64,000 bases of DNA, from positions 2,592,001 to 2,656,000 of the forward strand of contig CAVRAY010000001.1 of NCBI GenBank assembly GCA_963719225.1, read 5' to 3'. The stretch comes from Thermoanaerobaculia bacterium (GTDB lineage Bacteria; Acidobacteriota; Thermoanaerobaculia; UBA5066). Both the position numbers and the translations under genes were made by a program. Shown here one piece after another: positions 1 to 64,000 of the stretch. Each line of letters opens with the position of its first letter. Position 1 is the first letter of the stretch. The notes below the pieces were generated by a model. The model did no database searches, was not told the DNA's origin, and saw only the letters and a list, made by a program, of their open reading frames with translations.

Positions 1-32
1 ATTGTCCGTGCTCGAAAGCAAGGCCTGGCCCC

Positions 33-716
33 TCACACCCCTTTCGCCGGCGCCGGCGGCGGAGCCGCAGGCTTCGGCGGCGGGGGAGGCGGCATGCGGT
101 TGATCGCGAGGCCGCGCTCGGCGAGCGCCGGGAGAAGAGGGAGGCCCGAGGGCTCGAACTCCCCCGCCTTCTTCATCGGGCTCTCGCCCTCGTATGGCCG
201 GTAGCCGTAGCCCGGGCCGTCGGGGCCCGTGTCGGACGGCTTCTCCGTGAGTTCGGGGATGCCGAGGATGGCGCTCTTGCGGTCGAAGAAGGAGAGCTCG
301 TAGTCCTTCGTCATCCAGATCGCGTCCTTCGGGCACGCGTCGACGCAGTATCCGCAGAAGACGCACCGCAGCATGTCGATCTCGAACTTCACCGGGTACT
401 TCTCGTACGCGAGGACGGGATGCTCGCCCGCCTCGATATAGATGCACTCGGCCGGACAGGCCGTCTCGCACATGTAGCAGGCCACGCACTTGAGCGTGCC
501 GTCCTCGCGTGCCTTGAGGATGTGGCGTCCGCGGAAACGGCCGGAGTAGTTCCTGCGCATCTCGGGGTACTGGATCGTCGGCATGCCCTTGATGTTCCCG
601 AGGTTCTTCACGAGGTGGCCGAGCGTGCGCGCGAGGCCCTTGAAGATCTCCGGTAGATAGAGACGCTCGAGAAACGTGGGTTGGGGAGCGTTGACGGTGA
701 CGACGCGTGCGGCCAT
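33..716 (-). CDS. nuoI: NADH-quinone oxidoreductase subunit I (2x[4Fe-4S])
   Basis: Two ferredoxin motifs (CVACYMCETACP, CVFCGYCVDACP); TIQYPE and RFRGRH motifs; downstream of nuoCD; Pro-rich tail. Confidence 0.95.
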   Translation of the reverse strand: MAARVVTVNAPQPTFLERLYLPEIFKGLARTLGHLVKNLGNIKGMPTIQYPEMRRNYSGRFRGRHILKAREDGTLKCVACYMCETACPAECIYIEAGEHPVLAYEKYPVKFEIDMLRCVFCGYCVDACPKDAIWMTKDYELSFFDRKSAILGIPELTEKPSDTGPDGPGYGYRPYEGESPMKKAGEFEPSGLPLLPALAERGLAINRMPPPPPPKPAAPPPAPAKGV

Positions 717-727
717 GTGCTACCTGC

Positions 728-2460
728 CTACCGGTCCAGCTCGCCGGCGATGATGTTCAGCAAGCCGAGCGTGGCGACGGCATCGGACACCATGCCGCCC
801 TTGATGATCTTCTCGAACGCCGCGAAGAGCGGGAAGCACGGCGGCCTGACTTTGATCCGGTACGGGAAACCGCTGCCGTCCGACACGAGCGAGAAACCCA
901 GCTCGCCGTTGCCGCCTTCCGTGAAGGAGTAGATTTCCCCCGGCGGCACCTTCACGCCCTCGAAGACGAGCTTGAAGTGGTAGATGAGCGCCTCCATTTC
1001 GTTGTAGACCATCTCCTTGGGCGGCAGGATGACTCGGTAGTCGTCCGAGTTGATCGGGCCCTTCGGGAACCGCGCGAGGAGCTGTTCGATGATCCGCATC
1101 GACTGCCGCATCTCCTCCATCCTCACGAGGTAGCGCGCGAAGTTGTCGCCGTCCGTCGAGATCGGGACGTCGAAGTCCACGTCGCCATACATCTCGTACG
1201 GCTTGTCCTTGCGGACGTCGTACGCGACGCCGGAAGCCCTCAGGCACGGCCCGGTGAAGCCCCAGGAGAGAGCCTGCTCCTTCGAGACGACGCCCACGCC
1301 GCGCAACCTGTTCCAGACGATCCTGTTCTTCGTGACGAGGCCGTCGACGTCGGCCATCCGGTCGCGGATCGTGGGCAGGAGCGACCGCGACCACTCGACG
1401 AAGTTGTCCGGCACGTCCTTCGCGAGCCCGCCGATGCGCGCGTACGAGGACGTCAGGCGCGCGCCGCAGCAGGCCTCGAGGAGGCCGTAGATCTCCTCGC
1501 GCGGCTGGTACGCGTACCAGTAGTTCGTGAGCGCGCCGATGTCGACGAGGTTCGCCGCGATGCAGACGAGATGGTCCATGATCCTCGAGAACTCGTTCAG
1601 CACCGTGCGCGCGGCCTTCGCGCGCGGCGGCACCTCGACGCCGAGCATCTGCTCGACGGCGCGCACGTAACCGTTGCCGTTGATCATGGGCGAGCAGTAG
1701 TTGAGCCGATCGGTGTACGGCACGACCTGCACCCACGTGTGCGTCTCGGACATCCCCTCGAAGCAGCGGTGCAGGTACCCGCACTCGGACTCGGCCGCCA
1801 CGATCTTCTCGCCGTCCACGCGCATCACGACGCGGAGCGTGCCGTGCGTCGCCGGGTGGGACGGCCCCATGTTCAGCGTCATCGTCTCGAACATCTCGGC
1901 CGGGTCGTCCGTCTTGGCGGCGAGCTCCGTCTGGAGGAGGTCTTCCTCGGTGCAGAGCCAGCGCTGCTTCTTGTCGTAGTCCTTGCGCAGCGCGTGGCCG
2001 ACGAACCCGTTGTGCGTGAGGAGCCGCTGGAGGTTCGGGTGGCCGTCGAACCTGATTCCCATGAGGTCCCAGGCTTCGCGCTCGAACCAGTTCGCGGCGG
2101 GCCAGATGCCGACGAGAGAGGGGGCGGCCGGCTCCTTCGCGGGCAGGTTCACGCGCAGCCTTAGGTGCTCGTTCCTCTTCGTCGAGTAGAGGATGTAGTT
2201 CGCCTGGAAGCGGGTCCCGTCCTTCGGAGCCTGATCGCCGGGAAGCTTCGAGCGGTCTACGGAGGCGAGATCGAGAAACAGGTCGTACGCGGTCGCGGGA
2301 TCGTCCCTCAGGAAGAGGGCGGCTTCCTTCAGCGTCGCGGCGTCCGTGACGAGCGTCGGGATGTCGAACGCCGGCCGCGGCTCCACCTGGACGCGGCCGC
2401 CGAGCTTCTGATCGAGGACCGGCCCGAACGAAATGGTAGATGGAGCGGCGAAAGTCGCCC

Positions 2461-2464
<4 letters not shown>
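728..2464 (-). CDS. nuoCD: NADH-quinone oxidoreductase fused subunit C/D
   Basis: NuoC motif [22 protein letters not shown], then NuoD motifs [18 protein letters not shown]-terminal GELDR. Start placed at ATG 2464, overlapping the nuoB stop (ATGA), not at 3190. Confidence 0.95.
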
Positions 2465-3183
<719 letters not shown>

Positions 3184-3256
3184 GGCGCACCCCGGACGCT
3201 TGTGAAAAGCGTCACGAGCGGGATTCTACGTCAGGCGGGAAGGGCTCGCGGGGGCC

Positions 3257-5980
3257 TCACGGAATGTCGGCGTCGATGGAGCTCCAATCGAACCTGATGA
3301 CGACTCCTCCGTTCGCAGGGGTCTCGAAATTCTGAATCTTGTCGGAGAGGGTCCAGACGCCCCCGATGATCGGAAGATCGAGATCCACTCCCTCTGATCC
3401 GCCGCTCAAGGGATACGGGCACGACTCCTCGTAACCCGGAAAGGCCTGTTTCTGGAAGAGGGCACCTGTCATGAAGAAGCCGGAAGCTCCCTGGAACCTG
3501 CCCAGGAGATTGTTGAGCTCGATGCGGTGCGGGACGCCCGTGACTGCCGTGATCATGCATCCCTGGGCCGCGCGACACGTCTCCAGGCTGCAGGCGACGA
3601 GGTTACCGGGAATCGGCAGGTCCGGATGGAACGAGAGGTCGTCCGAGAAGCGGAAGTTGTTTACCACGTACTCGGGGTCCGGGTTCTCTCTCGGCTGCGT
3701 GCTGACTTCGGGGTCGAAGCTCTTCAGGGAGACGTCGTTCGAGCCGCCGCAACGAATGTCCAGCGTGTAGCTCGCCCGGAATTTGAAATTCCGGCGGATG
3801 AGGTTGAAGCCGAACTTGACCAGCGCCGGACGGTTCGCCTTCGAGTTGACGGTCACGCTCGAAGCGACGGGCACGTAGACGTGGGCGATGCGAGAGGGAG
3901 CCGTGTAGTTGGTCTGGAGGCGGGTCGTGCTGTCGAGCGAGCCTGAGCTCGGCTTCGCCCACTTCACGGTGACGTTGTTGAGGACCGCTCCGACGAACTC
4001 GTACGTGAACTCCGAGCCGGCGCTCGAAGGCGTCGTGCGGACGTCCACCTGAAGGGGCAGCTTGCCCTTGGTCGGGAGCCACTCCGGCACTCTGACCGCG
4101 ATCGCCTGGTTCGCGCCGAGCCGGCTCGAGCTCGGTACCTTGAGCGCCGTCCGCGTCGTCCGCGCCGCGGCGGGCACGTCTGCGGGGCTCGTGCTACGAA
4201 CGCGAATGAGGAGGGAACGCGACGACGTGTCGATCTGTCCACCCGTCAACGCCGCCCAGCCCGCGCCCGCGAGCACGGCGACGGCGACTCCGTCGATCCC
4301 TTCGGCGGGCAGAGTCCCGGTTCCATAGCGAAGACTCAGGACCGCCGGTTTCGCGAAGGAGAGGCCGGCCGGCGAAAGGTCGTAGCCGGAGCCGAGGGCG
4401 CCCGGAGCCTCGTTCGTGGTAATCCCGATCGACATCGGCGTCGGCGCGCCGAGCGCTCCGGCCGGCACGCGCAGCGTCAGCGTTCCGTCGCTGGAGCGAA
4501 TGGCTCCGCCCGACGAACCGATCACGGCGGATTGCGGAATGTCCGCGGGCAACGGCATGACCGGCGTGACGACGGGGTCGCCCGAGGCGTTGTCGATGGA
4601 CGAGTCGAAGACGTCCACGCTCCCCGAGGTGACCTTGACCTCCAGCGTCGCGTCGTCGGGGATCGGTACGGTCGGAAAAAGGTCCTGGACGTTCGGCTGC
4701 GTCCAGCCGAAGACTCCGAGGGAGCCCGTCGTCGTCATCACCGTCGCCCCCGATGTGTTCCGGAGCGTCAGGAAATAGGCGCCCCCGTCCGGCCCCGCCG
4801 CGAAACCCACGTTCGTCCGGAACGTCGCACTCTGCCGGATGCCCGTAACGACGGCGCCCGCGTCCGCCGACATCAGGAACGAGAGCAGCGGCGTCGGCTT
4901 CTGCTGCGCACCATACGTCCCCGGCTTGACGCCGAAGGGATCCACGTTGCTGGTCCGGCAGAGGATCGCGAGGGGCAGGTCGCTCTCGAACCGCACGGCA
5001 CCGGCCGAGCCGACGGGCAGATCGAGAAGGGACCCCAGCACGTCGACGACGTCTAGGATCTTCCCGCCTCCGACCGTGAACGTGCGGGCGACCGGGCTCG
5101 GGTTCGAGGCGCCCGAGGCGTGGAAAGAGACCTTCACGAGCGCATCGTCCTCGGAAGGGTTGAAGAAGCGCCCATCCGTCCGGAAGAACGTGTTGTTCTT
5201 TCCGTTCGAGCGCGCGACGCCGTTGACGAGGACGTCTTGACGGCCGGCGGGTAGAGCTTCAAACGTGAAGAGCGAGCTGTCGCCCGTGACGTTGTCGACG
5301 ACGACGGAGTATGCGGCGGCCCTTCCGCGGACGACCTGGATCTCGGCGCGTGCGACCGCGACGGAGCCCGCGAAGCCCGCCCCGAACTGCTGAAAACCCG
5401 GCGTGTCGAGGCTGAATTCCTGCGAGCCCAGCGCGACGCCGTTCGCGTCGTAGACCGTGACCGCGGCCTCGCCACCCTCTTCATCCGGGAAAACGACCGC
5501 GACGTTCGTGCGGTAGCCGGAGGTCCCGTCCGCCGACTGGCTGATCCAGAGGCTGTCGGCCGATTCCCCGGCCGAGAGCAGCCGGTCGTCCGCGAAGACG
5601 GGCAGCGCGACTCCGTACGTGCCGGAAGCCGCCGTGTTGTACGTCCTCGCGCGGATGAGGAGCGGGACGTCGCTGGTGACCTGCGTCGCCCCGGCACCCT
5701 GGGCGCCCCACAGGCGGTCGAGGACGTTTCGATAGGCGACCGTCTCCCCCGCGCCCAGCGTGACCTGCCTTGGCGTCGTTCCGTTCGCCGGGACGAACGA
5801 GATCGTCGCCTGCGCCGCGACGCTCCCGGGATTCGTCACCGCGAGATCGGAGACGAACCGCGTGTTATTCAGCCCGCCGGCGTTGACCGTGCCGGGCACT
5901 GTCCACGTCGAGGCCTCCACGGGTATGCCCGCCAACAGAACGAAAAGAAGGGCCGCACTGAGGACCGCGATGCTCCGCAT
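3257..5980 (-). CDS. Secreted modular protein A: signal peptide, four-module scaffold, ZU5-like domain, variable Cys-containing C-terminus
   Basis: Signal peptide MRSIAVLSAALLFVLLAGIPVEA with GGAGG RBS; ZU5-like segment IGSSGGAIRSSDGTLTLRVPAGAL...YDLSPAGLSFAKPAVLSLRY; paralog of 6004..8718. Confidence 0.8.
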   Translation of the reverse strand: MRSIAVLSAALLFVLLAGIPVEASTWTVPGTVNAGGLNNTRFVSDLAVTNPGSVAAQATISFVPANGTTPRQVTLGAGETVAYRNVLDRLWGAQGAGATQVTSDVPLLIRARTYNTAASGTYGVALPVFADDRLLSAGESADSLWISQSADGTSGYRTNVAVVFPDEEGGEAAVTVYDANGVALGSQEFSLDTPGFQQFGAGFAGSVAVARAEIQVVRGRAAAYSVVVDNVTGDSSLFTFEALPAGRQDVLVNGVARSNGKNNTFFRTDGRFFNPSEDDALVKVSFHASGASNPSPVARTFTVGGGKILDVVDVLGSLLDLPVGSAGAVRFESDLPLAILCRTSNVDPFGVKPGTYGAQQKPTPLLSFLMSADAGAVVTGIRQSATFRTNVGFAAGPDGGAYFLTLRNTSGATVMTTTGSLGVFGWTQPNVQDLFPTVPIPDDATLEVKVTSGSVDVFDSSIDNASGDPVVTPVMPLPADIPQSAVIGSSGGAIRSSDGTLTLRVPAGALGAPTPMSIGITTNEAPGALGSGYDLSPAGLSFAKPAVLSLRYGTGTLPAEGIDGVAVAVLAGAGWAALTGGQIDTSSRSLLIRVRSTSPADVPAAARTTRTALKVPSSSRLGANQAIAVRVPEWLPTKGKLPLQVDVRTTPSSAGSEFTYEFVGAVLNNVTVKWAKPSSGSLDSTTRLQTNYTAPSRIAHVYVPVASSVTVNSKANRPALVKFGFNLIRRNFKFRASYTLDIRCGGSNDVSLKSFDPEVSTQPRENPDPEYVVNNFRFSDDLSFHPDLPIPGNLVACSLETCRAAQGCMITAVTGVPHRIELNNLLGRFQGASGFFMTGALFQKQAFPGYEESCPYPLSGGSEGVDLDLPIIGGVWTLSDKIQNFETPANGGVVIRFDWSSIDADIP

Positions 5981-8650
5981 GCTAAAAACCTCCCGGCTCA
6001 TCGTCAGGGAGCATCGACGGAATAGACCCGGTAGGAATAGAGCGAGTAGGGGTCGAGGATCGAATGTTCCGGGAACCATACGTTCTCCTGATCGATGGGC
6101 ACCGTTCGGGAAAAAGAGTCTGGCAACTTCACCGGTTCCACACGGAAATCCTCATAGGGAAACTTGCCCCCGGAAATCATGGCGCCCGGTAACTCGACGG
6201 TCCAACCGATCTCGAAAACGAACCCTCTCTTGCCGAAATCGTAGTTGGAAAATGGCGTCAATTCCACGGTTCCGTCAACGATTCCGTCAGTGTCCGGAGT
6301 CAGCGTCGTATACCACTTGCTCGCGTCGCCGACGGTGTAGGCGGGACAAAGCGCCCATACAGGTTTCTCGAGGCCATAAATCGCCCCGGTCAACGTGAGC
6401 GAGCCGACATCCAGGATCCTGAACCCGACTTTCTGGGAATTGTGCCATTTCACCGTGTAGGGATTGATCTGCTCCGCGCAGGGCGGGCTGTTGAACGTGA
6501 AGTCGGTCTCGATCACCCAGTTCTTTCGCACGATCTCCACGCTCGCGAGAACGTCAACTAAGGACTCAGCGCCACGGACGGACACTCGGAGGCTCGCAAT
6601 CGAGGAGGCGCTCGGGATCCGGGGGGGCGCGACAAATGTCGCGTTCAGCTGGTTCTTTGGATCCTGCACGATGTTGCCGAGGTCCGGGTGGTTCCATCGG
6701 ACTCTGAGGGCGCTCCGGTCCTCGGGTGAGAGCTTGATCTTGAAACCGGCGGGTTTGACACCGGCAGATGCGGGCCAAACGAGGCCGAGGAAGAGGCCCT
6801 CGGACCCGTTCGTCAGGACGGCCAGCTTCTCACGGCCGACGCTCAGGTTGTTGATCGGCAGGAGGATCGTCCCAGCATCCAGAGCGCCTCGGGCTCCGTA
6901 CGCTTCTAGAGACGAAGCCTGAGGGCTGGTCGACGCGATGGGCACCGAGAGCGTCCCCGCAGCCGGATCCACGCGGCCTCCCACCGCCACAAAAGTGCCG
7001 GAAGCGGTCCGGACCGCGAGGCTAACGCTCACGAGGCCGAGTGCGGGAGCGGGATCGCTCGCTCGGAAGACGAGGAGCGCACTCTTCGCGAGCGGGAGCG
7101 TAGACGGCGTCAGCGCATAGGCCGAGCCGAAAGCCTCCGCGTCCGCGACGGCTTCCGCCGTGAGCGCGACCGGAACGGCAGCCGAGAAAGCGCCGGCCGG
7201 GATCTTCAGTGTCAGTCGTCCGTCGGCGGACCTCACCGAGCCTCCCTGCGGCCCGATCGTGGCGGAGGAAGGGATGCTCACCGGAAGCGGCATGATGGGC
7301 GTGACGACCGGGTCGCCCGAGGCGTTGTCGATGGAGGAATCGAACACGTCGACGCTCCCGGACGTGACTCTCACCTGGAGCGTGGCGTCGTCGGGGATCG
7401 TCGAGCTGGGAAAGAGATCCTGGACGTTCGGCTGCGTCCAGCCGAAGGCTCCGAGCGAAGCGGTCGTCGCCGCGACCGTCGCGCCCGCCGCGCTCTTCAG
7501 CGTCAGCGCGTAATCGGCACCGTCCGGCCCCGCCGCGAAGCCCACGTTCGTCCGGAACGTCGCGTTCTGGCGGATGCCCGTGATGACGGCGCCCGCGTCC
7601 GCCGACATGAGCAACGAGAGGAGCGGTGTCGGTTTCTGCTGCGCGCCATACGTGCCCGCCTTGACTCCGAGAGGATCGACGTTGCTCGTCCGGCAGAGGA
7701 TCGCGACGGGCGCGTCGGTCTCGAACCGCACGGCGCCAGCCGAGCCGACCGGAAGGCCGAGGAGGGAGCCGAGGACGTCGACGACGTCGAGGATGCGCCC
7801 GGCTCCGACGGTGAATGAGCCCGAGGCGGGCGCCGGGTTCGAGGAGCCCGCGGCATGGAAGGAGACCTTTACCTCGGCATCTTCGTCGGTCGGGTTGAAG
7901 AAGCGGCCGTCCGTTCGGAAGAACGTCGAGTTGCGGCCGTTCGCGCGCGCGACTCCGTTCACGAGGACGTCCTGATATCCCGTCGGCAGGTCCTCGAACG
8001 TGAAGAGCGAGGAGTCTCCCGTCACGTTGTCGACGACGACGGAGTAAGCCGCAGCCCGGCCCCGCGTGACCTGCACCTCGGCGCGCGCGACCGACACGGC
8101 TCCCGCGAAGGCGCCCGCACCGAACTGCTGGAATCCCGCAGAGTCCAGCGCGAAGTCCTGCGACCCGACTTCGTTGCCGTCCGCGTCGTAGATCGTCACC
8201 GTCGCCGCGCCGCCGCCGACGTCCGGGAAGACGACGGCGACGTTCGTGCGGTAGCCGGAGCTTCCGTCGCCCGACTGGCTGATCCAGAGGCTGTCGGCCG
8301 GTTTGCCGGGCGAGAGCAGCCGGTCATCCGCAAAGACGGGCAGTGCCACGCCGTACGTGCCCGATGTCGCCGTGTTGTACGTCCGCGCCCGGATGAGGAG
8401 CGGCGCGTCGCTCGCGACCTGCGTCGCTCCGGCTCCCTGAGCGCTCCACAGGCGGTCGAGGACGTTGCGGTAGGCGACCGTCTCCCCGGCGTTGAGCGTG
8501 ATCTGAACGGGCGTCGTGCCGTTCGCCGGGACGAACGAGATCGTCGCGACGACCGGGACGTTCCCTGGATTTGTAACCGCGAGATCGGAAACGAACCGCG
8601 TGTTGTTGAGCCCGCCGGCGTTGACGGTGCCGGGGACCGTCCAGACGGAC
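4450..8650. repeat. Tandem duplication: ~1.45-kb similar segments at ~4450-5910 and ~7190-8650
   Basis: Shared DNA such as gacgttcggctgcgtccagccgaa and gactggctgatccagaggctgtcggccg in both copies; similarity falls off within the ZU5-like domain. Confidence 0.85.
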
Positions 8651-8718
8651 GCCACGGCCGACGTGCCCGTTGCGAATGCGACAAGAACGGCGGCCACGAA
8701 AGCGCGGCGAATCCGCAT
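6004..8718 (-). CDS. Secreted modular protein B, paralog of A with divergent C-terminus
   Basis: Signal peptide MRIRRAFVAAVLVAFATGTSAVA with GGAGG RBS; first ~500 aa nearly identical to protein A; ZU5-like IGPQGGSVRSADGRLTLKIPAGAF; visibly more AT-rich 3' end. Confidence 0.8.
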   Translation of the reverse strand: MRIRRAFVAAVLVAFATGTSAVASVWTVPGTVNAGGLNNTRFVSDLAVTNPGNVPVVATISFVPANGTTPVQITLNAGETVAYRNVLDRLWSAQGAGATQVASDAPLLIRARTYNTATSGTYGVALPVFADDRLLSPGKPADSLWISQSGDGSSGYRTNVAVVFPDVGGGAATVTIYDADGNEVGSQDFALDSAGFQQFGAGAFAGAVSVARAEVQVTRGRAAAYSVVVDNVTGDSSLFTFEDLPTGYQDVLVNGVARANGRNSTFFRTDGRFFNPTDEDAEVKVSFHAAGSSNPAPASGSFTVGAGRILDVVDVLGSLLGLPVGSAGAVRFETDAPVAILCRTSNVDPLGVKAGTYGAQQKPTPLLSLLMSADAGAVITGIRQNATFRTNVGFAAGPDGADYALTLKSAAGATVAATTASLGAFGWTQPNVQDLFPSSTIPDDATLQVRVTSGSVDVFDSSIDNASGDPVVTPIMPLPVSIPSSATIGPQGGSVRSADGRLTLKIPAGAFSAAVPVALTAEAVADAEAFGSAYALTPSTLPLAKSALLVFRASDPAPALGLVSVSLAVRTASGTFVAVGGRVDPAAGTLSVPIASTSPQASSLEAYGARGALDAGTILLPINNLSVGREKLAVLTNGSEGLFLGLVWPASAGVKPAGFKIKLSPEDRSALRVRWNHPDLGNIVQDPKNQLNATFVAPPRIPSASSIASLRVSVRGAESLVDVLASVEIVRKNWVIETDFTFNSPPCAEQINPYTVKWHNSQKVGFRILDVGSLTLTGAIYGLEKPVWALCPAYTVGDASKWYTTLTPDTDGIVDGTVELTPFSNYDFGKRGFVFEIGWTVELPGAMISGGKFPYEDFRVEPVKLPDSFSRTVPIDQENVWFPEHSILDPYSLYSYRVYSVDAP

Positions 8719-8787
8719 GGGACCTCCCGAGCGACTGCAAATCTGCTTCACCGGTAAGAAATGCGAGAATGGGTCTCGATTCACCTC

Positions 8788-9366
8788 ATGGGAGATCCGG
8801 GCGAGGTCACGCGTCTTCTCCGCGAATGGAGCTCGGGGAACCAGGAAGCGCTCGAAAAGCTCCTCCCGCTCGTGTACGACGAGCTACGCCGACAGGCCGG
8901 CGGCTTCTTCCTCAGGGAACGTGGCGACCACACGCTTCAACCTACGGCGCTCGTGCACGAGGCGTATCTGAGGCTCGTCGGCCAGAACGCGATCGACTGG
9001 AAGGATCGGACCCATTTCTTCGGAATCGCGGGCCGGACGATGCGGCAGGTGCTCGTCGACCACGCGCGGGCTCGCAACGCCGAAAAGCGCGGCGGAGGCC
9101 GGGTCCAGGTCGGGCTGGACGTCGCCGACGCGGCCGGCGCCGCGGCGCCGGTCCGAGCGATGGATCTTCTCGACCTCGACCGGGCTCTTTCGCGCCTCGC
9201 CGCGTTCGACGAGCGGCAGGCGCGGCTCGCGGAGCTTCGCCTCTTCGCCGGTCTGACGATCGAGGAATCGGCCGAGGCGCTCCAGATCTCGCACGCCACC
9301 GTGAGTCGAGAGTGGCGGCACGCGGAAGCGTGGCTCCAGCGCGAGATGAGCGAGCCCGCCCCTTGA
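8788..9366 (+). CDS. ECF sigma-70 factor of the kinase-associated type (TIGR02999-like)
   Basis: GEVTRLL, LLPLVYDELRR, HTLQPTALVHEAYLRL, TVSREWRHAEAWL; start could be 8761. Confidence 0.92.
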   Translation: MGDPGEVTRLLREWSSGNQEALEKLLPLVYDELRRQAGGFFLRERGDHTLQPTALVHEAYLRLVGQNAIDWKDRTHFFGIAGRTMRQVLVDHARARNAEKRGGGRVQVGLDVADAAGAAAPVRAMDLLDLDRALSRLAAFDERQARLAELRLFAGLTIEESAEALQISHATVSREWRHAEAWLQREMSEPAP

Positions 9367-11583
9367 CGCCCCAGCTTTTCCAGGCCGCCAAGGCGGTTTA
9401 TCTCGAGGCTCTCGAAATCCCCGGAGCCGAAAGGGCCGCGTTCGTCGCGGCTTCGTGCGGCGCGGACGCGGGCCTCAGGCGGGAAGTGGAGGAGCTCCTC
9501 GGTCTCGAACCGACAGGGCGCCTCGACGCCCTGATCCGGGAGGAGGCGGCGCTCCTCGAGAGGGACGACGGCACGCCTCAGGCGCCCCCCGCTCTACCGG
9601 CCCGCATCGGGCCGTACGAGATCCTGCGCGAGCTCGGTCGCGGCGGCATGGGGACCGTCTATCTCGCGATCCAGCGAGGTCCCGGCTTCGAGCGAAAAGT
9701 TGCTCTGAAGGTGATCCGTGGCGGGCTCGATTCCGCCTTCGTCGTCGCGCGCTTCCGCGCCGAGCAGCGAATCCTCTCGGCGCTCGAGCACCCGAACATC
9801 GCGCGCTTGTACGACGGCGGAACGACCGGGGACGGACTCCCGTGGTTCGCGATGGAGTACGTCGAGGGAGAGCACCTGATCGAATGGGCGGACCGCCGTG
9901 GCCTCGCGCGCGAAGCGCGCCTTCGGCTCTTCCTCGACGTCTGCGCCGCCGTCCAGTTTGCTCATCAGAACTTCGTCGTGCACCGCGACCTCAAGCCGGG
10001 AAACGTCCTCGTCTCGAAAGGCGGCGTCCCCAAGCTCCTGGACTTCGGCCTCGCGAAGCTTCTGGACGTACCGTCGGAGGAGCGCACCGCGACGATGCAC
10101 CGCATTCTCACTCCCGAGTACGCGAGCCCCGAGCAGGTGCGCGGTGACCCGATCACGACCGCGAGCGACGTCTATTCGCTCGGAGTCGTTCTCTTCCGTC
10201 TGCTCACGGGCCGACTTCCGTACCGGCTCCAGGGCCGGTCCGTCGCGGAGATCTCGCACGCCGTGCTCGAGCAACGTCCGATCTCGGAGAAGGCGTCTCT
10301 CGGAGCCGATCTCGACACGATCCTCGAGACTGCTCTCGCGAAAGAGCCCCTTCGGCGCTACGCAACGGCCGAGCGGCTCGCGGACGATATCCGTCGCGCG
10401 CTGGAGCACCGTCCCGTGCTCGCCCGCGGCGACACTATCTCCTACCGCGCCGGAAGGTTCTTCCGGCGTCATTGGCTCTCTCTCGCGGCGGCGGCACTCG
10501 TTTTCCTTTCGCTCGCGGGAGGCTCGGGTGTGGCGCTTTGGCAGGCAAGCCGCGCGCGCGTGAACGAGCGCGCCGCGCTGCGGCGCTTCGAGCAGGTGCG
10601 CGCTCTCGCGAAGACCGTTCTCTTCGATCTCCACGACCAGATCGAGACGCTGCCGGGCTCGACGAAGGCGCGCGCGACGCTCGTCTCGACCTCTCTCCGC
10701 TATCTCGATTCGCTCGCGAAGGAGGCCGGACCGGATCCTACCCTCGTGCGCGAGGTCGCCGCCGGCTATGCGCGCCTCGCCGACATCCAGGGCGGCCGGA
10801 ATGCGAGCCTCGGGGATCGGGAGGGGTCGCTCCACAGCCGGCGGGCGGCGATCGCGCTCCTCGAAAGCCTCGTCACACCCCAGCGGTCAGCCGCGGAAGA
10901 CCTCGAGTCGCTCGCGGCGCAGCTGGATGCCGTGGGTCGCCTGCTCGGGTCGTCGCATCCGGACGCGCCCGCGGCCCACGCGCGGGCGCTCGAAATTCGA
11001 ACGGCACTCCTCGAAAAGGCCCCGTCTTCACCCGCGTTCCAACGGGGGCTCGCGCGGAGCCTGGATGCCTCTGCGAGCTATCACGTCGATCGGAAGGAGT
11101 TTGGCGAGGCACTCGCGCTCCGGCGCCGCGAGCACGAGCTTTTTGCGGGCCTCGCCGCCGGTCCTTCAGCCGCCTCGTCCGATCGGCGGAACCTCGCCCT
11201 GTCTGACAAGTTGCTCGGCGCAGCCCTCCACCAGGCGGGAGACCTCGCAGGCGCGCGGCCGCTCTACGAAGAGGCCGTTGCGCTCGACGAGAGCCCGTGT
11301 CGCAGAAAATTCCAAATCTTCGGAAGCCCGGATGGACCTTTCGTTCAGCGTCGGCTCGCTCGGATCCCTGGCGGTCGACTCGGGAGACCTTCCCCTCGGG
11401 CGCGCGTTGTACACGCGCGCTCTCGCCCTGCGCCAGGAGGTGGCGTCGAGCGACCCCGCGAACGCGTGGGCGCGACGCGCCGTCGCGCGGGCGCACGAGC
11501 GACTCGCAGACATCGAGCGGCGCCTCGGTCACCCCAAGGCAGCGGAGGCTCACCGCCTCAAGGCCCGGCCGCCGGCCGGCTGA
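9363..11583 (+). CDS. Membrane Ser/Thr protein kinase with C-terminal TPR-like region; +1 frameshift near 11292
   Basis: TTG overlaps sigma stop; LGRGGMGTVY, VALK, HRDLKPGN, DFGLAK, TPEYASPE; TM helix LSLAAAALVFLSLAGGSGVALW; helical repeats continue in another frame (ARVAENSKSSEARMDLSFS...) to TGA 11583. Confidence 0.88.
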
Positions 11584-11600
11584 GACAAGCTCGACGAGTT

Positions 11601-14237
11601 TCAGAGCAACGTCCCCTGCAGGGGCTCCGGCGCCGCCGCGGCGCCGCTCGCGATCCGCGGCAGCCGGATGTGGAAGGTCGTGCCGCGGCCGGGCTGGCTG
11701 TCCACGTGGATCGTCCCGCCGTGCAGCTCGACGAACGCCTTCGCGAGCGCGAGACCGATGCCCATTCCCCGGTAGGCGCGCGTCGAGGACCCGTCGATCT
11801 GCCGGAAGCGCTCGAAGATGAAGGGAAGGTCCTTCGCGTCGATGCCGACGCCGTTGTCGGCGATCGCGAACGTCACGCCGCGCTCGTCGGCGCCGGCCTC
11901 GACGTTGATCTCGCCCCCCTTCGGCGTGAACTTCACGGCGTTGTGGACGAGGTTCCACAGGACCTGGCGCACGCGAAGCGGGTCGAGGCGCACGATCGTC
12001 TTCTCGGCCGGAACCGCGAGCGCCATCTTGATGCCCTTGGCCTCCGCCATGACGGAGACGGGCTCGACGGAATCGGTCACGAGCGGGCCGAGGTCCACGT
12101 CCTCGGGTTCGAGGCGTGTGCGGCCCTCTTCGAAGCGCGACAGGTCGAGGAGATCGGAGATGAGCGCGAGGAGGAACTGGGTCGACCGGTTGATCTGGTC
12201 CACGGCGATCCGCATGGTTTCCCGGTCGGGCCGGTCCTCCGCGAGGACCTCGCTCCAGCCGAGGATGGCCGTGAGCGGCGTGCGGAGCTCGTGGTTGATG
12301 TTCTGAAGAAAGTAGTCGCGGTTGCGCTGGGCGTCTCTCAGCCTCTCGTAGCTGCGCTGGAGCTCCTCGTAGAGCCTCGCGTTCCGGAGGAGGAGCGCGG
12401 CTTCGCCGGCATATCCGTCGATCGCGGACTGGTCCTCGGCGTCGAAGCCGCCGGGCTTGTCGGCGACGGCGAGGACCCCCAGGATTCCGACCTCGGCCTT
12501 GAGCGGGGTGAAGACGATGTTCTCTTTGATGTCCAGCGCGGCGAGGAGCGCCTTCGAGAGTCTCGGGTCCGACGCTACGTCGTTCTGGAGGCACGTCTCG
12601 CCAGTTCGATAGCACAGGATCGCGAGGCTCTGATCGGTCAATCTCACGTGCCGGCCGCGCAGCGCCTCGTCGGGCACGCCGAAGCCCGGCGGCGTCAGCA
12701 CCAACGACCGGGTCTCGGGCTCCCAGAGGCAGATCCAGGCCTTCGTGGCGCCGACGAGGGCAGCGATCTGCCGCGTGAGCTGGGCGAACGTCTCTTCCGG
12801 ACGCGTCATGAGCGCGGCCGTCTGTGCGAGACGATGGACCCCTTCCATGGAAGCGATCCGCCATCGCACGCGGCGATCGAGGTCCATCACGGCCCGGGAG
12901 AGACGGCCGATTTCGTCGAGCCGTTCGCCCTCCGGGAGACGGGGGGAAGGCCGGCCGAAGGCGACGGCATCGGCGACGCGCGCGACGCGGCGCAGTGGCG
13001 CGAGCGCGCGGCGCGTCGCCACGACGACGGCCGCCGCGAGCAATCCCACGAGAGCGATGTAGAAGAGGCGCAGCTCGCCGCGCTTCCGGATAGTCTCGGC
13101 GAAGATGGACTGGAGCTGGGCCGCGACTTTCTTCTCGAGGGCCTCGCGAGGCGTGATCTTCACGAACGTCCATCGCAGGTCCGGAACCCGGCGGGCGGCC
13201 ACCAGGAACGTGCTTTCGCCGAGCTTCGTCTCGAAGGTCCCGTCGCCCCACTTCGTCGCGGCCGCGCCCAGCTCCAGGACCTGTTCGGGAGAGAGCCGGT
13301 TTTCCGGCATGACGAGCACCGCTCGCCCGTCCGCCGAGAACAGGAATTCGACGTCGTCGGGCCGCGTCGGGTCCAGCAATCCCAGGAACATCCGCGGGAA
13401 GACCCAGTCCACGGCGACCTCCCCGAGGAGCCGGCCGTTCTGTCCCTTCACGAGAGCGACGGCCGACACGATGCTCCCGTTCCCCGCGTACGTGTCTTCG
13501 TACACCGACGTCCAGATGACCGGAGGCGACCCCGTCCCGCCTGTCCCGTCGGCGATGAGGGCGGCGTGCGCGCTCGGAAAGCGGAATCTCGGATCGACGA
13601 CCGGTTTTCCACCCGGCTTCAAATCGAGACCGGGGACGACGCGAAGGACGCCCGAGGCGGTCCTGATCGAAAGGGCGGAAAGGTCCACGGGACCGAGGCC
13701 GAGGACGACGAACGGCGCTTCGAGGCGGCGCGTGGCGGCGAGATCCCGGCTGGCCCCCGCGTCGAGGCCGTGCTCGCGGCTCACCATCGCGGCGCTGACG
13801 CCGCGCCCCGGCGACCGGAGCAACCCATTCGGCTCGTCGACGAGCGCCTCCGCGGGAAGCTTCGGGTCGGGCCCGTCCTCCAGCGCGCGCCGGGCCTCCT
13901 CGACGGACCGATGGAGGATGGAGACGACCTCGCCCGACATGTTGCTGATCGCACGGACGCGGTCGGCCCCGTCCTCCGAAAGAGACCTCGCCTCGTGGCG
14001 GCGCGCGTCGACGATGAGCGTCTGGAGGAGGCTCTCGCGCTGCTCGGCTCCGATGCGGTCTCCCATGACCCAGTAGACGGCCGCCGGCACGAGCGCCACG
14101 GGAACGACGTACCAGAGCAGGCGCGCCGCGAGAGATCGCTGCGGCGTCCACACGCCGGTGTCCCGAAGAGCCGGCGTGTCACCCGGAGGGACATGACCGG
14201 AATCCTCGGGATTCCCGGCCGAGATCTCGGGAATCAC
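11601..14237 (-). CDS. Sensor histidine kinase (TM, Cache-like periplasmic domain, TM, HAMP, GAF, HisKA, HATPase)
   Basis: NHELRTPL, NLVHNAVKFT, DNGVGI, GMGIGLA; HAMP LDEIGRLSRA; start supported by TAACCT 6 nt upstream of GTG. Confidence 0.9.
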   Translation of the reverse strand: MIPEISAGNPEDSGHVPPGDTPALRDTGVWTPQRSLAARLLWYVVPVALVPAAVYWVMGDRIGAEQRESLLQTLIVDARRHEARSLSEDGADRVRAISNMSGEVVSILHRSVEEARRALEDGPDPKLPAEALVDEPNGLLRSPGRGVSAAMVSREHGLDAGASRDLAATRRLEAPFVVLGLGPVDLSALSIRTASGVLRVVPGLDLKPGGKPVVDPRFRFPSAHAALIADGTGGTGSPPVIWTSVYEDTYAGNGSIVSAVALVKGQNGRLLGEVAVDWVFPRMFLGLLDPTRPDDVEFLFSADGRAVLVMPENRLSPEQVLELGAAATKWGDGTFETKLGESTFLVAARRVPDLRWTFVKITPREALEKKVAAQLQSIFAETIRKRGELRLFYIALVGLLAAAVVVATRRALAPLRRVARVADAVAFGRPSPRLPEGERLDEIGRLSRAVMDLDRRVRWRIASMEGVHRLAQTAALMTRPEETFAQLTRQIAALVGATKAWICLWEPETRSLVLTPPGFGVPDEALRGRHVRLTDQSLAILCYRTGETCLQNDVASDPRLSKALLAALDIKENIVFTPLKAEVGILGVLAVADKPGGFDAEDQSAIDGYAGEAALLLRNARLYEELQRSYERLRDAQRNRDYFLQNINHELRTPLTAILGWSEVLAEDRPDRETMRIAVDQINRSTQFLLALISDLLDLSRFEEGRTRLEPEDVDLGPLVTDSVEPVSVMAEAKGIKMALAVPAEKTIVRLDPLRVRQVLWNLVHNAVKFTPKGGEINVEAGADERGVTFAIADNGVGIDAKDLPFIFERFRQIDGSSTRAYRGMGIGLALAKAFVELHGGTIHVDSQPGRGTTFHIRLPRIASGAAAAPEPLQGTLL

Positions 14238-14262
14238 CCGATGAGGTTAGCGCGGTTCCGGA

Positions 14263-14301
14263 TCACTCGTAGCGCAGGGCCTCGATCGGATCCAGCCTGC
14301 T
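14263..14301 (-). repeat. Displaced duplicate of permease 3' end, encoding SRLDPIEALRYE*
   Basis: Minus strand AGC AGG CTG GAT CCG ATC GAG GCC CTG CGC TAC GAG TGA encodes the same 12 residues and stop as 14348-14386, with only synonymous differences. Confidence 0.85.
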
Positions 14302-14307
14302 GGGCTC

Positions 14308-14338
14308 TCCGGGGGCTTACCTGTCGGGCGCCCCCGGA
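14308..14338. repeat. GC-rich hairpin (REP-like or terminator-like)
   Basis: Perfect 9-bp inverted repeat TCCGGGGGC / GCCCCCGGA with 13-nt loop. Confidence 0.6.
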
Positions 14339-14347
14339 CCCCCGCGT

Positions 14348-15574
14348 TCATTCATATCGCAATGCCTCTATCGGATCGAGCCTCGACGCCTTCAGGGCGG
14401 GATAAAAGCCGAACGTGACGCCGACGAGCGCCGAGAACAGGAAGGCGAGCCAGACGGCCTGCGGCTGGACAGAGACCGGCCAGCCCGCGAACCGCGCCAC
14501 CGTGCGCTGGATTCCGATGCCGAGCGCGATCCCCACGGCTCCGCCCGTGATCGCGAGGACGACCGCCTCCACGAGGAACTGCGCGCGGATGTCGGCACCC
14601 TTGGCGCCGATGGCCATGCGCACGCCGATCTCGCGCGTCCGTTCCGTCACCGAGACGAGCATGATGTTCATGATGCCGATCCCGCCCACGAGCAACGAGA
14701 CGCCCGCGATCGACCACAGGAGGGCGCTCATCGTGCGGCTCTGCTCCTCGGCCTGCTGGAGCATCTCCGTCTGCGAGCGGATCATGAAGTCGTCGTCCTG
14801 ACCGTTCGCCTTGTTGATGTGGTGCCGCTGGCGGAGGAGCGCCGTGATCTCCTCCTGCGCCCGCGGGACGAGCTCGTTCGAGGACGCCGACGCGAGAATC
14901 GCCCCGACGGCGGTCGTGCCCATGATCTTCTTGCGCACCGTCCCGTACGGGGCGATGACGATGTCGTCCTGGTCCTGCCCCATCGTGGATCCGCCCTTGG
15001 ACTCGAGAACGCCCACGACCTTGAACGGAATGTTCTTGATGCGGATCGTCTTGCCGATGGGGTCCTCGTCGCCGAAGAGATTCGTTTTCACGGTCTGTCC
15101 GAGGACGCAGACCTTGCTCGCCGAGCGGTTGTCCTGGTCCGTGAAGAACTGTCCTTGCGCGAGGTTCCAGGAGCGGATGAGCGGCCAGTCCACCTCCCCG
15201 CCCTGGATCGACGTCGACCAGTTCTGGTTCCCATAGATGACCTGCGCGACGGTGCGGATCGTCGCCGACACGTAGGAGACCGTCTCCACCTCGCGCCGGA
15301 GCGCGTCGACGTCGTCGCCCGAGAGCTTGGAGCTCGATCCCCATCCCGCCCTCGCCCCGGAGGAGGTCGTCGTGCCCGGAAAGATCATGAGGAAGTTCGT
15401 GCCCAGGGACTTGAGCTGATTCTCGGCCTGGAGGCGCGCTCCCTCGCCGATCCCGATCGTGGCGACCACGCACGCGACACCGATGATGATGCCGAGCGCG
15501 GTCAGGAGCGAGCGCAGCTTGTTGCGCGCGAGCGCCCGAAACGCGACCTTCAGGATGTTGCCGGTCTTCGTCAT
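14348..15574 (-). CDS. MacB/FtsX-family ABC permease
   Basis: RNKLRSLLTALGIIIGV, GGIGIMNIMLVSVTERTREIGVRMAIGA, LDPIEALRYE; ATG overlaps the ATPase stop. Confidence 0.93.
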   Translation of the reverse strand: MTKTGNILKVAFRALARNKLRSLLTALGIIIGVACVVATIGIGEGARLQAENQLKSLGTNFLMIFPGTTTSSGARAGWGSSSKLSGDDVDALRREVETVSYVSATIRTVAQVIYGNQNWSTSIQGGEVDWPLIRSWNLAQGQFFTDQDNRSASKVCVLGQTVKTNLFGDEDPIGKTIRIKNIPFKVVGVLESKGGSTMGQDQDDIVIAPYGTVRKKIMGTTAVGAILASASSNELVPRAQEEITALLRQRHHINKANGQDDDFMIRSQTEMLQQAEEQSRTMSALLWSIAGVSLLVGGIGIMNIMLVSVTERTREIGVRMAIGAKGADIRAQFLVEAVVLAITGGAVGIALGIGIQRTVARFAGWPVSVQPQAVWLAFLFSALVGVTFGFYPALKASRLDPIEALRYE

Positions 15575-16311
15575 GGCGCGACTCCTCCCGCGGCCGTGAA
15601 GGCGAGCCGGCGCTTCGTCACCGGGACGTCGGACAGAACCTTTCCATCGCGAAACATCACGATCCGGCGGGCGTGCTCCGAGATGTCCGGCTCGTGCGTG
15701 ATGAGGACGACGGTCTTCCCCTCGTCGTTCAGCTCCTGAAAGATCGCCATGACCTCGACGGAGGTCTTCGAGTCGAGGTTTCCCGTGGGCTCGTCCGCGA
15801 GGAGGATCGCCGGATCGTTCACGAGGCTGCGCGCGATCGCGACGCGCTGCTGCTGGCCGCCCGAAAGCTGGGCCGAGGTGTGGTCCCAGCGATCCTTGAG
15901 GCCGACCCGTGCGAGACAGCTCATCGCCTTGTCGCGCGCCTCTTCGTCGGTGATGTTCGACTTTTTCGAATACAGGAGAGGGAGCTCGACGTTCTCCAGG
16001 GCATTCGTCCGCGAAAGCAGGTTGAAGTTCTGGAACACGAACCCGATCTTGTCGTTCCGGATACTCGCGCGCTGGTCGCGGTCCAGGCCCGAGACGTCGA
16101 CTCCCTCGAGCACGTAGCGGCCGGAGGTCGGCCGGTCGAGACATCCCACGATGTTCATGAACGTGGATTTGCCCGAGCCGGACGGCCCCATGACCGCGAG
16201 GAATTCGCCCGGCTCGACTTTCAGCGTGATGCCGTCGAGCGCGCGCACCTCCGACTCGCCCATCCGGTAGACGCGCGTGAGGTTCTCGATCTCGATGACG
16301 GGACGCGCCAT
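15571..16311 (-). CDS. ABC ATP-binding protein (LolD/MacB type)
   Basis: [33 protein letters not shown]. Confidence 0.95.
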
Positions 16312-16324
16312 GACCCGCGCCGCC

Positions 16325-17668
16325 TCAGAAAGGACGGCGTCCGCCGCCCGGCGCGCCCGTCCCTCCACCCGGCACTCCGGCGCGTGCCGTCGCGAGACCC
16401 ACGATGACCTCGTCGCCCTCCTTGAGGTCGTCCGAGCGGATCGCGGTGAGGTTGCCGTCCGTGATGAGAGTCCTCACGGTGACGGGCTTCAGCTTCCCTC
16501 CGGTGTTCGGGACCTCGACGTAGAGCGTTCCCGTGCCGGCCCCCGAGCGCGCGCCGCCACCCGGGCGGCCGCCCTGCCCCCCCGGCCCGCGCCCTCCGGG
16601 GCCACCGGGCCGGCCGCCGGGCGGCGCGGACCTCGGAGGCGGGGCAACGAGCCCGGTCTCGGGAGCAGCGGGCGACGTGGAGGGCGCGGACGACGCGGTC
16701 CCCGCAGGCGGCGCGCCCTTCGCCTTGTCCTTTCGCGCTTCGGGAACGAGATCGGCGTTGTCCGGCCGGAAGCGCAGTGCCGCGTTCGGCACGCGCAGGA
16801 CGTCCTTGCGGACCTCCACGGGAACCTGGACGTTCGCGGTCATGCCGGGCTTCAGCTTGAGATCGGGGTTCGCGACGTCGAGCATGACGGGGTAGGTCAC
16901 GACGTTCTGGACCGTCTGCGGCGAGAGGCGGATCTGCGACACGTCCCCGCGAAAGGGCTGGTCCGGAAACGCATCCACCGAAAACTTGGCTTCCTGCCCC
17001 ACTTTCACGCGCCCGACGTCGGCCTCGTCGATGTTCGTCAGGACCTGCATCTTCGTGAGGTCCTGGGCGATCGTGAAGAGGACCGGCGCCTGAAACGATG
17101 CGGCAACCGTCTGGCCCACGTCGTACTGGCGGCTCACGACGACGCCGTCGATCGGCGAGGTGATCCTGGTGTACGACAGGTTCGTCTCGGCCTGCTTCAG
17201 CGCCGCCTGCGACTGCGCGACCGCGGCCGCGGCCGCGTCCCGCGTCGTCTGGGCGCCGTCCAGATCGGACTGCGCGAGAAGCTGCTGCGCGTTCAGGTTC
17301 TTCGCGCGCGTGAGCGAGATCTCCGCGTTTCTCAGCTCCACCTTCGCTTTCTCGAGGTCCGCGCGGCGCTGCTCGATGGTCTGCAGGAACGGGGTCGGAT
17401 CGAGCTCGGCGAGGAGCTGACCCTTCTTCACGGTGGAATTGAAGTCGACGTGGAGCTTCGCGATGATGCCCGAGACCTGGCTGCCCACCTGTACCGTCGT
17501 CACTGCCGACAGCGTCCCCGTGGCCGTCACCGTGGCGACCACGTCGCCCTTGTCGACCTTCGCCTTTCGGAATTTCGGTTCGGCCGACCCGCGACGCGAG
17601 AGGAGAAGGTACGCCCCGAGCGCGACGAGCGCGACGGCGGCGGCGATGATCAGGACTCGTTTCTTCAT
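16325..17668 (-). CDS. MacA-like periplasmic adaptor (membrane fusion protein)
   Basis: N-terminal TM; VQVGSQVSG, ITSPIDGVV, LKPGMTANV; Gly/Pro-rich insert. Confidence 0.93.
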   Translation of the reverse strand: MKKRVLIIAAAVALVALGAYLLLSRRGSAEPKFRKAKVDKGDVVATVTATGTLSAVTTVQVGSQVSGIIAKLHVDFNSTVKKGQLLAELDPTPFLQTIEQRRADLEKAKVELRNAEISLTRAKNLNAQQLLAQSDLDGAQTTRDAAAAAVAQSQAALKQAETNLSYTRITSPIDGVVVSRQYDVGQTVAASFQAPVLFTIAQDLTKMQVLTNIDEADVGRVKVGQEAKFSVDAFPDQPFRGDVSQIRLSPQTVQNVVTYPVMLDVANPDLKLKPGMTANVQVPVEVRKDVLRVPNAALRFRPDNADLVPEARKDKAKGAPPAGTASSAPSTSPAAPETGLVAPPPRSAPPGGRPGGPGGRGPGGQGGRPGGGARSGAGTGTLYVEVPNTGGKLKPVTVRTLITDGNLTAIRSDDLKEGDEVIVGLATARAGVPGGGTGAPGGGRRPF

Positions 17669-17726
17669 GAGCTCCTCGGAGACGCGTGAAATGAGGGAGG
17701 CGGGAAGGCGATGACGGGGTCGGATC

Positions 17727-18767
17727 TCAAAAGGCCACCGAGAGGCCGAGCTGGAAGGCCTTGACGACCTCGGTGCCCGAAATCGTCGTCATCAGCCGCG
17801 CACTGTACTCGATCGTCGCGAGGAGTCCTTTTCGCGGCATCCAGACGACCGCGGGCTGATGGAGCCGCTCGGTCACCTCGGCGCCGCGGTACCGCCACAC
17901 CGAATAGAGATAACGGTACGTGACCGTCGGGAATTCCGCGCGGAATCCCGCGAGAGCCGCGGTGGCGTCGTCGTACCCGAGCCGGCACGCGGCCTCTCCC
18001 GCGCAGCGCGCTCCCGAGCGCGTGAATCCCTCGAGGAGGAGCGCGAACGGGCCGAACGTCGCGGTGAGATCGAGCGCCGCATCGGTGCGCCGGAAGGAGG
18101 CCGGTCCCTCGCGCTCCTCGAGCCGCGCGGACGCGACGGAGAGACCCGGCTTGAGGGTCCACAGGCCGTGGTTCAGCAGGTAAGAGACGCGTGCTTCGAG
18201 GCCGTCGCGCAGGAGGCGCGCCGGATCCGACTCCACGCTCCGTCCGTTCTCTTCCCAGCTCACGTGGTCGTTCTGTCCGAAGTAGCGCGCGCTCCAGCCG
18301 AGCGTGTCGTAGCCCCGGCGCGCTTCTCCCTTCAGGCCGGCTCCCCAATCCGGATTCCGCGTGACGCCGTTCGCCGAGAACAGGGTCCCGAGGAACGACG
18401 CGTCCGCGAGGCCGAAGTCGCGCGGGATCTTTCCCGCGCTGACGGCGCCGATCGGCGTCGTGACGGAAGCCCATCCCTCCTCGAGCCAGACCGAGCCGTC
18501 GTAGAAGGGGCGGAAGCGCCCGTCTCGTCCGCGCACTTCGGCCTTCGCCGCGAATCCGCCGCGCGTCCACTCCGCCGTGAGGGCGCCGTAGAAGAACTCC
18601 GCAAACCGTTCGTGCCGGTCCGAGACCGGTTCGTAGTCGTGAAGGACCGCTTCGAATCGGAATTTCGGCAGACCGGAATCCGTTTGGGCGGGCGCATCCT
18701 CTCCGCGCGCAGCGGAAGCCATGCCGGCGGCGAGGACGGCGAGCGCGAGGACACGTCGCTTCAACAC
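17727..18767 (-). CDS. Putative outer-membrane beta-barrel protein
   Basis: Signal peptide (M)LKRRVLALAVLAAGMASAARG; amphipathic strands; C-terminal FQLGLSVAF (BAM-type signal). The upstream part of the 750-aa track ORF is antisense shadow. Confidence 0.7.
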   Translation of the reverse strand: MLKRRVLALAVLAAGMASAARGEDAPAQTDSGLPKFRFEAVLHDYEPVSDRHERFAEFFYGALTAEWTRGGFAAKAEVRGRDGRFRPFYDGSVWLEEGWASVTTPIGAVSAGKIPRDFGLADASFLGTLFSANGVTRNPDWGAGLKGEARRGYDTLGWSARYFGQNDHVSWEENGRSVESDPARLLRDGLEARVSYLLNHGLWTLKPGLSVASARLEEREGPASFRRTDAALDLTATFGPFALLLEGFTRSGARCAGEAACRLGYDDATAALAGFRAEFPTVTYRYLYSVWRYRGAEVTERLHQPAVVWMPRKGLLATIEYSARLMTTISGTEVVKAFQLGLSVAF

Positions 18768-18818
18768 AATCGTTATATTACGAGCCCGTCCGGTGCGGGT
18801 TTTTCCGAGGAGGACACC

Positions 18819-20111
18819 ATCGCTTCTTCCCTCGATCTCGAAGTTCCGTTTCACGTCGAGCGCCTCGCGAACGGGCTGATGGTCGTCGTGTCGCCGCAGC
18901 GCGGAATTCCCCTCGTGACCGTCGACGTCACGTACGACGTCGGGAGCCGCGTCGAGCCTCCCGGGAAGACCGGGTTCGCGCACCTCTTCGAGCACCTCAT
19001 GTTCGAGGGCTCGGAGAACGTGGGCAAGGGCGAGCACTTCCGCCTCGTCGCCGAGGCGGGCGGCTCCATGAACGGGACGACGTCCGAGGACCGGACGAAC
19101 TATTTCGAGACGATGCCCGCCGAGTCGCTCGACCTCGCTCTCTTCCTCGAGGCCGACCGGATGCGCGCGCTCGTCCTGACGCAGGAAAAGCTGGACAACC
19201 AGCGCGAAGCGGTGAAGGAGGAGAAGCGCCTCCGCGTGGACAACCAACCTTACGCTTCGTCGTTCGAGACCACCGATGCGCTCGCGTACGACGCTTTTCC
19301 CTACAAGCACCCCGTCATCGGATCGATGGACGACCTTCAGGCCGCTTCGCTCGACGATGCGCGCGACTTCTATCGCCGCTACTACGCGCCGGCGAACGCT
19401 CTCCTGGCGGTCGTGGGCGACGTCGAGCCCGCGGACGCCTTCCGCCGGGTCGCGAAGGCCTTCGAGGACGTTTCGCCGCGCGAGACGCCGCCGCCCTTCG
19501 CATTCACGGAGCCGGCCCCTTCCGGCGAGCGGCGCCAGCACGTGGACGACGCGCACGCGGCGATGCCGGCGCTGCACGTCAATTTCAAGGTGGCCGAACG
19601 TCGCCACCCCGACCTCTTCGCCCTCTCGGTCGTCGAGCGCATCCTCGGAGCCGGCGAGTCGGGACGGCTCTGGCGCCGGCTCGTGAAGGACGACTCGCTC
19701 GCCTTGTCTCTCTCGGTGTCGCTCGACGAGCGCCGCGGACCGTCCCTCTTCCGCATCTTTTCTCTCGCCCGGCCTGGCGTGACGCTCGAGCGTCTCGAGG
19801 CGGAGATCCTCGGCGATCTCATGCGCTTCGCCGCGGACGGGCCGACGCCGCGCGAGATGGAGCGCGCGCGACGGCTGCTCCTTTCGGCCGCCGTGCGCGC
19901 CACGCAGACGACTCAGTCGATCGCCTTCCTGCTTTCCGAGTACGGCCTGTACGACGGCGATCCCGGACTCTTCCCGCACGACGTCGAGGCGGTCCTCGCG
20001 CTCGACGCGGCCGCGGTCCGCGAGGCCGCGGCGCGGCTTCTCGTCGCGTCACGCCGCTCGATCGTGAGGGTCGTCCCGAGCGAGCCCGACGAGTCGAGGG
20101 ACGCGGCATGA
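18819..20111 (+). CDS. M16 family zinc peptidase, catalytic subunit; probable ATC start
   Basis: GFAHLFEHLMF (HxxEH), NGTTSEDRTNYFE, HPVIGS; GAGGAGG 5 nt before in-frame ATC 18819. Confidence 0.88.
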   Translation: MASSLDLEVPFHVERLANGLMVVVSPQRGIPLVTVDVTYDVGSRVEPPGKTGFAHLFEHLMFEGSENVGKGEHFRLVAEAGGSMNGTTSEDRTNYFETMPAESLDLALFLEADRMRALVLTQEKLDNQREAVKEEKRLRVDNQPYASSFETTDALAYDAFPYKHPVIGSMDDLQAASLDDARDFYRRYYAPANALLAVVGDVEPADAFRRVAKAFEDVSPRETPPPFAFTEPAPSGERRQHVDDAHAAMPALHVNFKVAERRHPDLFALSVVERILGAGESGRLWRRLVKDDSLALSLSVSLDERRGPSLFRIFSLARPGVTLERLEAEILGDLMRFAADGPTPREMERARRLLLSAAVRATQTTQSIAFLLSEYGLYDGDPGLFPHDVEAVLALDAAAVREAAARLLVASRRSIVRVVPSEPDESRDAA

Positions 20112-21472
20112 GCGGCGCGCGACGCCTGCCTCCGCCCTCGCTGCCGCCGCTTCCTTTCCTGCTGCCCTCCTTTACCGGAACGCGGCTCGCGAACGGTCTC
20201 ACGCTGCGCGCGGCGCGTTGGGGACGGCGCCCCACCGTCGCCGTCTCGGTTCTGTTCCCGGGCGCGGGAGCCGCGGCCGATCCGCCAGGCTACGAAGGGA
20301 CGGCCGAGATCACCGGCGAGACGTTTCTCGGCGGGACGCGCCGGCGTGATGCGCGCGGACTCGCCGAGGCGATCGACGACCTCGCCGCGGGAGTCGAGGT
20401 TTCCGCCGGCAGCGACTCGTCCGTCGCGCGGCTCTCGATCCTCGAAAGGGATCTCGACGCGGGCCTCGCGCTCCTCGCCGAGGTCCTGACGGAATCCACG
20501 TTTCCCGAGGACGAGTTCGAGAAGAACCGCAGACGCCAGATCGACGTTCTCGCCGAGCAGCGCTCCGAGCCCGACTTCCTCGCCCGCGAGCGCCTCCTCG
20601 ACCGGCTCTATCCCGGCCACCCCTACGGACGCCTCACGGCGACGGAAAAAGGCCTCGAAGCCCTGACGCGCGACCGCGTCGCCCTCTTCGCGGCGAGCCG
20701 CTTCTCGTTCGACGGGGCGACGCTCATCCTCGCGGGCGCGGCGGACCCCGACGTCCTGCTCCGGGCGGGCGCTCGCGCGTTCGAGGGCCTTCCCGCGGGC
20801 TCCGGCGATGCCGGCTCCCCGGTTCCTCCGCCGCCGCGCCTCGACGGTTTTTCGATCCATCTCGTGCACCGGCCCGGCTCCGTGCAGACGAACCTCCTGT
20901 TCGCGCGGCCCGCGCTCCGGCGCCGGAGTCCGCGCTTCCCCTCGGCCATCGTCGCGAACCAGGCGCTGGGCGGCGGCGCATCGTCGCGTCTCTTTCACGT
21001 CCTGCGCGAAGAGCGCAGCCTCACGTATGGCGCGTACTCGTCGCTGGCCGCGCGCGTGGCGGGGGGGCAGTTCGGCGCCTCGATCGACTGCCGGACCGAA
21101 GTGACTCGCGAAGCCTGCTCGGGACTCTTCGACCTCATCCGCGCGTTCGCCGCCGACGGACCCACGGAAGCCGAGCACGAGCGCGCGCGCTTGTATCTGC
21201 TCGGCAGCTTTCCGATCCCGCGCGAGACTCCCGGCGGCATCGTTCAGGACGAGATCGCGAGGATCCTTCACGGCCTGCCCGAGGACGAGTGGACCACGTG
21301 GCGCCGCCGCGTTGGCGCCGTCTCGAGGCCGGAGGCGTGCCAGGTCGCGGCGGAATTCTTCGACCCCGCGACGGGCATCCTCGCCGCGGTCGGGGACGCG
21401 AAGCTCGTCCGGCCGGTCCTCGAGTCGTTCGGCGACACGACTCTCTGGGACGCGGACGGCCCGAGGGCCTGA
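20108..21472 (+). CDS. M16 family peptidase, non-catalytic partner subunit
   Basis: LANGL, GHPYG, LGGGASSRLFHVLREERSLTYG; no HxxEH; ATGA coupling. Confidence 0.88.
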   Translation: MSGARRLPPPSLPPLPFLLPSFTGTRLANGLTLRAARWGRRPTVAVSVLFPGAGAAADPPGYEGTAEITGETFLGGTRRRDARGLAEAIDDLAAGVEVSAGSDSSVARLSILERDLDAGLALLAEVLTESTFPEDEFEKNRRRQIDVLAEQRSEPDFLARERLLDRLYPGHPYGRLTATEKGLEALTRDRVALFAASRFSFDGATLILAGAADPDVLLRAGARAFEGLPAGSGDAGSPVPPPPRLDGFSIHLVHRPGSVQTNLLFARPALRRRSPRFPSAIVANQALGGGASSRLFHVLREERSLTYGAYSSLAARVAGGQFGASIDCRTEVTREACSGLFDLIRAFAADGPTEAEHERARLYLLGSFPIPRETPGGIVQDEIARILHGLPEDEWTTWRRRVGAVSRPEACQVAAEFFDPATGILAAVGDAKLVRPVLESFGDTTLWDADGPRA

Positions 21473-21532
21473 AAAGCCGGCGTGGGAATCGGGACTCCCG
21501 TGGCACTCCGCAATATGGACAGGAGTCACCAC

Positions 21533-23566
21533 ATGTCGCTTCGTCTCGCCGCCGGCGTCCTTTCTCTCTCTTTCGCCATCGCCTCGGCCGCGTCGGCCGT
21601 CACCGTGCCCGTCTCCGTGACCGTGACGTACGGCACGATGACGCTGCCTCCCGGCTCGAGCCCCGCCGCCACGTCGTACATCGCCGCGAGCGCCGTCCTG
21701 CCAACCGAGGTCCTCAACGATCTCGCCGCGGCTCATTCTTCGATCGCGCCGCTCCTCGTCGCGCTTCGCGACTCGGGGGGGCCGAACACGAGCCTCGCGA
21801 ACCTCTTCAACGTCGCCTCGCATCCGGAAATCGGTTTCGGCTCCGTGGTCCTGAAATCAGGGTCGGTCGTGACGGACGTCCGCGACGCGGCGCAGATCCT
21901 GCGCCAGGCGATCGTCCTCGGCCTTCCGTCGACGGGCACCGGCCAGACCGTTCTCTCGACGTCGCCAGCGGCTCCTTCCCTCGAGAGCTACACGTACCCG
22001 AACCTCGTCGTCTCGTCGGGCCCCGGCGGCTCGGGCGGCACGTTCGACGGGCGCGTCGACGTGAGCCTCTCGCGCCTGGACTTCACCGTCGCGAATCCGC
22101 CGGCCGGCGTCACGGTGCCGATCGTCCTCTCGTCGTCCGGCCTCAACGGGTCGTTCTTCACGTCGGAGCTGACGCTCTCGAACCGCGGAACGACGGACGC
22201 CTCGATCACGTACGCCTACACGGTCGCCGCCGGCTTCGCCGGCGCGAGCGGGACGGCGACGGACACGCTCGCCGCGGGACGGCAGAAGGTCGTGCCCGAC
22301 GTCATCGAGTTCCTGAGGACCCTCAACGTTCCCGTCGGCACCTCCGGCAATCGGGGCGGCACTCTGAAGATCACGTTCACGGGCCTTTCGTCTCCGGACG
22401 CGGGAACGGCCACGGTGCGCACGACGAGCGCGGTCGCCGGCGGCCGCGCGGGACTCTCCTACCCGGGACTCCTGTCCACCCGCCTCCTCTCGGCACCCGT
22501 CGTGATCGCCGGCCTCCGGCAGACGGACACGGACCGCTCGAACGTGGCCGTTCTGAACGCCGGCGGCCCCGCGGACGGCAACATCACGCTTCGACTGACG
22601 GTCTTTTCGGGAGACAAGGGAAGCAACGTGTTCCGCGCGCTCCCGGACGTCGTCCTTTCCCCGGGCGGCTTCAGCCAGACCTCGGGTGTGCTCGCGGCGT
22701 TCGGCCTCAACCTCACGAACGGCTACGTGAAGGTGGAGCGCATCGCGGGGACGGCGCCGTTCTTCGCGTACGGCATCATCAATGACCAGGCCACCTCAGA
22801 CGGTTCCTTCGTGGCGCCGGTCCCCGTCGCTCCCGAGGCGCCGATCGCGAATCTCACGCTTCCGGCCCTCGTCGAGACGATCTCCTTCTCCACCGAGCTC
22901 GTCCTCACGAATTTCTCTGACTTCCTGCGCGGCGTGCAGCTCACCTTCTACTCGTCCGCGGTCACGGGCGGGTCCGCGAGCCTGCTCATCAAGCTGGAGG
23001 GCGGAGAGCAGCAGATCCTCCCGAATTTCGTGCAGCTCCTGAGGGACCGCGGCGTGATCAGCAACGCAGCCGGGCCGGTCTTCGCGGGCCCGCTCGTCGC
23101 TCGCGACACGACCGGGGATCTGCGCGGCATCGCCGTGGGCGCCCGGACGTCGACGCCGGGCGGCGGCGGCCGCTTCGGTCTCTTTTCGGAAGCGGTGCCG
23201 TCGGGCTCGCAGGCGACCGAGCGCGCCTGGATCTACGGCCTTCAGCAGAATGCCGACAACCGGACGAACCTCGCGGTCGTGAACACGGGCTTCGACGGCG
23301 GCGCCGACACGTTCCGGATCGACCTCTTCGACGGCGCGACGGGACAGCCGATCGCGCAGCCGACGACGCTCTCGGTCCCGGCCGCGGGATTCGTCCAGCT
23401 CAACGCGATCCTCGGGAACAACGCCCAGAACGCGTATGCCCTCGTCACGAGGACGTCCGGATCGAGCCCGTTCCTGTGCTACGCCGTGGTGAACGACGGC
23501 GCCATTGCGGGACAGCGCACCGGCGACGGCGCATTCCTCCAGGCGGACGTGCCTGGGGCCCCGTAG
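21533..23566 (+). CDS. Secreted protein carrying the same four-module scaffold at its C-terminus
   Basis: Signal peptide MSLRLAAGVLSLSFAIASAASA with AGGAG RBS; modules GLNGSFFTSELTLSN, RSNVAVLN...INDQATSDG, FSTELVLTN, RTNLAVVN...TGDG. Confidence 0.75.
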   Translation: MSLRLAAGVLSLSFAIASAASAVTVPVSVTVTYGTMTLPPGSSPAATSYIAASAVLPTEVLNDLAAAHSSIAPLLVALRDSGGPNTSLANLFNVASHPEIGFGSVVLKSGSVVTDVRDAAQILRQAIVLGLPSTGTGQTVLSTSPAAPSLESYTYPNLVVSSGPGGSGGTFDGRVDVSLSRLDFTVANPPAGVTVPIVLSSSGLNGSFFTSELTLSNRGTTDASITYAYTVAAGFAGASGTATDTLAAGRQKVVPDVIEFLRTLNVPVGTSGNRGGTLKITFTGLSSPDAGTATVRTTSAVAGGRAGLSYPGLLSTRLLSAPVVIAGLRQTDTDRSNVAVLNAGGPADGNITLRLTVFSGDKGSNVFRALPDVVLSPGGFSQTSGVLAAFGLNLTNGYVKVERIAGTAPFFAYGIINDQATSDGSFVAPVPVAPEAPIANLTLPALVETISFSTELVLTNFSDFLRGVQLTFYSSAVTGGSASLLIKLEGGEQQILPNFVQLLRDRGVISNAAGPVFAGPLVARDTTGDLRGIAVGARTSTPGGGGRFGLFSEAVPSGSQATERAWIYGLQQNADNRTNLAVVNTGFDGGADTFRIDLFDGATGQPIAQPTTLSVPAAGFVQLNAILGNNAQNAYALVTRTSGSSPFLCYAVVNDGAIAGQRTGDGAFLQADVPGAP

Positions 23567-23576
23567 CCGGTTCCGC

Positions 23577-24277
23577 TCAGAGCGTGACGGTCGTCCCGTC
23601 GAACTTCGTCACCTTCCAATGGAAGGTCTGGTTGTAGCAGGCCTTCTGCTCTTCGAGGACACTGAGCGCGACCGCTTCGCCGAGCCTCAGCGACTCCGTG
23701 TAGTCGCTCCGCCAGTGGACGCCCGCCGCGTTCCGGCCGATCGCGACGTTCGCCGCGACCTTGTCGAGCTCGTGCCCCGCGGTGAGCGCGGGACCCGCGT
23801 AGGGGACGGGGTAGGAGGCCGCACCGGTTTTGTGGTTGTGGACGCGGCCGGCGTAGACCTCTGGCCGCAGCCGCCGGTGCACGGACCACTTCTGGTACCA
23901 GACGGCCTTCAGCGCGCGCGTGGCGACTTCCGTCAGCATGCTCAGGATGTGCGGGCCGCCGAACCCCACGAACCCGATCTGCGTGACCGACGCCGGGCTC
24001 GCGAGGTGATGCGTGTCCGCGCCCTCGAGATCGAACGCGAGGCCCGCCTGCGGGCTCGTCAGCTTTCGGCCCAGCCCGAGCGTGATGTGCTCGAGGTCGG
24101 AAGGGTCGCCGGAACGGAACGCCCGGAGAAGGGTGTCGAAGTCGCCGGCGCGAACCCCGCTCCCCCGAGCGTGGCAGCCGCGGCACCCGCGCCGAGCCGG
24201 CGGACGAAGGCGCGGCGATCGAGGGCCACGGGAACCGCCTGGACCCACGGGGTCTTCCGAGAAGCTGGAGCCTCCAT
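23577..24277 (-). pseudogene. Vanadium-dependent haloperoxidase (bromoperoxidase-like) relic with Tat signal
   Basis: GAGGAGG-ATG 24277; Tat motif LDRRAFVRRL in one frame. Another frame has KLTSPQAGLAFDLEG, KAVWYQKWSVHRRLRPE, GRNAAGVHWRSD. HPSYxSGH block missing; only ~230 codons. Confidence 0.8.
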
Positions 24278-24387
24278 GATCGCCTCCTCGTTCGTTGACT
24301 CCGAAGGTTCCTTGAAGTGAGGTGATGTTCCCCCGAGAATCCCGCTGGGTACGTCCCTTGCAGGCTAACCTGAAGGGGGCATGCAAT

Positions 24388-25005
24388 ATGTCCAAACACC
24401 GAAAGAACGCGCGAAACGCCGTTTCCGTCGAGGGCACGCTGGATCCGGGAATCGCCGATCCCGACCACGGCACGCACACGCGCCGTTCCGACCGACCCGA
24501 GTTCGACGCTTCTGAAGAGGCGCTCCGCGAGGGGATGAGCTCCGCGGCGACCGCGGTCGACGAGGAAGAGACGATGGCGTCCACGGGCGACAGTGACTCC
24601 TCGCTCCAGCAGGTCGCGTCCGGGACGGCGACCGGTCTCGGCATCGATCGCGGACTTGCGACGGGCGTCGGAGGTCTCACGGAAGGCGAGGACCTCGATC
24701 CGGTCGCCGAGGGCGACTATTGGCGGGAGAACTTCCGCGAGAGGCCGTATTACGAGGCGGGTACGCCGTACGAAGACTACGAGCCGGGCTACCGGTTCGG
24801 CTGGGAAACGGCCGCGGACCCCGCGAACGCGGGCCTTTCCTTCGAGGAGCTCGAGCCCGAGCTGGAGAGAAAGTGGAAAGCCCGGGGGCTGCCCGTAGGC
24901 GACGGTGTCCGCGGACGGGACGGCCTCACGTGGAACCAGCTGCGGCACGTGGCACGCGACGCGTGGGAGCGCGTGCGCCGGGGAGAAGAGGAACAGTCTC
25001 TCTAG
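24388..25005 (+). CDS. Acidic hypothetical protein with conserved YWRENF..RPYY..YEPGYRFGW domain (possibly stress-associated)
   Basis: Coding-like composition; C-terminal YWRENFRERPYY...FEELEPELERKW...ARDAWERV. Confidence 0.65.
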   Translation: MSKHRKNARNAVSVEGTLDPGIADPDHGTHTRRSDRPEFDASEEALREGMSSAATAVDEEETMASTGDSDSSLQQVASGTATGLGIDRGLATGVGGLTEGEDLDPVAEGDYWRENFRERPYYEAGTPYEDYEPGYRFGWETAADPANAGLSFEELEPELERKWKARGLPVGDGVRGRDGLTWNQLRHVARDAWERVRRGEEEQSL

Positions 25006-25014
25006 GAACGCGTT

Positions 25015-25716
25015 TCAGCGGCGCGCGAAATACTCGGTTCCCGTCGCGTAGAAGGTGACCCAGAAGAGGCCGACGACGACACCGGCGGCGGTGTCGGAGG
25101 TCCAGTGAGCCCCGAGATAGATCCGGCTCACGGCGACGCCCACGACCACGAGGACACAGGCGACGAGGGAGCCGGTCCGGATCGCCCGCAGGGCCGCGCG
25201 GCGGCGCGAGAGGTGGAACACGACGGCGACGATGCCGCCGAAGAGGACGGTCGACATCGTCGCGTGTCCGCTCGGGAAGCTGTACGTGTCCTCCGTGACG
25301 AGCGCGGGCCAGAGGGCGGGACGCGCCCGTCCGAAAGCGATCTTGAGCGTGAATTCCAGGACGAAGCCTCCCATTACCGACCCGGCGAAGAGGAGCGCCG
25401 AAATCATGTGTTGCTCCAGGACGAGCAGAACGATGACGAGGGCCGTGAGGGCCACGATGAACGGCGCGCTTCCGAGAAACGTGAGCGCCTTCATGAACCG
25501 GGTGAGCCCGGGCGATCGGAGTCCGGCGAGCGCGCCGCCGATCGCAAAATCCAGAGGCTGCGGCTTCGTCGCGACCTCGAAGACCTCCTCCGCGAGAAGT
25601 CCGAAAAGCACCGCCAGAACCGCGCACGCCAGGGCGCCGAGCGTGAAATAGAGACCCACCTCGCCCTCGGGCGAGAAGCGCCTCGCCAGGAACGCACGAA
25701 GGGCCGCAAGCTCCAC
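25015..25716 (-). CDS. PAP2 family membrane phosphatase
   Basis: KIAFGRARP, SFPSGH, SRIYLGAHW motifs; GAGGAG before GTG. Confidence 0.9.
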   Translation of the reverse strand: MELAALRAFLARRFSPEGEVGLYFTLGALACAVLAVLFGLLAEEVFEVATKPQPLDFAIGGALAGLRSPGLTRFMKALTFLGSAPFIVALTALVIVLLVLEQHMISALLFAGSVMGGFVLEFTLKIAFGRARPALWPALVTEDTYSFPSGHATMSTVLFGGIVAVVFHLSRRRAALRAIRTGSLVACVLVVVGVAVSRIYLGAHWTSDTAAGVVVGLFWVTFYATGTEYFARR

Positions 25717-25733
25717 TCGGGTCCGCTCCTCGC

Positions 25734-26636
25734 TCAGGAAACGCCGGGGCCGCCGGGAGGCTGCGTTTCCCCGAACTCGCCCGACTCGCGCACGTGGAAT
25801 CGCGCGGCGCGCGCTTCCTGGGTCCTCCGGAGCCGCGTCCGGAAGGTGAGAACCTCGAGCTGTCTCAGGCGCTCGGCTTCCCCCGATCGGTGCCTCTGCT
25901 GGTGGCGCGCGACGGCGAGGAGGAGCGCGCTCCTCACGTATTCGCGGCGCTCGTCCGGACGTCCGAAACGCTTTTCGAATCCGCGCGTCCACGGAAGCCG
26001 CAAGGCGACCGCATCCTCCTCGGGCAGGAGGCCCATCGTGACCTCCTCGGCGAGCTCACGCGAGACGCGCGCGCGCTCGGCGAGGACCACCGGAGCCCAC
26101 GCGAGGACTCCCGCCGCGAGAGCGCCGGCCGCGACGAGGGGCTCGAAACGGCGCGGAACGCCGGCGAAGAGACCCGATAACGCGGCCGCGAGCAGAAGGG
26201 GCGACACGCCGGCGCTCGTCCAGGCCGCGGCTTCCCTCCAACCGGCTTCCGCGCTCGCGCGCGTCGCTTCCGCCGCGAACGCCGACACGGCGGCCAGGAC
26301 GATTGCGGCGAGGGCGGGCGCCTGCCATCCGGGAAGATGCCGACCCGCGACGGCGGTCGCGCACGCGGCGCCTCCGGCGGCGAGCGCGCCGGCCGCAAGG
26401 CCGTCCCCGGCGATCGGCGACCAGGTGCGCGCGGCTCCGAGCGCGACGAGAGCGACGAGAGCCGCGGCAAGGAGCGCGGCCGTCCCGGCGCCGGGCATCT
26501 CCGCGATCCGCGCTCCGAAGACGGCGAATCCCGCCAGGACGCCCGCGATGAAAGCTGCGGAGCGATTCGCGGACCGGCCCGCGAGGAAGAGCGCGAGAAC
26601 GGCCGCAAAGATCCGGATGACGGTCTCGGCGCTCAT
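25734..26636 (-). CDS. Ala-rich multi-pass membrane protein; C-terminus resembles PrsW-family tails
   Basis: ATG overlaps ribF stop; several TM helices then ERARVSRELAEEVTMGLL; no EExxK motif seen. Confidence 0.6.
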   Translation of the reverse strand: MSAETVIRIFAAVLALFLAGRSANRSAAFIAGVLAGFAVFGARIAEMPGAGTAALLAAALVALVALGAARTWSPIAGDGLAAGALAAGGAACATAVAGRHLPGWQAPALAAIVLAAVSAFAAEATRASAEAGWREAAAWTSAGVSPLLLAAALSGLFAGVPRRFEPLVAAGALAAGVLAWAPVVLAERARVSRELAEEVTMGLLPEEDAVALRLPWTRGFEKRFGRPDERREYVRSALLLAVARHQQRHRSGEAERLRQLEVLTFRTRLRRTQEARAARFHVRESGEFGETQPPGGPGVS

Positions 26637-27577
26637 GGCAGCGGGTGATCCCGGAAGTACAGCCGCGTCGCCTCCACGTCCCGCTTGATCTGGGCCGTGA
26701 GGTCCAGCAGGGACGGAAACCTCATCTCGTCCCGCACGCGGTCGAAGAAGGACAGGCGCACGCGCTCGCCGTAGACGTCCGACGAGAAGTCGAGGATGTA
26801 CGACTCGATCGTCGTCGCGAAATCCTCGTACACCGTGGGCCGGCGCCCGATGTTCGTCACGCACGGGAAGGTGCGCTCGAACGACTCGATCCTCACGCTC
26901 GTGAAGTAGACGCCGTCCCTCGGATAGAGCTCGTTGTCGGGCTTGAGGTTCATCGTCGGGAACCCGATCTTCCTCCCCATGCGGTCTCCCTTGGCGATGA
27001 GCCCGTCCATCGCATACGCGCGCCCGAGCAGCGCGTTCGCGGAGACGACGTCTCCTTCCAGGAGCGCGTTCCGGATGCGCGTGGAGGAGATGGCGGCGGC
27101 CTCAACCGTGACGTCGGCGATGCCCGTCACCGTGAAGCCCGACGCGTCGCCGATGCGCCGCAGGACCTCGAGGTTCCCGCCCCGCTCGCGCCCGAACATG
27201 AAGTGCTCCCCGACGTGGACCTCGCGCACGGCCAGGCGCTTGACGAGAAGGTCCCGGATGAAATCCTCCGCCGGCGTGAGAGAAAAGTCCCGCGTGAACG
27301 GCACGAGGACGAGGGCGTCGATGCCGCAGGCCTCGATCGCCTCCCCTTTCTGCCTCAGGGTCTGGATCATCTGGGGCGCGCGCTCGGGGTGGAGGACCTT
27401 GAGAGGGTGCGGCTCGAACGTGACGACGACGGCGGGCGCGCCGACTTCGTCCGCGCGCTTCGCGACGTCCCGGAGCATGACCTGGTGGCCGAGATGCACG
27501 CCGTCGAAGTTTCCGACGGTCACGACTCCGCCGCGTGGAAGGTCGACCGGACGGAAAGGATCCTTGATGACCTGCAA
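26633..27577 (-). CDS. ribF: Bifunctional riboflavin kinase/FAD synthetase
   Basis: GNFDGVHLGH, TFEPHP, ISSTRIR, GRKIGFPTMN, NIGRRPT. Confidence 0.96.
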   Translation of the reverse strand: MQVIKDPFRPVDLPRGGVVTVGNFDGVHLGHQVMLRDVAKRADEVGAPAVVVTFEPHPLKVLHPERAPQMIQTLRQKGEAIEACGIDALVLVPFTRDFSLTPAEDFIRDLLVKRLAVREVHVGEHFMFGRERGGNLEVLRRIGDASGFTVTGIADVTVEAAAISSTRIRNALLEGDVVSANALLGRAYAMDGLIAKGDRMGRKIGFPTMNLKPDNELYPRDGVYFTSVRIESFERTFPCVTNIGRRPTVYEDFATTIESYILDFSSDVYGERVRLSFFDRVRDEMRFPSLLDLTAQIKRDVEATRLYFRDHPLP

Positions 27578-27589
27578 CGGGGGAAGATC

Positions 27590-28957
27590 TTAAGCGACGA
27601 TCTTCCCGACGAGGTCGTAGGGGTGGGCCTCGGTGATCGTCACGCGCACGATCTCCCCGACGCGCGGTAGCCAGCCCTCGGGCACCTCGTTGACGAGGAC
27701 GCGGCCGTCGATCTCGGGGGCCTGCGAGGCGATGCGACCTTCGAGCAGAAGGTCCGTGTCGCTCGAGGGACCCTCGAGCAGCACGGGCAGGGTGATTCCG
27801 CGCTTCGCGCGGTGCTTGGAAAGGGTAATTTGCTGTTGAAGCTCCATGAGGGCGGCGTGGCGCGCCTCCTTGACCTCGTGCGCCACCGGGTCGCCGAGGG
27901 GCTCCGCCCCCGATCCCGGCTCGGGCGAGTACGTGAAGACACCCGCGTTGTCGAAGCGCACGGCCTCGAGGAACTCTTTCACTTCCAGGAAATCTTCGTC
28001 CGTCTCCCCCGGGAATCCCACGATGAACGTCGAGCGGAGCGAGATGTCGGGAACAGTTTTTCGGATTTCTTCGAATTGTCGGAGATAGCTGGCGGCATCG
28101 CCTCCGCGTTTCATGGCGGCGAGGATCTTCCGCGAGACGTGCTGGAGCGGCATGTCCACGTACGGGACGAAGCGCTTCTCCTTCGCCATGAGCTCGAAGA
28201 CGCCCGGATGCAGCGTCTTCGGATATGCATAGAGAAACCGAACCCACGGAAACGACGTTTCTCTCAGAAGGGTTTCGACGAGCGTCGCGAGGCCGGTTCG
28301 GCCCAGGCCCAGATCCTCGCCGTAGCGCGTCGTGTCCTGCGAGATCAGGACGAGCTCCTTCACGCCCTGGACCTCGAGCGCCTGCGCCTCCTTCACGAGC
28401 GACGCAACCGTCCGCGACCGCATGAGGCCGCGCATCTGCGGAATCGTGCAAAACGTGCACGGGTTGTTGCAGCCCTCGGCCACCTTCAGGTACGCGTAGC
28501 CCTTGCGGTGCGTGAGGACGCGCGGGGAGAGGTCGTCGTAGAGGCGCGTCGCGAGCGGCTTGTTGGTGAAGCGCGGGAGCGCCGGGAGGCCCAGGGCTGC
28601 GGCGGGCGCTTTCTCGAGCTCGTCGAGACCGATGAAGTGATCCACTTCGGGAATCTCGTCGGCGAGCTCCTTCCCGTATTTCTGCACCATGCAGCCCGCG
28701 ACGACGACGCGGTCGATCTCGCCGGCAGCCTTGCGCGCGACCTCGCGGAGGATCGCCCCGACGGACTCCTCCTTGGCCGAGTCGATGAAGCCGCACGTGT
28801 TCACGATGACGACGCGCGACTTCTCCGGGTCCGTCAGCGTCAGCCCTTCCCTCTGCAGATGTCCCAGCATCACCTCGGTATCGACGAGGTTCTTCGGGCA
28901 ACCGAGAGAGACGATGCCCACGGACGGGAGGGGAAGAGGAAGAAGGGGATTTTTCAT
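27590..28957 (-). CDS. rimO: Ribosomal protein S12 methylthiotransferase
   Basis: SLGCPKNLVD, NTCGFI, GCNNPCTFC (radical SAM), QAPEIDG TRAM domain. Confidence 0.95.
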   Translation of the reverse strand: MKNPLLPLPLPSVGIVSLGCPKNLVDTEVMLGHLQREGLTLTDPEKSRVVIVNTCGFIDSAKEESVGAILREVARKAAGEIDRVVVAGCMVQKYGKELADEIPEVDHFIGLDELEKAPAAALGLPALPRFTNKPLATRLYDDLSPRVLTHRKGYAYLKVAEGCNNPCTFCTIPQMRGLMRSRTVASLVKEAQALEVQGVKELVLISQDTTRYGEDLGLGRTGLATLVETLLRETSFPWVRFLYAYPKTLHPGVFELMAKEKRFVPYVDMPLQHVSRKILAAMKRGGDAASYLRQFEEIRKTVPDISLRSTFIVGFPGETDEDFLEVKEFLEAVRFDNAGVFTYSPEPGSGAEPLGDPVAHEVKEARHAALMELQQQITLSKHRAKRGITLPVLLEGPSSDTDLLLEGRIASQAPEIDGRVLVNEVPEGWLPRVGEIVRVTITEAHPYDLVGKIVA

Positions 28958-29163
28958 TGAACGGGAAGAGCGTTCCGGCCTCGCACGCGGGCGGCCCACG
29001 CGCTGCGGCAGACTTCCGATTCTACATCGAAGATCGACGACGTGGCCGAGCCCTCCCCTCCATTGCGCTGCCGGTGTTCCGCCGTGAAAAAAGAGCGCCA
29101 ACACGCTGGTCTGGAACCGGCAACCGGGGTATAAGGACGCCCACACCGTCAGAAGGAGGTTCC

Positions 29164-29430
29164 ATGCCCCTCAAGTCCGCCAAAGAGAAGTTGCAGGACC
29201 TGAGCACGTTCATTCCGAACGCAAAGAAGGCGATCGCTCAATTCGAAGAACTGGCCAAGCGGCTCGAGGAACCGGAATTCCAGAAGTTGTGGGACAGCGA
29301 TTCGGCGGCAGCGCTGCGGGCCGTGGGGATCGACCCGGAAGCCCGCCGAGAGATGGGACTTCCAGCCTACGAAGACGGGGCTCAGTGCAACAACTGCATC
29401 ACGCCCAATGGCCACGCCTGCCACTGCTGA
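29164..29430 (+). CDS. 88-aa peptide with NHLP-like helical leader and Cys/His-rich C-terminus; candidate RiPP precursor or metal-binding peptide
   Basis: AGAAGGAGGT RBS just before ATG; TATAAG upstream; PEFQKLWDSDSAAALRAVGIDPE; ends GAQCNNCITPNGHACHC*. Confidence 0.75.
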   Translation: MPLKSAKEKLQDLSTFIPNAKKAIAQFEELAKRLEEPEFQKLWDSDSAAALRAVGIDPEARREMGLPAYEDGAQCNNCITPNGHACHC

Positions 29431-29492
29431 CCGCGCCCGCGGCAGGATCGCACTGCTCGCCCGCTGATCCGAACGGCACGAATCCGAAGACC

Positions 29493-29534
29493 GCCTCACA
29501 ACGCGTTTTAGCGGACTCGGCGGCTAAGCTCGGC
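29493..29534 (+). repeat. Degenerate attC-like site
   Basis: GCCTCAC-AACGC-GTTTTAGC-GGAC...GCTAAGC-TCGGC follows the R''-spacer-L''...L' layout, but the R' GTTRRRY is missing. Confidence 0.3.
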
Positions 29535-29602
29535 TTCCACTTCGTGCGGTTCTGGGGCGAGCCCCCGGCGTTCTGCATGGTCCTCACATAGGCCACAGGG
29601 TT

Positions 29603-30193
29603 ATGGAGCGTCGGATCTCCATCGAGGTTGTCGAGCACCTGGCGGTTGACCTCGCGGAGTACGCGCGCATTCCGATCGCGTACGAGGTGCGCCAGATTTT
29701 CGACGTCGTCGCGGCAGCCAAAGGACTTGGCGGGCTGATGATCATGGAACGCAGCCTCGAGGATCCCTACCTGAAGGACTATGACGCCATGGCGGGCGAG
29801 GGGCCGCTCACGTGGCCGAGGCGTTTTGATCTTTCGAACTGGCGGCTGTTCATGGCGCGTGTAGGAGACCGACGCGTGGGCGGCGCGGCCGTGGTTCTCG
29901 ACGCTCCTGATGTCGAGATGTTGGAGGGCCGCAGCGATCTCTCGCTGATATGGGACCTTCGCGTTTCTCCGGATGCGCGCGGACTCGGCGTCGGTTCTGC
30001 GCTCTTTCGCTCTGCCGAGGAATGGAGCAAATCGCGGAGCGCTCGGCGGCTCAAGGTCGAGACTCAAAATACGAACGTTCCGGCATGCAGGTTCTATGCT
30101 CGCCAGGGCTGTGAACTCGGGGGGATCGATCGCTTCGCGTATCGCGACGTTCCTCATGAAGTCCAGCTCCTTTGGTACAAGGATCTCGGGTGA
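29603..30193 (+). CDS. GNAT acetyltransferase
   Basis: WDLRVSPDARGLGVGSALF, VETQNTNVPACRFY. Confidence 0.9.
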   Translation: MERRISIEVVEHLAVDLAEYARIPIAYEVRQIFDVVAAAKGLGGLMIMERSLEDPYLKDYDAMAGEGPLTWPRRFDLSNWRLFMARVGDRRVGGAAVVLDAPDVEMLEGRSDLSLIWDLRVSPDARGLGVGSALFRSAEEWSKSRSARRLKVETQNTNVPACRFYARQGCELGGIDRFAYRDVPHEVQLLWYKDLG

Positions 30194-30206
30194 ATGGGTT
30201 AGGGAG

Positions 30207-30485
30207 GTGAGCCGCCGCGAGCTGGTCGCCGCGCTGAACAGGAGCAGCCGCGGCATCGAGGCGCTCTTGAGGCTGGGGTGTCGCTCCGGCGGCAAGGTTC
30301 CCGCCAGCCCGGCTTACGCGTGGCGGAATCTGCCGCTGGACGTCGGGCACGTGCTGACTTACTTCGTGGCCCACGAAGGCCATCATCGGGGGCAGATCGT
30401 GCTGGCGGCGAGGCAGCTCGGCTTCCGCTTGCCGGCCGCAGTGACCGCCGGCCTGTGGCTGTGGACGAAACGAGCCGTCGAGTAG
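30207..30485 (+). pseudogene. N-terminally truncated DinB-family protein
   Basis: VLTYFVAHEGHHRGQI...RQLG motif; only ~92 codons, no room for the N-terminal half. Confidence 0.65.
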
Positions 30486-30530
30486 CAGGGCGTGCTTCGC
30501 GCGACGCGCCTGCAGGAGCGAAAAGACCGT

Positions 30531-33500
30531 TCACTCGCGCGCTGCGGGCTCCGCGATCGGCGCGAGCCTCTTCCCGCGCAGCTTCTCGTTGAGCGCCGGG
30601 AGGTCCTTGGCGGCCAGCTCTGCCGCGCGTCCCTCGACCTCCTTCAGCTCGCGCTCGAGGGCGGCGACGCGCGCGACCTGGTAGTCGCCCGGACGGCCTT
30701 CGTACGAGAGGATGGCGTCGTAGACGTAGGCGAGGTGCTCGCGCAGGCGCTCTTCGCCCGTGATCGCGCCGCCCTCCGACGTCGCGACGACGTCCTTCCG
30801 GATCGCGTCGGCCTTTTCCGCGAAGGACCCGAGAGTCTTCCGGAGGCCGTCGCCCGCGGGAAGGCCTTTCGCCCGCTCGCCCGCGAGCGACCGGTAGCCG
30901 TTCAGACGGTCCACGACGTCGCTCATCCGTCCGAAGAGCGCATGCGCCGTCATCGCAGCGTCGTACTGGGCCTTGCGGTCGGCGGGCGTGAACGGCGCAC
31001 GCGGGTCGAGCGAAACGACGAGCGGTGTCTCGATCACGTGGTCGCCCTTCGTGAGCCGCACCGTGTACGTGCCCGGCAGGACGCGCGGTCCCGTGGAGGC
31101 GCCCGCGGTCGACGCGGCCGTCGGGACGCGCGGCGGCTTCTCCTGCATGGACCACAGGACGCGGTTGATGCCCTTTCGCTTTCCCGCCGGCGGCGTGTCG
31201 ACGACGCGCCCCGAGGCGTCGAGGATCTCGAGCTTCATCCGCCCGAACGTGTGCCGCGTCTTCTGGGTGTACGTGATGACGGCGGCCGACGGCGGGTTCC
31301 GCCCCGCGTACGAGGCGTCGCCTTCCGGCCAGCCGCCCGAGCCGCGGGGCTTCTGCGTCACGGGGCGCCCCGGCAGGAACGCGACGTCCTTGTCGAGCGT
31401 CTCCGGTGTGAGGGCGCGCAGCGGCGTGAGGTCGTCGACGATCCAGATCCCGCGTCCGTGCGTCGCGACGACCAGGTCGTGCTCGCGCGTCTGGAACGCG
31501 AGGTCGCGGACGGAAACGGACGGGAAGTTGCCGCCTTTGAACTCCGCCCACGTCTTCCCGGCGTCCAGAGAGATCCAGAGCCCGAACTCCGTGCCGAGGT
31601 AGAGGAGTCCGGGGTGGACCGGGTCCTCCTTGATCACGTACGCCCAGCCGCGGACTCCGGACGACGGGCCGACGATCCGATCCCACGTCTTCCCGAAGTC
31701 CTTCGTCACGAAAACCCACGGCGTCAGGTCGCCGAACGTGTGGCGGTCGAACGCCGCGTAGGCGACGCCGTCGGCATGCGGGCCGGTTTCGATCCACGAG
31801 ACCCAGCTCGCAGGCGGCAGGCCGGGAACGTTCCCGACGAGGTTCGTCCACGTCGCGCCGCCGTCGCGGGTGAGCTGGAGGTTGCCGTCGTCGGTCCCGG
31901 CCCAGATCGTCTTCGCGTCGCGCGGACTCTCCGAGATCGCGTAGATCGTCGTGTGCATCTCGGCGGCGGAGTTGTCGACGGTGATGCCGCCGGACTGCTC
32001 CTGCTTCTGCTTCTCCGGATCGTTCGTCGTGAGGTCCGGCGAGATGCGCTGCCACGACTGTCCGCCATCCCGCGACAGAAAGAGAAATTGCGCGCCGATG
32101 TAGAGCTTCCCCTTCTCGAGGCGCGAGACGTGGATCGGCGTGTTCCAGTTCCAGCGCAGCTTCTCCTTGAAGAGAGCCTTCGGCTGGATGTCGCGCGCGG
32201 CGAGCGTGCGCCGGTCGACGCGGCCGATGAAGCCGCCCTGCATCTCCGCGTAGACGAAGTTCGGGTCGGCGGGGTCCACGAAGACCCAGAAACCGTCGCC
32301 GTTGTAGAGGTTCTCCCACCGGCTGTTCGTGATCCCACCGGGATACGCCGAGTCCCCGGCCCAGGAGCTGTTGTCCTGAAGCCCGCCGTAGACCTGGTAC
32401 GGCTGCTTCTCGTCGACGGACACGTGGTAGAACTGCGAGACGGGCAGGTTGTTGCACTTCCACCAGCGGTTCGCGCCGTCGTGGGAGATCCACAGGCCGC
32501 CGTCGTCGCCCGTCACGACGTGCTTCGGGTTCTTCGGGTTGATCCAGACGTCGTGATGGTCTCCGTGCGTTCCGCCGCCCACGTCGGTGAAGCTCTCGCC
32601 GCCGTCCTCGGAGGCGATCAGGGTCAGGTTCGGCTTGTAGACGCGGTCCGGGTTCGTCGGATCGACGACGAGGCGCGAGAAGTAGAACGGCCGCCAGACC
32701 ATCCGCTGGCTGTCGTCCTTCCGCGCCCAGGTCTTCCCGCCGTCGTCGGAGCGGAAAAGCGCCGGCTTCACGCTCTCGATGACGGCGTAGACGCGGTCGG
32801 GCTTCGACGGCGCGATCGCGACGTCGAGGCGTCCCCACGGCGCGGGCGGCAGGCCATGCGCCGTCTTCTCGTCGAGTTTTTTCCACGTCGCGCCGGCGTC
32901 CTCCGTGAGGAAGAGGCCGGATCCGGACACCCCTTTCGGCCCGTCGCTCCCGGACCGGAACGTCCAGCCCTTCCTGCGGAAGTCCCATAGGCCCGCGAAG
33001 AGCCGGTCCGGGTTGCGCGGATCCATCGCGAGACCGGAGCAGCCCGTCGAGAGGCTGCCGCCCTTGAGGACGAGCGCCCAGCTCTTCCCGCCGTCCGTCG
33101 TCTTGTACAAGCCGCGGTCCGGCGAGTCCGACCAGAGCTTGCCGGGCACACACGCGTAGACGACGTCGCCCTTCTTCGGGTTCACGACGATCCGGTTCAC
33201 GCGCTCGGATTCCGGAAGCCCCATGGGTGTCCAGGATTCGCCGCCGTCGCCCGAGCGGTAGATGCCGTTCCCCACGGAGACGGAGTTCCGCGTCCACGTT
33301 TCGCCGGTCCCGACCCAGACGACCTTCGGATCCGACGGGTCGAGCGCGATCGCGCCGATGGATTGAACGGGCTGTTTGTCGAAGACGGGCTTGAACGTCG
33401 TCCCGCCGTCGAGCGACTTCCAGACCCCTCCGGAGGCAGAGCCGACGAACAGCGTGACCTTTCCGTCGTCCTCGACGCGGCCTGCCACGGCGGCGATCCG

Positions 33501-33629
33501 GCCGCTCATCTGGGCCGAGCCGATGTTGCGCGCGCCGAGACCCGAGATCGTGCCCGAGTCGACGGCGGGAGATGCGGCTGACGCGCCCAGCGCCGACGCG
33601 GCGAGAAGGAGGGATACGGCCGCTTTCAT
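30531..33629 (-). CDS. Secreted BNR/Asp-box (VPS10/sortilin-like) beta-propeller protein
   Basis: Signal peptide; many Asp boxes (KSLDGGTTF, RSGDGGESW, KTTDGGKSW, RSDDGGKTW); ATHGRGIW; C-terminal helical region. Confidence 0.88.
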   Translation of the reverse strand: MKAAVSLLLAASALGASAASPAVDSGTISGLGARNIGSAQMSGRIAAVAGRVEDDGKVTLFVGSASGGVWKSLDGGTTFKPVFDKQPVQSIGAIALDPSDPKVVWVGTGETWTRNSVSVGNGIYRSGDGGESWTPMGLPESERVNRIVVNPKKGDVVYACVPGKLWSDSPDRGLYKTTDGGKSWALVLKGGSLSTGCSGLAMDPRNPDRLFAGLWDFRRKGWTFRSGSDGPKGVSGSGLFLTEDAGATWKKLDEKTAHGLPPAPWGRLDVAIAPSKPDRVYAVIESVKPALFRSDDGGKTWARKDDSQRMVWRPFYFSRLVVDPTNPDRVYKPNLTLIASEDGGESFTDVGGGTHGDHHDVWINPKNPKHVVTGDDGGLWISHDGANRWWKCNNLPVSQFYHVSVDEKQPYQVYGGLQDNSSWAGDSAYPGGITNSRWENLYNGDGFWVFVDPADPNFVYAEMQGGFIGRVDRRTLAARDIQPKALFKEKLRWNWNTPIHVSRLEKGKLYIGAQFLFLSRDGGQSWQRISPDLTTNDPEKQKQEQSGGITVDNSAAEMHTTIYAISESPRDAKTIWAGTDDGNLQLTRDGGATWTNLVGNVPGLPPASWVSWIETGPHADGVAYAAFDRHTFGDLTPWVFVTKDFGKTWDRIVGPSSGVRGWAYVIKEDPVHPGLLYLGTEFGLWISLDAGKTWAEFKGGNFPSVSVRDLAFQTREHDLVVATHGRGIWIVDDLTPLRALTPETLDKDVAFLPGRPVTQKPRGSGGWPEGDASYAGRNPPSAAVITYTQKTRHTFGRMKLEILDASGRVVDTPPAGKRKGINRVLWSMQEKPPRVPTAASTAGASTGPRVLPGTYTVRLTKGDHVIETPLVVSLDPRAPFTPADRKAQYDAAMTAHALFGRMSDVVDRLNGYRSLAGERAKGLPAGDGLRKTLGSFAEKADAIRKDVVATSEGGAITGEERLREHLAYVYDAILSYEGRPGDYQVARVAALERELKEVEGRAAELAAKDLPALNEKLRGKRLAPIAEPAARE

Positions 33630-34396
33630 CGGCCCGCTCCCGCCTTCGCGGAGGCCGGCGCCGGGAACGAGAACGCGTCCGCGCGGAGGGAGACGTTCGC
33701 TTCGGCCTTTTCGTAGATCGTCTTCCCTCGAGAGGCGGGCGGCGAGTTCCGCGACCCGCTCTCCTCGCTCATCGGAACGTAGACGCCGCCAACCTTCTCG
33801 TAATCCCCGTAGTCCGTCTCGACTTCCTGCTCGGCTCCGCGGACCATCGTCTTCTGCAGGTCGCGAATCACCATCCACGTATCGGGGTCGATCCACACGG
33901 TCAGGTCGCCTCCCCACTTCAGCTTGACGCGCAGCTTGTGCGCGAGCGTGCCGTCCACGTCCTCGGTCCCGAGGTACTCCAGCGCGTGACCCTTGGCCTT
34001 CGCATCCACGAACGGCCCGTCGAGATCGGCCGCGAGCCGGAAGGGTTTCGCATCGTCTTCGGACATCATCGACGGCTCCTTGCGGCCCTCGAACGGCTGG
34101 ACCTGCCAGCCCTTCTCGCCGTCGAAGGCCTGGATCTGCGTGAGGCCCTGGTACGTGGATTCCTGCCGGATGCGGCCGGGACGGGCGTTCACCTCGGAAA
34201 CCGTGATGAGGATGGAGCGGCCCGGGATCACGAACCGCCCCTTCCGGCGGAGGCTCTTGAGGGACGCGAGCGCCGCCGTGCCACCGCGCGCCTCGACGTT
34301 CTTCGCGACGATCTCCTCCGGCGTGATCGCCGCGAGAGTGCCCGGCACACAGAGCGCCATCAGCAGAGGGGCAACGAGCCGAATCGTGTTTCGCAT
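33626..34396 (-). CDS. Secreted LolA-like (lipoprotein-sorting-like) protein
   Basis: Signal peptide; EEIVAKNVEARGG, YLGTEDVDG, DYEKVGGVYVP; stop overlaps start of the BNR gene. Confidence 0.65.
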   Translation of the reverse strand: MRNTIRLVAPLLMALCVPGTLAAITPEEIVAKNVEARGGTAALASLKSLRRKGRFVIPGRSILITVSEVNARPGRIRQESTYQGLTQIQAFDGEKGWQVQPFEGRKEPSMMSEDDAKPFRLAADLDGPFVDAKAKGHALEYLGTEDVDGTLAHKLRVKLKWGGDLTVWIDPDTWMVIRDLQKTMVRGAEQEVETDYGDYEKVGGVYVPMSEESGSRNSPPASRGKTIYEKAEANVSLRADAFSFPAPASAKAGAGR

Positions 34397-34487
34397 GTCG
34401 GATGTACGTCCTGCGGCCGATGCGGGTTTCGCCACTTCCGCGGTACCGCGAGTCCCGTGAGCCATATTTCTTCGAATAGGATAGGGC

Positions 34488-34817
34488 ATGAGCAAATTCC
34501 AGCCGGATCCGCGAGGCCTGTCACGTCGTTCTTTGGCCAGGGTCATCAGCGGCGCGGCCGCCGCCGCTCTTCTGCCTGGCCGGTCCGAGGCGGTCGAGGC
34601 GCCCGCACACCTTTCAAAGCAATTCGAGGACTCCCATACCGAGGCGCTCGTCGAAGCGGCTCTTTCCGCGACGCCGGCCACCCTTTCGGCGGAGCAGCGC
34701 CTCGACGTGAGGCGAGGCGTCCGCGACCTGCAGAAGGCTCTCGCGGACGCGCGCCGCGTCCAAGTGCCGTACGAGACCGATCCGGCGACGGTCTTTCTGC
34801 CCACGGGGCGGGGATGA
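34488..34817 (+). CDS. Small Tat-signal protein, GatC/AtzG-like amidase partner candidate
   Basis: LSRRSLARVISGAAAAALL Tat motif; C-terminal VPYETDPATVF; ATGA-coupled to the amidase. Confidence 0.7.
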   Translation: MSKFQPDPRGLSRRSLARVISGAAAAALLPGRSEAVEAPAHLSKQFEDSHTEALVEAALSATPATLSAEQRLDVRRGVRDLQKALADARRVQVPYETDPATVFLPTGRG

Positions 34818-36226
34818 GCACCGAAGATCCTTCGAAAGGCGGCGATCTGGCGTTCGCCTCGGTCGCCGAGCTCGCCGGCGCGCTGGCGGCGGGAAAGACG
34901 TCCTCGGTCGAGCTGACACGCTTTTTCCTTTCCCGCCTTCGCAGAATCGGACCCTCTCTCAACGCTGTCGCGACTCTGATGGAAGAGAGCGCGCTCGAGG
35001 CCGCCCGCCGTGCCGACGCGGATCGGAAGCCCGGTATCCCCCGACGGCCGCTCCACGGAATTCCCTATGCCGTGAAGGATCTCCTCGACACCAAAGGCGT
35101 GGCAACGACCTGGGGCTCGCCTCTTTTCAAGGATCGCGTCCCGGGGAGCGATGCGACCGCGATCTCCCGGCTTGCCGAAGCCGGCGCGATCCTCGTCGCC
35201 AAGCTCTCGATGGTCGAGCTCGCCGGCGGAGCGGGCTACCGGTTCGCATCCGCATCGGCTCAGGGGCCCGGGAAGAACCCGTGGAATCCGAAACACTGGA
35301 CGGGCGGCTCCTCCAGCGGCTCGGGTGCCGCCGTTGCGGCCGGCCTCGTGCCCTTCGCGCTCGGCTCGGAGACATGGGGCTCGATCGTGTGCCCGTCCAG
35401 CTATTGCGGCATCTCGGGCCTAAGACCCACGTACGGGCGCGTCAGCCGCCATGGCGCGATGCCTCTCTGCTTCACGCTCGACAAGATCGGCCCGCTCGCG
35501 CGCTCGGCCGAGGACCTCGAAACCGTTCTCGACGCGATCGCCGGCGACGACCCGGCCGATCCGTCGACTCTTCGCGGCAATTGGACGCGATCTCCCGCGC
35601 CCGAACGGCTTCGAATCGGCGTGCTTCCGGACAAGACGTGGGACGGGTATCAGAAGGAAGCCGTGACGCTCGCGAGCACCGCCCTGAAGACGCTCGAAGC
35701 GAAGGGACATCAGCTCGTGCCCGTGACGCTGCCCGACTTTCCATTCGACGCCGTTCTCATCACGATCCTCGCCTCGGAGGCTGCGGCATCCTTCGAGCCC
35801 CTCATCGCGAGCGGGCGGCATCTCCAGCTCGTGGACCCGCTCTCGAAGATCGGCCTCCTGCCCGGCACGACCATTTCCGCGGCCGATTACGCGAACGCGC
35901 TCCGGCGTCGCACGCTCGCGATTCGCGCGATGGCGGAGCTCTTCACGGGGATCGACGTCCTCGCCGGGCCGGGCTTCGCCAGCTCCGCGAGCCCGATCGA
36001 GGCGAACCTCGAGACGTGGTACGCGCTTCCCGCCGATCCGCTCGGGGCCCCCGGGAATCTCTGCGGGCTGCCGGCCGCGAGCGTCCCGTGCGGCTTCGAT
36101 TCCGCCGGCCTGCCTCTCGGCATCACGTTCATGGCGGCGGCGGGAAACGAATCGCTCTGTCTCGCCGCCGCAAAGGCATATCAGAAGGAAACGGACTGGC
36201 ACCGGAGGCGCCCGCCGGTCGGTTGA
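34814..36226 (+). CDS. Amidase signature family protein
   Basis: PLHGIPYAVKD, GGSSSGSGAAV, GSETWGSIVCPS (Lys-cisSer-Ser triad). Confidence 0.93.
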   Translation: MSTEDPSKGGDLAFASVAELAGALAAGKTSSVELTRFFLSRLRRIGPSLNAVATLMEESALEAARRADADRKPGIPRRPLHGIPYAVKDLLDTKGVATTWGSPLFKDRVPGSDATAISRLAEAGAILVAKLSMVELAGGAGYRFASASAQGPGKNPWNPKHWTGGSSSGSGAAVAAGLVPFALGSETWGSIVCPSSYCGISGLRPTYGRVSRHGAMPLCFTLDKIGPLARSAEDLETVLDAIAGDDPADPSTLRGNWTRSPAPERLRIGVLPDKTWDGYQKEAVTLASTALKTLEAKGHQLVPVTLPDFPFDAVLITILASEAAASFEPLIASGRHLQLVDPLSKIGLLPGTTISAADYANALRRRTLAIRAMAELFTGIDVLAGPGFASSASPIEANLETWYALPADPLGAPGNLCGLPAASVPCGFDSAGLPLGITFMAAAGNESLCLAAAKAYQKETDWHRRRPPVG

Positions 36227-36283
36227 CGCTGTATTCTTTGATCGAAGACGCCCGGGGTGGGGCGTCTGTGCGCGGAGGCCGGA

Positions 36284-38668
36284 GTGAAGCAACGCACTTC
36301 CCGCCGTCGGACCGAAAAGGTATTGCGGCGCTCCGCGAAGACTTCCGACCCGACGAAGAAACGCGGTCCGCCGCATTCGAGGTCTTCCCTCGTCGACCTG
36401 GGTATCTCTGGGCGGCGGGTGCCCCGGGAGACCCTCCAGGCCATCTTCGACAACATTCCCGTCATGATCTCGTTGGTAGATCCGTCCGGTCGCCTGCTCC
36501 TCGTCAACCGGGAGTGGGAGCGGGTCCTGGGCTGGTCCTTCCAGGAAGCGCAGGGCTACGACTTTCTGGCGGAGGCCTATCCCGATCCGGACAGTCGGCG
36601 CGAAGTGCTCGAGTTCATGCGGAAAGCGGAGCAGCGATGGCAGGATTTCAGAACGCGGACCAAGGACGGTCGCGTCATCGACACGTCCTGGTTACGCGTC
36701 GGGCTCTCGGACGGCGCGCGAATCGGGTTCGGCCTGGACCTGACTGAACGCAAACGGCTCGAGAAAGGGATCCGAACGAGCGAGGCGCTCCTCTCGGAGG
36801 GAGAGAGACTCGCCCAGACCGGGAGCTGGGTCTTGAACCTCGAGTCGGGAAAGCTCGTCTGGTCGGCGGGAGCCTTTCGCATCTTCAGCCTGGCGTCGGA
36901 TTCCAAAGCGTCGTCCCGGGCTTCGGCGGCGGACGGGCTCCGGCCGGCGAGTTATGCGGAGGCGGCGAGCATGGTCCATCCGGAGGACCGGATGAACATA
37001 GTCTATCCAGAGGACCGGACCAGAGTCCGAACGACCTTCGAGCAGGCCGTCGCCGAAAAGAAGGGCTTCGAAATCGATCACCGTCTGGTTCATCCGGACG
37101 GGACCGTCCGGCAGGTCCACGTCGTCGGACACCCGACGTTCGGCGATTCCGGGGATCTGCTTGAGTACGTCGGCGTCATCATCGATGTCACCGAGCGCCA
37201 GCAGGCCGAGGAGGCGTTGCGCAAGAGTGAGCGGGTCCTCCGCGAGGCTCAAGAGCTGGGCCACACCGGGAGCTGGGAGCAGGATCTGGTCACCGGCAAG
37301 ATCTTCAACACCGATGAGAACCTCCGTCTGTTCTTCGGTGACGAACCCAGCAAAGGCGCGCGCCTGGAGGACTACGTCGACACCGTGCATCCCGACGACC
37401 GGGCAATGGTGAAGGAGCGACGGGAGCAACTGCTCGCCGAAGGACATCCGCGCGATATCGAGTTCCGGGTGGTCTGGCCGGACGGCAGCGTGCATGTGAT
37501 CTTCGGCCGCGCGACGGTCGTTCGCGACGAATCGGGACGGGCCGTCCGTGTCTACGGGACGAATGTCGACGTCACCGAGCGCAAGCGGACGGAAGATCGG
37601 GCGCGTGAGAGCCAGCAGCTTCTGAACCTGGTCCTCGCTACCCTGCCGGTCGGCGTGTCGGTCACCGATCGGGGGGGCGACATCGTTCTCGTGAATGCAG
37701 CGTCGAAGCGCATTTGGGGCGGCGATCCGATCGTCTCCGGCCGAAAACGATGGGCGCAGAGCAGAGGCTTCTGGCACGACTCCGGCGAGAGAGTTGACCC
37801 GACGAATTGGGCCTCCGCGCGGGCGCTGACCGAGGGGCAAACGAGCTTGAACGAGGTGATCGATATCAAGACGTTCGATGGCCGGCAGAAGACCATCCAG
37901 AACTCGGCCGCACCGATCCGCGACGCGGACGGGACGATCGTGGGCGCCGTGTTCGTCAACGAAGACGTCACGGAGCAGATGCTCGCGCAGGGAAGCCTGC
38001 AGCGTTCGCGCGACGAGCTGCGCCTGCTGTCGGAGGAATTGCAGACCGTCCGCGAAGAGGAGCGCGCGCGCATCGCGCGAGAAGTGCACGACGAAATCGG
38101 ACAGGCCTTGACCGCGCTTCAGATGGACGTGGCCTGGCTCGAAAAGAAGCTCGCGACCTCTTCCGAAGCGGCCCCCGAAAGCTGCTCGGAAAAGCTGAAG
38201 TCGATGACCTCGCTTCTCGATTCGACTCTCGGTTCCGTCCAGCGCATCGCGACCGAGCTCCGGCCAGGGGTTCTCGACGAGCTGGGACTGGAAGCGGCGG
38301 CCGAGTGGTACGTCCGCGACTTCGAGTCGCGCACCGGCATCCCCTGCGATTTCCGGTCCGACCTGAAGGGTGCGGCGGTCGAGCCCGACCTCGCGACGGC
38401 CGTGTTTCGGATTCTCCAGGAAGCGCTCACGAACGTGGCCCGGCACTCGGGCGCGAGTCGGGTCGAGATCCTCCTTTCGGCCTATGCGAACGAGCTTCTT
38501 CTCGAGATCAGGGACGACGGCCGGGGGATTTCGAAAGACCACGTCGCGGCGTCCCATTCGCTCGGCCTCCTCGGCATGCGCGAACGGGCCCGTTCCCTCG
38601 GAGGTGAGATCTCGGTCAGCGGCATACCGGACGTCGGGACCACGGTCACGCTCAGGGTTCCACTTTGA
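36284..38668 (+). CDS. Soluble multi-PAS histidine kinase (HisKA_3/NarX-like)
   Basis: Four PAS/PAC repeats; ERARIAREVHDEIGQ, QEALTNVARHS, DDGRG; start approximate. Confidence 0.9.
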   Translation: MKQRTSRRRTEKVLRRSAKTSDPTKKRGPPHSRSSLVDLGISGRRVPRETLQAIFDNIPVMISLVDPSGRLLLVNREWERVLGWSFQEAQGYDFLAEAYPDPDSRREVLEFMRKAEQRWQDFRTRTKDGRVIDTSWLRVGLSDGARIGFGLDLTERKRLEKGIRTSEALLSEGERLAQTGSWVLNLESGKLVWSAGAFRIFSLASDSKASSRASAADGLRPASYAEAASMVHPEDRMNIVYPEDRTRVRTTFEQAVAEKKGFEIDHRLVHPDGTVRQVHVVGHPTFGDSGDLLEYVGVIIDVTERQQAEEALRKSERVLREAQELGHTGSWEQDLVTGKIFNTDENLRLFFGDEPSKGARLEDYVDTVHPDDRAMVKERREQLLAEGHPRDIEFRVVWPDGSVHVIFGRATVVRDESGRAVRVYGTNVDVTERKRTEDRARESQQLLNLVLATLPVGVSVTDRGGDIVLVNAASKRIWGGDPIVSGRKRWAQSRGFWHDSGERVDPTNWASARALTEGQTSLNEVIDIKTFDGRQKTIQNSAAPIRDADGTIVGAVFVNEDVTEQMLAQGSLQRSRDELRLLSEELQTVREEERARIAREVHDEIGQALTALQMDVAWLEKKLATSSEAAPESCSEKLKSMTSLLDSTLGSVQRIATELRPGVLDELGLEAAAEWYVRDFESRTGIPCDFRSDLKGAAVEPDLATAVFRILQEALTNVARHSGASRVEILLSAYANELLLEIRDDGRGISKDHVAASHSLGLLGMRERARSLGGEISVSGIPDVGTTVTLRVPL

Positions 38669-39294
38669 CGCGCATCCTTCTCGTCGATGATCACGCGGTC
38701 GTGCGCGAGGGCCTGAAACAGATCCTGGCGGATTCGATTCGAGGTGCAACCTTCGGCGAGGCCGCCACGGGCGACGAGGCCCTCGAAAAGGCAAGAGCCG
38801 GCGCCTGGGACGTCGTCATTCTCGACATGTCTCTTCCGGGGGCGAGCGGCATCGAGGTCCTGAAGGAGCTTCGTCAGATGCATCCGCGGCTTCCGGTGCT
38901 CGTCCTGAGCATGCACCCCGAGGAGCAGTTCGCGGCGCGCGCGCTCAGGGCAGGAGCCGCCGGGTACGTGACCAAGAGGACGGCGGCGGAGCAAATCGCC
39001 GCCGCGGTGGGAAAAGTACTAGCGGGCCGAAAGTACATCAGCGCTTCCCTCGCGGAAAAGCTCGTCGGAGAGCTCAACATGGGTGCGGCGGCGCCGCACG
39101 AGCGCCTCTCGGATCGTGAGTTTCAGGTCTTTCGTATGTTGTCGGGCGCCAAGACGGTCAAGCAGATCAGCGAGGAGCTCTCACTCAGTACGCAGACGGT
39201 CAGCACGTATCGGAACCGGATCCTGGAGAAGATGGGCCTGACCACGAATGACGAGCTCACGGAATACGCGCTGCAGAACGGCCTTTTGAAATAG
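38665..39294 (+). CDS. NarL/LuxR-family response regulator
   Basis: LVDDHAVVREGL, LDMSLP, LSDREFQV HTH; overlaps kinase stop. Confidence 0.94.
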   Translation: MTRILLVDDHAVVREGLKQILADSIRGATFGEAATGDEALEKARAGAWDVVILDMSLPGASGIEVLKELRQMHPRLPVLVLSMHPEEQFAARALRAGAAGYVTKRTAAEQIAAAVGKVLAGRKYISASLAEKLVGELNMGAAAPHERLSDREFQVFRMLSGAKTVKQISEELSLSTQTVSTYRNRILEKMGLTTNDELTEYALQNGLLK

Positions 39295-39313
39295 GCGCCT
39301 CAACGCCGCCGCC

Positions 39314-39344
39314 CGTCGTCCTCCGGACGACGCGAAAAGTCGTC
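39314..39344. promoter_or_regulatory. GTCGTC/GACGAC palindromic motif cluster (hairpin or operator)
   Basis: Perfect 8-bp stem CGTCGTCC-TCC-GGACGACG plus a third GTCGTC at 39339. Confidence 0.35.
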
Positions 39345-39422
39345 GCGCCGCCAATACCGGTCACTTCGCGCGGGAACTAGGCTGCGTCCGGAAGGCGGCC
39401 GCACCCGGGCCGATCAAGTCCC

Positions 39423-40982
39423 ATGGCGAGCGCATCGTCCACACCCCGTCTCGAAGAGTCCCACGGCGCAAAGCGCGAGGTGAGCGAGGCCCGCGAGAGG
39501 CTGAGAAAGCTCTCACGTGCCGTCGAGCAGAGCCCCGTTTCCGTCGTCATCACGGACACGGACGGCTCGATCGAGTACGTCAACCCGAAGTTCACCCAGG
39601 TCACGGGCTACTCCTCGGACGAGGTGCTCGGGATGAATCCCCGCATTCTGAAATCCGGCGAGGTGTCGCCCGAGGTCTACCGGGAGATGTGGGAGATGAT
39701 CACCGCGGGCCGGGAGTGGCGCGGGGAATTCCACAACCGGAAGAAGAACGGAGAGCTCTTCTGGGAGTTCGCCTCGATCTCGCCAATCTTCGACGAGCGC
39801 GGGCAGATCACGCACTTCGTCGCCGTGAAAGAGGAGATCACCGACCGAAAGCGCACCGAGGAATCGCTCGCGAGGAGTGAGCTCCTCTTCCGTTCGCTCA
39901 TCGAGAACGCCCTCGACATCATCGCGGTCGTGGCGCCTGACGGCGCTGTCCGCTACGTCAGCCCATCCGTCGAACGCCTCCTGGGACACGACCCGGCGCG
40001 CGTCGGCGACCTGAACGTCTTCGACCTCATCCACCCCGACGACCTCGCCCAGGCGAAAGCGAGGTTCCAAAGCACCCTCGAGACGGGCACGCGGTTCGAG
40101 CAGGTCGAGTTTCGGGTCAGGCACGCGGACGGTTCCTGGCGGACCCTGTCGATGATCGGAAAGCCCTCTCCGCCCGAAACGGGCCTTCGCGGGCTGATCA
40201 TCAACGCGCGAGACTTGACGGAAAGCCACGCCCTCGAAGAGCAGCTCCGACAGTCGCAGAAGATGGATGCCGTGGGCCGCCTGGCGGGAGGGATCGCCCA
40301 CGACTTCAACAACGTCCTCACGGTGATCCTCGGTTATGCCGAGCTCGCGGGCACTCGCGACGCGGCGGGCGAGGCTTTGGCTGGTGACCTCGCCGAGATC
40401 CGCAAGGCCGCCGACCGTGCCGGGGCCCTCACGCGGCAGCTGCTCGCCTTCGGCCGCAAGCAGGTCCTTCAGCCCCGCGTCGTCAACCTGAACAAGGTCG
40501 TACGCGACATGGACGGGATGTTCCGACGCGTGATCGGCGAGCACATCGAACTGGTCCTGGCGCTGGAGGAGCGGCTGGGCTTCGTGAAGGCGGACACCGG
40601 ACAGATCGAGCAAGTGCTGCTCAATCTGGTAGTCAACGCGCGAGACGCGATGCCGAACGGCGGGAAGCTGACCATCGAAACCGCCGACGTCGAATTGGAC
40701 ACCACCTCGGCCTTGCGTTTCGAGGCCCCCGCCGGCCCGTACGTCGTCCTGGCCGTGAAGGACACGGGCACCGGCATGGACGCGGCAACGGTGTCCCACA
40801 TCTTCGAGCCGTTCTTCACGACGAAGGAAGCCGGGAAGGGGACCGGGCTGGGCCTCTCGACCGTATACGGTATCGTGAAGCAAAGTGGCGGACACGTTGC
40901 CGTATCCAGCGAGCCTGGCGTGGGAACCGCGCTCAAGGTCTATCTCCCCCGCGTTCAGGAGCCAGACGCTGGAGGCGGGTGA
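39423..40982 (+). CDS. PAS-PAS histidine kinase (CckA-like core) without receiver
   Basis: [35 protein letters not shown]; ends just after YLPRV. Confidence 0.88.
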   Translation: MASASSTPRLEESHGAKREVSEARERLRKLSRAVEQSPVSVVITDTDGSIEYVNPKFTQVTGYSSDEVLGMNPRILKSGEVSPEVYREMWEMITAGREWRGEFHNRKKNGELFWEFASISPIFDERGQITHFVAVKEEITDRKRTEESLARSELLFRSLIENALDIIAVVAPDGAVRYVSPSVERLLGHDPARVGDLNVFDLIHPDDLAQAKARFQSTLETGTRFEQVEFRVRHADGSWRTLSMIGKPSPPETGLRGLIINARDLTESHALEEQLRQSQKMDAVGRLAGGIAHDFNNVLTVILGYAELAGTRDAAGEALAGDLAEIRKAADRAGALTRQLLAFGRKQVLQPRVVNLNKVVRDMDGMFRRVIGEHIELVLALEERLGFVKADTGQIEQVLLNLVVNARDAMPNGGKLTIETADVELDTTSALRFEAPAGPYVVLAVKDTGTGMDAATVSHIFEPFFTTKEAGKGTGLGLSTVYGIVKQSGGHVAVSSEPGVGTALKVYLPRVQEPDAGGG

Positions 40983-41127
40983 GGCCCGATGACGAGTCCG
41001 GTCACCGTCTCCCGTCTGGGACAGCCCAGCTTCCGAGTCTCGCGAGCTTGCGCCCGGACCGCCTGAAGGGTCACGTGCCCGCGGAAGCCCGGGGACGTCC
41101 ACGCATGAGAGACTCCTTGGGTACAGA

Positions 41128-43428
41128 TTGGTGGCTCACCTGACAACTGATGGACCTGGTCCGTTCGAAACGCCGACGCCCCGGCGCGTGCCCTGGACGC
41201 CCTATCTCGTCGCCGGCTTTTCCCTTTTGGTGACCCTCGCCGCGACCTGGCACGTCGCCGACGATGCAAAAACGGCCGAGCGAACCAGATTCGAGAGGCT
41301 GCTTCGGATCACCCGGGACGAGATCGAAGAACGGATGGAGACCTACATCGCGTTTCTTCGCGCCACCCGCGGTCTCTTCACCGCCGCCGAGATGGTCACC
41401 CGGGAGGACTTCCGGATCTTCATGGACCAGGCCGAGCTCCAGGGAACCTATCCGGGAATTCAGGGGGTGGGGATCTCCCGGCGGACCTTCGGGAAGGACA
41501 AGGATGCCCTCGTCGTGGCGATGCGCAAGGAGGTCCCGGACTTTCGGGTGTGGCCGGAGGGACCGCGGGACGAATACGAGCCCGTCGTCTACCTCGAGCC
41601 TCGCGACAGCAGGAACCGGATAGTCATCGGATACGACATGTCGAGCGAGCCCGTGCGGCGGGCCGCGATGGAACGCGCCAGGGACAGCGGCCTCCCGGCC
41701 TCCACGGGAAGGATCACACTCATCTTCGACATCGGATCGGGCAGCCAGGCGGGCTTCATCATCTACCTGGCCCGCTACCGCCGCGGAATGCCGACGGAGA
41801 CCGCGGGCGATCGCCGCGCCGCCCTGGAGGGATTCGTGTACGGCTCCTTCCGCTCCGACGACCTCCTGCACGCCATCCTCATAGCGGACAGACAGCCGGG
41901 CGTCCGCTACGAGGTCTTCGCCGGCCCTGAGACGAAGCCGGAAGCTCTCCTTCACCGATCCGGTTCGGACGGCCCCGGCCCTGAAACGGCGGGCCTGGAG
42001 GGACGAACCTCGTTCGAAGTGGCGGGCTCCACGTGGACGCTTTCCACGGCGGCTGCTCGCGGATTCGACGCCGGCTCGGGCAGGAACCGTGTCGCCCTTT
42101 TCCTGTTGACGGGACTCCTCGTGAGCGGCGCGCTCTTTGCCGTCACGCGCTCGGAGGTGAACGCCCGCCTCGCGGCCGAGAGGGCCGCCGCCGATCTGCG
42201 CAGCGCCGCGACCCAGCAGCGCCGGCTCGAGGAACAGCTCCTCCAGGCGCAGAAGATGGAGGGGATCGGCCGCCTCGCCGGCGGGATCGCGCACGACTTC
42301 AATAACCTGCTCACGGCGATTCTCGGCTATGCGGAGCTGATGGAATCTCAGCTCGGTGACGATGAGGGCCTCAAGTCCGAGCTCCGTGAGATCCGCTCGG
42401 CCGGCGAGCGCGCGGCCGCGCTCACCCGGCAGCTCCTCGCGTTCAGCCGCCGGCAAGTCATGCAGCCGCGGACCCTCGACCTCAACGACGTCGTTTCCGA
42501 CGTCGGGAAGCTGCTCGCGCGGCTCATCGGCGAGGACGTCACGCTCGTGACGCGGCTCGAGCCCGCGCTCGGGAGCGTCGAGGCGGATCCCGGACAGCTC
42601 GAGCAGGTGCTCATGAACCTCGCGGTGAACGCGCGGGACGCGATGCCGAAAGGCGGCACTCTCACCTTCGAGACGGCGAACGCCGTGCTCGACGCCGACT
42701 TCGCCGCGGTCCATCCGGGCGCGGTGCCCGGCGCCTACGTCGTCCTCACAGTCACCGACGGCGGGTCCGGCATGACCGAGGAGGTTCGACGCCACGTCTT
42801 CGAGCCCTTCTTCACGACGAAGGAGAAGGGGAAGGGGACCGGGCTCGGCCTCGCGACCGCGTATGGCATCGTCAAGCAAAGCGGCGGATACATCACCGTG
42901 GACAGCGAAGCGGGCCGCGGCGCGACCTTCCGCATCTACCTTCCGCGCGTCGAAGGCACGGCGACGACTTCGGAGCGGACCAAGAGCCCCTCACTCTCGC
43001 CCACCGGCACGGAGACGATCCTGCTCGTCGAGGACGAGGTCGGCGTCCGCAACCTTTCGGCGTCCGTCCTCAAGACTCAGGGCTATGTCGTTCTGGAGGC
43101 CGCTTCCGGGGACACGGCGCTGGAAGTCGCGCGCTCTCAGCCCGGACCGATTCAGCTCGTCGTGACCGACGTCGTGATGCCGGGAATGAGCGGACGCGAG
43201 CTCTGGGAGCGGCTGCGAATCCTGCGCCCGGACGCCCGGGTCCTCTTCATGTCCGGCTATACGGACGACGTCATCGCCCAGCACGGCGTGCTCGAGCCGG
43301 GGATCGCGTTCCTTCAAAAGCCATTCACGCCATTCGGTCTCGCCGGGAAGGTGCGGGAAGTGCTGGACGCGGCTCCGGAGGCCGGCGCAACGACCCACCC
43401 GAAGTCGTCCCCGGAAGCGAACGCATGA
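41128..43428 (+). CDS. Hybrid histidine kinase: CHASE, HK, REC
   Basis: TM; CHASE YLEP...[21 protein letters not shown]; AHDFNN; receiver TDVVMP; start uncertain. Confidence 0.9.
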
Positions 43429-46400
43429 CTGCGAGCCAGACCGCTCCGGTTCCTCCCGAGCCGCTCAGGAGAATTTCGCGGCTCTGCGCGGCGGTCTCGA
43501 TCGCCATCGGAGTCGTCGTCATCGCCGGCTGGCTCTTCCATCTTCCCGTCCTCATGCAGGTGCTGCCCGGCCAGGTGGCGATGGTGCCCAACACGGCGGT
43601 CGGTCTTCTGCTCGCGGGCCTCTCCCTGTGGATGCGCGCGAGCCGAAGCGGCCCTTCGTTCGTCGCGGCCTCTCGTGCAGCGGCAGCGGTGGCCGGTCTC
43701 CTGGGCCTCCTGAATCTGGTCCAGTACGTCTCGGGCAGGAACCTCGGGATCGACGAGCTGCTTTTCCGGGACCCGGCCGGCTTGACGAGCGTCTTCCCCG
43801 GCCGAATGGCGATCCTCACGGCGGTGGGGTTCGTCGCGCTGGCGGGTGCCCTGCTGAGCCTGGACCTGCGATGGGCGCCGTGGACGAGAGACGGGCTGGC
43901 CCTCCTCCCGGGCGTTCTCGCCATGGTCTCGCTGACGGGATACACGTACGGCCTTCGCAGCCTTTCCTGGATCGGCATCTACAAGGGGATGGCGATCCAC
44001 ACCGCGGTGGCCTTCCTGGTCCTGTCGGTCGGTGTGCTTCTCGTACACGCCCGCGGCCTGTCGCGCCTCCTCGTCAGCGACACGGCCGGGGGCGTCGTCG
44101 CCCGGCGGATCCTTCCGGTCGCCCTCCTGGCGCCCTTCATCCTGGGCTGGCTCCGCATCCTGGGTCAGGAACGCGGGCTCTACGGCCAGGAGTTGGGGCG
44201 GGCGTTGTACGCCGTCTTCGACGCCCTCATCCTGGTCGCGATCCTGCTTGGGACAGCCGCGGCGCTCATGCGGGCCGACGAGAAGCGCAGGGCCACCGAG
44301 GAGGCCCTGCGAGCCGCGGAGGGACAATACCAGCTCCTCTTCGAGAACAGCCCCCAGCCGATGTGGGTCGTGGATCGCGAGACCCTCCGGTACCTCGCCG
44401 CCAACGATGCGGCGGTCGAGCACTACGGCTATTCGCGCGACGAGTTCCTGTCGATGAACATCGGACAGCTCCGGCCGGCCGAGGACATCGAAGCGTTGAA
44501 GCGAGCGATTCCCAAGGAGAAGGCCGGGCTCGAGAAGCTGGGGGTCTGGCGGCACCTCAAGAAGGACGGCACCCTCATCAACGTGGAGATCGCGGCGCAC
44601 ACGATCACCTTCGAAGGGCGATCGGCTTTGCTCGTGCTGGCTTACGACGTGACGGACCGGCTCCAGACGGAGGACGCGTTGCGGGCGAGCGAGAAGCGCT
44701 TCCGGAGCTATTTCGATCTCGGCCTGGTCGGGATGGCGATCACGTCCCCGACGAAGGGCATGATCGAGGTGAACGACGAGATCTGCCGGATCCTCGGCTA
44801 CGAGCGACACGAGCTGCTGAAGAAGACCTGGGCGGAAATGACCCATCCCGACGATCTTCCCGCCGACGTCGCGAAATTCGAGCGCGTCCTGTCAGGAGAG
44901 ATCGACGGCTACACGATCGACAAGCGCTGGATCCGGAAAGACGGCCGGATCGTCGACTCGTCCATTTCGGTCAAGTGCGTTCGTCGTGACGACGGTTCCG
45001 TCGATTATTTCGTCGCGCTGGTTCACGACGTCACCGAGCGAAAGCGCGCCGAGGAAGCCCTCCTCGGGTCCGAGCGGAGGTTCTCGCTCGCGTTTCACTC
45101 CAGCCCCGTCCCCACGAGCATCAGCGAGGCCGGCACGGACCGGATCCTCGACGTGAACGAGCAGTTCCTCGCCACGTTCGGATACAAGCGGGACGAAATC
45201 GTGGGCCGCACGTCGGCCGAGATGGGCCTCTGGGCGGAACGGGCGGACCGCGACCGCATCGCCGCCGGACTGGACAAAGGGAACGTGGTGCGCGATGCGG
45301 ACATCCGCATCCGCACCCGCGCCGGCGAGCTGCGCGACGTCGCGGGTTCCGCGGTGAGGGTCGAGCTCGGAAACGTGCCCTGCATCCTGTCGACGTTCAT
45401 CGACATCACCGAGCGCAAGCGTGCCGAGGCGGCTCTTCGGGAGCGCGAGTACCACTTCCGCTCGCTCATCGAGAACGCGCAGGACCTCATCACGATCATC
45501 GACCTGGAAGGCGTGATCCGATTTCAGAGCCCTTCGGTCGCCCGGATTCTCGGGCGCCCTCCGGAGGAATTCGTGGGCAAGAGCGCCTTCGACTTCGTCC
45601 ATCCCGATGACATGCCCGCCGGCAAGAACGCGATACGCCACGCCATCGAGAGCGCGGAATCGCCCCAATTGTGGCTATTCCGGTTTCGACACGCGAACGG
45701 GTCGTGGCGGACGATGGAAGGGATCGGGAAGCTTCTGCCCGGCCAGGGTGCCGCCCAGATCGTCGTCAATTCCCGCGACGTGACGGAGAGCCGGACCCTC
45801 GAAGCGCAGCTCCGCCAGGCGCAGAAGATGGACGCCGTGGGACGGCTCGCCGGAGGGATCGCCCACGACTTCAACAACCTGCTCACCGCCATCATGGGCT
45901 ACACGGAGCTCGCGACCTCGCGTCTGGAGCCGGAGGACCCGTCGCGCGCGGAGCTTTCCGAGATCGCCAAAGCTGCTCATCGCGCGGCCGACCTGACGCG
46001 GCAGCTCCTCGCCTTCAGCCGCAAGCAGGTGCTGCAGCCCCGCGTCATCGACCTGAACCAGGTCGTGAGCGACACGCACAAGATGCTGAGACGGCTCATC
46101 GGCGAGGACATCGAGCTCGTCACGTCGTTGAAGGAGCGCCTGGGCTCGGTGAGCGCCGACACGGGCCAGATCGAACAGGTGCTGGTCAACCTGGCGGTCA
46201 ACTCCCGCGACGCGATGCCGAAGGGAGGAAAGCTGACGATCGAGACTTCGGGAATCGAGTTCGACGAACCCTATTCGATGCCTCATTTCAGCATCCCTGC
46301 CGGGCGCTATGTGCTGCTCGCCGTCAGCGACACCGGGACGGGCATGGATTCCTCGACGTTGAGTCACGTGTTCGAGCCCTTCTTCACGACGAAGGGTGTC

Positions 46401-46954
46401 GGAAAGGGGACCGGCCTCGGCCTTTCGATGGTCTATGGAGTCGTGAAGCAGAGCGGAGGCCACATCACCGTCTACAGCGAGCCCGGCATCGGGACCACGT
46501 TCAAGATCTACCTTCCCCGGGTGGAAGAGCTTCCGGAGAAAGCCTCGCCGGCGAAAGCGCACCAGGCCGGCGGGACGGAAACCGTCCTCGTCGTCGAGGA
46601 CGAGGAAGCCGTACGTCGCCTGAGCTGCAGGTCGCTGGAGGCCCACGGCTACAAGACGCTGCCCGCCGCGAGCGCGAGCGAAGCGCTCCTCCTCTGCGAA
46701 AAGCACGCCGGCGAGATCCATCTCATGCTCACGGACGTCGTCATGCCGCACGTGAGCGGAAAAGAGCTCGCCGAGCGGGCGGCGTCTCTACGGCCCGGGA
46801 TGAAGGTGCTCTTCATGTCGGGCTACACCGACGACGCGATCCTGCACCACGGCGTCCTCGACGCCGGCACGGCCTTCCTCCAGAAGCCCTTCACGCCGCG
46901 CTCCCTGGCGCAGAAAGTCCGGGACGTGCTGGACGCGCCGGCGAAGGCGAACCC

Positions 46955-46958
<4 letters not shown>
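43425..46958 (+). CDS. Hybrid histidine kinase: multi-TM sensor, four PAS, HK, REC
   Basis: ~7 TM helices; four PAS/PAC ending D(V/I)TE/DR; AHDFNN; receiver TDVVMP...QKPF. Confidence 0.92.
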
Positions 46959-48172
<1,214 letters not shown>

Positions 48173-48201
48173 TAGGTCCGCGCGCCTGCGCCGAGGCCAG
48201 G

Positions 48202-50100
48202 ATGAGAATCCTCATCGTCGACGACAACGAGATCAACCGGAAGGTCCTCAGGGCGATGCTTTCGGCCGAGGGTCACGAGGTCGTGGAACGCGTGAACGGC
48301 CTCGAGGGCCTCGAGGCGCTCGAGAGCTCCAACTTCGACGCTCTCGTCTCGGACGTCCTGATGCCCGGGATGGACGGATATCGCCTCTGCTCGGAGATCC
48401 GCCGAAACGAGAAGCTGCGAAACCTCCCAATCGTCGTCTACAGCTCCATCTACGCGTCGCGTGCCGACGAGGAGGTCGCCCTGAACGCCGGTGCCGACCG
48501 GTTCATCTCGAGACCCGCGCCTGCCGCTGCTTTCCTCGAGGTCCTGCGGGAGGCCTGCGGGATGTCGCGTGCCCCGGGCAAGTCCGCTGCACCGTCGGCG
48601 GAACCCGAGGTTCTCAAGGAATACAGCGAGAAGCTCGTTACGAAGCTGAAAGAGAAGAGCCAGGAGCTCGAGACGGTCCGCGTGCGGCTGACCGAGGGCA
48701 ACGCGGATCTCCGCCGGGCGAAGGAGGCTCTGGAAAAGGATGTCTCGGAGAGCAAGCGTCACGAAGAGGAGGTCAAACATCTCGCCTTTCACGATCCGCT
48801 GACCGGATTGCCGAACCGTCTCCTTTTCAGCGATCGTCTCGCCATGGCTCTGAGCCAGGCGCGCCGCCATCGGAAGAAACTCGCCACCTTCTTCATGGAC
48901 ATCGACAATTTCAAGGTGATCAACGACACGCTGGGGCACACCGTGGGCGACAAGCTCCTGCTCCTGGTCACGGAGCGTCTCCGGACCTGTGTCCGGGAAG
49001 AGGACACGCTGGCGCGGTTCGGGGGCGACGAGTTCATCCTTCTCGTCACCGGGATCGCCTCCGAGCACGATGTCGCGACGGTGTCGCAGAAGATTCTCGA
49101 GACGATTCGCGCCCCCTTTCTCCTGGACGGCCGCGAGGTGTCCATCACCATCAGCGTCGGCGCGAGCGTCTTTCCGGTGGACGGCCCGGACCCCGACCTC
49201 CTCGTCCGGAATGCCGACGCCGCCATGTACCGCGCCAAACAGCAGGGCCGGAACAGGTATCAGCTCTTCACGCCCGGGACGAGCGCCGCGTCTCCGGAGA
49301 GGCAGGCGATCGAGAAGCAGCTCCGGAACGCGCTGCGCGCGGGGGAGTTCCTTCTCCACTATCAGCCGATCGTGGACTTGAACGACGGTCAGATCACCGG
49401 CGTCGAGGCGCTCCTGCGCTGGCAGTCGCGGGGCGGCCCCGTTTCGCCGGCGGATTTCATGCCCGTGGCCGAGAACTCCGATCTGATCGTCCCGATCAGC
49501 CGGTGGGTGCTGCGAAGCGCGTGCGCGCAGACCTCTTCCTGGCAGCTCGAAACCAACTCCCGGCTGACCGTCGCGATCAACCTCTCCAGCCGCGTCTTCC
49601 AGCAGACCGATCTGGTGGGTGAGATCTCCGAAGCGCTCGATGAGGCCCAACTCTCCCCCAGCTCCCTCGACCTCGAGATCACCGAGTCGAGCGCGATGCA
49701 GAACGTCGAGTACTCTGCCACCGTTCTTCGGCGCCTGAAGGATCTGGGAGTTCACATCTCCCTGGACGATTTCGGCACCGGGTATTCCTCTCTGAGCTAC
49801 CTCAAGAGACTGCCGATCGATCGGATCAAGATCGATCAATCGTTCGTGCAAAACGTCACGCACGATCCCGACGACTCCGCGATCGTATCGGCCGTGATCG
49901 CCATGACGCACAGACTGAAGCGCGTGGCCGTCGCCGAAGGAATCGAGACGAAACAGCAGCTGTCTTTCCTGCGCGAACAGAGCTGCGACCACGGGCAGGG
50001 CTTTCTCTTCAGCCGCCCGCTCCCCTTTTCAGAGCTCCAGCCGGCTCTCGAACAAAGCCACAGGAACGTCTCGCCCTTCCAACACCTGTTTCTCTCGTAA
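48202..50100 (+). CDS. REC-GGDEF-EAL c-di-GMP enzyme
   Basis: VDDN, SDVLMP; HDPLTGLPNR, RFGGDEF; VEALLRW, DDFGTGYSSL. Confidence 0.94.
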   Translation: MRILIVDDNEINRKVLRAMLSAEGHEVVERVNGLEGLEALESSNFDALVSDVLMPGMDGYRLCSEIRRNEKLRNLPIVVYSSIYASRADEEVALNAGADRFISRPAPAAAFLEVLREACGMSRAPGKSAAPSAEPEVLKEYSEKLVTKLKEKSQELETVRVRLTEGNADLRRAKEALEKDVSESKRHEEEVKHLAFHDPLTGLPNRLLFSDRLAMALSQARRHRKKLATFFMDIDNFKVINDTLGHTVGDKLLLLVTERLRTCVREEDTLARFGGDEFILLVTGIASEHDVATVSQKILETIRAPFLLDGREVSITISVGASVFPVDGPDPDLLVRNADAAMYRAKQQGRNRYQLFTPGTSAASPERQAIEKQLRNALRAGEFLLHYQPIVDLNDGQITGVEALLRWQSRGGPVSPADFMPVAENSDLIVPISRWVLRSACAQTSSWQLETNSRLTVAINLSSRVFQQTDLVGEISEALDEAQLSPSSLDLEITESSAMQNVEYSATVLRRLKDLGVHISLDDFGTGYSSLSYLKRLPIDRIKIDQSFVQNVTHDPDDSAIVSAVIAMTHRLKRVAVAEGIETKQQLSFLREQSCDHGQGFLFSRPLPFSELQPALEQSHRNVSPFQHLFLS

Positions 50101-50111
50101 CGAGCTGTTCG

Positions 50112-51413
50112 TCACGGATAGATCCGGTACAGCATCCGCGGGTACGGGATGCACTCCCTGAGGTGCGGAACGCCGCACATCCACGCGACGAAACGCTCGA
50201 CGCCCATGCCGAAGCCCGAGTGCGGGAACGTGCCGTACTTGCGCACGTCGAGGTACCACTGGAACGCCTCGAGCGGCAGGTCGTGCTGGCGGATGCGCGA
50301 GAGGAGCAGGTCGTGGCCGTGGATGCGCTGCGACCCGCCGATGATCTCGCCGTAGCCTTCCGGGGCGAGCACGTCGAGGCAGAGGGCCAGCTCCGGGTCG
50401 TTCGGGTCGGGCTGCATGTAAAACGCCTTAATGGACGTCGGGTAGCGCGTGACCATGACGGGCGTGTCGAAGCCCTCGGTCAGCGACGTCTCTTCGTCGC
50501 CTCCCAGGTCATCCCCGAAACTCACCGGCATGTTCTTCTTTTGCAGCATCGAGACGGCGTCGCGGTACGAGATCCGGGGGAACCTCTTCGAGACCACGGG
50601 CTCCAGCTTCGCGGCGTCGCGCTCCAGGCGCTTGAGATCTTCCTTCCTTCGGTCGAGGACGCGCGCCGTGATCTCCTTGACGAACTCCTCGGCGAGGTCC
50701 ATGAGGCCGTCGATCTCCAGGAAAGCGACCTCCGGCTCGACCATCCAGAACTCGCGCAGGTGCCGCCGGGTCTTGGACTTCTCGGCGCGGAACGTGGGCC
50801 CGAAGCAGTAGACCTTTCCGAGCGCCGCCGCCGCCGGCTCGAGATAGAGCTGGCCGGACTGCGACAGGTAGGCCTTCTCGTCTTCCGTGTACTGCGTCTC
50901 GAAGAGGTTCGACGTGCCCTCGCAGGCCGCGGGAGTCAGGATCGGGGAATCGATGCGGGTGTAGCCGCGCGTGTAGAAGAAGTCGTGGATCGCGCTCTCG
51001 ACCTCGCTGCGCACCTTGAGGACCGCGACCTGCCTGGCGGACCGCAGCCAGAGGTGCCGCTGCGACATGAGGAAGTCGACCCCGTGCTCCTTCGGCGTGA
51101 TCGGCCAGTCGCGGCAGAGGTCCAGGATCCTCACGTCCGTGACGCCCAGCTCGACGCCGCCCTGTGAGCGCGGATCGGCCTTCACGAGTCCGGTGACCTC
51201 GAGCGTGGATTCCTGCGTCGCGACCGTCGCGGCTTCCCACACGGCTTCGGTCACGTCGGCCTTCGAGACGACGCACTGAAGGTACCCGCTGCCGTCGCGC
51301 AGCACCAGGAACCAGATCTTCCCGCCCTTCCGCCAGTGGTAGAGCCATCCCCTGAGGGTGACGGTCTCGCCGACGTGAGACGGGAGCGCGGAGATGGAGA
51401 GCGAAACTTCCAA
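50112..51413 (-). CDS. asnS: Asparagine--tRNA ligase
   Basis: OB-fold LRGW...LRDGSG; YLSQSGQLYLE; FRAEKSKTRRHL; GFGMGVER. Confidence 0.93.
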   Translation of the reverse strand: MEVSLSISALPSHVGETVTLRGWLYHWRKGGKIWFLVLRDGSGYLQCVVSKADVTEAVWEAATVATQESTLEVTGLVKADPRSQGGVELGVTDVRILDLCRDWPITPKEHGVDFLMSQRHLWLRSARQVAVLKVRSEVESAIHDFFYTRGYTRIDSPILTPAACEGTSNLFETQYTEDEKAYLSQSGQLYLEPAAAALGKVYCFGPTFRAEKSKTRRHLREFWMVEPEVAFLEIDGLMDLAEEFVKEITARVLDRRKEDLKRLERDAAKLEPVVSKRFPRISYRDAVSMLQKKNMPVSFGDDLGGDEETSLTEGFDTPVMVTRYPTSIKAFYMQPDPNDPELALCLDVLAPEGYGEIIGGSQRIHGHDLLLSRIRQHDLPLEAFQWYLDVRKYGTFPHSGFGMGVERFVAWMCGVPHLRECIPYPRMLYRIYP

Positions 51414-51417
51414 GATC

Positions 51418-51675
51418 TTATTTCGGCATCCGGATCCGCCAGTGGTTCAGGACGACGGTCGCCTGCGAGAGGCGGAGGAGCTTGCGGTTCTTCGTCTGGC
51501 TCGCATCGGCGTCGTCCTGCGGCACGATCTGGGAGCGGAGATCACGGGTGAGCTTTTCGAGCTCCTTCGCGAGCGCGTCGACCTCGTGCCTCTCGTACTT
51601 CTTGAGCGTGACGGGGTTGAGGGTCACGTAACCCTCCGAGAGATCCGCTGCCATCTTCCACGCGGGGGCTGCCAT
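51418..51675 (-). CDS. Small helical hypothetical protein (85 aa) upstream of asnS
   Basis: Coding-like composition; CATAAT 6 nt before ATG; 4 nt from asnS start. Confidence 0.7.
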   Translation of the reverse strand: MAAPAWKMAADLSEGYVTLNPVTLKKYERHEVDALAKELEKLTRDLRSQIVPQDDADASQTKNRKLLRLSQATVVLNHWRIRMPK

Positions 51676-51749
51676 GTCGCGATTATGACGTGTTCGAAGA
51701 GCACCTCGAAAACCCTAATCTTCGATACTCTTCGAACGCTGGAGGATCT

Positions 51750-52934
51750 GTGAGCTTTTCCGGAGTCGATTTTCTCGGCATCGAAGACATGCTGTCCGAC
51801 GACGAGCGGGCCGTGCGAGATCTCGTGCGCGCCTTCGTCGACGACGACGTCCTCCCGATCATCGAGGAGTGCGCGTACGAGGGCCGGTTCCCGAAGGAGC
51901 TCGTCCCGAAGATGGCCGCAATGAACCTCTTCGGATCCACGATCGCCGAATACGGCCTCCCGGGACTGAACGGCGTGGCCTACGGGCTCATCAACCAGGA
52001 GCTCGAACGCGGCGACTCCGGGCTGCGCTCCTTCGTTTCCGTCCAGTCCGCCCTCGTCATGTACCCGATCTACACGTACGGCTCCAAGGAGCAGAAAGAC
52101 CGCTGGATCCCGGCGCTCGCCAAGGGCAAGAGCATCGGCTGCTTCGGCCTGACCGAACCAGACTTCGGGTCGAATCCGGCAGGGATGAGGACCATCGCGA
52201 AGAAGGACGGGGACGACTGGATCCTGAACGGCGCCAAGTCCTGGATCACGAACGGCTCGATCGCCGACGTGGCCGTGGTCTGGGCGAAGGTCGGCGACGT
52301 GAACGGACCGGTCCGCGGTTTCCTCGTGGAGCGGGGCATGAAGGGCTTCAGCGCTCCCGAGCACCGCATGAAGATGTCTCTTCGCGCCTCAGTCACGTCG
52401 CAGCTCGTGTTCGAGGACGTGCGGGTGCCCGCCACGAGCGTTCTGGGCGTCGAGGGGCTCAAGGGCCCGCTCTCCTGCCTCACCCAGGCGCGGTACGGGA
52501 TTTCGTGGGGAGGCCTCGGCTCGGCGATGGCGACGTACACGTGCGCGCTCGACTACGCGAAGAGCCGCAAGCAGTTCAAGGACCGCCCGATCGCGTCGCA
52601 CCAGCTCGTCCAGGCCAAGTTCGCCTTCATGATCACGGAGATCACGAAGGGCCAGCTCCTGGCTCTCAGGCTGGGGAGGATGAAGGACGCCGGTACGATG
52701 AAGCCCGAGCACGTCTCGATGGTCAAGCGCAACAACGTCTGGGTCGCGCGCGAGTGCGCAAAGCTTGCACGGGAGATTCTCGGGGCGAACGGGATCGTCG
52801 GCGAATACCCCGTCTTCAGGCATCTCGCGAACATCGAGTCGGTCTACACGTACGAAGGCACGCACGACATCCACACGCTCGTCCTCGGACAGGCGGTGAC
52901 GGGGATTCCGTCGTACAACCCTCCGATGGAGTAA
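51750..52934 (+). CDS. Acyl-CoA dehydrogenase, glutaryl-CoA dehydrogenase-like
   Basis: GGAGG before GTG; ELERGDSGLRSFVSVQ, GCFGLTEPDFGS, YTYEGTHDIH. Confidence 0.9.
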   Translation: MSFSGVDFLGIEDMLSDDERAVRDLVRAFVDDDVLPIIEECAYEGRFPKELVPKMAAMNLFGSTIAEYGLPGLNGVAYGLINQELERGDSGLRSFVSVQSALVMYPIYTYGSKEQKDRWIPALAKGKSIGCFGLTEPDFGSNPAGMRTIAKKDGDDWILNGAKSWITNGSIADVAVVWAKVGDVNGPVRGFLVERGMKGFSAPEHRMKMSLRASVTSQLVFEDVRVPATSVLGVEGLKGPLSCLTQARYGISWGGLGSAMATYTCALDYAKSRKQFKDRPIASHQLVQAKFAFMITEITKGQLLALRLGRMKDAGTMKPEHVSMVKRNNVWVARECAKLAREILGANGIVGEYPVFRHLANIESVYTYEGTHDIHTLVLGQAVTGIPSYNPPME

Positions 52935-52960
52935 AGCCGCTCGGGTCAGCCTTTTACGCG

Positions 52961-52966
52961 TACAAT
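52961..52966 (+). promoter_or_regulatory. -10 hexamer, probable leaderless promoter
   Basis: TACAAT 8 nt before ATG 52975, no SD. Confidence 0.55.
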
Positions 52967-52974
52967 CGCATCGG

Positions 52975-54426
52975 ATGGCCATCGCAGGAAATCTGCGCAC
53001 GATGCAGTTGTCGGAGCTGCTTCAGTGGCTCTCGACCGGCTTGAAGACGGGGACGCTCGTCGTACGGGGGGCGCCCGGCGAGAAGCGCATCTATTTCAAC
53101 AATGGCCGGGTCACCTCCTCTTCGTCCACGCTCGAGCGCGAGCACCTGGGGCGTTTTCTCGTGGGTTTCGGCTTCATCACCGAGGAGGAGCTCATCCGCG
53201 CGCTGGAGGTCCAGCAGGAATCCCGGATCCTCCTCGGCAAGATCCTCGTCATGATCGGTGCCATCAAGGAGGAGGAGCTCGCCGATCTCGTGCGGCTGAA
53301 AGCCGCGGAGACGATCTACGACATCTTCCTGTGGACCGAGGGCTCGTTCGCGTTCATCGACGGGGACATTCCGAGCCTTCCGATGGTTCCGATCTCCTCC
53401 GACGTCACGGGCATCGTCATGGAGGGCCTGCGCCGCTACGACGAGTGGCAGCGCATCAAGACGCGCGTCCCGACCATGCGCGTCATTCCCTCGGTGGTCA
53501 TGCCCGTCGAGGAAGACCTCGGCGAGCGCGACAAGATGATCCTTGCCGCCGCGAACGGCCACCGCGCGATCGACCAGATCGCCCTCGAGACCCACAACCC
53601 CGAATTCCACGTCGCCAAGCTGATGTACGACCTCATGCTCACGGGCCACGTGAAGCTCGTGGGCGAACGGGAGGAGACGGCCGCAGAGCCGGTGTTCGAA
53701 GAGACTGAAATGGTCGAGGAGGAGTCGTCCTCGTTCGATCCGCTGCTGTCCGGCGATCTGCACTCGATTCCCGAAGGGATGGTGCCGCCGGCGCCGACGA
53801 TCGACACGTTCGTGCTCGCGCCGCCCGCATCGTCCGCCTCGCGGACGCCCGTGCCGACGACGTTCAACCAGTTTCTGAAACGGCGGCCCGAATCGGGCGA
53901 ATCTGCCGCCCGACGCGTGTCCGGCGAGATGGCCGCGCAGCGCGCGCCGGGAGACAGCTCCGACACCGCGCCGCGCGTGAGAACCGCCACGCCGCCCGCC
54001 ACTCCGGCGCCCAGGACCCCGGCGCCGACCCCAGTGCCGGCACCGGCTTCGACATCGACATCCGAGCCCGTTTCGTTCGGATCCACGACGCGGCCGGCGA
54101 CCCCCGTTTCGCCCCCTCCGACGCCCTTGGCCGCCGCGGGTTCCGCGGGTTCCACCCCGGCGGTGAAGGCGGTCCCCCGTCCGGCGGATGCGTCGTCCAT
54201 CTCCGAGCCGCTTCCGAAGCTCCCACCGGGGGCCGTGCCCATTCTCACGAAGCCGATGGAAGAGCTCATGTCGTTCCCGTTCACCCCGTCGGAGGCGTTC
54301 ATCGTCTCGCGCATCAACGGCATGTGGGACGTCCGGTCGATCGCCCGCATTTCGCCGTTCCCGGAACAGGAAGTGATGCGCGTCTTCCAAAAGCTCACGA
54401 AGAGCGGCGTCGTTTCCTTCAAGTGA
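52975..54426 (+). CDS. DUF4388-domain protein with Pro-rich linker and C-terminal winged-helix-like domain
   Basis: MAIAGNLRTMQLSELLQWL...KTGTL, LGRFLV, FLWTEGSFAF; C-terminal EAFIVSRING. Confidence 0.8.
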   Translation: MAIAGNLRTMQLSELLQWLSTGLKTGTLVVRGAPGEKRIYFNNGRVTSSSSTLEREHLGRFLVGFGFITEEELIRALEVQQESRILLGKILVMIGAIKEEELADLVRLKAAETIYDIFLWTEGSFAFIDGDIPSLPMVPISSDVTGIVMEGLRRYDEWQRIKTRVPTMRVIPSVVMPVEEDLGERDKMILAAANGHRAIDQIALETHNPEFHVAKLMYDLMLTGHVKLVGEREETAAEPVFEETEMVEEESSSFDPLLSGDLHSIPEGMVPPAPTIDTFVLAPPASSASRTPVPTTFNQFLKRRPESGESAARRVSGEMAAQRAPGDSSDTAPRVRTATPPATPAPRTPAPTPVPAPASTSTSEPVSFGSTTRPATPVSPPPTPLAAAGSAGSTPAVKAVPRPADASSISEPLPKLPPGAVPILTKPMEELMSFPFTPSEAFIVSRINGMWDVRSIARISPFPEQEVMRVFQKLTKSGVVSFK

Positions 54427-56132
54427 TGATTTCCTTCGACTTCCGGCCGGTCCTGTTCACGGCGATCGCGGCGGGTCTCCTCGTCGCGGTCATCGTCGTC
54501 ACGCGGCAGCTCGCGAGGGCTCGCTCCGGCGCCGCCGAGCTGTCGCGCAAGAACCGCGAGCTCGCGACGCTCCGCGAGCTGACCTCGATCGTGTCCAGCG
54601 TCGCGCCGGGCCAGGAGGTCCTTGCGCGTCTGTTCGACAGCCTTCGCCAGGCTCTGCCGATCCGCGCCCTGGCGGCCGTCTCGTACGAGGAGGATCCGGA
54701 CGGGCAGGCGCTCGTCGCCTTCGGCGGCGACGTGACGCTCGAACGGCGATCGTTTCTCGACTGGCTCGCCACCCAGAAGGACCTCGAGTCTCCTTTCCTG
54801 CCGGCCTCTCCCACGCCCCGCGTGGCGAGCGGGCCCGATCGCGAGCTCGTTCTCAACCCCCGCTTTTCGCACCAGGTCTTCCTGCCGCTCCAGACTCCCG
54901 CCCTCATCGCCGGCATCCTCATCGCCGAGTCCGACGACCCGTCCCTCGTCACGCCGCAGACCCTCCAGGAGCTCTCCGTCGTCTCCGATCACGTGGCGCT
55001 GGCGCTTCAGGACCGCAACCTCAGGCGGCAGATGCAGGCCGTGAACGAGCGCCTGCAGGGGCGCGCCGAGATGCTGCAGCGCATCCTCGAGGTCTCCCAC
55101 GAGCTGAAGGCGCACCTCACGCTGGAGCTCCTCGTCCAGAGCATCGTTCAGGCCGTCCACCACAGCCTCGGCTACCGCGTGGTCGTGCTCTCGCTCTTCG
55201 ATCCGGCCGAAAACGTCTTCGAGCGCCGTGCACAGGTCGGATTCGACGACTCGTCCCCGGGCTCCCCGCCTCGAAAGGTGCCTCGCGAGGAGATCGCGCG
55301 CTGGTTCGGCGAGCATTTCCGGATCTCGAAGTCCTACTTCGTGAGCCATCTCGACCGCAAGGAGCCCGTCGAGAATTCCGGCAAGATCGACCGCCGCCGG
55401 CGGACGACGGCGCCGGGCGCGTGGCACCCGAACGATCTGCTCTTCGTTCCCCTGACCGCGGGCGATCAGGTCGTCGGCACCCTGCAGCTCGACCAGCCGA
55501 GAGGCGGGCTCGTCCCGCGCCTCGAGGACGTCCAGGCGCTCGAGATCTTCGCGAACCAGGCCGTCACGGCGATTCACTCGGCGCGCGTGTACGAGGCGAC
55601 GCGGCAGATGTCGGTGCGGGACTCGCTGACCGAGGCGTACAACCACCGGTACTTCCAGGAGACTCTTTCGCGCGAGCTCGCCCGGCACGAGCGCAGCGGG
55701 CAGCCGCTCGCTCTCGTCATGCTCGACATCGACGACTTCAAGAGGATCAACGACCGCTGGGGACACCCGGTGGGCGATCTCGTTCTGCGCGGGATCGTGG
55801 ACGAGCTGACGAAGGGCGTGAGGGAGATGGACACGGTCGCGCGCTACGGCGGCGAGGAGTTCGCGCTCATCTTTCCGGAGACGACGCCCGCGAAGGCCTG
55901 GGTCGTGGCCGACCGGCTGCGAAACCGCGTGGCCGGGCGTCTCTTCGTCGCTCCCCAGCTCGACCACGCGCTCGCCGTGACGATCTCGCTCGGGCTCGCC
56001 TGCTTCCCGGAGGACGCGGGCACGAAGCGCTCGCTCATCGAGCGCGCCGACCAGGCGCTGTATCAGGCCAAGCGGAGCGGCAAGAACTGTCTCGTGACGG
56101 CTTCCTCGCTCGCAGACCTCAAGACGCTCTAG
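54426..56132 (+). CDS. Membrane-anchored GAF-GAF diguanylate cyclase
   Basis: N-terminal TM; two GAF-like domains; REMD I-site; RYGGEEF. Confidence 0.9.
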   Translation: MISFDFRPVLFTAIAAGLLVAVIVVTRQLARARSGAAELSRKNRELATLRELTSIVSSVAPGQEVLARLFDSLRQALPIRALAAVSYEEDPDGQALVAFGGDVTLERRSFLDWLATQKDLESPFLPASPTPRVASGPDRELVLNPRFSHQVFLPLQTPALIAGILIAESDDPSLVTPQTLQELSVVSDHVALALQDRNLRRQMQAVNERLQGRAEMLQRILEVSHELKAHLTLELLVQSIVQAVHHSLGYRVVVLSLFDPAENVFERRAQVGFDDSSPGSPPRKVPREEIARWFGEHFRISKSYFVSHLDRKEPVENSGKIDRRRRTTAPGAWHPNDLLFVPLTAGDQVVGTLQLDQPRGGLVPRLEDVQALEIFANQAVTAIHSARVYEATRQMSVRDSLTEAYNHRYFQETLSRELARHERSGQPLALVMLDIDDFKRINDRWGHPVGDLVLRGIVDELTKGVREMDTVARYGGEEFALIFPETTPAKAWVVADRLRNRVAGRLFVAPQLDHALAVTISLGLACFPEDAGTKRSLIERADQALYQAKRSGKNCLVTASSLADLKTL

Positions 56133-56868
56133 GCCGGCTCGCGAACGGAGAGAGAAGCGCGCGCCGCGTCACGGCCGGGCACCCGGCGACCGCGAAGCGC
56201 AGCGGCCAGGCGGCCGCCTCTCTCGCGTAGTCCACCCCGACGCGCGGGCCGACGAGCACGTCGAAACGCGCGCGCGGGCCGCGGGAAATCATCAGCTCGG
56301 GACCGGAGAGGGAAGCGCTGGAGAGCGCGGACGTCACACCGAGGTACGCACAGAGCTTCGCGGGACCGGAATAAAGAGATATTTGCTTAGAAAGGGAAGA
56401 GGGGGACCCCCTGCGCGCGCCCACGGCCTTTCCAGCCACCGCCGACGAGGCGCCGCCGCGGCGTCCTGCCCTATTCACCTTCAAAGAAATCTTTGTCTTC
56501 TCTTCTCCTTTCTCTCTCTCCCACTCTTCCCACCACTCCTCCGAAACAGCCGCCCTCAGCAGAACCGCCTCCGGCACGCCCTCTCGCCCCGTCACGACGT
56601 TCATGCAGAAGTGCATGCCGTAGACGAAGTAGACGTAGGCGTGGCCGCCCGGGCCCCACATGGGGGCGACGCGGGGAGTCCGCCGGCCGTTCCAGGTGTG
56701 CGCGGCGCGGTCCTTCGCTCCGAGATAGGCTTCGGTCTCGACGATGACGACCGAGCGCCGCTCGCCGTCCGGAAGCGTTCGAACGAGGCGGCAGCCGAGC
56801 AAATCTCGCGCGACGACGGCGGTCTCGCGGCGATAGAAGGACTGCGGAAGCGGACGGAGAGGCGGCAC
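56119..56868 (-). CDS. mpg: DNA-3-methyladenine glycosylase (AAG/MPG family) with internal insertion
   Basis: VARDLLG, IVETEAY, AYVYFVYGMHFCMNVV, AVLLRA, GPAKLC, GPRVGV. Confidence 0.9.
   Translation of the reverse strand: MPPLRPLPQSFYRRETAVVARDLLGCRLVRTLPDGERRSVVIVETEAYLGAKDRAAHTWNGRRTPRVAPMWGPGGHAYVYFVYGMHFCMNVVTGREGVPEAVLLRAAVSEEWWEEWEREKGEEKTKISLKVNRAGRRGGASSAVAGKAVGARRGSPSSLSKQISLYSGPAKLCAYLGVTSALSSASLSGPELMISRGPRARFDVLVGPRVGVDYAREAAAWPLRFAVAGCPAVTRRALLSPFASRPRAS
56376..56540. repeat. Compositionally atypical in-frame insert with imperfect inverted purine/pyrimidine arms (MITE/RPE-like)
   Basis: AGAAAGGGAAGAGGGGGAC (56389-56407) is imperfectly complementary to GTCTTCTCTTCTCCTTTCT (56495-56513). 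Confidence 0.5.
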
Positions 56869-56883
56869 GCTATCCTCCGCCGC

Positions 56884-57828
56884 ATGATGCCCGAGACGCG
56901 TTCCGTCCTCGTGACCGGCGGCGCCGGTTTCATCGGCTCCCATCTCGCGGACGCCTTTCTCGCGGACGGCAAGACAGTCGTCGCCCTCGACGACCTCTCG
57001 ACCGGCCAGAGCTCACGGCTCCCGAGAGGGGTCCGATTTGTCGAAGGCGACATTCGGCGCTTCGATCTCGCGAGCCTCCTCCGCGAGTCGAACGTGGACA
57101 CGATCCTCCACTACGCGGCGCAGATCGACGTGAGAAAGTCCGTCGAGGACCCCGTCTTCGACGCCGAGGTCAACGTCCTCGGCACGATTCGGATCGCACA
57201 GGCGGCCCTCGCGGCCGGTGTCACCCAGATCGTCTTCGCGTCCAGCGGAGGCGCGATCTACGGCGACCCGGAAGGCTTCGCGGCGGACGAGAGCCACCCC
57301 ACGAACCCGGTCTCCCCCTACGGCGTCGCGAAGCTGGCCGGCGAGAAGTACCTCTTCGGCCTCGCGCACGGAACCCCGCTCGTCGTGACCGCCTTGCGGT
57401 TCGCGAACGTGTACGGGCCGCGCCAGGACGGGCGCGGCGAGGCGGGGGTGATCGGCATCTGGATGAAGAAGCTCCTCGAAGGCGGCGAATGCCTCATCAA
57501 CGGCGCCGGCGACCAGTCGCGCGACTTCGTGTTCGTGGGGGACGTCGTCAAGGCAAATCTCGCGGCGGCCGCGAACCGCACCGCCGGCGTCGTCAACGTG
57601 GGCACGGGCGTCGAAACGTCCGTGAACCGTCTCTACGATCTCGTCGCCGCCGCGTGCGGGACTTCGCGGCCCGCGCGGCGCGGGCCGGCGAAGGCCGGAG
57701 AGCAGATGCGCAGCGTTCTGGACGTGACGAAGAGCCGCTCGGCCCTCGGCCTGACCGCTCTCGTGGAGCTTCCGGACGGTCTCAGCCGGACGGCGGAGTG
57801 GTTCCGCCAGACGGCGCCACCGGCCTGA
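56884..57828 (+). CDS. NAD-dependent epimerase/dehydratase (UDP-glucose 4-epimerase-like)
   Basis: TGGAGFIGSH, SSGGAIYG, YGVAK (YxxxK), NVYGPRQ. Confidence 0.92.
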   Translation: MMPETRSVLVTGGAGFIGSHLADAFLADGKTVVALDDLSTGQSSRLPRGVRFVEGDIRRFDLASLLRESNVDTILHYAAQIDVRKSVEDPVFDAEVNVLGTIRIAQAALAAGVTQIVFASSGGAIYGDPEGFAADESHPTNPVSPYGVAKLAGEKYLFGLAHGTPLVVTALRFANVYGPRQDGRGEAGVIGIWMKKLLEGGECLINGAGDQSRDFVFVGDVVKANLAAAANRTAGVVNVGTGVETSVNRLYDLVAAACGTSRPARRGPAKAGEQMRSVLDVTKSRSALGLTALVELPDGLSRTAEWFRQTAPPA

Positions 57829-59047
57829 CGCGCCCGGACGCGGCGAGGCGGCGGGGGTCCCGGCGGATGGCCACGGCCGTGATGTCGTCCTCGGCGGGCG
57901 CGCCATGCGACCACGAGCGCGCCGCGTTGATCACGCGTTGGACCACCTCGCGCGCCGTCTCGCGCCGCGCCTGTGAAAGGAGGCGCTTGAGCCGTCCGGC
58001 GCCGAACTCGCGGCCCTTCGAATCGTGCGCCTCGACGACCCCGTCCGTGTAGAGGAGGACCAGGTCCCCCACCTCCATGTGAATCGCTCGGCGGCCATAG
58101 ACCGCGTCGGGCGCGGGCCCGAGTACCATCCCGGTCGATTCGAGCTCGGTGAACGCGCCGCTCGCGGCATGCAGGTGCAGGGGCGACGGATGGCCGGCGT
58201 TCACGTACACGACGTCCCCGTTCGTCTCGAACTCGCCGTAGAAGAGCGACACGAACTTCGTCGTGAGGCGGCTCTTGTTCAGGATCCGGTTCAAGCGCTC
58301 GATCGTGCGGGCGATCTTGAAGTCGCTTCCAATGCCCATGCGCAGGCCGACGTAGATGTCGCGCACGAGGAGCGCCGCGAGGAGCCCGTGGCCGGAGGCG
58401 TCCGCGATCGCGGCGCCGAAGCTCAGATCGCCGAGCGGGAGGAAATCGTAGAAGTCGCCGCCGACGGCCTCGGCGGGGAGGGAAAGCCCGAAGATCTCGA
58501 AGTCCCCCACCTGGGGCACGGCGCGCGGAAGGATCGACTGCTGGATGCGCCGGGCGTCCTGCATCAGTCCCTCGAGCCGCTCCGTCCGTACCTTCGAGTC
58601 GACGACCGTCCGGATGATTCCGAGCGCGAGAAGAAGATCCTCGGCGCGCGCTTTCGGGTGGACGTCGAACGAAAGGAGGTAGCGCTCCCCGCCGAAGGAG
58701 ACGGCCGCGAAGCGCGTCACGCCGAGGCTCCTCTCGAGCTCGCGATCCACGGACGGGTCGTCGAGGTCGGCGAGGGCGAGCCCGTCCTCCTCCGCGCGCC
58801 GGATGGGCCCGTATTCGGCGGACACCGTGATCCCCGAGGGCACGCGGCGCGAGCGGCCGAAGCCACGCTCCAGGACGTACTGGTTCTCGCGCCGGACGTA
58901 GAGCCGGCCGCCGAGGATCCCCAGCTCGTTCCGGAAGTTGCGAACGATCGCCTCGCCCACCTGCACGATCGTCGCGAGAACGTCCTCGCCGCCCGCGATG
59001 GCTTCGAGGGTCCTCTCGACGTTCTTCAGGAGAAGGCGATAGTCCAT
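57782..59047 (-). CDS. SpoIIE/RsbU-type PP2C phosphatase with N-terminal GAF-like domain
   Basis: VGGDFYD, IADASGHG, NAGHP, LYTDGVVEA, EDDIT. Confidence 0.92.
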   Translation of the reverse strand: MDYRLLLKNVERTLEAIAGGEDVLATIVQVGEAIVRNFRNELGILGGRLYVRRENQYVLERGFGRSRRVPSGITVSAEYGPIRRAEEDGLALADLDDPSVDRELERSLGVTRFAAVSFGGERYLLSFDVHPKARAEDLLLALGIIRTVVDSKVRTERLEGLMQDARRIQQSILPRAVPQVGDFEIFGLSLPAEAVGGDFYDFLPLGDLSFGAAIADASGHGLLAALLVRDIYVGLRMGIGSDFKIARTIERLNRILNKSRLTTKFVSLFYGEFETNGDVVYVNAGHPSPLHLHAASGAFTELESTGMVLGPAPDAVYGRRAIHMEVGDLVLLYTDGVVEAHDSKGREFGAGRLKRLLSQARRETAREVVQRVINAARSWSHGAPAEDDITAVAIRRDPRRLAASGRVRPVAPSGGTTPPSG

Positions 59048-59081
59048 CCTAGCCGAACGTCACGCGCTTGCACGGCGCGTG

Positions 59082-60566
59082 CTATCCAAAGGCAGCCAGC
59101 ACGCTCAGCAGACGGTCCTGATACGCGTGCCCGCTCGTATCGCGACATCCCCCGTTCAGGAGGATGCTGAAGACGTACGTCTGGCCGCTCTGCGCCTTCA
59201 CGTATCCGCACAGCGTCACGACGCCCGCGACGTTCCCGGTCTTCGCCCAGACCCTTCCGGCCGTGGCCGGGCCGAGGAGCCGGTGGCGAAGAGTGCCGTC
59301 CGGCTCGCCAGCCACGGCGAGCGTGGGCTTCCAGGTCTCGAAGCGCTCCCACCGCGTCGCGAGCGCCGTCAGGAAGTCGACGTACGCCGCCGCGGAAGCC
59401 CGGTTCGAGTGCGCGCGTCCCGATCCGTCCGCGAGCTGATAGCGCGATGGGTCCAGCCCGAGCGATCCGAGGAACGCGGCCACCTCGGCCCTGCCGTTTT
59501 CCCAGGTTCCGCGGCCGCGCTTCTCGGCGCCGAGCGTCTTGAGGATCTGCTCGGCGAAAAAGGATTGCGAGCGCTTGTTGCAGACGGCGAGGGCGGACAG
59601 GAGCGGCGTCTCGTGGGTGTGGAGGAGGACGCGGCCCGAGAGCAGAGCCGGCACGCTCGCCGGCTCGGTGCGCACGGTGGGCGGGGCGTCGATGCGGATG
59701 CCGCTTTCGCGGAGGACCTGCGAGAGCGCCGCGGAGAAGTAGAGCGGCGGGTCGGGCACGGTCACGTCGCCGACCCACGTGCGGTTCCTCCCGACGGCCC
59801 CGGCGGCCCTGACCGTGTGGCTGCCGGCCTCGCGGCTGACCCCCACCCACGTGCGGCGCGCGGCCGTGACCACGTTCGAGATGAGGTTCAGAAGGGGCGG
59901 ACCGAGGGGATCGAATCCCATCAGCGCGGGGCTGCCGGGCCTGAGCCCTCCGGAGGCCCGCACGAGGACGACGTTGTCGTTGTACGAGAGGGCCGACACC
60001 GGGGCCTGGTACCACCGCTGCTCCTGCTCGCTCGGCCAGTCGGGATGCGACTGCACGTCGTCGAAGAACGAAACGTCGAGAAGAAGGCCGTCCCTGATCG
60101 AACGGATTCCCTTGCTCACGAGCGACGCCGCCCAGGGCCGGAACACCGCGAGGGGATCGTCCTCGTACCAGCGGCCGGAAAGGCCGGGATCGCCCCCGCC
60201 CACCACCACGAGGTGGCCTGGGAGGACGCCGTCCACGCCGATCGGGGCATCGCGATAGAGCCTCGTCCGGAACTTGTAGTCGGGGCCGAGGCGGTCGAGC
60301 GCAGCGGCGGTCGTCAGGAGCTTCGTCGTGGACGCGAGGATGAAGGGCTTTTCCGGGTTCAGGGAGACGAGGGGCGCGGAATCGCCGAGCCGCGTGACGA
60401 CGACGCCGATCTCGGAGCGCCGGGCGGGACCCCTCCGGAGCAGCGCATTCAGGCGCTGCTGGAGCGTGGCCGGCCGCGCAGGTTTTTTCGCCGCGCGCAC
60501 GTCTGGAGCCCATACGAGAAGAACGGCGACGGCCGCGCCGCCGATGAGCCTGGGTATCCGCGACAT
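59082..60566 (-). CDS. dacB: D-Ala-D-Ala carboxypeptidase/endopeptidase (PBP4, peptidase S13)
   Basis: Signal peptide; ASTTK (SxxK), GGGDP, DGSG, AKTG. Confidence 0.9.
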   Translation of the reverse strand: MSRIPRLIGGAAVAVLLVWAPDVRAAKKPARPATLQQRLNALLRRGPARRSEIGVVVTRLGDSAPLVSLNPEKPFILASTTKLLTTAAALDRLGPDYKFRTRLYRDAPIGVDGVLPGHLVVVGGGDPGLSGRWYEDDPLAVFRPWAASLVSKGIRSIRDGLLLDVSFFDDVQSHPDWPSEQEQRWYQAPVSALSYNDNVVLVRASGGLRPGSPALMGFDPLGPPLLNLISNVVTAARRTWVGVSREAGSHTVRAAGAVGRNRTWVGDVTVPDPPLYFSAALSQVLRESGIRIDAPPTVRTEPASVPALLSGRVLLHTHETPLLSALAVCNKRSQSFFAEQILKTLGAEKRGRGTWENGRAEVAAFLGSLGLDPSRYQLADGSGRAHSNRASAAAYVDFLTALATRWERFETWKPTLAVAGEPDGTLRHRLLGPATAGRVWAKTGNVAGVVTLCGYVKAQSGQTYVFSILLNGGCRDTSGHAYQDRLLSVLAAFG

Positions 60567-60573
60567 CGGGTGC

Positions 60574-60621
60574 ATTTTAGCTGAACAAGGCCTCCTTGGA
60601 TACCCGGGGGGGCCCTACAAT
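60574..60621. promoter_or_regulatory. Divergent -10 hexamers, probably leaderless, for dacB and the helicase
   Basis: TAAAAT (minus, 60574-60579) 7 nt before dacB ATG; TACAAT (plus, 60616-60621) 5 nt before helicase GTG. Confidence 0.55.
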
Positions 60622-60626
60622 CGGCC

Positions 60627-63086
60627 GTGGCGCTCACGGTCGATCTCGCGGCGAAGACGATCACGCTCTCCCCCGGAACGCTCCTCGGCGGCGTGGCCCG
60701 CCGGGCCGGGTTCGACCGCGGTGAGGGGTTCGAGAGGCTCTGGATCGGCCAGGCGGTCCACCGGCGCGTGCTCGGGGAGAACCTCCTGAACGTGCCCGGC
60801 TACGCGGTCGAAAAGGCGATTCGGCTCGTGTACCTCGTGGACGACTTCACCGCGATCCTCGAGGGCCGTCTCGACGGGCGATTCGAGGAGGGCGGCCGCG
60901 TCGTCGTAGACGAGGTCAAGTCGCTGCATTTCGCCGAGGACCTCGGGAAGCTTCACGGGTCCCCTCGCCTCGAGCGCTTCCAGCTCCAGCTCCGGTGGTA
61001 CATGCAGGCCGTGCACGTCGCCGAAGGCCGACCCGTTCACGGGCGCCTCGTCCTCGCGGACATCGAGACGGGCGCGACGAAGCTCCTCGACGTCGCGCAC
61101 GAGCCCGAAAAAACCCTCCAGGACCTCGTCGCCCGCACCCGGATCCTCCTGGACGCTTTTTTCGAGGAGCGGGCTCTCGCCGAGGCGAAGGCCGCCGAAG
61201 CCGCGACGCTCGTCTTCCCACATGCGCACTTCCGACCCGGGCAGCGGGAGATGACGTCCTCCGTCGCGCGCGCGGCGGCGCGAGGCGAGCATCTCCTCGT
61301 CGAGGCCCCGACCGGCATCGGCAAGACCGCCGCCGCCCTGCACCCCCTTCTCGTGGGCGCGCTCGAGTCCAACCGCCGGCTTTTCGTCCTCACGGCGAAG
61401 ACGACGCAGCAGGACATCTACGAAAAGACGCTGGCCGCGATCGACGGCGAGTCCTTCCGGTCCGTGAGACTCCGCGCGAAAGAGCGCATGTGCGCGAACG
61501 ACGTCGTCCTGTGCCACGAGAACCACTGCGCCTACGCGAAGGACTACGGCGCCAAGATGGAAGCGTCGGGCCTCCTGGATCGTCTCCTCGCGAGCCACCG
61601 CCACCTCGATCCGGACACGGTCTTCGAGGCGGCCCGCGACGAGACGGTGTGCCCGTTCGAGGTCTCCCTCGAGCTGGCCGAACAGGCGGATGTCGTCCTG
61701 GGCGATTACAACTACGTCTTCGACCCCGTCGTGGCCCTCTCGGCGGCGCGCGAGCCGTCCGCGCTCTCCGACTCGATCCTTCTCGTCGACGAAGCGCACA
61801 ACCTCGTGGACCGCGGACGCGGCTACTACTCGCCCGAGCTTTCCGATGCGTCTCTGGCGTCGCTCGAGGAGCGCATCGGCGTTTCGAACGCGAGGACGGC
61901 GTGGGATGCGGGAGAGGCCGCGCGGCGCCTGCGCAGGCTCGTGGCGGACGCGGCCGCACCCCTTGCACCCGACGAGACGGATCCCGTCGAGCTCGTGACC
62001 CTGGACGAGGAGCGTCTCGACGACCTGCGCCTCGACTTCGAGTCGCTTCTCGTGCGCCATCTCGCGGACCTCCGCGCCGGAGGCGAACGCGTGCCCGACG
62101 ACCCGGTGCTCGACCTCTACTTTTCGTTCGCGCGTTTTCACGACGTCAGTAAGCGCGCGCAGCCCGAAGGCGGACGCCCCGACCCGGCTTTCGACGTCCT
62201 CGCGGCGCGCGGCAGGGGCGGCGCGCGACTCGCGATCCTCTGCAAGGACCCGTCGAAGCTCCTCGGGGAGACGCTGAACGCGGCCGCAGCCACCGTCTCG
62301 ATGTCCGCCACGCTCTCTCCGCCCGAGTTCTACCGCGATCTCCTCGGGCTCGATCCCGATCGCACGTCGGTGCTCCGGCTTCCTTCGCCTTTTCCCCGGG
62401 AGAACCGCACCGTGCTCGTCGCCCCGGACGTGGATACGACCTTCGCGGCCCGCGGGCGGGGTGCCCCGCGCATCGCGGCCCTCGTTGCGGACGTGGCGCG
62501 CGCCTGCCCGGGCAACATGCTGGCGCTGTTCCCGTCGTACCGCTTCCTCGACGAGGTACGCGCCCACCTCCCCCCGCTGAACGGCCGCCGCGTCCTCAGG
62601 CCTTCCGACCGCTCGACGGAGCTCGAGCGGAACTCGGTCCTCGCGGCGATGAAGGACGGCGGCGCGCCCGTCGTCCTCTTCGCGGTCTCCGGAGGCGCGT
62701 TCGCCGAAGGCGTGGACTATCCGGGCAAGATGCTCCAGGCCGTCGTCGTCGTCTCTCCGGCGCTCCCCATGGTCCGATTCGAGCAGGAGCGCATGCGCGC
62801 CTATTTCGAGGAGCGTTTCGAGCGCGGGTTCGAGTATGCGTACGTCGTTCCGGGCATGACGCGCGTCGTCCAGAGCGCCGGGAGGCTCATTCGATCCGGC
62901 ACCGACACGGGCGTCGTCGTCCTCGCCTGCCGGAGGTTCCTGCAGGCGCCGTACAGCCGCTACCTGCCCGCCGACTGGTATCTCGACGACCCCGGAGAGC
63001 TCGCGTGCATCGAGGTCGGCCGCGCGACCGAGGAGTTCTTCCTGCGCGTCAAGGCGGGCGAGCTGCCGGTCGCGACCGGCGGTTAG
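60627..63086 (+). CDS. DinG/XPD-family Fe-S helicase with N-terminal PD-(D/E)xK nuclease domain
   Basis: GRLDG...DEVKS...QLRWY; FRPGQ, APTGIGKT, four-Cys Fe-S region ending CPF, DEAHN, SATL, QSAGRLIR. Confidence 0.9.
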   Translation: MALTVDLAAKTITLSPGTLLGGVARRAGFDRGEGFERLWIGQAVHRRVLGENLLNVPGYAVEKAIRLVYLVDDFTAILEGRLDGRFEEGGRVVVDEVKSLHFAEDLGKLHGSPRLERFQLQLRWYMQAVHVAEGRPVHGRLVLADIETGATKLLDVAHEPEKTLQDLVARTRILLDAFFEERALAEAKAAEAATLVFPHAHFRPGQREMTSSVARAAARGEHLLVEAPTGIGKTAAALHPLLVGALESNRRLFVLTAKTTQQDIYEKTLAAIDGESFRSVRLRAKERMCANDVVLCHENHCAYAKDYGAKMEASGLLDRLLASHRHLDPDTVFEAARDETVCPFEVSLELAEQADVVLGDYNYVFDPVVALSAAREPSALSDSILLVDEAHNLVDRGRGYYSPELSDASLASLEERIGVSNARTAWDAGEAARRLRRLVADAAAPLAPDETDPVELVTLDEERLDDLRLDFESLLVRHLADLRAGGERVPDDPVLDLYFSFARFHDVSKRAQPEGGRPDPAFDVLAARGRGGARLAILCKDPSKLLGETLNAAAATVSMSATLSPPEFYRDLLGLDPDRTSVLRLPSPFPRENRTVLVAPDVDTTFAARGRGAPRIAALVADVARACPGNMLALFPSYRFLDEVRAHLPPLNGRRVLRPSDRSTELERNSVLAAMKDGGAPVVLFAVSGGAFAEGVDYPGKMLQAVVVVSPALPMVRFEQERMRAYFEERFERGFEYAYVVPGMTRVVQSAGRLIRSGTDTGVVVLACRRFLQAPYSRYLPADWYLDDPGELACIEVGRATEEFFLRVKAGELPVATGG

Positions 63087-64000
63087 TCACCGTCCGGCGA
63101 CGGATGCCTCGAAGGCTTCGCCGAGCAGGCCGTCTTCGGTGAGAGCGAGGACGCGGTAACGGTAGCGGTGTCCCGGGGTCGCGTCGCGGTCGAGCCAGAA
63201 GTAGCCCGTCCCGCCTTCGGAGGCCTTCGTCGCGGGGAGGGTGCTCCTCTCGAGGGCCGCGTCGGCGTCCGTCTCGTCGCGACGTTCCACGACCCAACCC
63301 AGAAGGTCTTCGTGCCGCGAAGTCTCCCACGCGAGCTCGACGCCTCCGCCCGTCCAGTTCGCTCGAGAGCTCGTGAGAGCGGCCGGATAGTCCGGAATGC
63401 GGCGCACGCGCAGAAGCATCTCGCCGGCCCCGTCGCCACCGGCGAGCACGACCTCGACACTCGCGGTGCCCGCTGCCGGAACGACCCGCGTGGCTCCCGG
63501 AGAGACCGGCAGGGAGTCGAAGCCGCCGTCCCCGCGGTAGAAAAGAAGAAGTGTCGCCGCGTGTGCGCCTGCGTCAGGGAGCGCGATCTCCAGTCCGGCC
63601 CGCTCGTCCTCGGTGCGCAGTGAGACGCGCCTCCAGCCGAGCGGTTGAGGGGCAGCCGCGACGACGTCTCCCGGGAGCCAGGTCCTCCGGGAAATGCCGG
63701 GCGAATCCCTGCGAGAAGCGCTCGCGGCAGCCAGGCGCGAAACGACGACCTCGGTCATGCGAGCGCCCAGATTCGCGGAGCCGGTCCGGCCCGCGAGGTC
63801 GCGAAGAAATGCGTCCGCCTCGTCGCCGCGTTCCCCGGCCTGCTCCCAGGCTTCTCGCACGTCCTGGGCGCCTCGCGGAAGGCGATTCTCGAGGGCCTCG
63901 AGAAAGGCCGCGAGGACCGCCGGCGACGTGAGGGCGCCGGCTTCGTCGAGAAAAGGATCCGGGATCGCGAGAACCGGGGCAGCAGGTCCGAGGTCGCGAC
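63087..64000 (-). CDS. Partial hypothetical protein with FN3-like C-terminal domain; runs off the window
   Basis: VELAWET...GWVVER...YFWLD...YRYRV pattern; frame appears open to the window edge. Confidence 0.6.
   Translation of the reverse strand, partial: RDLGPAAPVLAIPDPFLDEAGALTSPAVLAAFLEALENRLPRGAQDVREAWEQAGERGDEADAFLRDLAGRTGSANLGARMTEVVVSRLAAASASRRDSPGISRRTWLPGDVVAAAPQPLGWRRVSLRTEDERAGLEIALPDAGAHAATLLLFYRGDGGFDSLPVSPGATRVVPAAGTASVEVVLAGGDGAGEMLLRVRRIPDYPAALTSSRANWTGGGVELAWETSRHEDLLGWVVERRDETDADAALERSTLPATKASEGGTGYFWLDRDATPGHRYRYRVLALTEDGLLGEAFEASVAGR

Follow-up and report, generated by a model that had tools for sequence, protein, structure and literature searches.

The window, a 64,000-nucleotide stretch of a Thermoanaerobaculia genome (G000), carries two tandem genes for large secreted proteins, transcribed divergently from genes for an ECF sigma factor and a Ser/Thr kinase. 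The features are:

3257..5980, minus strand: paralog A, 907 aa, C-terminal IRRNFKF; downstream, second gene of the predicted operon
3260..3799, minus strand: A tip (residues 728-907), all-β, five Cys, hypervariable; pLDDT 81
3800..4186, minus strand: A linker (flexible, Ala/Arg-rich) and Ig-like domain, from alignment to the B model
4187..4555, minus strand: A ZU5 domain without the HFS motif, from Pfam and a structure match
4556..5908, minus strand: A scaffold, four ASRAH/TM1070-like β-sandwich repeats
6004..8718, minus strand: paralog B, 904 aa, C-terminal VRKNWVI; upstream, first gene of the predicted operon
6007-6531, minus strand: B tip, from the predicted model
6532-6924, minus strand: B linker and Ig-like domain, from the predicted model
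6925-7290, minus strand: B ZU5 domain, from the predicted model
7291-8646, minus strand: B scaffold, from the predicted model
8761..8788, minus strand: predicted ECF43-type promoter for B-A (-35 TGAG, 18 nt, -10 TCGCAT), 42 nt before the B ATG
8788..9366, plus strand: ECF sigma factor (TIGR02999/PF07638)
9363..11583, plus strand: Hanks-type Ser/Thr kinase with one TM stretch and a C-terminal TPR region (Pfam), with a frame change

The original prediction described two tandem secreted paralogs of about 905 aa, and this description holds: both genes lie on the minus strand, and both N-termini, read by eye, are signal-peptide-like. The 69 bp between the B ATG and the ECF ATG (8788) and the 23-bp gap between A and B, which is free of ORFs, agree with the spacings first reported. 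The tips contain Cys (five in A, two in B), and that of B is the more AT-rich, as had been claimed (GC of 0.56 vs 0.61 for the A tip, the scaffolds being at 0.69). A search of NCBIfam gave no match for A or B.

Both proteins have the same domain order. They start with a signal peptide, after which come four ASRAH/TM1070-like β-sandwiches and a ZU5 domain that lacks HFS; an Ig-like domain follows, and an all-β tip containing Cys completes the chain. The predicted structure of B has a pLDDT of 89.5 and a pTM of 0.85. Residues 220-343 of this model, one scaffold repeat, matched TM1070 (1nc7; Z 12.9, rmsd 3.4, 112/116 residues aligned) and ASRT (2ii9; Z 10.3), and Foldseek gave a probability of 1.0 for the fold; the match was made on this segment, and the remaining repeats were assigned via internal homology. 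The scaffold repeat was unmatched in Pfam. Four such repeats in ~450 aa agree with the dyad/tetrad pattern of secreted ASRAH members. The strand-1 Trp and strand-2-end Asn of that family, located by eye, are both present in repeat 1, while repeat 2 has only the Trp, repeat 3 only the Asn, and repeat 4 neither. A and B share fold, secretion, and four tandem copies with the ASRAH tetrads fused to amidases (PMC2739507); unlike those, they lack an amidase and are fused to a ZU5-Ig-tip half, and they do not evidently carry the H/C ligand signature seen in intracellular ASRAH proteins.

The predicted ZU5-like domain was borne out by structure. Its Pfam score is below the cut-off (E of 0.015), but the modeled domain matches ankyrin ZU5 (3kbu) with a Z of 10.6 and an rmsd of 2.8 over 123 residues, and going by the model we take the assignment to be real. 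The Ig-like domain of the B model matched Ig structures at Z 8-9.

The self-cleavage motif of ZU5 is HFS or HFT in PIDD-type domains. It is given as CxH in PMC3482391. HF[ST] was found at the ZU5 end in 0/69 family members over the stretch compared (one member matches elsewhere), the place of HFS being taken by S/T-rich sequence and a disordered linker. Among bacterial ZU5 surface proteins and lipoproteins (PMC3482391), the same ZU5-Ig-tip module occurs in nine scaffold-less relatives (P0107, P0109, P0110, P0114, P0117, P0118, P0121, P0126, and P0101) with other N-termini, including lipoprotein-like leaders, a propeller, and a dockerin; unlike the scaffold-fused family, all of these (9/9) keep HF[ST]. 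As far as the compared sequences go, this contrast shows a ZU5 lineage that lost the HFS motif on fusion to the ASRAH-like scaffold.

A and B had been called nearly identical over ~500 aa, with sharp divergence within ZU5. The near-identity was not upheld: over the first ~475 residues, protein identity is 82%. Recent gene conversion between A and B was ruled out, since 94/251 four-fold sites differ (37% silent divergence) and the longest exact DNA match is 30 nt; there was no sign of recent exchange between the two genes. The sharp divergence stood in part: aligning A with B placed a single step at about residue 500, the start of ZU5 (residues ~495-505 in A, about 4470-4500), but a gradient follows it, with identities of 41%, 17%, and 19% in the later domains. 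The family domains follow a similar gradient (median identity of 70/47/21/17%). In close pairs, dN/dS is ~0.12-0.19 for the scaffold, ~0.4-0.8 for the Ig-like domain, and ~0.25-1.0 for the tip; because these values are not clearly above 1, relaxed constraint fits them too.

The scaffold and C-terminal trees conflict, and the A-type C-terminal halves do not form one clade on the scaffold tree (dlnL of 278, p-AU of 9e-5, with 25/62 rows used in the AU test). The divergence is not uniform, as it would be in an ordinary duplication. Judging from the trees, the breakpoint, and the silent divergence, what was swapped among scaffolds is the entire ZU5-Ig-tip half, from ZU5 on, and not the tip alone, and the swaps are old.

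The tips belong to one homologous, fast-evolving domain with a mean identity of 16%. Among 45 aligned tips, one Cys is invariant and R, W, F, C, and P are near-invariant; no conserved residues of catalytic type were found in this alignment. A single tip profile recovers all four G000 tips at E<=1e-20, and these are the only tip matches in that genome, each within a full gene. Homologs carry one tip domain, but it is hypervariable. The proposed structure prediction and fold search gave an all-β model for A and no named fold. Foldseek against the PDB and viral libraries returned no match at E<=0.001, and the tip profile matched nothing below E 0.5 among PDB sequences. The best match in a wide structural comparison (VIA) had a Z of 6.8 and an rmsd of 6.5 over 128 residues, and the ESM Atlas gave only unnamed clusters (<=0.83, low recognition). 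Pfam found one weak Big_9 match and no toxin family on the 45 tips; in one scaffold-less relative, a Lectin_like match below the cut-off lies over the tip. Taken together, these searches do not make the fold a new one.

These results bear on the possibility that A and B are polymorphic interbacterial toxins, in which autocleavage at ZU5 releases interchangeable toxin tips. Such systems are indeed resembled in the constant N-terminus and variable C-terminus, the ZU5 domain (PMC3482391), and the evidence of recombination in the form of swapped C-terminal halves. However, the tips form one family rather than a set of unrelated toxin domains, ZU5 lies mid-protein and lacks HFS at its end in 69/69 members, and neither immunity genes nor orphan cassettes nor RHS repeats were found. 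No fitting small co-directional downstream gene was present among the 51 genes checked, and the 9/69 tip ORFs without a scaffold resemble contig-end or frameshift pieces. The polymorphic toxin system, which we consider very improbable here, is largely refuted on these genomic criteria, and the earlier notion of interchangeable effector tips is not supported in that sense. The preference for an adhesin or receptor over a toxin fared better: no immunity genes were found, which favors a binding role, and A and B are probably variable binding proteins.

The family occurs chiefly in a single genus of Thermoanaerobaculia (11/16 genomes), and G000 alone has 27 ORFs with scaffold domains, with various partners. 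No description of the family was found in the open-access literature searched; the secreted A/B-type proteins of Acidobacteriota are apparently undescribed.

The sigma factor scored 217 bits against TIGR02999 (cut-off of 126) and 193 bits against Sigma70_ECF (PF07638; cut-off of 21). In its sigma2.2 region, QPTA (residues 51-54) replaces DAED. In ECF43 sigma factors, an uncharged motif with a phospho-Thr (QTTA consensus) replaces DAED (PMC13147305), and T53 of QPTA is the predicted phosphorylation site here. By sequence the protein is ECF43-like, the published ECF43 group being confined to Proteobacteria. The adjacent gene encodes a kinase (Pkinase E of 1e-45) with a TM stretch at residue 371 and weak TPR matches below the cut-off. 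Its reading frame shifts near 11290-11295, where there is a short C run, so that it is not one ORF in the assembly; orthologues at other loci are single ORFs of ~750-820 codons from stop to stop, and the frame change is likely a long-read assembly error. The anticipated operon of an ECF gene and a membrane Ser/Thr kinase-TPR gene is present, but with a kinase frameshifted in the assembly. No anti-sigma gene was seen at this locus.

Searching for the scaffold across genomes linked the family to ECF genes at 15/25 informative genome loci, vs 0/6 scaffold-only controls (eight loci were too short and were set aside; kin are not independent). In metagenomes, an ECF gene was found at 11/12 informative loci vs 0/8 controls, with 25 loci too short and some duplicates. 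Both divergent and convergent layouts occur, and the second tandem pair of G000 likewise adjoins an ECF-kinase pair. This genome encodes eight TIGR02999 ECF paralogs, of which five have a scaffold-domain gene within 5 kb, a result matched by 1/20,000 random placements. The link is neither universal nor exclusive: no ECF gene accompanies the family at 10/25 informative genome loci, G136 is a genome with a family gene but without a TIGR02999 match above the cut-off, and only 4/40 sampled ECF43 loci carry the A/B family.

A promoter-like motif (TGAG-N18 or TG[ACT]A-N17, then [TG]CGCAT) is present in 30/58 non-redundant upstream regions (13 duplicates dropped) and in 22/27 of those linked to an ECF gene, compared with 1.2% for random windows and 2.5% for shuffled sequences; it should be noted that the motif was defined on the same sequences as were counted and was relaxed once after two G000 sites. 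Three of the five linked genes without it are second genes of tandem pairs, and paralog A has no motif of its own. Among unlinked genes, 23/31 lack it. The -35 element and spacer follow the ECF clade, with TGAG-N18 in 12/13 genes beside one clade and TG[ACT]A-N17 in 7/7 beside the other, a covariation that represents one clade split and not repeated events. Genome-wide, 9/195 matches are in promoter position (~2 expected), and five of these have an ECF43 gene no more than 11 kb away. At further ECF43 loci, a site was found in 11/40 vs 7/300 control windows; excluding the four loci seen previously, it was found in 7/36, mostly before unrelated signal-peptide genes. The forward motif precedes 0/26 of the ECF starts examined, giving no indication of autoregulation. 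No description of the motif was found in the open-access literature searched, and it differs from the published GTC (-35)/CAG (-10) motif, which was predicted from Proteobacteria (PMC7826278 supplement), whereas the host here belongs to Acidobacteriota.

At divergent loci, the sites have a second explanation, because the -35 shares bases with the opposite-strand ECF start codon and the -10 overlaps the reverse of TGnGAGAAT, an element that precedes the majority of these ECF genes whether the layout is divergent or convergent. A and B could accordingly be ordinary lineage-specific paralogs with a relaxed C-terminus, beside an ECF-kinase pair retained as inherited synteny and a motif that is a remnant of the ECF promoter and start codon. 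The mostly sub-1 dN/dS in Ig and tip, the old duplication within a family concentrated in one genus, the unlinked loci, and the G136 gene would all suit this reading, yet 12 convergent genes, upstream of which there is no ECF start, retain the motif, as do unrelated secreted genes located next to other ECF43 paralogs. Linkage also survives orientation flips, and neither the non-uniform divergence nor the tree conflict is expected of such paralogs, which leaves this explanation unlikely. The conserved upstream motif instead suggests that B-A is likely switched on by the neighboring kinase-activated sigma factor. ECF/kinase control, as originally proposed, is in this respect supported by linkage, the motif, clade covariation, and out-of-sample recurrence, but the link is not a general rule.

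The secreted proteins might also be inputs rather than outputs, with the tip recognizing a ligand and signaling to the outer TPR region of the kinase, so that the sigma factor induces its own sensor in a feedback loop. Tight ECF linkage in both orientations is compatible with this, a variable tip on a constant base would suit a receptor, and ZU5 occurs in signaling proteins (PMC8195603). Kinases 70-75% identical to that of the window nevertheless adjoin very different tip types, and at 28/40 ECF43 loci a scaffold gene is missing while other secreted genes are present, some sharing the motif, which fits local target genes; we regard a sensor role as rather doubtful.

Another unlikely alternative is an induced defense effector against protists or phages, whose tip acts on predator contact, perhaps by oligomerizing or damaging membranes. 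It has an ECF43 precedent in EcfK-PknS, which induces a T6SS against amoebae (PMC13147305); fast evolution is typical of conflict, and a eukaryotic target would need no immunity gene. Secretins fill all of the top 11 VIA rows for the tip, but their Z values (5.4-6.8, rmsd of 4-7 A) are in the range of chance arrangements. The tips also lack conserved residues of catalytic type, and PADLOC matched none of the four G000 paralogs.

Taken as local targets, the secreted proteins set this locus apart from the characterized ECF43/Hanks pairs EcfK-PknS (Xanthomonas citri) and EcfP-PknT (Vibrio parahaemolyticus), which control a T6SS or a polymyxin regulon. Like those pairs, it has a Sigma70_ECF domain with an S/T motif in place of DAED, a kinase gene at +1 whose product has a single TM stretch and outer TPRs, and no anti-sigma gene seen; unlike them, it has an acidobacterial rather than proteobacterial host, eight paralogs in the G000 genome, and a different predicted promoter.

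We thus propose, with about even confidence, that A and B are secreted proteins, each built from a conserved base of four domains and an outer half that evolves fast, and that their genes are co-transcribed by a kinase-phosphorylated ECF sigma factor after an outside signal. By analogy with ECF43 biology, the outer TPR region of the kinase would sense the signal, the kinase would phosphorylate T53 of QPTA, and the phosphorylated sigma factor would then bind RNA polymerase. The genomic patterns suggest that it would recognize TGAG-N18-TCGCAT before B and transcribe B, then A. According to the model and fold matches, each product combines an ASRAH-like tetrad with a ZU5 domain that lacks HFS, followed by an Ig-like domain and a β tip containing Cys. 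The tetrad may tether the protein to envelope glycan; sugar or small-molecule binding by ASRAH domains is likewise predicted (PMC2739507). Self-cleavage of the outer half is improbable, and this half would bind an external partner or shield against it, as an adhesin, lectin, or decoy. Variety comes from fast change in the Ig-like domain and tip and from old ZU5-Ig-tip swaps between scaffolds, rather than from the exchange of cassettes that encode unrelated effectors.

More speculatively, Thermoanaerobaculia could maintain an array of ECF43 cassettes that are switched by phosphorylation and individually equipped with a promoter variant. These would deploy a repertoire of envelope-tethered proteins against predators, phages, or neighbors, possibly with feedback to the kinase; the disulfide-held tips would represent a new, antibody-like domain for variable recognition, and the ZU5-Ig-tip halves would be reshuffled as modules. 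Such an inducible variable-receptor system is a tentative idea to which we assign a low probability. With homologous tips and old swaps, the locus is not as remarkable as a polymorphic effector system would be. Few phosphorylation-activated sigma factors have been characterized, and no validated promoter was found for them in the open-access literature searched; this locus gives a concrete promoter consensus that tracks the sigma clade and predicts local secreted targets. It also adds a large lineage-specific expansion to the ASRAH tetrads and, in the tips, brings a hypervariable β domain to attention.

Two tandem genes for secreted paralogs, A and B, lie beside genes for an ECF sigma factor and a Ser/Thr kinase:

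3257-5980, minus strand: A, 907 aa
6004-8718, minus strand: B, 904 aa
8788-9366, divergent from B: ECF sigma gene (TIGR02999)
9363-11583: Ser/Thr kinase gene, overlapping the ECF sigma gene

A and B are 23 bp apart, and 69 bp separate the start of B from the sigma gene. The sigma factor scores above the TIGR02999 cut-off and carries QPTA at the site of DAED in canonical ECFs, a sequence that fits the ECF43 rule stated in the accessible sections of PMC13147305, PMC8999054 and the PMC7826278 supplement. The kinase reading frame shifts near 11290-11295, likely an assembly error; orthologues are single ORFs. The window's own genome (G000) has 69 ORFs matching the kinase domain. The gene directly downstream of the A/B family is nuoB in several genomes (region 728-3183 of the window; loci L052, L053 and L132), and a nuoA-like ORF of G000 lies far off, at position 911514 of contig C1.

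Full-length mature B was modelled with confidence (pLDDT 89.5, pTM 0.85). Its N-terminal scaffold resembled TM1070 (Z 12.9, rmsd 3.4) and, less closely, ASRT (Z 10.3); beyond the scaffold the model matched the ZU5 domain of ankyrin (Z 10.6) and domains of Ig type (Z 8-9). The predicted C-terminal tip of A is all-beta (pLDDT 81), and a fold search with it assigned no known fold (best Z 6.8). According to the available part of PMC2739507, secreted proteins contain the ASRAH fold as dyads or tetrads, with a predicted role in binding sugar or peptidoglycan. The four scaffold repeats agree with the tetrad layout described there, although the diagnostic Trp and Asn are found in some repeats only. 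The ASRAH-like scaffold domain occurs with varied partners in 27 ORFs of G000, one partner being carboxylesterase-like by eye (C1:509070-512294), and is likely a lineage-specific surface-sorting module.

HF[ST] is the self-cleavage motif of PIDD-type ZU5 domains. It was kept in 9/9 scaffold-less ZU5 domains retrieved and stood at the ZU5 end in 0/69 scaffold-fused members, where a disordered Ala/Arg-rich linker takes its place; scaffold-fused proteins therefore probably do not release themselves. A tip profile search also found the ZU5-Ig-tip module on other N-termini, namely lipoprotein-like leaders (read by eye), a propeller and a dockerin.

The original prediction called A and B nearly identical over about 500 residues, which is too strong: identity, 82% in the scaffold, drops to 41% in ZU5 and to 17% and 19% in the Ig region and the tip. 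With differences at 94/251 four-fold sites and no exact match longer than 30 nt, the duplication, or its latest homogenisation, is old. The break falls where ZU5 begins rather than at the tip: up to approximately residue 500, A resembles A-type and B-type homologues to about the same degree, and beyond it the identities are 71% vs 38%.

The family is narrow, with matches in 16/301 genomes of the class (G000 counted); the figure for the window's genus is 11/16. The four members in G000 form two tandem pairs, the second at C1:1527350-1538240 (L001:5351-16241). After that pair come an IPT/TIG and Vgb-like propeller gene, which an in-frame stop divides, and a convergent ECF43-kinase pair; the outer part of this kinase resembles a TolB-like/TPR type by eye. 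In locus L108 (4002-10721), a 2240-codon open frame ends in a family gene; it is probably a chance read-through from the upstream gene, because a motif and a start are in their normal positions.

The family set comprised 69 non-redundant complete members from loci and protein matches (16 near-duplicates of 85 removed). Median identity among 63 aligned members fell from 70% in the scaffold to 47% in ZU5, 21% in Ig and 17% in the tip. Close pairs gave dN/dS of about 0.12-0.19 for the scaffold, 0.4-0.8 for Ig and 0.25-1.0 for the tip; Ig and tip evolve fast, with dN/dS not clearly above 1. The scaffold tree conflicts with the C-terminal tree: the scaffold of A clusters with B-type scaffolds (SH-aLRT 96%), and an AU test on 25/62 scaffolds rejected the A-type C-terminal group as a unit on the scaffold tree (dlnL 278, p 9e-5). 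These trees indicate that C-terminal halves shifted among scaffolds or that adjacent scaffolds were homogenised. Loci L113 and L115 have tips 72% identical and Ig domains only 32% identical, and a second recombination site may lie between these two domains.

Interchangeable effector tips had been proposed, but 45 aligned tips (mean identity 16%) have one fully conserved Cys and almost fully conserved R, W, F, C and P, and are a single, highly diverged domain. No immunity-like downstream gene was seen in the 51 genes checked, which favors binding proteins over toxins. Tip ORFs lacking a scaffold (9/69) resemble contig-end or frameshift pieces. A polymorphic toxin system, as characterized in the accessible portion of PMC3482391, was rejected on these homologous tips and the lack of immunity-like genes and orphan tips, and is highly improbable.

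The predicted ECF neighbor was present in 15/25 informative genome loci (8 more were too short), and so absent from the other 10, and in 11/12 metagenome loci (another 25 were too short, and there were some duplicates), vs 0/6 and 0/8 scaffold-only controls. Family gene and ECF are divergent in some loci and convergent in others. In G000, a scaffold-domain gene lies within 5 kb of 5/8 TIGR02999 genes, equalled by 1/20,000 random placements. The link is not exclusive: 40 ECF loci from the genus had a scaffold gene in 12 and the A/B family in 4, and one genome has a family gene and no ECF match above cut-off. At L061, L072 and L124, which have no ECF, family genes adjoin a different Ser/Thr kinase, 37-39% identical to the window's. 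Linkage counts overstate independence, as kin share synteny. That these are ordinary paralogs with inherited synteny is unlikely.

Upstream of family genes we identified a motif, TGAG-N18 or TG[ACT]A-N17 and then [TG]CGCAT. A mildly relaxed form of this pattern occurs in 30/58 upstream regions (13 duplicates removed), comprising 22/27 ECF-linked and 8/31 others, vs 1.2% of random windows. Three of the five ECF-linked genes without it, including A, are second genes of tandem pairs, as an operon would predict. Both genes of the second G000 pair are preceded by TGCA-N17-GCGCAT. The variant follows the ECF clade, TGAG-N18 at 12/13 genes adjoining the clade with VSREW in its sigma-4 helix and TG[ACT]A-N17 at 7/7 adjoining the SRDY clade; this is one split, not repeated evidence. 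One caveat concerns loci with divergent genes: there the motif's -35 shares bases with the ECF ATG (in the window, within 8761-8788, on the opposite strand), and its -10 shares bases with the reverse of TGnGAGAAT, an element about 20 nt upstream of the ECF gene in most homologues. The ECF gene shows no clear ribosome-binding site. Such overlapping promoters could provide negative feedback. Twelve convergent genes keep the motif with no ECF start upstream.

The pattern's last bases were loosened after two G000 sites and before the genome-wide count, in which 9/195 matches lay in promoter position (about 2 expected), five of them near an ECF43 and five at 42-44 nt from the ATG. Kept fixed, it was found in 11/40 further ECF loci vs 7/300 control windows, or 7/36 without four loci met earlier, mostly before unrelated signal-peptide genes. 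TGAG-N18-GCGCTT lies 42 nt before a secreted scaffold-domain gene with no ECF43 nearby (C1:1913723-1916377), a candidate distant regulon member. A sub-clade (L130, L132, L081) has another conserved upstream motif, TGGCAAC...TCTCAT, possibly served by another sigma factor. The TGAG/TG[ACT]A motif is unlike the published ECF43 motif GTC/CAG, a prediction for Proteobacteria in the available part of the PMC7826278 supplement.

This kind of regulation is already known, as are ASRAH domains and ZU5 surface proteins of bacteria. Searches of the open-access literature found no description of their combination, of a ZU5 lineage lacking HFS, of the tip domain or of the promoter motif, and the accessible text of PMC8195603 gave none; parts may be described elsewhere.

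Most likely, by analogy with EcfK and EcfP, the kinase would sense an outside cue and phosphorylate T53 of the sigma factor, which would transcribe B-A from 8788-8761; we consider this regulatory step likely. The exported proteins, probably tethered by the ASRAH tetrad, would present the variable Ig and tip, which would bind an external partner or give protection from it. A binding role is somewhat favored. Alternatively, A and B could be effectors that defend the cell from protists or phages, which seems improbable, or the adjoining kinase could receive feedback from A and B acting as sensors, which we regard as slightly less probable still. Taken whole, a kinase-switched sigma factor may control tethered, variable binding or shielding proteins, a mechanism to which we give even chances.
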